From Candidatus Thorarchaeota archaeon (GTDB lineage: Archaea; Asgardarchaeota; Thorarchaeia; Thorarchaeales; Thorarchaeaceae), in the NCBI GenBank assembly GCA_029858305.1, contig JAOUFI010000040.1:1-18847 (forward strand): 18,847 nt of DNA, written 5' to 3'. Positions 1 through 18,847 of the stretch are shown here, one piece after another. Each line of letters begins with the position of its first letter. Position 1 is the stretch's first letter. Made by a program: the position numbers and the translations under genes. Under the pieces are notes generated by a model. The model was given only the letters and a program-made list of their open reading frames with translations, was not told where the DNA came from and did not search any database.

Positions 1-2
1 TT

Positions 3-791
3 ACGTTAATTGGGGCGGCTCTCGCAACAATATATGAGATTGCTGCTTCCTGCGCAATTGGTGGAATCCTAGGCGCAGTGATGGTTGTCTTTGTAAATCG
101 AGAGGAAAATCGTCGGGAGATACTCGAGTTCGAGCTCGGAATGATAATTCTCTTGGTTGGTCTCATGTCTTGGTTGCATCTCAGTCCCATTCTTGCTTGC
201 ATGGTCTTTGGTTTTGTTGTGGGAAATTATGTGAGTCCCGAAAAGGATCCAGTCAGCCACACACTAAAGGTTGTCATGTCCCCAATAGTGATGATTTTCT
301 TCGTCATTGTTGGCGCTTCCATTGACCTATCTGTTGTAGCTGGAATAACAGTAGTCCTTCTGACAGTTGTTTATGTTGGTGGAAGAACATTTGCGAAGTA
401 CTTCGGAGCACTCGCCGGAGCTGTGATAACAAAATCAGATCCTATGACAAAGAAGTATCTCGGATTTTGTCTCATGTCTCAGGCTGGCGTTGCAGTAGGT
501 CTCTCTCTTGTTGTAGAGAGAAGCTTCACACAAATCGGTACACAGGCGGCAATTGATTATGGTGTTCTGATAATCAGCGTTATCGCTCTCACTACGATGG
601 CTCTACAAGTATTCGGACCTATTGCAGCAAGTGAGGGACTTAAACGAGCTGGAGAATACCCACCTGAGATCTGTGTAACTCCTGTAGATGGTCTCTACGA
701 TCTTGAGCAAATCTCTTCAGGCATGAGCAGCGATGCTGTCACAAGTGAAGAAGGTCCACAGGTGCCGGATAGTGAAGATGAATCACTATGA
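3..791 (+). CDS. Cation:proton antiporter (Na+/H+ exchanger, CPA superfamily), 5'-truncated by the window edge
   Basis: Frame is open from nt 3 (TLIGAALATIYEIAASCAIGGILGAV...). Many TM segments, with motifs LSPILACMVFG, FFVIVGASIDL, GRTFAKYFGA, LGFCLMSQAGVAVGL and QVFGPIA typical of Na_H_Exchanger C-terminal halves. Acidic disordered tail. Confidence 0.9.
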   Translation, partial: TLIGAALATIYEIAASCAIGGILGAVMVVFVNREENRREILEFELGMIILLVGLMSWLHLSPILACMVFGFVVGNYVSPEKDPVSHTLKVVMSPIVMIFFVIVGASIDLSVVAGITVVLLTVVYVGGRTFAKYFGALAGAVITKSDPMTKKYLGFCLMSQAGVAVGLSLVVERSFTQIGTQAAIDYGVLIISVIALTTMALQVFGPIAASEGLKRAGEYPPEICVTPVDGLYDLEQISSGMSSDAVTSEEGPQVPDSEDESL

Positions 792-797
792 TAGCTC

Positions 798-805
798 TTA
801 TAAAA
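798..805 (+). promoter_or_regulatory. Candidate archaeal TATA box for the TIGR04076-like gene
   Basis: TTATAAAA ends about 23 nt before ATG 828, consistent with a leaderless transcript. Confidence 0.45.
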
Positions 806-827
806 TACGTTTCAGATAATGCACACC

Positions 828-1136
828 ATGTCAGATAGTACTTGTATCCGTAACGAGCCTTGGCAGATTCTTTGTCGAGTAATACAGCAAGAAGGCACCT
901 GCATGGCAGGCCACAAGGTCGGTGATGAGATTATCTTTACAGGCGAAGAGGTGAAAGGTAAACTCTGCATCAGCGCTATGTGCTCCATGATGCCCAAGAT
1001 TTTTGCAATGATGTATAATGCAAGGTTGCCATGGTTGAAGAATCAATGTGTATCTACACATGCATGCCCAGATAGGTTTAATCCAGTTCTGTTTGAGGTT
1101 CAACGAATCCCTTCAGAAGAAACACAGAAGCATTGA
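828..1136 (+). CDS. TIGR04076-family small Cys-containing protein (alternative start 819)
   Basis: Motifs GTCMAGHKVGDEI, LCISA and ACPDRFNPVLFEVQRI match the family pattern C-x-x-G-H-K-x-G-D...C...CPD-x-x-NPV-x-FE. Confidence 0.8.
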   Translation: MSDSTCIRNEPWQILCRVIQQEGTCMAGHKVGDEIIFTGEEVKGKLCISAMCSMMPKIFAMMYNARLPWLKNQCVSTHACPDRFNPVLFEVQRIPSEETQKH

Positions 1137-1208
1137 ATACACCCCTAATGAGATTGTGAGGGAGTGTTCTTAATATGGACTTCTACCTGCTGGATAGAAG
1201 GTAATTGC

Positions 1209-1697
1209 ATGACACGTGCCTTACACTCGAAAAAGGGACTTGACCTGGTTCTTGTCATCTTCTCTATAAGCATCCTATCGTTAGCACTTTGGACCTGGAT
1301 CTCTGCAATACCTGTGGAAAAGGAAGTAGTATTCCTCGCGACGACAATAGCACTTGTAATCTCACTAGTGCTGATGATAAATGTATCAATACTCGTTATT
1401 CTCCGATTGCAGAAACGAGTCACTGATCTTGAAAGCCTTGTTACTGAGGCTTCTTCAAAAGAAGCGCCCACTGAAAAAGTAGTTGTAATCACTCTTACAA
1501 ATACTGAGCGCCGCATTATCAACCAACTTGAAGATAATGGGGGCCAGATGGCTCAGGATGATCTTCGAAGAAGCACCGGTCTGAGTAAGTCTACCCTTAG
1601 TGTATCCCTGACTGCTCTGGAACGAAAGTCACTTGTAAGTCGCATTGAGAGTGGGCGAACCAAGATGGTTGTATTAAAGCGAACTGTTTCTAGATGA
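1209..1697 (+). CDS. Membrane-anchored winged-helix (MarR-like, COG2512-type) transcriptional regulator
   Basis: Two N-terminal TM helices, a short coiled coil (RLQKRVTDLESL), then LTNTERRIINQLEDNGGQMAQDDLRRSTGLSKSTLSVSLTALERKSLVSRIESGRTKMV. ATG 1209 follows GAAGGT; the ORF track starts at 1164. Confidence 0.85.
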   Translation: MTRALHSKKGLDLVLVIFSISILSLALWTWISAIPVEKEVVFLATTIALVISLVLMINVSILVILRLQKRVTDLESLVTEASSKEAPTEKVVVITLTNTERRIINQLEDNGGQMAQDDLRRSTGLSKSTLSVSLTALERKSLVSRIESGRTKMVVLKRTVSR

Positions 1698-1794
1698 TTT
1701 TTAAAGCAGTCATTATCATTTTGGAACGATTATGAACCATATTAGACTCCTAAATCTCTCTAATGGCACTCATAACCTCCTTTTAATTTCGCGT

Positions 1795-1807
1795 GTGAAC
1801 AGTTCAC
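1795..1807. promoter_or_regulatory. Perfect palindrome, candidate operator
   Basis: GTGAAC-A-GTTCAC in the intergenic region, just upstream of a TATA-like TATTATA near 1819-1825. Confidence 0.5.
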
Positions 1808-1876
1808 TGAAAATGGCTATTATAGAATCAGATGTGCTATATTGGTAGATTATCAAACTCTTGGAAGGTTGAAACG

Positions 1877-3652
1877 ATGGATAGTATGCGAAGACAAACT
1901 GCCACTCTTTTCCTAGTCAGTAGCTTGATTATTCTTAGCCTAGGAACCAGTGCGGTGGCCACCCCAATTTCTGACTCATATAGCATGTCACAGATTGTTA
2001 CGCCGTTCAAAGAGATGCTACCTGGGATCTATGTTGCATCACAATGGTGGAATGAAACCGGAGATGATTATTCAATCAACACCGAACCTAGCTATTTTGT
2101 AGAAATCAATGATTCTCGGTATGTTGCGCAATACTATGTTGAGGACATCTATAATCAGAGCTACACAATTACTGAGAACAGCATCTCCAATTGGACCTCA
2201 GATTGGTCCTTCTCCAATCTCTTGGTTGTTATTATTCTTGATCCAGATGCTACATACATAGCTTGGCTAGCCAATCAAGGGAACACAAGTGATCTTTGGA
2301 GTATCTTCTGGTGGCCTGAATCAGGAGCCCTCTCTGGAGATGAAGTGTTCATCTATTCCTCGTTTTACTATTCTGAATACAATTCAAGTTCATACTACTG
2401 GGCTGAATATACTTGGAGAGATGAGTTCGGTGGGCTTGTGAATCCCAATGATGTGATTCCCTACTTATCTGAAGAATACATGTGGGCTTCCTACATGAAT
2501 GATACCTATGAGTTCGATTATGACTGGCATTACTGTGGTTTTGGTTATGACGTCAACGAAATGTTTCGAACAGATACAACAGAACAGTGGATGCAGCACT
2601 ACTTCTCTGGTCTAAGTGTCTTCAATGATACAAATAACAATAACAGGATGGATTTAGTCTACAGTGAGGTTCCCTATGATTTTGATGAGGATGGTACGAT
2701 TGACTGGACCAATTATGAATTGAACAGGACTGCCTCGGAACTTGTCTATGATTTCTATGCAGATAATGCAAAGATTGGTGAGATTGGTCTTCCTGCTATC
2801 AACTCTGATGGCCAGATTGAATGGAGTGCAGAGGTCATTGATATTAATGGCAACCTCCTGACAACACAGCCATACGACATATGGATATACGGGGCCTATC
2901 CTCTTGGTAGTATGCCTGAAAAGAGTGATCCGCTTCCTGTTACTATTGATAGTTTGAAGCTCACCTTCAGATTTGAAACAACAAATGATGCCGCGGTAAT
3001 CAAGATTGATCAGTTTGTTGGCGACTTCAAAGACCCTATCTCTGGTCTTATACCAATTGAATTGAATGGTCTCGGTCTTACACTCAACTATTGGAGTTCT
3101 TTCTCAAGCTATACGATAACTGGCGAGATACCTGTCGAGCCGCTCCCAGTGACTGGAGGTGAGGAACCTCTCACACCTGAAACTGGTACATATGCTGTGA
3201 CAGATTGGACAGATGCTCCTTCTGCTCCTCTAGAGAGCAATGATGTTCCTGATGGGTTTCTTAGATTCACCGAGGAATCCCATCTCCGCATGACCGTTGA
3301 GTTCGGAGGAACCTATGTCTGGGGTAGTAACGGGCTTACCTATGATGTTGGCACGGCAGTTATGCCTATGTACTTCTACAGCTATGGAATTGAGGCTAGC
3401 ACTCCCTCAGCTGATTTAGCCTTTGCATTAGACTCTTGGTGGGGTCAAACATACTACTATAGCTCGTGCTATGCAAAGTGGGATGGATACTCAGTCACTC
3501 ATGACCCAATCTTTTCAGCTTTCCCAATGAATTCGCCACTCTCTGCTAGCGCCTTCATTACCGGTCTCATTAATTCTGCAATAATTCTTGGAGTAGTTGG
3601 AATTGCCGCAATCATCGTAGTCTGTGCACGAATAAACACAGAACGGAAATAA
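1877..3652 (+). CDS. Secreted, C-terminally membrane-anchored acidic surface glycoprotein (probable beta-sandwich)
   Basis: Signal peptide MRRQTATLFLVSSLIILSLGTSAVA. Tyr/Trp/Asp-rich body with N-x-S/T sequons and DxDxDG-like loops. C-terminal TM (AIILGVVGIAAIIVVCA) followed by RINTERK. ATG 1877 follows AAGGTTGA. Confidence 0.8.
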   Translation: MDSMRRQTATLFLVSSLIILSLGTSAVATPISDSYSMSQIVTPFKEMLPGIYVASQWWNETGDDYSINTEPSYFVEINDSRYVAQYYVEDIYNQSYTITENSISNWTSDWSFSNLLVVIILDPDATYIAWLANQGNTSDLWSIFWWPESGALSGDEVFIYSSFYYSEYNSSSYYWAEYTWRDEFGGLVNPNDVIPYLSEEYMWASYMNDTYEFDYDWHYCGFGYDVNEMFRTDTTEQWMQHYFSGLSVFNDTNNNNRMDLVYSEVPYDFDEDGTIDWTNYELNRTASELVYDFYADNAKIGEIGLPAINSDGQIEWSAEVIDINGNLLTTQPYDIWIYGAYPLGSMPEKSDPLPVTIDSLKLTFRFETTNDAAVIKIDQFVGDFKDPISGLIPIELNGLGLTLNYWSSFSSYTITGEIPVEPLPVTGGEEPLTPETGTYAVTDWTDAPSAPLESNDVPDGFLRFTEESHLRMTVEFGGTYVWGSNGLTYDVGTAVMPMYFYSYGIEASTPSADLAFALDSWWGQTYYYSSCYAKWDGYSVTHDPIFSAFPMNSPLSASAFITGLINSAIILGVVGIAAIIVVCARINTERK

Positions 3653-3667
3653 TCGCCACCACCATTC

Positions 3668-3700
3668 GGGAGCAGTATTCTGCTCCCTCTCTTTTTTCTC
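3668..3700 (+). terminator. Hairpin plus pyrimidine/U-tract terminator
   Basis: GGGAGCAG-TATT-CTGCTCCC (3668-3687) followed by TCTCTTTTTTCTC, 15 nt after the stop codon. Confidence 0.7.
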
Positions 3701-3796
3701 TTCTCGTCTACTGAAACGATTATATGAATCTGAAAATTGAATGTATGCAAGAAGTTTCTTTAATGCAACAACATTATACAGAGGAAAAGAGATTTG

Positions 3797-4288
3797 ATGG
3801 ATGTAGAATTTTTCCGACTTTCAGCTAGGGCAACCCGCCAATGGCGAGATATGGAATTACGCCTAATCACAGAAGCAGAGTGCACTGATCTTGCTTATCG
3901 TCCCAGATCTGGAATGTCCTCACTTGGTTGGGTTCTTGCGCATCAAGCAGCTGTCTATGACTTCTCTTTGAATATGCTAATCAAACAAGGCCCACCAAAG
4001 AACAAGAAACTCTTCAGTCTTTATACTCCGGGAACTTCAGGAGATTGGGTTGGTACACCACTAGCGCAGATTCAGGAATATTATGACTCAAGTGAACGGG
4101 ACCTTCTCAGTTGGATTGAAACAGCCACTGAAGAAGAATTAGAGCGTCGAATAGAGGGAGGCAAAGTTCCTTCATTCTTTGTTGGAAAGACTGTTAGAGA
4201 AGTGTTGGCGGATACCTTCACACATTTAGACTACCATACAGGACATTTGACTGCAATTCGGAAGGATTGGGAAAAATCCCGTAAATGA
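3797..4288 (+). CDS. DinB/YfiT-like family protein (DinB_2)
   Basis: SSLGWVLAHQA and HLDYHTGHL supply the His triad; the segment ATEEELER...TVREVL is typical of the family. Alternative TTG start at 3794. Confidence 0.85.
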   Translation: MDVEFFRLSARATRQWRDMELRLITEAECTDLAYRPRSGMSSLGWVLAHQAAVYDFSLNMLIKQGPPKNKKLFSLYTPGTSGDWVGTPLAQIQEYYDSSERDLLSWIETATEEELERRIEGGKVPSFFVGKTVREVLADTFTHLDYHTGHLTAIRKDWEKSRK

Positions 4289-4308
4289 TTTTTAATGCAT
4301 CAATCCGT

Positions 4309-5094
4309 CTACAGTTTTGCTAGACAGTCTTCGGCATATTTCTTGGCGTCAATGATATTCCTCCCCTGTCTATGTGAAACTTCAATCGTTAAAGGACCTC
4401 TGTAGCCTGAAACGTGAAGTGTTTTCACTGCTTGATGGAGATCTATCTTTCCTTCTCCTGGAACGATATATTGTCTATACCCATCCCCCCCTACAAGACT
4501 TCCATCACTATCCCTAAAGTGGACATTGCCAATCTTACCATTGAAAGCATTGATCATCCACTCGATACTAGAACCGTTGATGTACATGAATTCCATATCG
4601 ATGGTAATTCCAAGTGGCCTGTTGTTGTGCTTGCCTATCTCATTGAGTATGTATTGGTCAACATCTTTGATATATGGAATGTTCTCAAGAGTCAGTATAC
4701 ATCCTGAATTTTCAGCCTCCTTCAGAAGTACTTCAAGCCTCCGTTTCCATTGTGGGCTTGCAAGCTGTTCTTGTTCTGGAAGATGAAGAACTGCCACCTT
4801 TATTTCACGTGCTTTAATGAATGAGAACGCAGAGGAAACAGTTTCATCAAAGTCTTTCTCGTCAAACAAGGTGAGGAATTTTGGCAGGTGGATTGAATAT
4901 GCTCTTAGTTTGAGGTCATCAAGAGCTGCCTGCAGCGTGTCGCCAACCCAATTTGGGAGATTGCTATAATATAGCTCTACTGTATCATATCCTGCATCCT
5001 TTACACGAACCATAGTTCTAATCAGATTCGTCAGGAGCACCTCAGGTGCGGCTAATGACTTAATTCCTCCCAATATTGAACAAGAAATGAACAT
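4309..5094 (-). CDS. Sugar phosphate isomerase/epimerase-like TIM barrel (AP_endonuc_2 family)
   Basis: Motifs AGYDTVEL, SIHLP, VLH, LTLENIP, VHFRDSDG, PGEGKIDL and GYRGPLTIEV. Confidence 0.85.
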   Translation of the reverse strand: MFISCSILGGIKSLAAPEVLLTNLIRTMVRVKDAGYDTVELYYSNLPNWVGDTLQAALDDLKLRAYSIHLPKFLTLFDEKDFDETVSSAFSFIKAREIKVAVLHLPEQEQLASPQWKRRLEVLLKEAENSGCILTLENIPYIKDVDQYILNEIGKHNNRPLGITIDMEFMYINGSSIEWMINAFNGKIGNVHFRDSDGSLVGGDGYRQYIVPGEGKIDLHQAVKTLHVSGYRGPLTIEVSHRQGRNIIDAKKYAEDCLAKL

Positions 5095-5233
5095 TGAGGG
5101 CCTCTCCGATTGCCCTGAGCTCCGGGTTCTTTCTTATATGTTGTTGAATAGACCAAACTAACAATAGACATTCCTATGAGAAAGATATTTCAACACTTTT
5201 TTCTGGGGAGAGATAGGTTAGGAGCAGAATGCC

Positions 5234-6262
5234 GTGCCACGCCACAGAATCCTATTAACAGTCATTGTGAGTTTGACTTTATTATCACTAAGCTCTATGG
5301 TCACCAGCTGTTCACCAGTAGCAAACGATAGTAGAATCGCCTCTTGGTCAGGTGGGTTAATAATCGACCATAATTGTATCGATTTGAGTCTGATTCCCGG
5401 GGAATGGATTGAATCAGCTCAGGACGATATTCGCATCCATTATGCTCATACTAGTCATGGCGGACAGATTACAACTGGTCTCTCTCGACTAGAATCAGCT
5501 AATTCGACCTTCGATGTTTCTATCGGGTATCTTGTACTACCTACTGACAGTGACGCTCTTTGTATTCTTGATGGAAACCCTCCAGAGAGTTACATTACTC
5601 CTGATCTTTATTGGCAGGGAGAGAGCGCTCTGGAGCTTACACAAAAGACAATTGATGACAATCCCGCACTTACAATCTCTCTTTGGTCTTGGTGCACTCA
5701 AGTTGATTCCTACTCAGAGCAAGATGTCCAGGACTATCTTGATGCAATGACTTCTCTTGAAATTGCGAATCCTGATGTCACATTCATCTATATGACTGGT
5801 AATGCTCAGGCTGGCGGAAGCAGCGGATACAATCGTTGGTTACGAAATGAACAGATACGCCAATATTGTTTGGACAATGACAAAATCCTATTTGACTTTG
5901 CAGACCTTGACTGCTGGAGCAATGGCGATTACAGTACCTATGACTATGTTGTAGGTGAAGAAACCCTCGAGATTCCAATCGAACATCCCGACTTCAATGG
6001 TGATGAAGCTGCTCATACCACCTATACGAGTTGTGAACAGAAAGGTAAAGCCTTTTGGTGGCTTGTGGCGAATTTAGCTGGTTGGAACGCTCCCAATCCA
6101 ACAACCATACCTTCGAGCACAACTACTTCTAGTCAAACTAACTCTACCACCTCCACAAATACGCAGATAACTGGACAGATCACCCTGAGTGACGTCTTTC
6201 TGCCAATTTCCATTGTAAGTGTTGTCCTGATTACAGGCTATGCCCTGTTTCGACGACGATAA
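5234..6262 (+). CDS. Secreted, membrane-anchored SGNH-hydrolase-like protein with Thr/Ser stalk
   Basis: Signal peptide. YAHTSHGGQI (block I-like Ser), TFIYMTG, RNEQIRQYC...LFDFADLD and EAAH. PTTIPSSTTTSSQTNSTTST stalk, C-terminal TM and RRR. Confidence 0.65.
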   Translation: MPRHRILLTVIVSLTLLSLSSMVTSCSPVANDSRIASWSGGLIIDHNCIDLSLIPGEWIESAQDDIRIHYAHTSHGGQITTGLSRLESANSTFDVSIGYLVLPTDSDALCILDGNPPESYITPDLYWQGESALELTQKTIDDNPALTISLWSWCTQVDSYSEQDVQDYLDAMTSLEIANPDVTFIYMTGNAQAGGSSGYNRWLRNEQIRQYCLDNDKILFDFADLDCWSNGDYSTYDYVVGEETLEIPIEHPDFNGDEAAHTTYTSCEQKGKAFWWLVANLAGWNAPNPTTIPSSTTTSSQTNSTTSTNTQITGQITLSDVFLPISIVSVVLITGYALFRRR

Positions 6263-6290
6263 AATTGAAAAAGACGAATCAGTGACAAGG

Positions 6291-6298
6291 TTTAAATA
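6291..6298 (+). promoter_or_regulatory. Candidate TATA box upstream of the TspO-like gene
   Basis: TTTAAATA matches archaeal TTTAWATA and lies about 32 nt before ATG 6330. Confidence 0.55.
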
Positions 6299-6329
6299 TT
6301 AAATATAGTTAACAATTGTGGGAGTTTTC

Positions 6330-7133
6330 ATGACAGATAATTATAAGAAATTCCAAATCATAAACATCTTCGCTGTAATTTTCACCATTGTGATGAACGC
6401 GCTTGCCAATATTCTACCATTCAACGGAGTGAACACCGGAACGGTCGCTGACGCATTCCCCAACTTTTTCACCCCGCCCGGTTACGTCTTTGCAATCTGG
6501 GGTGTCATCTACGTCCTACTCTTTGTCTTTATGGTCTATCAGGCAAGAAAGAATCAAGTCAATGCAGAGTATCTAGGTAAAATTGGGTATCTGTATCTGA
6601 TTGGCGCAGTCTTGAATGTGGCTTGGTTGATTCTATTCCACTATTCTTATGGCAATACTCCACTCTTAGTATGGAGCGAGCTACTAATCGTTGGATTCCT
6701 AGTAGTCCTACTATTGACCTATGTCCGTCTTGAGGTTGGAATCAAAGAGGTTTCACTCGGACAGAAGTTGGCTATTCATCTTCCAACTAGTGTCTACTTG
6801 GGATGGATCTCATTGGCTACCATTGCAAACACTGCGGCAGTTCTAAACGCGAACCTGACAATTGCTGTGGATGTTCAGTACATCTGGACAGCCCTAGTCC
6901 TTGTTGTCGCACTTCTCATTACTACTCTGATGATTGTGTTGAGAAGGGATATTGCCTATGGTCTTGTTGTGATTTGGGCCTCTACAGGCATCGCATCAAA
7001 ATGGATGGCGATTCCTCTAATCTACAACACAGCTATAATCGTAGCAATTGTTGTTGCACTGCTCATTCTGATAGTGCCCTTTATCCGGAAAAAGAACTGG
7101 ATCGACTACTACCTCGTTCGAAATATCGAATAA
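6330..7133 (+). CDS. TspO/MBR-related tryptophan-rich sensory membrane protein
   Basis: NALANILPFNG...FTPPGYVFAIWGVIY, LNVAWLILFH, SVYLGWISLATIAN and YGLVVIWA; about 8 TM helices. GGAG lies upstream of ATG 6330. Confidence 0.8.
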   Translation: MTDNYKKFQIINIFAVIFTIVMNALANILPFNGVNTGTVADAFPNFFTPPGYVFAIWGVIYVLLFVFMVYQARKNQVNAEYLGKIGYLYLIGAVLNVAWLILFHYSYGNTPLLVWSELLIVGFLVVLLLTYVRLEVGIKEVSLGQKLAIHLPTSVYLGWISLATIANTAAVLNANLTIAVDVQYIWTALVLVVALLITTLMIVLRRDIAYGLVVIWASTGIASKWMAIPLIYNTAIIVAIVVALLILIVPFIRKKNWIDYYLVRNIE

Positions 7134-7135
7134 AG

Positions 7136-7177
7136 AAGTCTTGGTGAGAGGCACATCCTCTCACCAGTTTACTTTTT
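7136..7177. terminator. Bidirectional hairpin terminator between convergent genes
   Basis: TGGTGAGAGG-CACAT-CCTCTCACCA (7142-7166, 10-bp stem), with a T-rich 3' side and an A-rich 5' side. Confidence 0.7.
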
Positions 7178-10100
7178 CTAACTCTCGTCTTCTATTGATT
7201 CAGGGGCTCGAATTAACTCGCTCGCGAATGGAGACACATCTGTGGTAACAAGATAATGCCCCTCTAAAGCTGCCATTATTGCCTTATAGACCCGGCCTTC
7301 TTCTAGGCCACATGTTGCAATCTCTGAGGCAAGTTCTTCCAGCTTGAACTGAACGCCCCGCTTTCGAGCAATCCTCTCTAAGGCACAAGTGTTCGTTGGC
7401 AATTTCTTTGCGTCGTCTAGTTTGTAGGTCCTAAGAAGAGCTCCATCAAGGCTGTCTTCGAATAATGCATCGAACTGCATCTTTGTATGCTGGTCAAGAA
7501 CAACTATCGGCACCTCACTATAGGAATCATCAAAGATGAAACCTACCTTCTTAGCAAATTGAATCATTCTCTCACGTTGTTCCGGTGATGGGTTCCCTGT
7601 TGTGATGAATGCACAGACCAATCTATTCGTAGAAATGACCCTGATTATATCCGAAATAGGAATCAGTCCCCACTCCTCTGAAGATGTTTCTATATCAAAC
7701 TCTCCTCGGAAACTAGTAATTGCTGTGATGAATGCTGAGATTACTGTTTCTTCAAGCCCATCTCTAAGGATCTTAGAATACACAGGCAATCCACTATCTT
7801 TGTGGAGGACAATAACACCTAGGAGACTTTTCACATCATCAAATCGTCTCTTAATGGCAAGAGCTATCTTGTTCTGTTGTATCCTACGCTTTCTTGCACT
7901 CCTTCTATAACCAAGTCCAACTGCTATACCTCCAATTCCTAGGTAAAATAAGAAGTATTGGCGAACTGACATAATCAACATTGTAGCAGCATCTCTTCCT
8001 GGTTGTAATCGCTCTGTGAATGGTTCATCAAGTATACAGTTGGCAACATCACACGAGATGACAATGTAGAATGTACCATCTGCCGATGGCATTTCTAAAT
8101 CTGCGGTATACACTCCAGCTGTTGCTGACGAAACCATCAGTTTGTCTTGTAGATATACTGGGACTCCATCAGATCTATGAACGTTGAAGAACACGGTTGC
8201 CCCTGTGATTGGAACTCCTGTATCCGCTTCAGTGATTTTGACTCTGAGGGTTGTTATAAAGCCCTCAAGTCCGCTGAGCCCCTGAATCACCTCAATGGCA
8301 ATCGGAACTTCCACGACTGTGAAATTAAGCCTGTAATTCCACGTTTCAAACCCGTTTCTTTCAAAGCTTAAGACAACACTATAGACTCCCAATTCTACTG
8401 GTGTCAGATTTACTGAATATTGCCCAGAAAAGAGTTCAGTAAAAGCCACCCAGCTAGCTCCCTCACCAAAGGGCACTACATTAGCATTATGGATATTGCT
8501 GCTGTTTGATTCAAACATGTAACTAAAATTGAAAAGATACGAACGTCCAATGAGTAAGTCATCCAATGAGCTTGTAAGTTGAACAGAAGTATCGATTTCC
8601 TGCACTTCAAACAGAAACTGTTTAGTTGCAATATAATGATCTGTTTTGTTTGCTGTTATGGTTAATGACCATATACCTACAGCCTGACCTCTGATGCTAA
8701 TCAAATAGTATCCTGCATATTCACTGATACTTATGATGAGTCCAGGATCCTGAGTGAGAACTGAAACATTAGCTCCACCTACATTGATCGGTGTTGCAGT
8801 ATCTGCTCGATAATAGTAGATAGTAAGTAGGTATGGTTCTTCAAATTCAACAAGAGCTGAAGAAATATCACCCTCAAACTCGATTCTTGTTTCAATTTCT
8901 GTCACAATCAACGTAAAGGCTGCACTCGAACTCTGATAGTTTTCTGCAGAACTCCTAAAGAGCACGTGGAAAGTGCCTTTTTCTAACGGTGTCAGAGTGA
9001 AATTGTACAATCCTCCTCCAAGTGGAACAACATCTAATATAGTCAAACCAGCAGGTGGATTAACGATAGTGATGTTTGCGGCATCGATGGGACTAAGACT
9101 CTCATCTTGAAAACTTAATTGCACTGTGTAGTTTTGATCCACAGCAATTCTAGCACTTGATGGAAACGATGTAAGCACTGTTGGGATGCGTGTCGCAGTC
9201 AGAGTGAATGTCACATACTGAGTTTCATGATTGAGAAGACTTGCACTCATAACCACAGAGAATGAACCCGCAGAAGTTGGTGAAAGTGTAATAGCATAAA
9301 ATCCATCAACCAGAGGTGTGAAAACTGTATAGTTTAATCCTGTAGCTGGAGTCGTTGCAAGCACTTGGAGATTTGCTCCGGGAAGTCCCGCTCCTGTACT
9401 GTTTTCATATTCTAGGACAAGTGTATAATTACCACCAAACAGGACCATATCTGCTGATCCATTGAGAAGTGTAAGAGTTGTCCCAGTTTCTCCAATGATA
9501 AGTGTAAATATGTCTGAAGCCGCATGACAATACGATTTGTTCAATGTGATTGTTATCGGATAGGTCGCTGAGAGATCACATATGATATCAACTGAATAAT
9601 GGCCATTATTGTTATCATTAAAGTTGCTCCATGACAAACCACCTCCTGGGCCTGAATGAGTGATGTCAAGCACAGCCCCTGGGATTCCGGTCCCATTAAG
9701 TAATTCATAATCCATCTGTACGGTGAAAACTTCGTTCAATCCTCGCTCTATGGGTATTGATCCAGCATTAAGAATTTCAAGTGTAGTTTGTTGTGTTGCT
9801 GTTACAATAAACTGAGTGGAAATGTCATCAAAGTAGGGTCTAGATGCAGTTACGATAACAGTGTATTGACCGCCTGTTACTAAGGACGTATCAAACTCAC
9901 CTCGCCACCAATTCTTGACCAAGTCTTGCGTAAATGGAACTGTAGAACCAGTCCAGTTTGCTGTAATTGAGATAGAATCATCAAGAAGATAGGCAGAGGT
10001 ATCTGCATCAGTATAGTAAACAAAGTTTGAGATAATCAAGCCCACATCGGTTTGGATTGTAGAATACATCGCAGGCACAGCAAGTGATGCCGTATGGTAC

Positions 10101-11902
10101 ATGTCAAAAGAAGTTGATCCATATGCAATCTCAGTACCATTTGTCCATGCCGCGACAACACGCCACTCTCCAGCTGTAGTATTCAAACCTCCGAGAGTTC
10201 TCTGGTCTGTGTTGACAACTCCACCTGTCCCTGTTGATAGAGAGTCCTGTGACCATGTAGTATCATCTGGAGATAACCAAGTCACATTGACCGGGTCTGA
10301 AATAGTCGGAGTTTCAGAAACTGTACCAAGAGTCACCGATACTCTAGTTATATTTCCTGGTCTAAAGAGTATATTTTCTGACCATCCGCCATCATAAATC
10401 TGTACATGGATAGACTCCGAATAGTTGGGTGATTCTAATGTCAACTGCCACCACCCTAATCTGTTTAAAATTGAAGTAGGAATCTCTAATGACCCGGGAG
10501 AGAATGTACATTGACCGCTCACATCATTCAGAAACGGGTCAAATACAGTAACATTCTCCCAATCAAATGGGAGATACATCTCAACTGTAAAATTCTCGTA
10601 GATGGCAACTCCTTCACTTCCTATGTATGTGAAGATAGATAAGACTGCACTTGCGCCTGCGTCTATTGTGTACGCCACACCTTCTTTCGTTGGCTGTGGT
10701 GCCCATAAGGAACTTCCATAATTGTGAGAAAGTAATTTCACTTCATAATCACATGATATACTAACATTTGCAGAGATTCCAACACTCAGTTCACTATCAC
10801 TCCAATAACTTGGATTGCTAATGATTGCAGTACCATAATTGGAGAGTTCTGTGATTGGCGTACTGAAAGTCCCAGCATTGAATGTGAGATTGACAGCCTC
10901 GTAGCTCGGTTGATTCACACTCAACAGGCTAATGTTGTCAAGAAGCACCCTGTTAATCTGAGCTAGGCTATAATCTAACTCACTATCCTCATCATAATCT
11001 GCGCCTGGATATGTAATATAGTAATCAGCGGGCGGAGGTTTGACTGTTTCAATAGAGATTCCAATCTGTAGTTCAAATGAAGAAGGTTGATCTAGTAAAT
11101 TAGGGACCACAAACTCATACCATGTATCCAATGAAGGACACTCAGTCAAGAGATCAATATAAGCAACAAGAACGCCATCAATGAGAACATCAAGCCACAG
11201 CCAACCATTTACTTCAATTGGTGGATTGTCAATAATTCCATAATTATAATTATACATGAAACTCAAGGTGAGATTGTCTGAGTAAGGTGCATTGTTAATA
11301 GTCTGATTCCAGTAGATGAAAGTTCCATCCCAATGTCTATATTCTACTAACCCTCCTGGTGTCGCTAGTTGTCCCTTACTTTCTAACACAATATACCCAT
11401 TTTCATCGTCATAGGTGGAAGAAACATTCTGTAGACCTGCACTCGGATCATCATAATCCAGACTCCATCCATATGGATATGCCGCCATTGCATTTGGATG
11501 ATAATTCGTACCAGCAATGCCATTGTCTAGAGTACCATTCTCGGCATAGAGCCTTGTCATGTTCCGCATTTCGAGTTCTGCTTGACTGCCGACCCATCCT
11601 GTCGCATTATCAATTGGGATAGAGCTTTGCTCGTTAAGACCTGAATCAGTAGAAACATAAAGTGAACCTGTTCCTGAAAATCCGTATTGCTCAACAACGA
11701 CTGGGTCAAGAACACCATTGATTGAGTCTGCAGCGATTGCTGATCTATCTTCTAATATAGGCGAGTCCAGAAATTCCTTTGCGTGTTCTAATGTGTCTTG
11801 GTTTAACTTATGAGTAGTGTCTATGTTTGCACTTGGACCACTAAACGCAGCCATGAAGAGGACAAAGACAAAAAGCGTGACTACTAGACGACGAAACGGC
11901 AT
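7178..11902 (-). CDS. 1574-aa single-pass surface/receptor-like protein: signal peptide, beta-rich N-region, about 7-8 Ig-like repeats, TM, cytoplasmic longin-like domain and C-terminal winged helix
   Basis: Signal MPFRRLVVTLFVFVLFMAAFS. Repeats of about 100 aa (T-x-L...Y...G-x-x-I-x-GAN...G-x-Y-x-I-x-L...G-x-Y). TM YFLFYLGIGGIAVGLGY followed by RRSARKRR. Cytoplasmic LLGVIVLHKDSGLPVYSK...VISAFITAITSF. Confidence 0.85.
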   Translation of the reverse strand: MPFRRLVVTLFVFVLFMAAFSGPSANIDTTHKLNQDTLEHAKEFLDSPILEDRSAIAADSINGVLDPVVVEQYGFSGTGSLYVSTDSGLNEQSSIPIDNATGWVGSQAELEMRNMTRLYAENGTLDNGIAGTNYHPNAMAAYPYGWSLDYDDPSAGLQNVSSTYDDENGYIVLESKGQLATPGGLVEYRHWDGTFIYWNQTINNAPYSDNLTLSFMYNYNYGIIDNPPIEVNGWLWLDVLIDGVLVAYIDLLTECPSLDTWYEFVVPNLLDQPSSFELQIGISIETVKPPPADYYITYPGADYDEDSELDYSLAQINRVLLDNISLLSVNQPSYEAVNLTFNAGTFSTPITELSNYGTAIISNPSYWSDSELSVGISANVSISCDYEVKLLSHNYGSSLWAPQPTKEGVAYTIDAGASAVLSIFTYIGSEGVAIYENFTVEMYLPFDWENVTVFDPFLNDVSGQCTFSPGSLEIPTSILNRLGWWQLTLESPNYSESIHVQIYDGGWSENILFRPGNITRVSVTLGTVSETPTISDPVNVTWLSPDDTTWSQDSLSTGTGGVVNTDQRTLGGLNTTAGEWRVVAAWTNGTEIAYGSTSFDMYHTASLAVPAMYSTIQTDVGLIISNFVYYTDADTSAYLLDDSISITANWTGSTVPFTQDLVKNWWRGEFDTSLVTGGQYTVIVTASRPYFDDISTQFIVTATQQTTLEILNAGSIPIERGLNEVFTVQMDYELLNGTGIPGAVLDITHSGPGGGLSWSNFNDNNNGHYSVDIICDLSATYPITITLNKSYCHAASDIFTLIIGETGTTLTLLNGSADMVLFGGNYTLVLEYENSTGAGLPGANLQVLATTPATGLNYTVFTPLVDGFYAITLSPTSAGSFSVVMSASLLNHETQYVTFTLTATRIPTVLTSFPSSARIAVDQNYTVQLSFQDESLSPIDAANITIVNPPAGLTILDVVPLGGGLYNFTLTPLEKGTFHVLFRSSAENYQSSSAAFTLIVTEIETRIEFEGDISSALVEFEEPYLLTIYYYRADTATPINVGGANVSVLTQDPGLIISISEYAGYYLISIRGQAVGIWSLTITANKTDHYIATKQFLFEVQEIDTSVQLTSSLDDLLIGRSYLFNFSYMFESNSSNIHNANVVPFGEGASWVAFTELFSGQYSVNLTPVELGVYSVVLSFERNGFETWNYRLNFTVVEVPIAIEVIQGLSGLEGFITTLRVKITEADTGVPITGATVFFNVHRSDGVPVYLQDKLMVSSATAGVYTADLEMPSADGTFYIVISCDVANCILDEPFTERLQPGRDAATMLIMSVRQYFLFYLGIGGIAVGLGYRRSARKRRIQQNKIALAIKRRFDDVKSLLGVIVLHKDSGLPVYSKILRDGLEETVISAFITAITSFRGEFDIETSSEEWGLIPISDIIRVISTNRLVCAFITTGNPSPEQRERMIQFAKKVGFIFDDSYSEVPIVVLDQHTKMQFDALFEDSLDGALLRTYKLDDAKKLPTNTCALERIARKRGVQFKLEELASEIATCGLEEGRVYKAIMAALEGHYLVTTDVSPFASELIRAPESIEDES
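8030..10095 (-). repeat. About 7 tandem diverged Ig-like domains of about 100 aa (protein-level repeat; boundaries approximate)
   Basis: Recurring pairs GTGIPGAV/NGHYSVDI, GAGLPGAN/DGFYAITL, SPIDAAN/GGLYNFTL, NVGGAN/AGYYLISI, NIHNAN/SGQYSVNL and GVPITGAT/AGVYTADL. Confidence 0.7.
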
Positions 11903-11935
11903 ATGGCATCACTCATATTAGGGATAAATAGCATT

Positions 11936-11973
11936 CCTGCAATCATAAACTATTCTTGCCTGTAATAATAAAC
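11936..11973. repeat. Imperfect 15-bp direct repeat upstream of the giant gene
   Basis: CCTGCAATCATAAAC (11936-11950) and CCTGTAATAATAAAC (11959-11973) are 13/15 identical with a 23-bp period. Confidence 0.6.
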
Positions 11974-11994
11974 GAACTCTGCATGAACTTCGTC

Positions 11995-12615
11995 TTAGTT
12001 TCGATGAGGAAAGAACATTGGAACAGCTTTTTGATACTCTCGATAATCATTACCAAATTCCCTGACGAGCTCCTTTTCCTCCTTCCAACAGAGAAGCCAG
12101 TTAATAAGAATCACAATTGGAGTCACGAGTAGCGAATAGAATCCTGAAACAATTAATGTAATCCCGATGTGAGACAACATAGCTCCTAAATACTGTGGGT
12201 GACGAATGTGTGAATAGATGCCGGTAGTGATAATTCGCGCCGGCCTATGAGTTTCTGATGCTTTGAGACCAATCTCTGAAACTCCCCGTATTCCAAGCCA
12301 GGCCCCAGGAGCAATAAAGACCAGTGAAAGAATTAGGTGCAAAACAGGGATTTGAAGTGTGAGAAATCCAAAGATAGGAATGATGAATTGCGTTTCTTGC
12401 ATGAGGGGAATGACAAACCGTGCTTGCGGTGATACCCAGAGTCCGAACAAAAACAGGAAGATTCCCCATCCTGAGATCATACCTAGAATTACGCCAATTC
12501 TGGTACCTCTCTCTTCTCCGTACTTCTCTACTAGTCGAGCATGACTAACAGACACAAAATGAATTGGAACGACAGCGATAACGCCCAGAAACGAGAGAAA
12601 GAACCAGAATGACAT
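11995..12615 (-). CDS. Isoprenylcysteine carboxylmethyltransferase / PEMT-family membrane methyltransferase
   Basis: IITTGIYSHIRHPQYLG and EEKELVREFGNDYREYQKAVPMFFP are hallmark ICMT/PEMT motifs. Confidence 0.9.
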   Translation of the reverse strand: MSFWFFLSFLGVIAVVPIHFVSVSHARLVEKYGEERGTRIGVILGMISGWGIFLFLFGLWVSPQARFVIPLMQETQFIIPIFGFLTLQIPVLHLILSLVFIAPGAWLGIRGVSEIGLKASETHRPARIITTGIYSHIRHPQYLGAMLSHIGITLIVSGFYSLLVTPIVILINWLLCWKEEKELVREFGNDYREYQKAVPMFFPHRN

Positions 12616-12721
12616 GGGAAATGCTTTAGGCTTTCTCCAATATCACTATAGCTGTTTCAACGCAAGAGTATTATTCTAGATGCTTCATTGTTATTCGACA
12701 ATTTTACATGAGGTTGTTAGA

Positions 12722-13081
12722 ATGTCAAATGAAGAAATGCTTGAAGAATTAAGAGAGATACGAAAACTACTCACTCCTGCGCCTGCACCATCTCCACCAA
12801 AAGGACTGGTCAATGAGTTCATTGATTTCATATCCCAGTATAAGGTTCTGGGATTGGCTGTTGCGTTCATTTTGGGTATCTACATTGGTGAGGTGATAAA
12901 GGCTCTCGTCAATAGTTTCATCATGCCTTTGATTCAATTTGCTCTGCCGGGCATCGGTGGGACTGATGTGACCTATGTACTTGCAGCAGGTCCAATTGTA
13001 AACAGTATAATCACATTCATCATTGTTGCATTTGTGGTCTTTATAATCGTAAAAATCGCTACTAGAATGGGAATCAAATAA
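12722..13081 (+). CDS. mscL: Large-conductance mechanosensitive channel MscL, atypical (bundle helix at N-terminus)
   Basis: LVNEFIDFISQYKVLGLAVAFILG (S1 and TM1), ALVNSFIMPLI, and GPIVNSIITFIIVAFVVFIIVK (TM2). ATG 12722 is preceded by GAGGTT. Confidence 0.9.
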   Translation: MSNEEMLEELREIRKLLTPAPAPSPPKGLVNEFIDFISQYKVLGLAVAFILGIYIGEVIKALVNSFIMPLIQFALPGIGGTDVTYVLAAGPIVNSIITFIIVAFVVFIIVKIATRMGIK

Positions 13082-13091
13082 AGCAGCACTG

Positions 13092-13140
13092 AAAAAAAAA
13101 TATGGGAGGGGAGCATCTACTCCCCCACCTTTTCACTTTC
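13092..13140. terminator. Bidirectional hairpin terminator
   Basis: A9 tract, GGGGAG-CATCTA-CTCCCC (13108-13125), then CCTTTTCACTTTC. Lies between convergent mscL and the 69-aa gene. Confidence 0.6.
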
Positions 13141-13153
13141 TATCATACGCGGA

Positions 13154-13363
13154 TTACTTTACGGCTCCAATAATGAGCAGAATTACACCAAGTCCCAATA
13201 GAATGAGCATGAGCTCCGAGAAATCATATCCTGCTAGTGGGAGTGTGTAGATTCCCAAATAGAAGTAATCGGCATATGCTGCAAATCCAACCATTGGTAA
13301 GATAAGAGGTAAGATTCCTACTATGATAAGTAGGAGTCCGAGTATAGCTAAACCCTTTCCCAT
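13154..13363 (-). CDS. Small two-TM membrane protein (69 aa), unknown function
   Basis: Two hydrophobic helices around an aromatic loop. GGAGA lies upstream of the ATG, and the ORF fills an intergenic gap ending at a terminator. Confidence 0.75.
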   Translation of the reverse strand: MGKGLAILGLLLIIVGILPLILPMVGFAAYADYFYLGIYTLPLAGYDFSELMLILLGLGVILLIIGAVK

Positions 13364-13597
13364 TCTTTACATCTCCGGATGGTATGTTTTTTCATGGACA
13401 AATCAGTATATTTGCGTTCCGTGTTGTATTATCTAGATATAACTAGCATAATATCTAGCATAACGAAGAATCCACTCACTCAACGGAAGTAGCCTTTGAA
13501 TACCTAAGTCATTATATGTGAAACGTGCAAGTCGGGAGCTTCTGGAACATCTGATTCAATAGAAACGCCTTGAATTTCTTAGTATTGGCGATTATCA

Positions 13598-14779
13598 TCA
13601 TCCTCCTGATATTGGCAGCAAAGAATCATTTACGAAGCTCTCAAGATGTTTTCTTGACTGCTCTAGGATTTCTTGATGATTTCCGGCTTCCTTTCTATAG
13701 ATGCTCGTGACTATCTTCTTTTGCCCTCCCTTATCGTCGATCTCCCATCTTCCCACGACCTCCCCATTTAACCAGATTGATGGTCGTACTTCTCCTGTGG
13801 CACGCAATCCGGGGCTTGGCATCACCCTCGGTGCATTGGGATTTGAAGGCCAGAAGTGCCTTCTATCTGCTGGAAACAGTTTTGGTTGAATCTCCTCTCC
13901 AATGAAACTTGTTCTGTCGATGAATGCTTTGAGAAAATGGTCCTCGTATGGGAGGAACCAGACCACGTCCTTATCCGGCACCTCAAGAGAAGCTGCAATC
14001 TCATAATCTGATCGCATCATGTGTTTCTCCTGGTTCGGTAGTTTTACATTTACCACAGTCTGGCCAATCCTTTCTATTGAGTTCTTCACAGCCGTTTTAG
14101 TAATTCTCAACCACCATGCAATGTCGTCAATTGATACAGGCCCAAATAACTCAATGTGACGTTCTATCAGTTCATCAATGGCTTCCTGTTCATTCAGTTG
14201 TTTCATCCGAAAACCATCAACCCATTTGTCCATCAGAGCATAGGAAGTGAGATTATTTCGAGCGTGGCTTGCTTTTGCTCGGACCACCTCACCCCGAGCC
14301 ATGAGCATCACCAAGGCAGATCGCATGTGCCTCTCTATATCAGGAGCTGCTCGTTTCAATTCACTCATTTGTTGTGGACCATCATGTAGAGTTTCCTTCA
14401 CGCGATTCAACAGATGCTCGATTTCCTGATCACTTAACTGGTCCATTTTTCTAAACTTGTCTGTTCTTGATGCTCTAAACAAAGCAGGTCCAGTAGCCGC
14501 GAGTATAAGGGGGAGATTATCAACGTGAATGACATGCAATGTGGTTCTGAATGCATGGGTTCTGACCAATTTCATTCCGCTATTGATTGACTCAAACATT
14601 TTTTCCACATCATAGTCACCTATTCTCGCCCACACAGAGAAATAGGGTGTCCAATAATCTGTGGAATGGAGTCCAAGCTGTGTCTTAACCAAATCATAAA
14701 AGTCGAGGGCTTTCTCATCAAGAAGATGCTGCTTTCGAAGTTGGTTCCATCGAATCTGTTCTGGAGTAGGGTCCACCAT
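13598..14779 (-). CDS. AlkZ/YcaQ-family (HTH_42) winged-helix DNA glycosylase-like protein
   Basis: GLHSTD...PYFSVWARI, LVRTHAFRTTLHVI, FGPVSIDDIAWWLRI, FLPYEDHFL and RPSIWLNGEVVGRW. Confidence 0.88.
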   Translation of the reverse strand: MVDPTPEQIRWNQLRKQHLLDEKALDFYDLVKTQLGLHSTDYWTPYFSVWARIGDYDVEKMFESINSGMKLVRTHAFRTTLHVIHVDNLPLILAATGPALFRASRTDKFRKMDQLSDQEIEHLLNRVKETLHDGPQQMSELKRAAPDIERHMRSALVMLMARGEVVRAKASHARNNLTSYALMDKWVDGFRMKQLNEQEAIDELIERHIELFGPVSIDDIAWWLRITKTAVKNSIERIGQTVVNVKLPNQEKHMMRSDYEIAASLEVPDKDVVWFLPYEDHFLKAFIDRTSFIGEEIQPKLFPADRRHFWPSNPNAPRVMPSPGLRATGEVRPSIWLNGEVVGRWEIDDKGGQKKIVTSIYRKEAGNHQEILEQSRKHLESFVNDSLLPISGG

Positions 14780-14842
14780 TTATGGTCCTTCAGATTAGGA
14801 GGTTTAGTTGTAATCTATCTATCGCTTTTTTTTGAGTGCATG

Positions 14843-15307
14843 CTACTCGAGTCCAGCAATTGTAATCTCAGCAGTTCTTGTATGACCTCTGACTTCGACT
14901 ATTCGGGCGCCAAAACCTCCAATTATCCCGCTAAAAAGCCAGATGAGGTAAACACCTTGAGATATCTCAAGCGTTATTGGGCTCCATCCGAAACCTGTAC
15001 CTAGGAGTTGCCAGACGACAATATCCAATGCCAAGACTAGAATCAAAAACACAAAGCCAGCAAGTATGCCCTTGACTAAGGCGCAAATATGAAATCTGAG
15101 ACTGCATCCTCCGCCAACAAGATTCCTATATGTGATTGGAATAACTGCAATGGGGACGCCGATCATCGTTGCCATCCAGTAGTAACTAGGATCGAGAAAC
15201 GTCCCGATCAATATCCCTGCAAAAAGAAGCATGGGATATAGAATTGCCAAAGTCTTCGGAATCCATAGCCAACTCTTCAATTCAGTAACTATGCTCAATC
15301 TTCTCAC
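14843..15307 (-). CDS. Hypothetical four-TM membrane protein
   Basis: Four hydrophobic segments, loop GGGCSLRFHIC, and GIIGGFGA in the last helix. Start uncertain (GTG 15307 or TTG 15298). Confidence 0.75.
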   Translation of the reverse strand: MRRLSIVTELKSWLWIPKTLAILYPMLLFAGILIGTFLDPSYYWMATMIGVPIAVIPITYRNLVGGGCSLRFHICALVKGILAGFVFLILVLALDIVVWQLLGTGFGWSPITLEISQGVYLIWLFSGIIGGFGARIVEVRGHTRTAEITIAGLE

Positions 15308-15333
15308 TGATTCTCACGAGTTTCTATGATAGA

Positions 15334-16134
15334 TTACTTCTTTGGTATGACTCCAAGAACGATATGCTGTTTTCTCTGTACTAATTTGTAATAGAATCCA
15401 TCCTTCGCTAGGCATGTATTGAGGAGGAGCAGAATCCAGACTCCAATAAGAAAGACAGGTGCCAAGAGTGTTTGCATCGTTTCCACAAAAGAAACAGGAA
15501 CCATTATCACTGTTAACTGATAACCCCAATCCCTTCCTAGATACATTCCCAATCCTGCTACTATATCTATCACTCCTAGAATCAATATAGATAAGACAAC
15601 TGGGAAAAATCCAATCCAAGGAATTGGTTCATCAAGACCAAGGACTGGATATAACATTACGAATCCGAGCAAGACAAAGAATGCCTTGAGAAGTTGTGCA
15701 ATGACTGCCAGACTAAAGACGTTTTTCTGAAGTGTACCTGGACTTTTTCGTTCTTGATTATCAACACTTGCGATTCTTTCGAAACTGTAGCCTCCATTTT
15801 GTCTGATGATACCTAGGATTAGACATTGAGCAAAACTGACAAGGATGATGCTGGTAGTAGCAAACCATGAGATACCTAGTGCTACTGGAAAAAGAATGTG
15901 AAACAAACTTACACCCATCGACACACCCCAAGACTCGACCTTTAGGCTCCATAACCACCAAGCCGCTATAATTTCGATGAAACCGATTCCTGCAAGTGCG
16001 CTAGAAACTTCATTTGGAATTAGTGAGAGTGCAACGAAGATGATCGCTCTGACAACATGTATGAGGCTTGCTAAAAGAACAAAGTCGGTTCTAAAATACG
16101 GTTGTTCTATTGAAAGTTGCACTTCACATCCCAT
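15334..16134 (-). CDS. Hypothetical membrane protein with an internal duplication (2 x about 4 TM)
   Basis: SD GAGGTG lies 8 nt before ATG 16134 (MGCEVQLS), favouring this start over 16200. The halves share GIGFIEIIAAWWLWSLKVESWG / ILGVIDIVAGLGMYLGRDWG. Confidence 0.75.
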   Translation of the reverse strand: MGCEVQLSIEQPYFRTDFVLLASLIHVVRAIIFVALSLIPNEVSSALAGIGFIEIIAAWWLWSLKVESWGVSMGVSLFHILFPVALGISWFATTSIILVSFAQCLILGIIRQNGGYSFERIASVDNQERKSPGTLQKNVFSLAVIAQLLKAFFVLLGFVMLYPVLGLDEPIPWIGFFPVVLSILILGVIDIVAGLGMYLGRDWGYQLTVIMVPVSFVETMQTLLAPVFLIGVWILLLLNTCLAKDGFYYKLVQRKQHIVLGVIPKK

Positions 16135-16371
16135 ATGATTAGCACCTCGGTCAAATGGTTTGACATCCTGGGGGCAATAATAAGCATGCGAATACCGCAT
16201 CGTCTGGCGGATTTGTTAACACATTAGAATTGAACACAGAGGAATTCTTTTGCAGCAACAGCAACGATACTAGTTAGTACTTCTTAGATCGTGGTTTGAA
16301 AATGAATTAAAACTTGCATCGCAGACTAATATACGACATTAGCTTTGACACTGGATGTTTCGGACGAAGAA

Positions 16372-17298
16372 CTATTGAGAGCGTTCTTCAAGAATCTGAT
16401 CGCGGAAATCCTTGTAGTATTTCCACTCGCCACTTATTGCTTGACTTATTGATTGATATTCTGGAAACATAGACACTAATCGAGATTGAATCTCTTGTGC
16501 CTCTACTACGCTGTCTACTTGAAAAGTCAGAAATATTATGGGACGATTTACAATCTTCCAGCTGACCCAAAAATTATCCTCATAAATTTCTCTTATTTTT
16601 TCTTCAATCTCGAGTTGTCTGTCGTTAGTGAGTTCGTGCAACTGAAGTGCAAAATTGATGATAAATCCGTGACCAATTACACCAATGTTGGAGAGTACTG
16701 TTTCATATAGCATACCTTGTTTTCTCATGTATTCTAACCTTTTTCTAATAGTCGGCGATGATCGACCCAACTTCTGTGCCAACTCGTTAATCGGCATTCG
16801 TCCATTCCATCGGAGTTGACGGAGTATCTGCCAATCAATCTTCTTCAGAGACTCGATTCCTTTGGAGCTGGGAAGAGTCACATGAGACGATGGTGGGGGA
16901 AGGGCCTGAAAGACATCCAGCTCATCCACATAATCATTTTTTCTCAAGTGCTCAACGACTTGATTTAGTTCATCGTTATTCCTATATATGGCAACAACCA
17001 TTCCATCTTTTTGAATCCCGCTTGACACACTTGTGATAAACGGATTATTTCCTATCTCATCTTTTTCTTCTTGTGATAGAAGTCGTTTCAAACGCAAAAT
17101 AATCAATGCGAAACTAGCATTGAATAGACTGAGCTTGAGTTGAACATCAAAATGCACAATGATTCCTTGCTCAATCATTGTTTCTACACGAGTCTTAATT
17201 GTGTTCACAGAAACATCGTACTTCTCTCCAAGTTCAGTAAATGATGCTCTACAATTGTTGCTTAGTTCTTGGAACAGAACTTTGTCTAGGTTATCCAA
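16372..17298 (-). CDS. Tandem (duplicated) Lrp/AsnC-family transcriptional regulator
   Basis: Two HTH modules, MDNLDKVLFQELSNNCRASFTELGEKYDVSVNTIKTRV and LKKIDWQILRQLRWNGRMPINELAQKLGRSSPTIRKRL, each followed by a RAM-like domain. TTG start with AGGTGG SD. Confidence 0.9.
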   Translation of the reverse strand: MDNLDKVLFQELSNNCRASFTELGEKYDVSVNTIKTRVETMIEQGIIVHFDVQLKLSLFNASFALIILRLKRLLSQEEKDEIGNNPFITSVSSGIQKDGMVVAIYRNNDELNQVVEHLRKNDYVDELDVFQALPPPSSHVTLPSSKGIESLKKIDWQILRQLRWNGRMPINELAQKLGRSSPTIRKRLEYMRKQGMLYETVLSNIGVIGHGFIINFALQLHELTNDRQLEIEEKIREIYEDNFWVSWKIVNRPIIFLTFQVDSVVEAQEIQSRLVSMFPEYQSISQAISGEWKYYKDFRDQILEERSQ

Positions 17299-17327
17299 CT
17301 TAGTCCACCTGTGATTTTCTGATTTTT

Positions 17328-17394
17328 GCAGTCAATACCGCAAAACTGTGAATTCTGACCTTAATAATCTACAATTTTTGAAGGTATTGATTGC
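17328..17394. promoter_or_regulatory. Long imperfect inverted repeat in the divergent promoter region
   Basis: GCAGTCAATACC (17328-17339) pairs with GGTATTGATTGC (17383-17394) at 11/12; the match extends inward as CAAAA/TTTTG and TGT/ACA. Confidence 0.55.
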
Positions 17395-17455
17395 CAAGCT
17401 GTTTAGTAATTTTTCATGATGGTATATCATACGAACTACTCGTAGGATTGTTCAA

Positions 17456-17885
17456 ATGATAAAACAAATCAGAACAAAACAAGGTTCAGGAATCGTTTCC
17501 GATCCTGATTATCTCGAACCTAAAAACCCAACCAGGATATTCATCGTAGTCACGATACTATCACTCGTTGCATGTGGGATTGTTCCCGCGCTGTTCGCTG
17601 ACTTTGTGACTGCGCTGACTCCCATATTCTGGCTGGTTTTCCATGTTATGTACATTGGACTGCTTCTAGTGGCTTACATGGTTACTATGAAACAATACAA
17701 TATTGAAAGGAGAAGATATTATGTCAATAGATGTCATGATTCTGCTATTCGTACTTTCGGTGATTCTCTGCTGGTGTGCGTCTGAGCTAGTGAAGCGGCG
17801 CAGTATCCATGTGCCGAAAATACCTCTTGCACTATTCCATCTGGCATATATCACAGGACTAGTCACAGTCTACATACTCTTTTAG
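17456..17885 (+). pseudogene. Four-TM membrane protein gene apparently split by a +1 frameshift near 17691-17720 (or two overlapping small genes)
   Basis: ORF 17456-17785 has two TM helices and then turns hydrophilic exactly where the +1 frame (open from 17691 to TAG 17885) encodes two more TM helices. Confidence 0.55.
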
Positions 17886-17891
17886 TTGCCA

Positions 17892-17933
17892 GTGATGCAG
17901 AGAGATAGCTACTCTGCATCACCTGCATTTTTT
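17892..17933. terminator. Hairpin terminator between convergent genes
   Basis: GTGATGCAGAG-AGATAGCTA-CTCTGCATCAC (11-bp stem, 17892-17922), followed by a T6 run at 17928-17933. Confidence 0.7.
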
Positions 17934-18846
17934 ATCTCATCCTGTCTTCAAAGTAGATGTTGGGCTCATATGTCGGCGGCCATTGAGGTGTATTGTCCAA
18001 TACTCCTTCTATCTGATCCAGAACCTCTTTTGATAGCTTTACATCGGATGCGCCTGCACTCTCAATGACATGCTCAGGTTTTGTGGCTCCAACAATAGCT
18101 GCTGATATCTCAGATCGTCGAAGAATCCAAGCTAGAGCTAGTTGACTTGTTGTGATGTCCAATGATTTAGCAATCTCTCCAAGTTTCCTCACCTTCGACA
18201 AGTTCTCCTCTGTAAGCAAGTCCTTCACCATATCAGATTTTGAGCCCCTACTTCCCTCTGGAATGCCATCATTGTACTTACCAGTGAGAAGACCTTGTGC
18301 TAGAGGACTCCATACTGTAAAGCCCATACCATGAGTTTTGCCAACGTGCAGGATTTCTACCTCGATGTGTCTTGAGAACATGTTGTACATTGGCTGTTCA
18401 ACGATTGGTCTGTGAGCATGAATTTCCTTTGCCACAGCCTGAACTCGCTCAAGCTGCGCCGCAGTCCAGACAGATGTACCCCAATAGCGAACATCACCTG
18501 CCCTGATTAGGCCATCAAGGGTTTCCACCGTTTCTCTGACTGGTGTAGTATAATCGTATCTGTGAAGATAATAGAGGTCTAAGTAATCAATATTGAGGCG
18601 ATTGAGTGAGCCCTCAATTGCATTAGTTATGTTTCGTCTGCTATTTCCCCAGTCATTAATGTCTTGACTAGTAGGCCAGAACACCTTGCTAGAGATGACA
18701 AAATCCCTTCTATTGACAGTTTCTTCGGCAAGCCATTCGCCTATGACCTCTTCTGCCTTGCCACCAGCATAAATCTCTGCGCAATCAATGAAGTTGATAC
18801 CTTGTTCCACAGCCGTGTTCATACATTCCTTAGCGACTTGATCCTC
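17932..18846 (-). CDS. Aldo/keto reductase (Kv-beta/shaker-like clade), 5'-truncated by the window edge
   Basis: FIDCAEIY (Asp, Tyr), VISSKVFW (Lys), YYLHRYD (His) and WSPLAQGLLTGKY. The frame stays open upstream of 18822 (EDQVAKEC). Confidence 0.93.
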   Translation of the reverse strand, partial: EDQVAKECMNTAVEQGINFIDCAEIYAGGKAEEVIGEWLAEETVNRRDFVISSKVFWPTSQDINDWGNSRRNITNAIEGSLNRLNIDYLDLYYLHRYDYTTPVRETVETLDGLIRAGDVRYWGTSVWTAAQLERVQAVAKEIHAHRPIVEQPMYNMFSRHIEVEILHVGKTHGMGFTVWSPLAQGLLTGKYNDGIPEGSRGSKSDMVKDLLTEENLSKVRKLGEIAKSLDITTSQLALAWILRRSEISAAIVGATKPEHVIESAGASDVKLSKEVLDQIEGVLDNTPQWPPTYEPNIYFEDRMR

Positions 18847-18847
18847 G

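Follow-up and report, generated by a model that had tools for sequence, protein, structure and literature searches.

A gene of the mechanosensitive channel family MscL in an Asgard archaeon raises the question of whether the cytoplasmic helix that closes the bacterial protein can stand at the front of the chain instead, and by what route it came there. The window analyzed here is a stretch of 18,847 nucleotides, and its open reading frame at 12722-13081 (+) encodes MSNEEMLEELREIRKLLTPAPAPSPPKG, then LVNEFIDFI and onward to an end in KIATRMGIK and a stop codon. The translation is exactly as stated in a preliminary description of the locus, with a helix and TPAPAPSPPKG before S1 and a stop right after TM2. 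That description went on to interpret the protein as a circularly permuted MscL. The layout is real, translated, conserved, and exclusive of a tail helix, whereas descent by permutation is not established, given the genome-wide ranks, the lack of intermediates, and the likeness of the helix to one in bPH-domain proteins. The features of the gene are collected in Table 1.

Table 1. Features of the mscL-family gene, with coordinates in the window
Feature	Coordinates	Strand	Basis
mscL-family gene, 119 codons plus TAA	12722..13081	+	only PF01741 match in the 3.04-Mb genome
GAGGT, Shine-Dalgarno-like	12710..12714	+	read in the sequence; 7 nt 5' of ATG 12722
N-terminal amphipathic helix, residues 3-17 (NEEMLEELREIRKLL)	12728..12772	+	AF2 helix, pLDDT 73-77; near-invariant; outside PF01741
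Pro-rich linker, residues 18-28 (TPAPAPSPPKG)	12773..12805	+	no secondary structure in AF2 model
S1 amphipathic helix, residues 29-39 (LVNEFIDFISQ)	12806..12838	+	AF2 helix; PF01741 match begins at 29
TM1, pore-lining helix, residues 42-74	12845..12943	+	AF2 pLDDT 91-97; aligns with TM1 of MaMscL and EcMscL
Periplasmic loop, residues 75-89	12944..12988	+	nonhelical in AF2 model; variable in alignments A1 and A2
TM2, residues 90-115	12989..13066	+	AF2 helix, pLDDT 96
Four-residue cytoplasmic tail MGIK plus stop, without C-terminal helix	13067..13081	+	translation; PF01741 end at column 95/123

The core of the protein belongs to the MscL family, which we take to be TC 1.A.22. The Pfam profile PF01741 matches residues 29-113 with 51.6 bits against a cutoff of 27.4 (E 1.5e-13), and the N-terminal 28 residues fall outside the match. 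Since the match covers profile columns 1-95 and stops there out of 123, the C-terminal cytoplasmic helix of the family (columns about 96-123) is absent, and the protein stops four residues past TM2. The eight best sequence matches in the PDB are all MscL, and the best solved relative is the M. acetivorans protein (MaMscL; 4Y7K, E 2e-13, residues 27-112). The AF2 monomer model (mean pLDDT 84.3) contains helices at residues 3-17, 29-39, 42-74, and 90-115 and presents the S1, TM1, periplasmic loop, and TM2 topology of MscL. A Foldseek search of this model against the PDB placed four MaMscL chains at the top with nonsignificant scores (E 0.3-1.0, TM 0.30-0.35); an isolated monomer hairpin superposes badly. 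The NCBIfam equivalog models are not reached (TIGR00220, 45.6 versus 71; NF010558, 49.7 versus 197), so that function has to be deduced for a divergent subfamily without a characterized member. Judged by these matches, the gene product is predicted to function in this Asgard (Thorarchaeota-like) archaeon as a mechanosensitive channel of the MscL type, a homopentamer gated by membrane tension. Within the window, no functionally linked gene and no conserved partner was found beside mscL; its neighbors include genes for a PEMT/ICMT-like methyltransferase, an AlkZ-like glycosylase, HTH regulators, and a Na/H exchanger fragment, and further for TspO, DinB_2, and an aldo-keto reductase.

The unusual N terminus would be an annotation artifact if the real start lay downstream and the helix were untranslated, a possibility that the preliminary description had itself named as fatal to its reading. 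ATG 12722 is taken as the start because of the Shine-Dalgarno-like GAGGT upstream of it. The stretch that separates residues 6 and 68 contains no Met, and in two homologous loci, L007 and L080, a stop codon directly precedes the Met. Moreover, the amino acids are kept across phyla while synonymous changes are free (102 synonymous versus 32 nonsynonymous codon differences among 18 loci selected for the strict motif). Across these 18 loci, Leu positions are written with up to six codons and Arg positions with up to five, and such variety at constant Leu and Arg argues for selection on the protein sequence. Conservation, the GAGGT, and the upstream stops thus rule out a downstream start; nothing was found in its favor, and the conservation data lead us to reject it with virtually no residual doubt. 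An upstream start at ATG 12680 was also rejected, as the homologue L003 (89% identity) has no Met there and the stop codons of L007 and L080 stand immediately before their own Met.

The extra helix (N-helix) spans residues 3-17 (MLEELREIRKLL) and is followed by an 11-residue Pro-rich linker, and the two are among the best-conserved stretches of the protein. A set of 29 homologues shows no variation at E9, L10, I13, L17, or P19, and among 189 unique N termini I13 is kept in 100%, L10 in 98%, L17 in 95%, E9 in 94%, and R14 in 90%. A lack of conservation in homologues, another outcome named in advance as damaging, was therefore not what these two samples revealed. The linker has a median Pro fraction of 0.5 across the 189 unique N termini and is 11 residues long in 131 of them and 10-16 residues long in 187. 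A helix and an 11-residue linker so conserved clearly matter to the protein. A protein atlas look-up of residues 1-28 returned no usable match.

The order N-helix, Pro-rich linker, S1, TM1, loop, TM2, and end is the fixed layout of a large archaeal subfamily. Relatives of the protein make up 2,651 of 2,674 candidates, and the 120 matches listed mostly span 96-100% of the query; at the genome level, at least 497 of 600 candidate stretches are relatives. Helix and linker are present in all 80 of the best genome loci kept, which represent Thor-, Prometh-, Hermod-, Hod-, and Heimdallarchaeota, Bathyarchaeia, Nitrososphaeria, Methanomethylicia, and one Thermoplasmatales MAG. When genomes are sampled evenly across the phylum, 19 of 61 have MscL; all 19 genes with the N terminus on the contig carry the N-terminal helix and Pro-rich linker, and every PF01741 match in this sample stops at column 96-101 of 123. 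The mutual exclusivity of N- and C-terminal helices that had been proposed as a check is found in full: among 348 full-length MscLs, in which the bacterial sample is skewed to Bacillales, 231 have the helix at the N terminus (N-type), 71 have it at the C terminus (C-type), 46 have neither, and none has both. A search of the openly accessible literature retrieved no description of an N-terminal-helix or permuted MscL.

In a true circular permutation, the ancestral C-terminal bundle helix would have reached the front when a tandem duplicate was fused in frame and the outer part on each side was then lost. The C-terminal tail of E. coli MscL, read directly from NC_000913.3, has the ending given for it in the preliminary description, and the claimed likeness to the bacterial LLxEIRDLL helix exceeds that of composition-matched shuffles. 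The two helices have L-x-x-I-R-[DEK]-L-L in common as their core, at matching heptad positions. When hhalign compares the N-helix profile with that of full-length bacterial MscL (145 columns), it singles out the C-terminal helix with a score of 20.3 (P 2.9e-4), which none of 300 column shuffles reaches (maximum, 20.1; reversed profile, 12.4). An ungapped position-specific matrix (PSSM) of the bacterial helix ranks the MscL ORF 38th of 51,320 ORFs, and both the cytoplasmic location of the two termini and the strict exclusivity of the two helices (0/348 with both) suit a permutation.

Other evidence weighs against it. The alignment comprises just 10 columns, and among ORFs of at least 100 amino acids the same matrix gives rank 26 of 4,550. 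In the reverse test, bacterial tails score 4.0-12.3 bits under the N-helix PSSM, values equalled by 51 to 1,140 of 4,549 ORFs, with the E. coli tail equalled or outscored by 1,140. As a test of helix likeness, ranking across the genome gives a weak result one way and fails the other way. With E values up to 10 allowed, the N-helix profile found zero matches in the E. coli chromosome. A Pfam scan of six N-terminal peptides returned no MscL match and a single irrelevant match to PRIMA1 (E 0.47). A 16-position HMMER model of the C-terminal helix put the MscL ORF 19,520th of the 33,126 six-frame ORFs listed, at −2.7 bits; this short model is uninformative because of composition correction, and the ungapped PSSM was used in its place. 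Tandem MscL-MscL proteins, the intermediates of a permutation, are absent among 10 relatives of 210-2000 amino acids, all 10 of which are YegP-MscL fusions, and among the best 150 of 951 representative clusters. The linker had likewise been described as the same in both proteins. This holds for a Pro-containing linker in E. coli but not for bacteria generally, as the linkers of 52 unique bacterial tails run to 17-22 residues, are charged for the most part, and have a median Pro content of 16%; the archaeal linker (11 residues, 50% Pro) also lies on the opposite side of the helix, which is the wrong side for a simple permutation. Core-only MscLs exist besides, such as MaMscL (PMC6167328), and their placement on the archaeal side of the tree makes loss followed by gain equally economical. 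Finally, the helix has a nearer counterpart in the unrelated bPH family, and the motif therefore also occurs where no permutation is involved. We regard relocation of the ancestral tail helix as unlikely; the likeness is not nil, however, which leaves some room for common descent.

The same comparison with the bacterial profile gave a weak second match, to S1 (emLeEL versus ml.EFK; P 0.14), as would be expected if the N-helix were a duplicate of the adjoining S1 amphipathic helix. When compared with the subfamily's S1-to-TM2 core, however, the N-helix scores 6.2, a value that 67 of 200 shuffles equal, and the best match falls outside S1. This origin was rejected on that score and is highly improbable.

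The closest match to the N-helix in the genome is found in membrane proteins with bPH domains. Under the N-helix PSSM, three tandem bPH paralogues rank 1st, 2nd, and 4th of 51,319 ORFs (25.3, 23.9, and 17.9 bits), the best unrelated ORF scoring 18.6 bits. The N-helix and the bPH C-terminal helix align in hhalign across 16 columns with a score of 25.5 (P 1.8e-5), which 0 of 200 shuffles reach. A HMMER genome scan with the N-helix likewise has bPH as the best non-self match (E 0.0023), and a second Thorarchaeota chromosome again yields a bPH match (E 0.04). The shared terminal motif is [DE][DE]-[MI]-L-x-x-L-[RK]-x-I-R-x-L-L, with which bPH proteins of the same genome end, and bPH homologues from other Asgard genomes retain this terminal helix. 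Because the N-helix is closer to the bPH helix, its likeness to the bacterial tail is no proof of relocation within MscL. In two Bathyarchaeota genomes the N-helix profile matched MscL alone, with no second carrier in either, so the link to bPH is perhaps confined to Thorarchaeota. The presence of the helix on bPH membrane proteins, which are unrelated to MscL, hints that Asgard archaea have a terminal module of general use for oligomerization or docking.

The helix may be a docking or regulatory motif shared with bPH membrane proteins, one that binds a common cytoplasmic partner or pairs MscL with them. In two Thorarchaeota genomes, membrane proteins of two unrelated families carry a near-identical motif right at one end of the chain, surface-exposed charged positions such as E8, E9, and R14 are conserved, and the AF2 model places the helix on a flexible or stiff tether apart from the channel body. 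The net charge of the N-helix is negative, and such a helix could equally serve as a docking site for a partner. Nevertheless, N-type MscL is common in Bathyarchaeia, where neither of the two genomes searched has a second helix carrier; of 61 Asgard genomes, just 20 have bPH matches and 19 have MscL; and no conserved partner gene lies beside mscL within the window. In addition, the hydrophobic pattern at a, d, e, and g suits self-association. Docking as the main role of the helix seems to us doubtful.

Self-association of the N-helix is the function that we favor. In a heptad register that is our own assignment from the sequence pattern, the hydrophobic residues are M6(d), L7(e), L10(a), I13(d), L16(g), and L17(a), and the charge pair E9(g) and R14(e) (94% and 90%) would be suited to an i-to-i'+5 salt bridge. 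The pattern suggests that the N-helices bundle as a coiled coil. Complex prediction with four copies of residues 1-30 (alignment A2) gave ipSAE values of 0.33, 0.37, and 0.26, which lie below the mark of 0.42 and above the controls (0.02, 0.12, and 0.12). The confidence of the N-helix in the monomer model is moderate (pLDDT 73-77). Five N-helices would come together as a hub, a parallel coiled coil along the axis on the cytoplasmic side, with the stiff Pro-rich linkers as spokes to the S1 N termini. The hub would stabilize the pentamer and act as a prefilter, as the bacterial C-terminal bundle is thought to do, but it would be joined to S1 rather than TM2 and the polarity of its helices toward the membrane would be reversed. 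All 10 long forms have additional YegP/DUF1508 domains upstream of the helix, which fits a helix N terminus pointing away from the membrane.

A tree that holds the 27 N-type rows together lies 91.7 log-likelihood units above the free quick tree (p-AU 0.997), and the bacterial C-helix clade is set apart with an SH-aLRT of 98; the tree, built from 89 columns, has poor resolution, with 51 of its 80 inner branches open. The best reading of the layout's origin is that this archaeal lineage acquired a common terminal-helix motif once. The N-helix would accordingly be a functional analogue of the bacterial tail helix, with permutation not demonstrated. Taken as a whole, the account of a working channel with an N-helix hub on an S1 tether, a motif acquired once, and a function analogous to that of the bacterial tail is, in our judgment, more probable than not.

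Truncations of the bacterial MscL bundle have small effects. Hundreds of archaeal species contain the converse construct in natural form, with no tail helix and a look-alike helix tethered to S1, and this layout is a test case for what a cytoplasmic helix bundle does in MscL. In PMC5722894 and PMC6167328, the bacterial bundle is assigned a role as sieve and oligomer stabilizer, and its role as sieve, oligomer stabilizer, or gating element is debated; PMC4917966 presents S1 as proposed to couple the channel to the bilayer. A bolder reading, to which we give only a small chance, is that stiff polyproline spokes of fixed length couple the pentameric hub mechanically to the tension-sensing S1; the archaeal cytoplasmic bundle would then be an active gating element that sets a threshold or limits expansion rather than a passive sieve, and the helix would be a portable terminal module, relocated from an ancestral tail or exchanged among ring-forming membrane proteins such as bPH, with which it perhaps coassembles.

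Among known systems, MaMscL (4Y7K, closed; 4Y7J, expanded) is the best solved relative and has the archaeal-type core in common with the protein of the window. It also lacks the C-terminal cytoplasmic helix, as PMC6167328 describes, so the absence of this domain does not disqualify a protein from MscL membership. MaMscL starts at S1, without the N-terminal helix or Pro-rich linker that the protein of the window has, and the alignment of the two opens with query residue 27 paired with residue 21 of the MaMscL chain, numbered in the tagged construct. Bacterial MscLs (EcMscL; M. tuberculosis, 2OAR; PF01741, TIGR00220) share the S1, TM1, loop, and TM2 core and also a short cytoplasmic amphipathic helix with an L-x-x-I-R-x-L-L core and a linker. 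In these proteins the helix is C-terminal, after TM2, with its N terminus toward the membrane and a mostly charged linker of 17-22 residues, whereas the protein of the window has it at the N terminus, ahead of S1, followed by a linker of 11 residues with 50% Pro, and the chain ends 4 residues past TM2. The bPH_2 proteins (PF03703), of which four tandem paralogues lie on contig C205, end in ...[DE]DE[IM]L-x-x-LREIR-x-LL, the closest match to the MscL N-helix genome-wide. They belong to an unrelated family and fold, with an N-terminal hydrophobic (predicted transmembrane) region and a PH-like domain (Pfam, 8.5e-10); their helix is at the C terminus, and its equivalent of E9 is hydrophobic. The YegP/DUF1508-MscL fusions (PF07411 plus PF01741; 10 proteins, among them P0132 and P0146) have the same N-helix, linker, and core, and differ in carrying one or two cytoplasmic YegP-like domains upstream of the helix, where the protein of the window has none.

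The MscL-family gene carries GAGGT 7 nt upstream of its ATG, as read from the sequence. An alternative upstream in-frame ATG at 12680 was rejected as the start: it is not conserved, there is no Met at this position in the 89%-identical homologue L003, and in two further loci of relatives, L007 and L080, a stop codon immediately precedes the Met. The Pfam MscL profile (PF01741) matches residues 29 to 113 of the 119-amino-acid product with columns 1 to 95 of 123 (51.6 bits versus a cut-off of 27.4), and the NCBIfam MscL equivalog models are matched below their cut-offs (e.g., TIGR00220, 45.6 versus 71). These profile matches place the core within the MscL family at the Pfam level and in a divergent subfamily at the NCBIfam level. 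The best-ranked solved relatives are all MscL proteins, the first being that of M. acetivorans (MaMscL; 4Y7K, 4Y7J; E value of 2e-13), and the source genome (3.04 Mb, 89% complete) holds this single MscL. An AlphaFold2 monomer model built on a 41-row alignment (mean pLDDT of 84.3) predicts helices at residues 3 to 17 (N-helix), 29 to 39 (S1), 42 to 74 (TM1), and 90 to 115 (TM2). The preliminary description was exact about this layout, in which an additional N-terminal helix and a Pro-rich linker (residues 18 to 28) precede a normal MscL core that stops four residues past TM2.

The hairpin and T-run downstream of the gene form the only terminator-like site within 12550 to 13200 (mean of 0.2 in shuffles). 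Elsewhere in the window, the 1,574-amino-acid open reading frame (ORF) is probably a large surface protein.

Features of the window and of the source-genome contig with similar terminal helices
Feature	Position	Strand	Description
mscL-family gene	12722-13081	+	open frame, 119 codons, product MSNEEMLEELREIRKLLTPAPAPSPPKGLVNEFIDFISQYKVLGLAVAF...KIATRMGIK, then stop
Hairpin and T-run	13107-13126	-	8-bp G+C-rich hairpin followed by T-run, between convergent mscL and 69-aa ORF
69-aa hydrophobic ORF	13154-13363	-	convergent with mscL
1,574-aa ORF	7178-11902	-	sole Pfam match CarboxypepD_reg, sub-threshold (31.5 versus 32.3 bits)
606-aa ORF	1832-3652	+	no Pfam family at E up to 0.001
342-aa ORF	5234-6262	+	no Pfam family at E up to 0.001
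288-aa ORF	15334-16200	-	no Pfam family at E up to 0.001
Four tandem bPH_2 (PF03703) membrane-protein paralogues, ~250 aa each	source genome (G000) contig C205, 50659-53720 (locus L083, 3660-6721)	+	each ends in a helix like [DE]DE[IM]L..LREIR.LL

The N-terminal helix and linker are more than a chance feature: they form a genuine alternative layout that is both conserved and widespread. When 5.8 billion proteins were searched, 2,651 of 2,674 candidates of 65 to 209 amino acids proved to be relatives; the 120 of these that were listed mostly have 96 to 100% query coverage, with source names of MscL from Thor-, Odin-, Prometh-, and Hodarchaeota. E9, L10, I13, L17, P19, and G28 are invariant in 29 relatives. 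A representative library gave 951 clusters at E values up to 0.001, with the N-helix present in dozens of the best 150 of these. Scanning one genome per species gave at least 497 relatives among 600 candidate stretches, and inspected translations display the N-helix and linker in all 80 loci kept from these relatives, which derive from five Asgard lineages, many Bathyarchaeia, Nitrososphaeria, Methanomethylicia, one Thermoplasmatales MAG, and one MAG labelled as a bacterium. The N-helix-type MscL at locus L048 (DASPPK010000006.1) lies within a MAG labelled Candidatus Acidiferrales bacterium, which reflects either a horizontal gene transfer or an error in binning.

Conservation of the helix in homologues, on which the preliminary description had made its reading depend, is borne out by 189 unique N-termini. 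These follow the 12-residue consensus [MI]-L-E-E-L-[RK]-[EK]-I-R-[KE]-L-L, with conservation of I13 (100%), L10 (98%), L17 (95%), E9 (94%), L7 (93%), and R14 (90%), and have a linker of 11 residues in 131 cases and of 10 to 16 in 187, half of it proline (median). Codon comparison of the window with 18 loci, picked for a strict motif, a choice that limits the nonsynonymous count, gave 102 synonymous and 32 nonsynonymous differences, and the Leu positions of the N-helix draw on all six Leu codons; selection therefore acts on the peptide. Broken N-helix MscL copies also occur: L131/L133 (genome G013) is a gene in two pieces, and in L055 an in-frame stop immediately precedes the helix and the C-terminus carries an unusual extension of 15 residues.

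The N-helix and the bacterial C-terminal helix are mutually exclusive in the sequences examined, a pattern that the preliminary description had proposed to look for: among 348 full-length MscLs, a biased sample seeded from the window protein and one Bacillales MscL, 231 have the N-helix and linker (N-type), 71 have the bacterial C-helix motif (C-type), 15 have other N-terminal extensions, 31 have neither, and none has both. An even sample of the window's phylum contains MscL in 19 of 61 genomes, and the Pfam match ends at profile column 96 to 101 of 123 in every one. The N-terminal helix and Pro-rich linker are present in all 19 genes with an N-terminus on the contig (one in a variant form); the sample also includes one further copy truncated at a contig end and one gene broken in two. 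Resolution is poor in a quick tree built from 83 cores over 89 columns, where 51 of 80 inner branches are open, but the tree does separate a bacterial-type clade (11 C-type and 8 without the motif) from the rest (SH-aLRT of 98). Constraining the 27 N-type rows to unite, with five rows of unjudgeable N-termini left aside, gave a tree 91.7 log-likelihood units above the free quick tree (p-AU of 0.997), and a single origin of the N-type is therefore not rejected. Other MscL lineages without a C-terminal helix (representative clusters P0206, P0216, P0232, P0210, and P0207) carry different, charged N-terminal extensions of 24 to 32 residues that lack the EIR motif and are probably helical; MscLs may have gained N-terminal extensions on more than one occasion.

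The preliminary description took the protein for an apparently circularly permuted MscL, with the bundle helix moved to the N-terminus, an interpretation that is partly supported. The N-helix does resemble the bacterial tail helix, if only slightly, and relocation by descent is unproven. Aligned by hhalign with a full-length bacterial MscL profile, the N-helix profile (17 columns) finds the best match for its segment eEL..IRklL in the C-terminal helix (10 columns, score of 20.3, P value of 2.9e-4, probability of 40%), and its second in S1 (P value of 0.14). None of 300 column shuffles reached 20.3 (mean, 10.0; standard deviation, 2.5; maximum, 20.1), and the reversed profile scored 12.4. An ungapped position-specific scoring matrix (PSSM) of 35 unique bacterial C-helices ranks the window ORF 38th of 51,320 six-frame ORFs (13.1 bits), but only 26th among the 4,550 that are 100 amino acids or longer. 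In the reverse direction, a PSSM of 101 unique N-helices gives eleven bacterial tails just 4.0 to 12.3 bits, scores equalled by 51 to 1,140 of 4,549 long ORFs of the source genome (1,140 for the E. coli tail), and the HMMER N-helix profile has no match at E values up to 10 in the E. coli K-12 chromosome. Comparison with Pfam, where the C-terminal MscL columns had been expected to align, revealed no MscL columns in six N-terminal peptides. No intermediate was found among relatives of 210 to 2,000 amino acids, the only ones (10 of 792 candidates) being YegP/DUF1508-MscL fusions. Moreover, a simple permutation would put the old linker before the helix, whereas the actual linker follows it. A duplication of S1 as the source of the N-helix was rejected (score of 6.2, reached by 67 of 200 shuffles).

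A closer look-alike of the N-helix is found on unrelated membrane proteins with bacterial PH (bPH) domains. The top scorers with the N-helix PSSM genome-wide are no chance helices but the extreme C-termini of the tandem paralogues on contig C205, one of which was measured against Pfam bPH_2 (8.5e-10). Their tails ...DDEMLMTLREIRNVLE (25.3 bits), ...EDEILSVLREIRDLLR (23.9 bits), and ...DDEILLAIRDIREILR (17.9 bits) rank first, second, and fourth of 51,319, the highest-scoring unrelated ORF reaching 18.6 bits. The hhalign score of the N-helix against the bPH tail is 25.5 over 16 columns (P value of 1.8e-5, probability of 78%), reached by none of 200 shuffles (maximum, 18.2), and an independent genome-wide HMMER scan with the N-helix alignment A3 retrieved a bPH tail as the best non-self match (E value of 0.0023). 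In a second Thorarchaeota chromosome, the profile matches a bPH protein ending ...IEDEILSVLNEIRDLLRERR (E value of 0.04), and the C-terminal helix is conserved in bPH homologues from other Asgard genomes; two Bathyarchaeota genomes gave matches in MscL only. Because the motif recurs at the ends of membrane proteins that are unrelated, resemblance to the bacterial MscL tail alone cannot prove relocation. On balance, the N-helix more likely stems from recruitment of a recurrent terminal-helix motif than from circular permutation in an evolutionary sense.

In our reading of the 189 N-termini, M6, L7, L10, I13, L16, and L17 occupy heptad a/d/e/g positions, and a broad core of this kind favors a higher-order bundle, as described in the coiled-coil literature. 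The spacing of E9 (g) and R14 (e) would fit a classic interhelix salt bridge in a parallel coiled coil, and the Thr-Pro cap and fixed 11-residue, half-proline linker resemble a stiff spacer. This heptad pattern, salt-bridge spacing, and stiff-looking linker suggest that five N-helices may form a cytoplasmic hub on the pore axis, from which five spokes would reach the S1 N-termini. Since the linker is so short, the C-terminal end of each N-helix would have to point to the membrane, which would leave the bundle upside-down relative to the bacterial one. One or two YegP/DUF1508 (PF07411) domains are fused upstream of the N-helix in some MscLs from other metagenomes (proteins P0391-P0400, P0132, and P0146), an architecture present in 10 of 10 relatives longer than 209 amino acids and consistent with a distal N-terminus. 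The N-type layout probably provides a functional analogue of the bacterial tail bundle, and its hub may likewise stabilize the pentamer and act as a sieve; because the hub would pull on S1, not TM2, it might further limit expansion or determine the threshold.

Searches of full-text literature, covering mainly open-access articles, turned up no description of a permuted MscL or of one with an N-terminal helix, and the layout should hold moderate to good interest for channel biophysicists. The linkers differ, which counts against a permutation, although the preliminary description had considered them the same: the stretch between TM2 and the tail helix in bacteria spans 17 to 22 mostly charged residues and has a median Pro content of 16% (52 unique tails), PAAAPAP of E. 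coli being a special case, whereas the archaeal N-type linker mostly has 11 residues, half of them Pro. According to passages of PMC5722894, the bacterial bundle is thought to stabilize the pentamer and act as a sieve, and it stays largely assembled throughout gating; parts of PMC6167328 describe mild effects of bundle removal and MaMscL as wholly without a bundle. The window protein shares with MaMscL, the closest solved protein, the lack of a C-terminal tail, but, unlike MaMscL, it has an N-helix.
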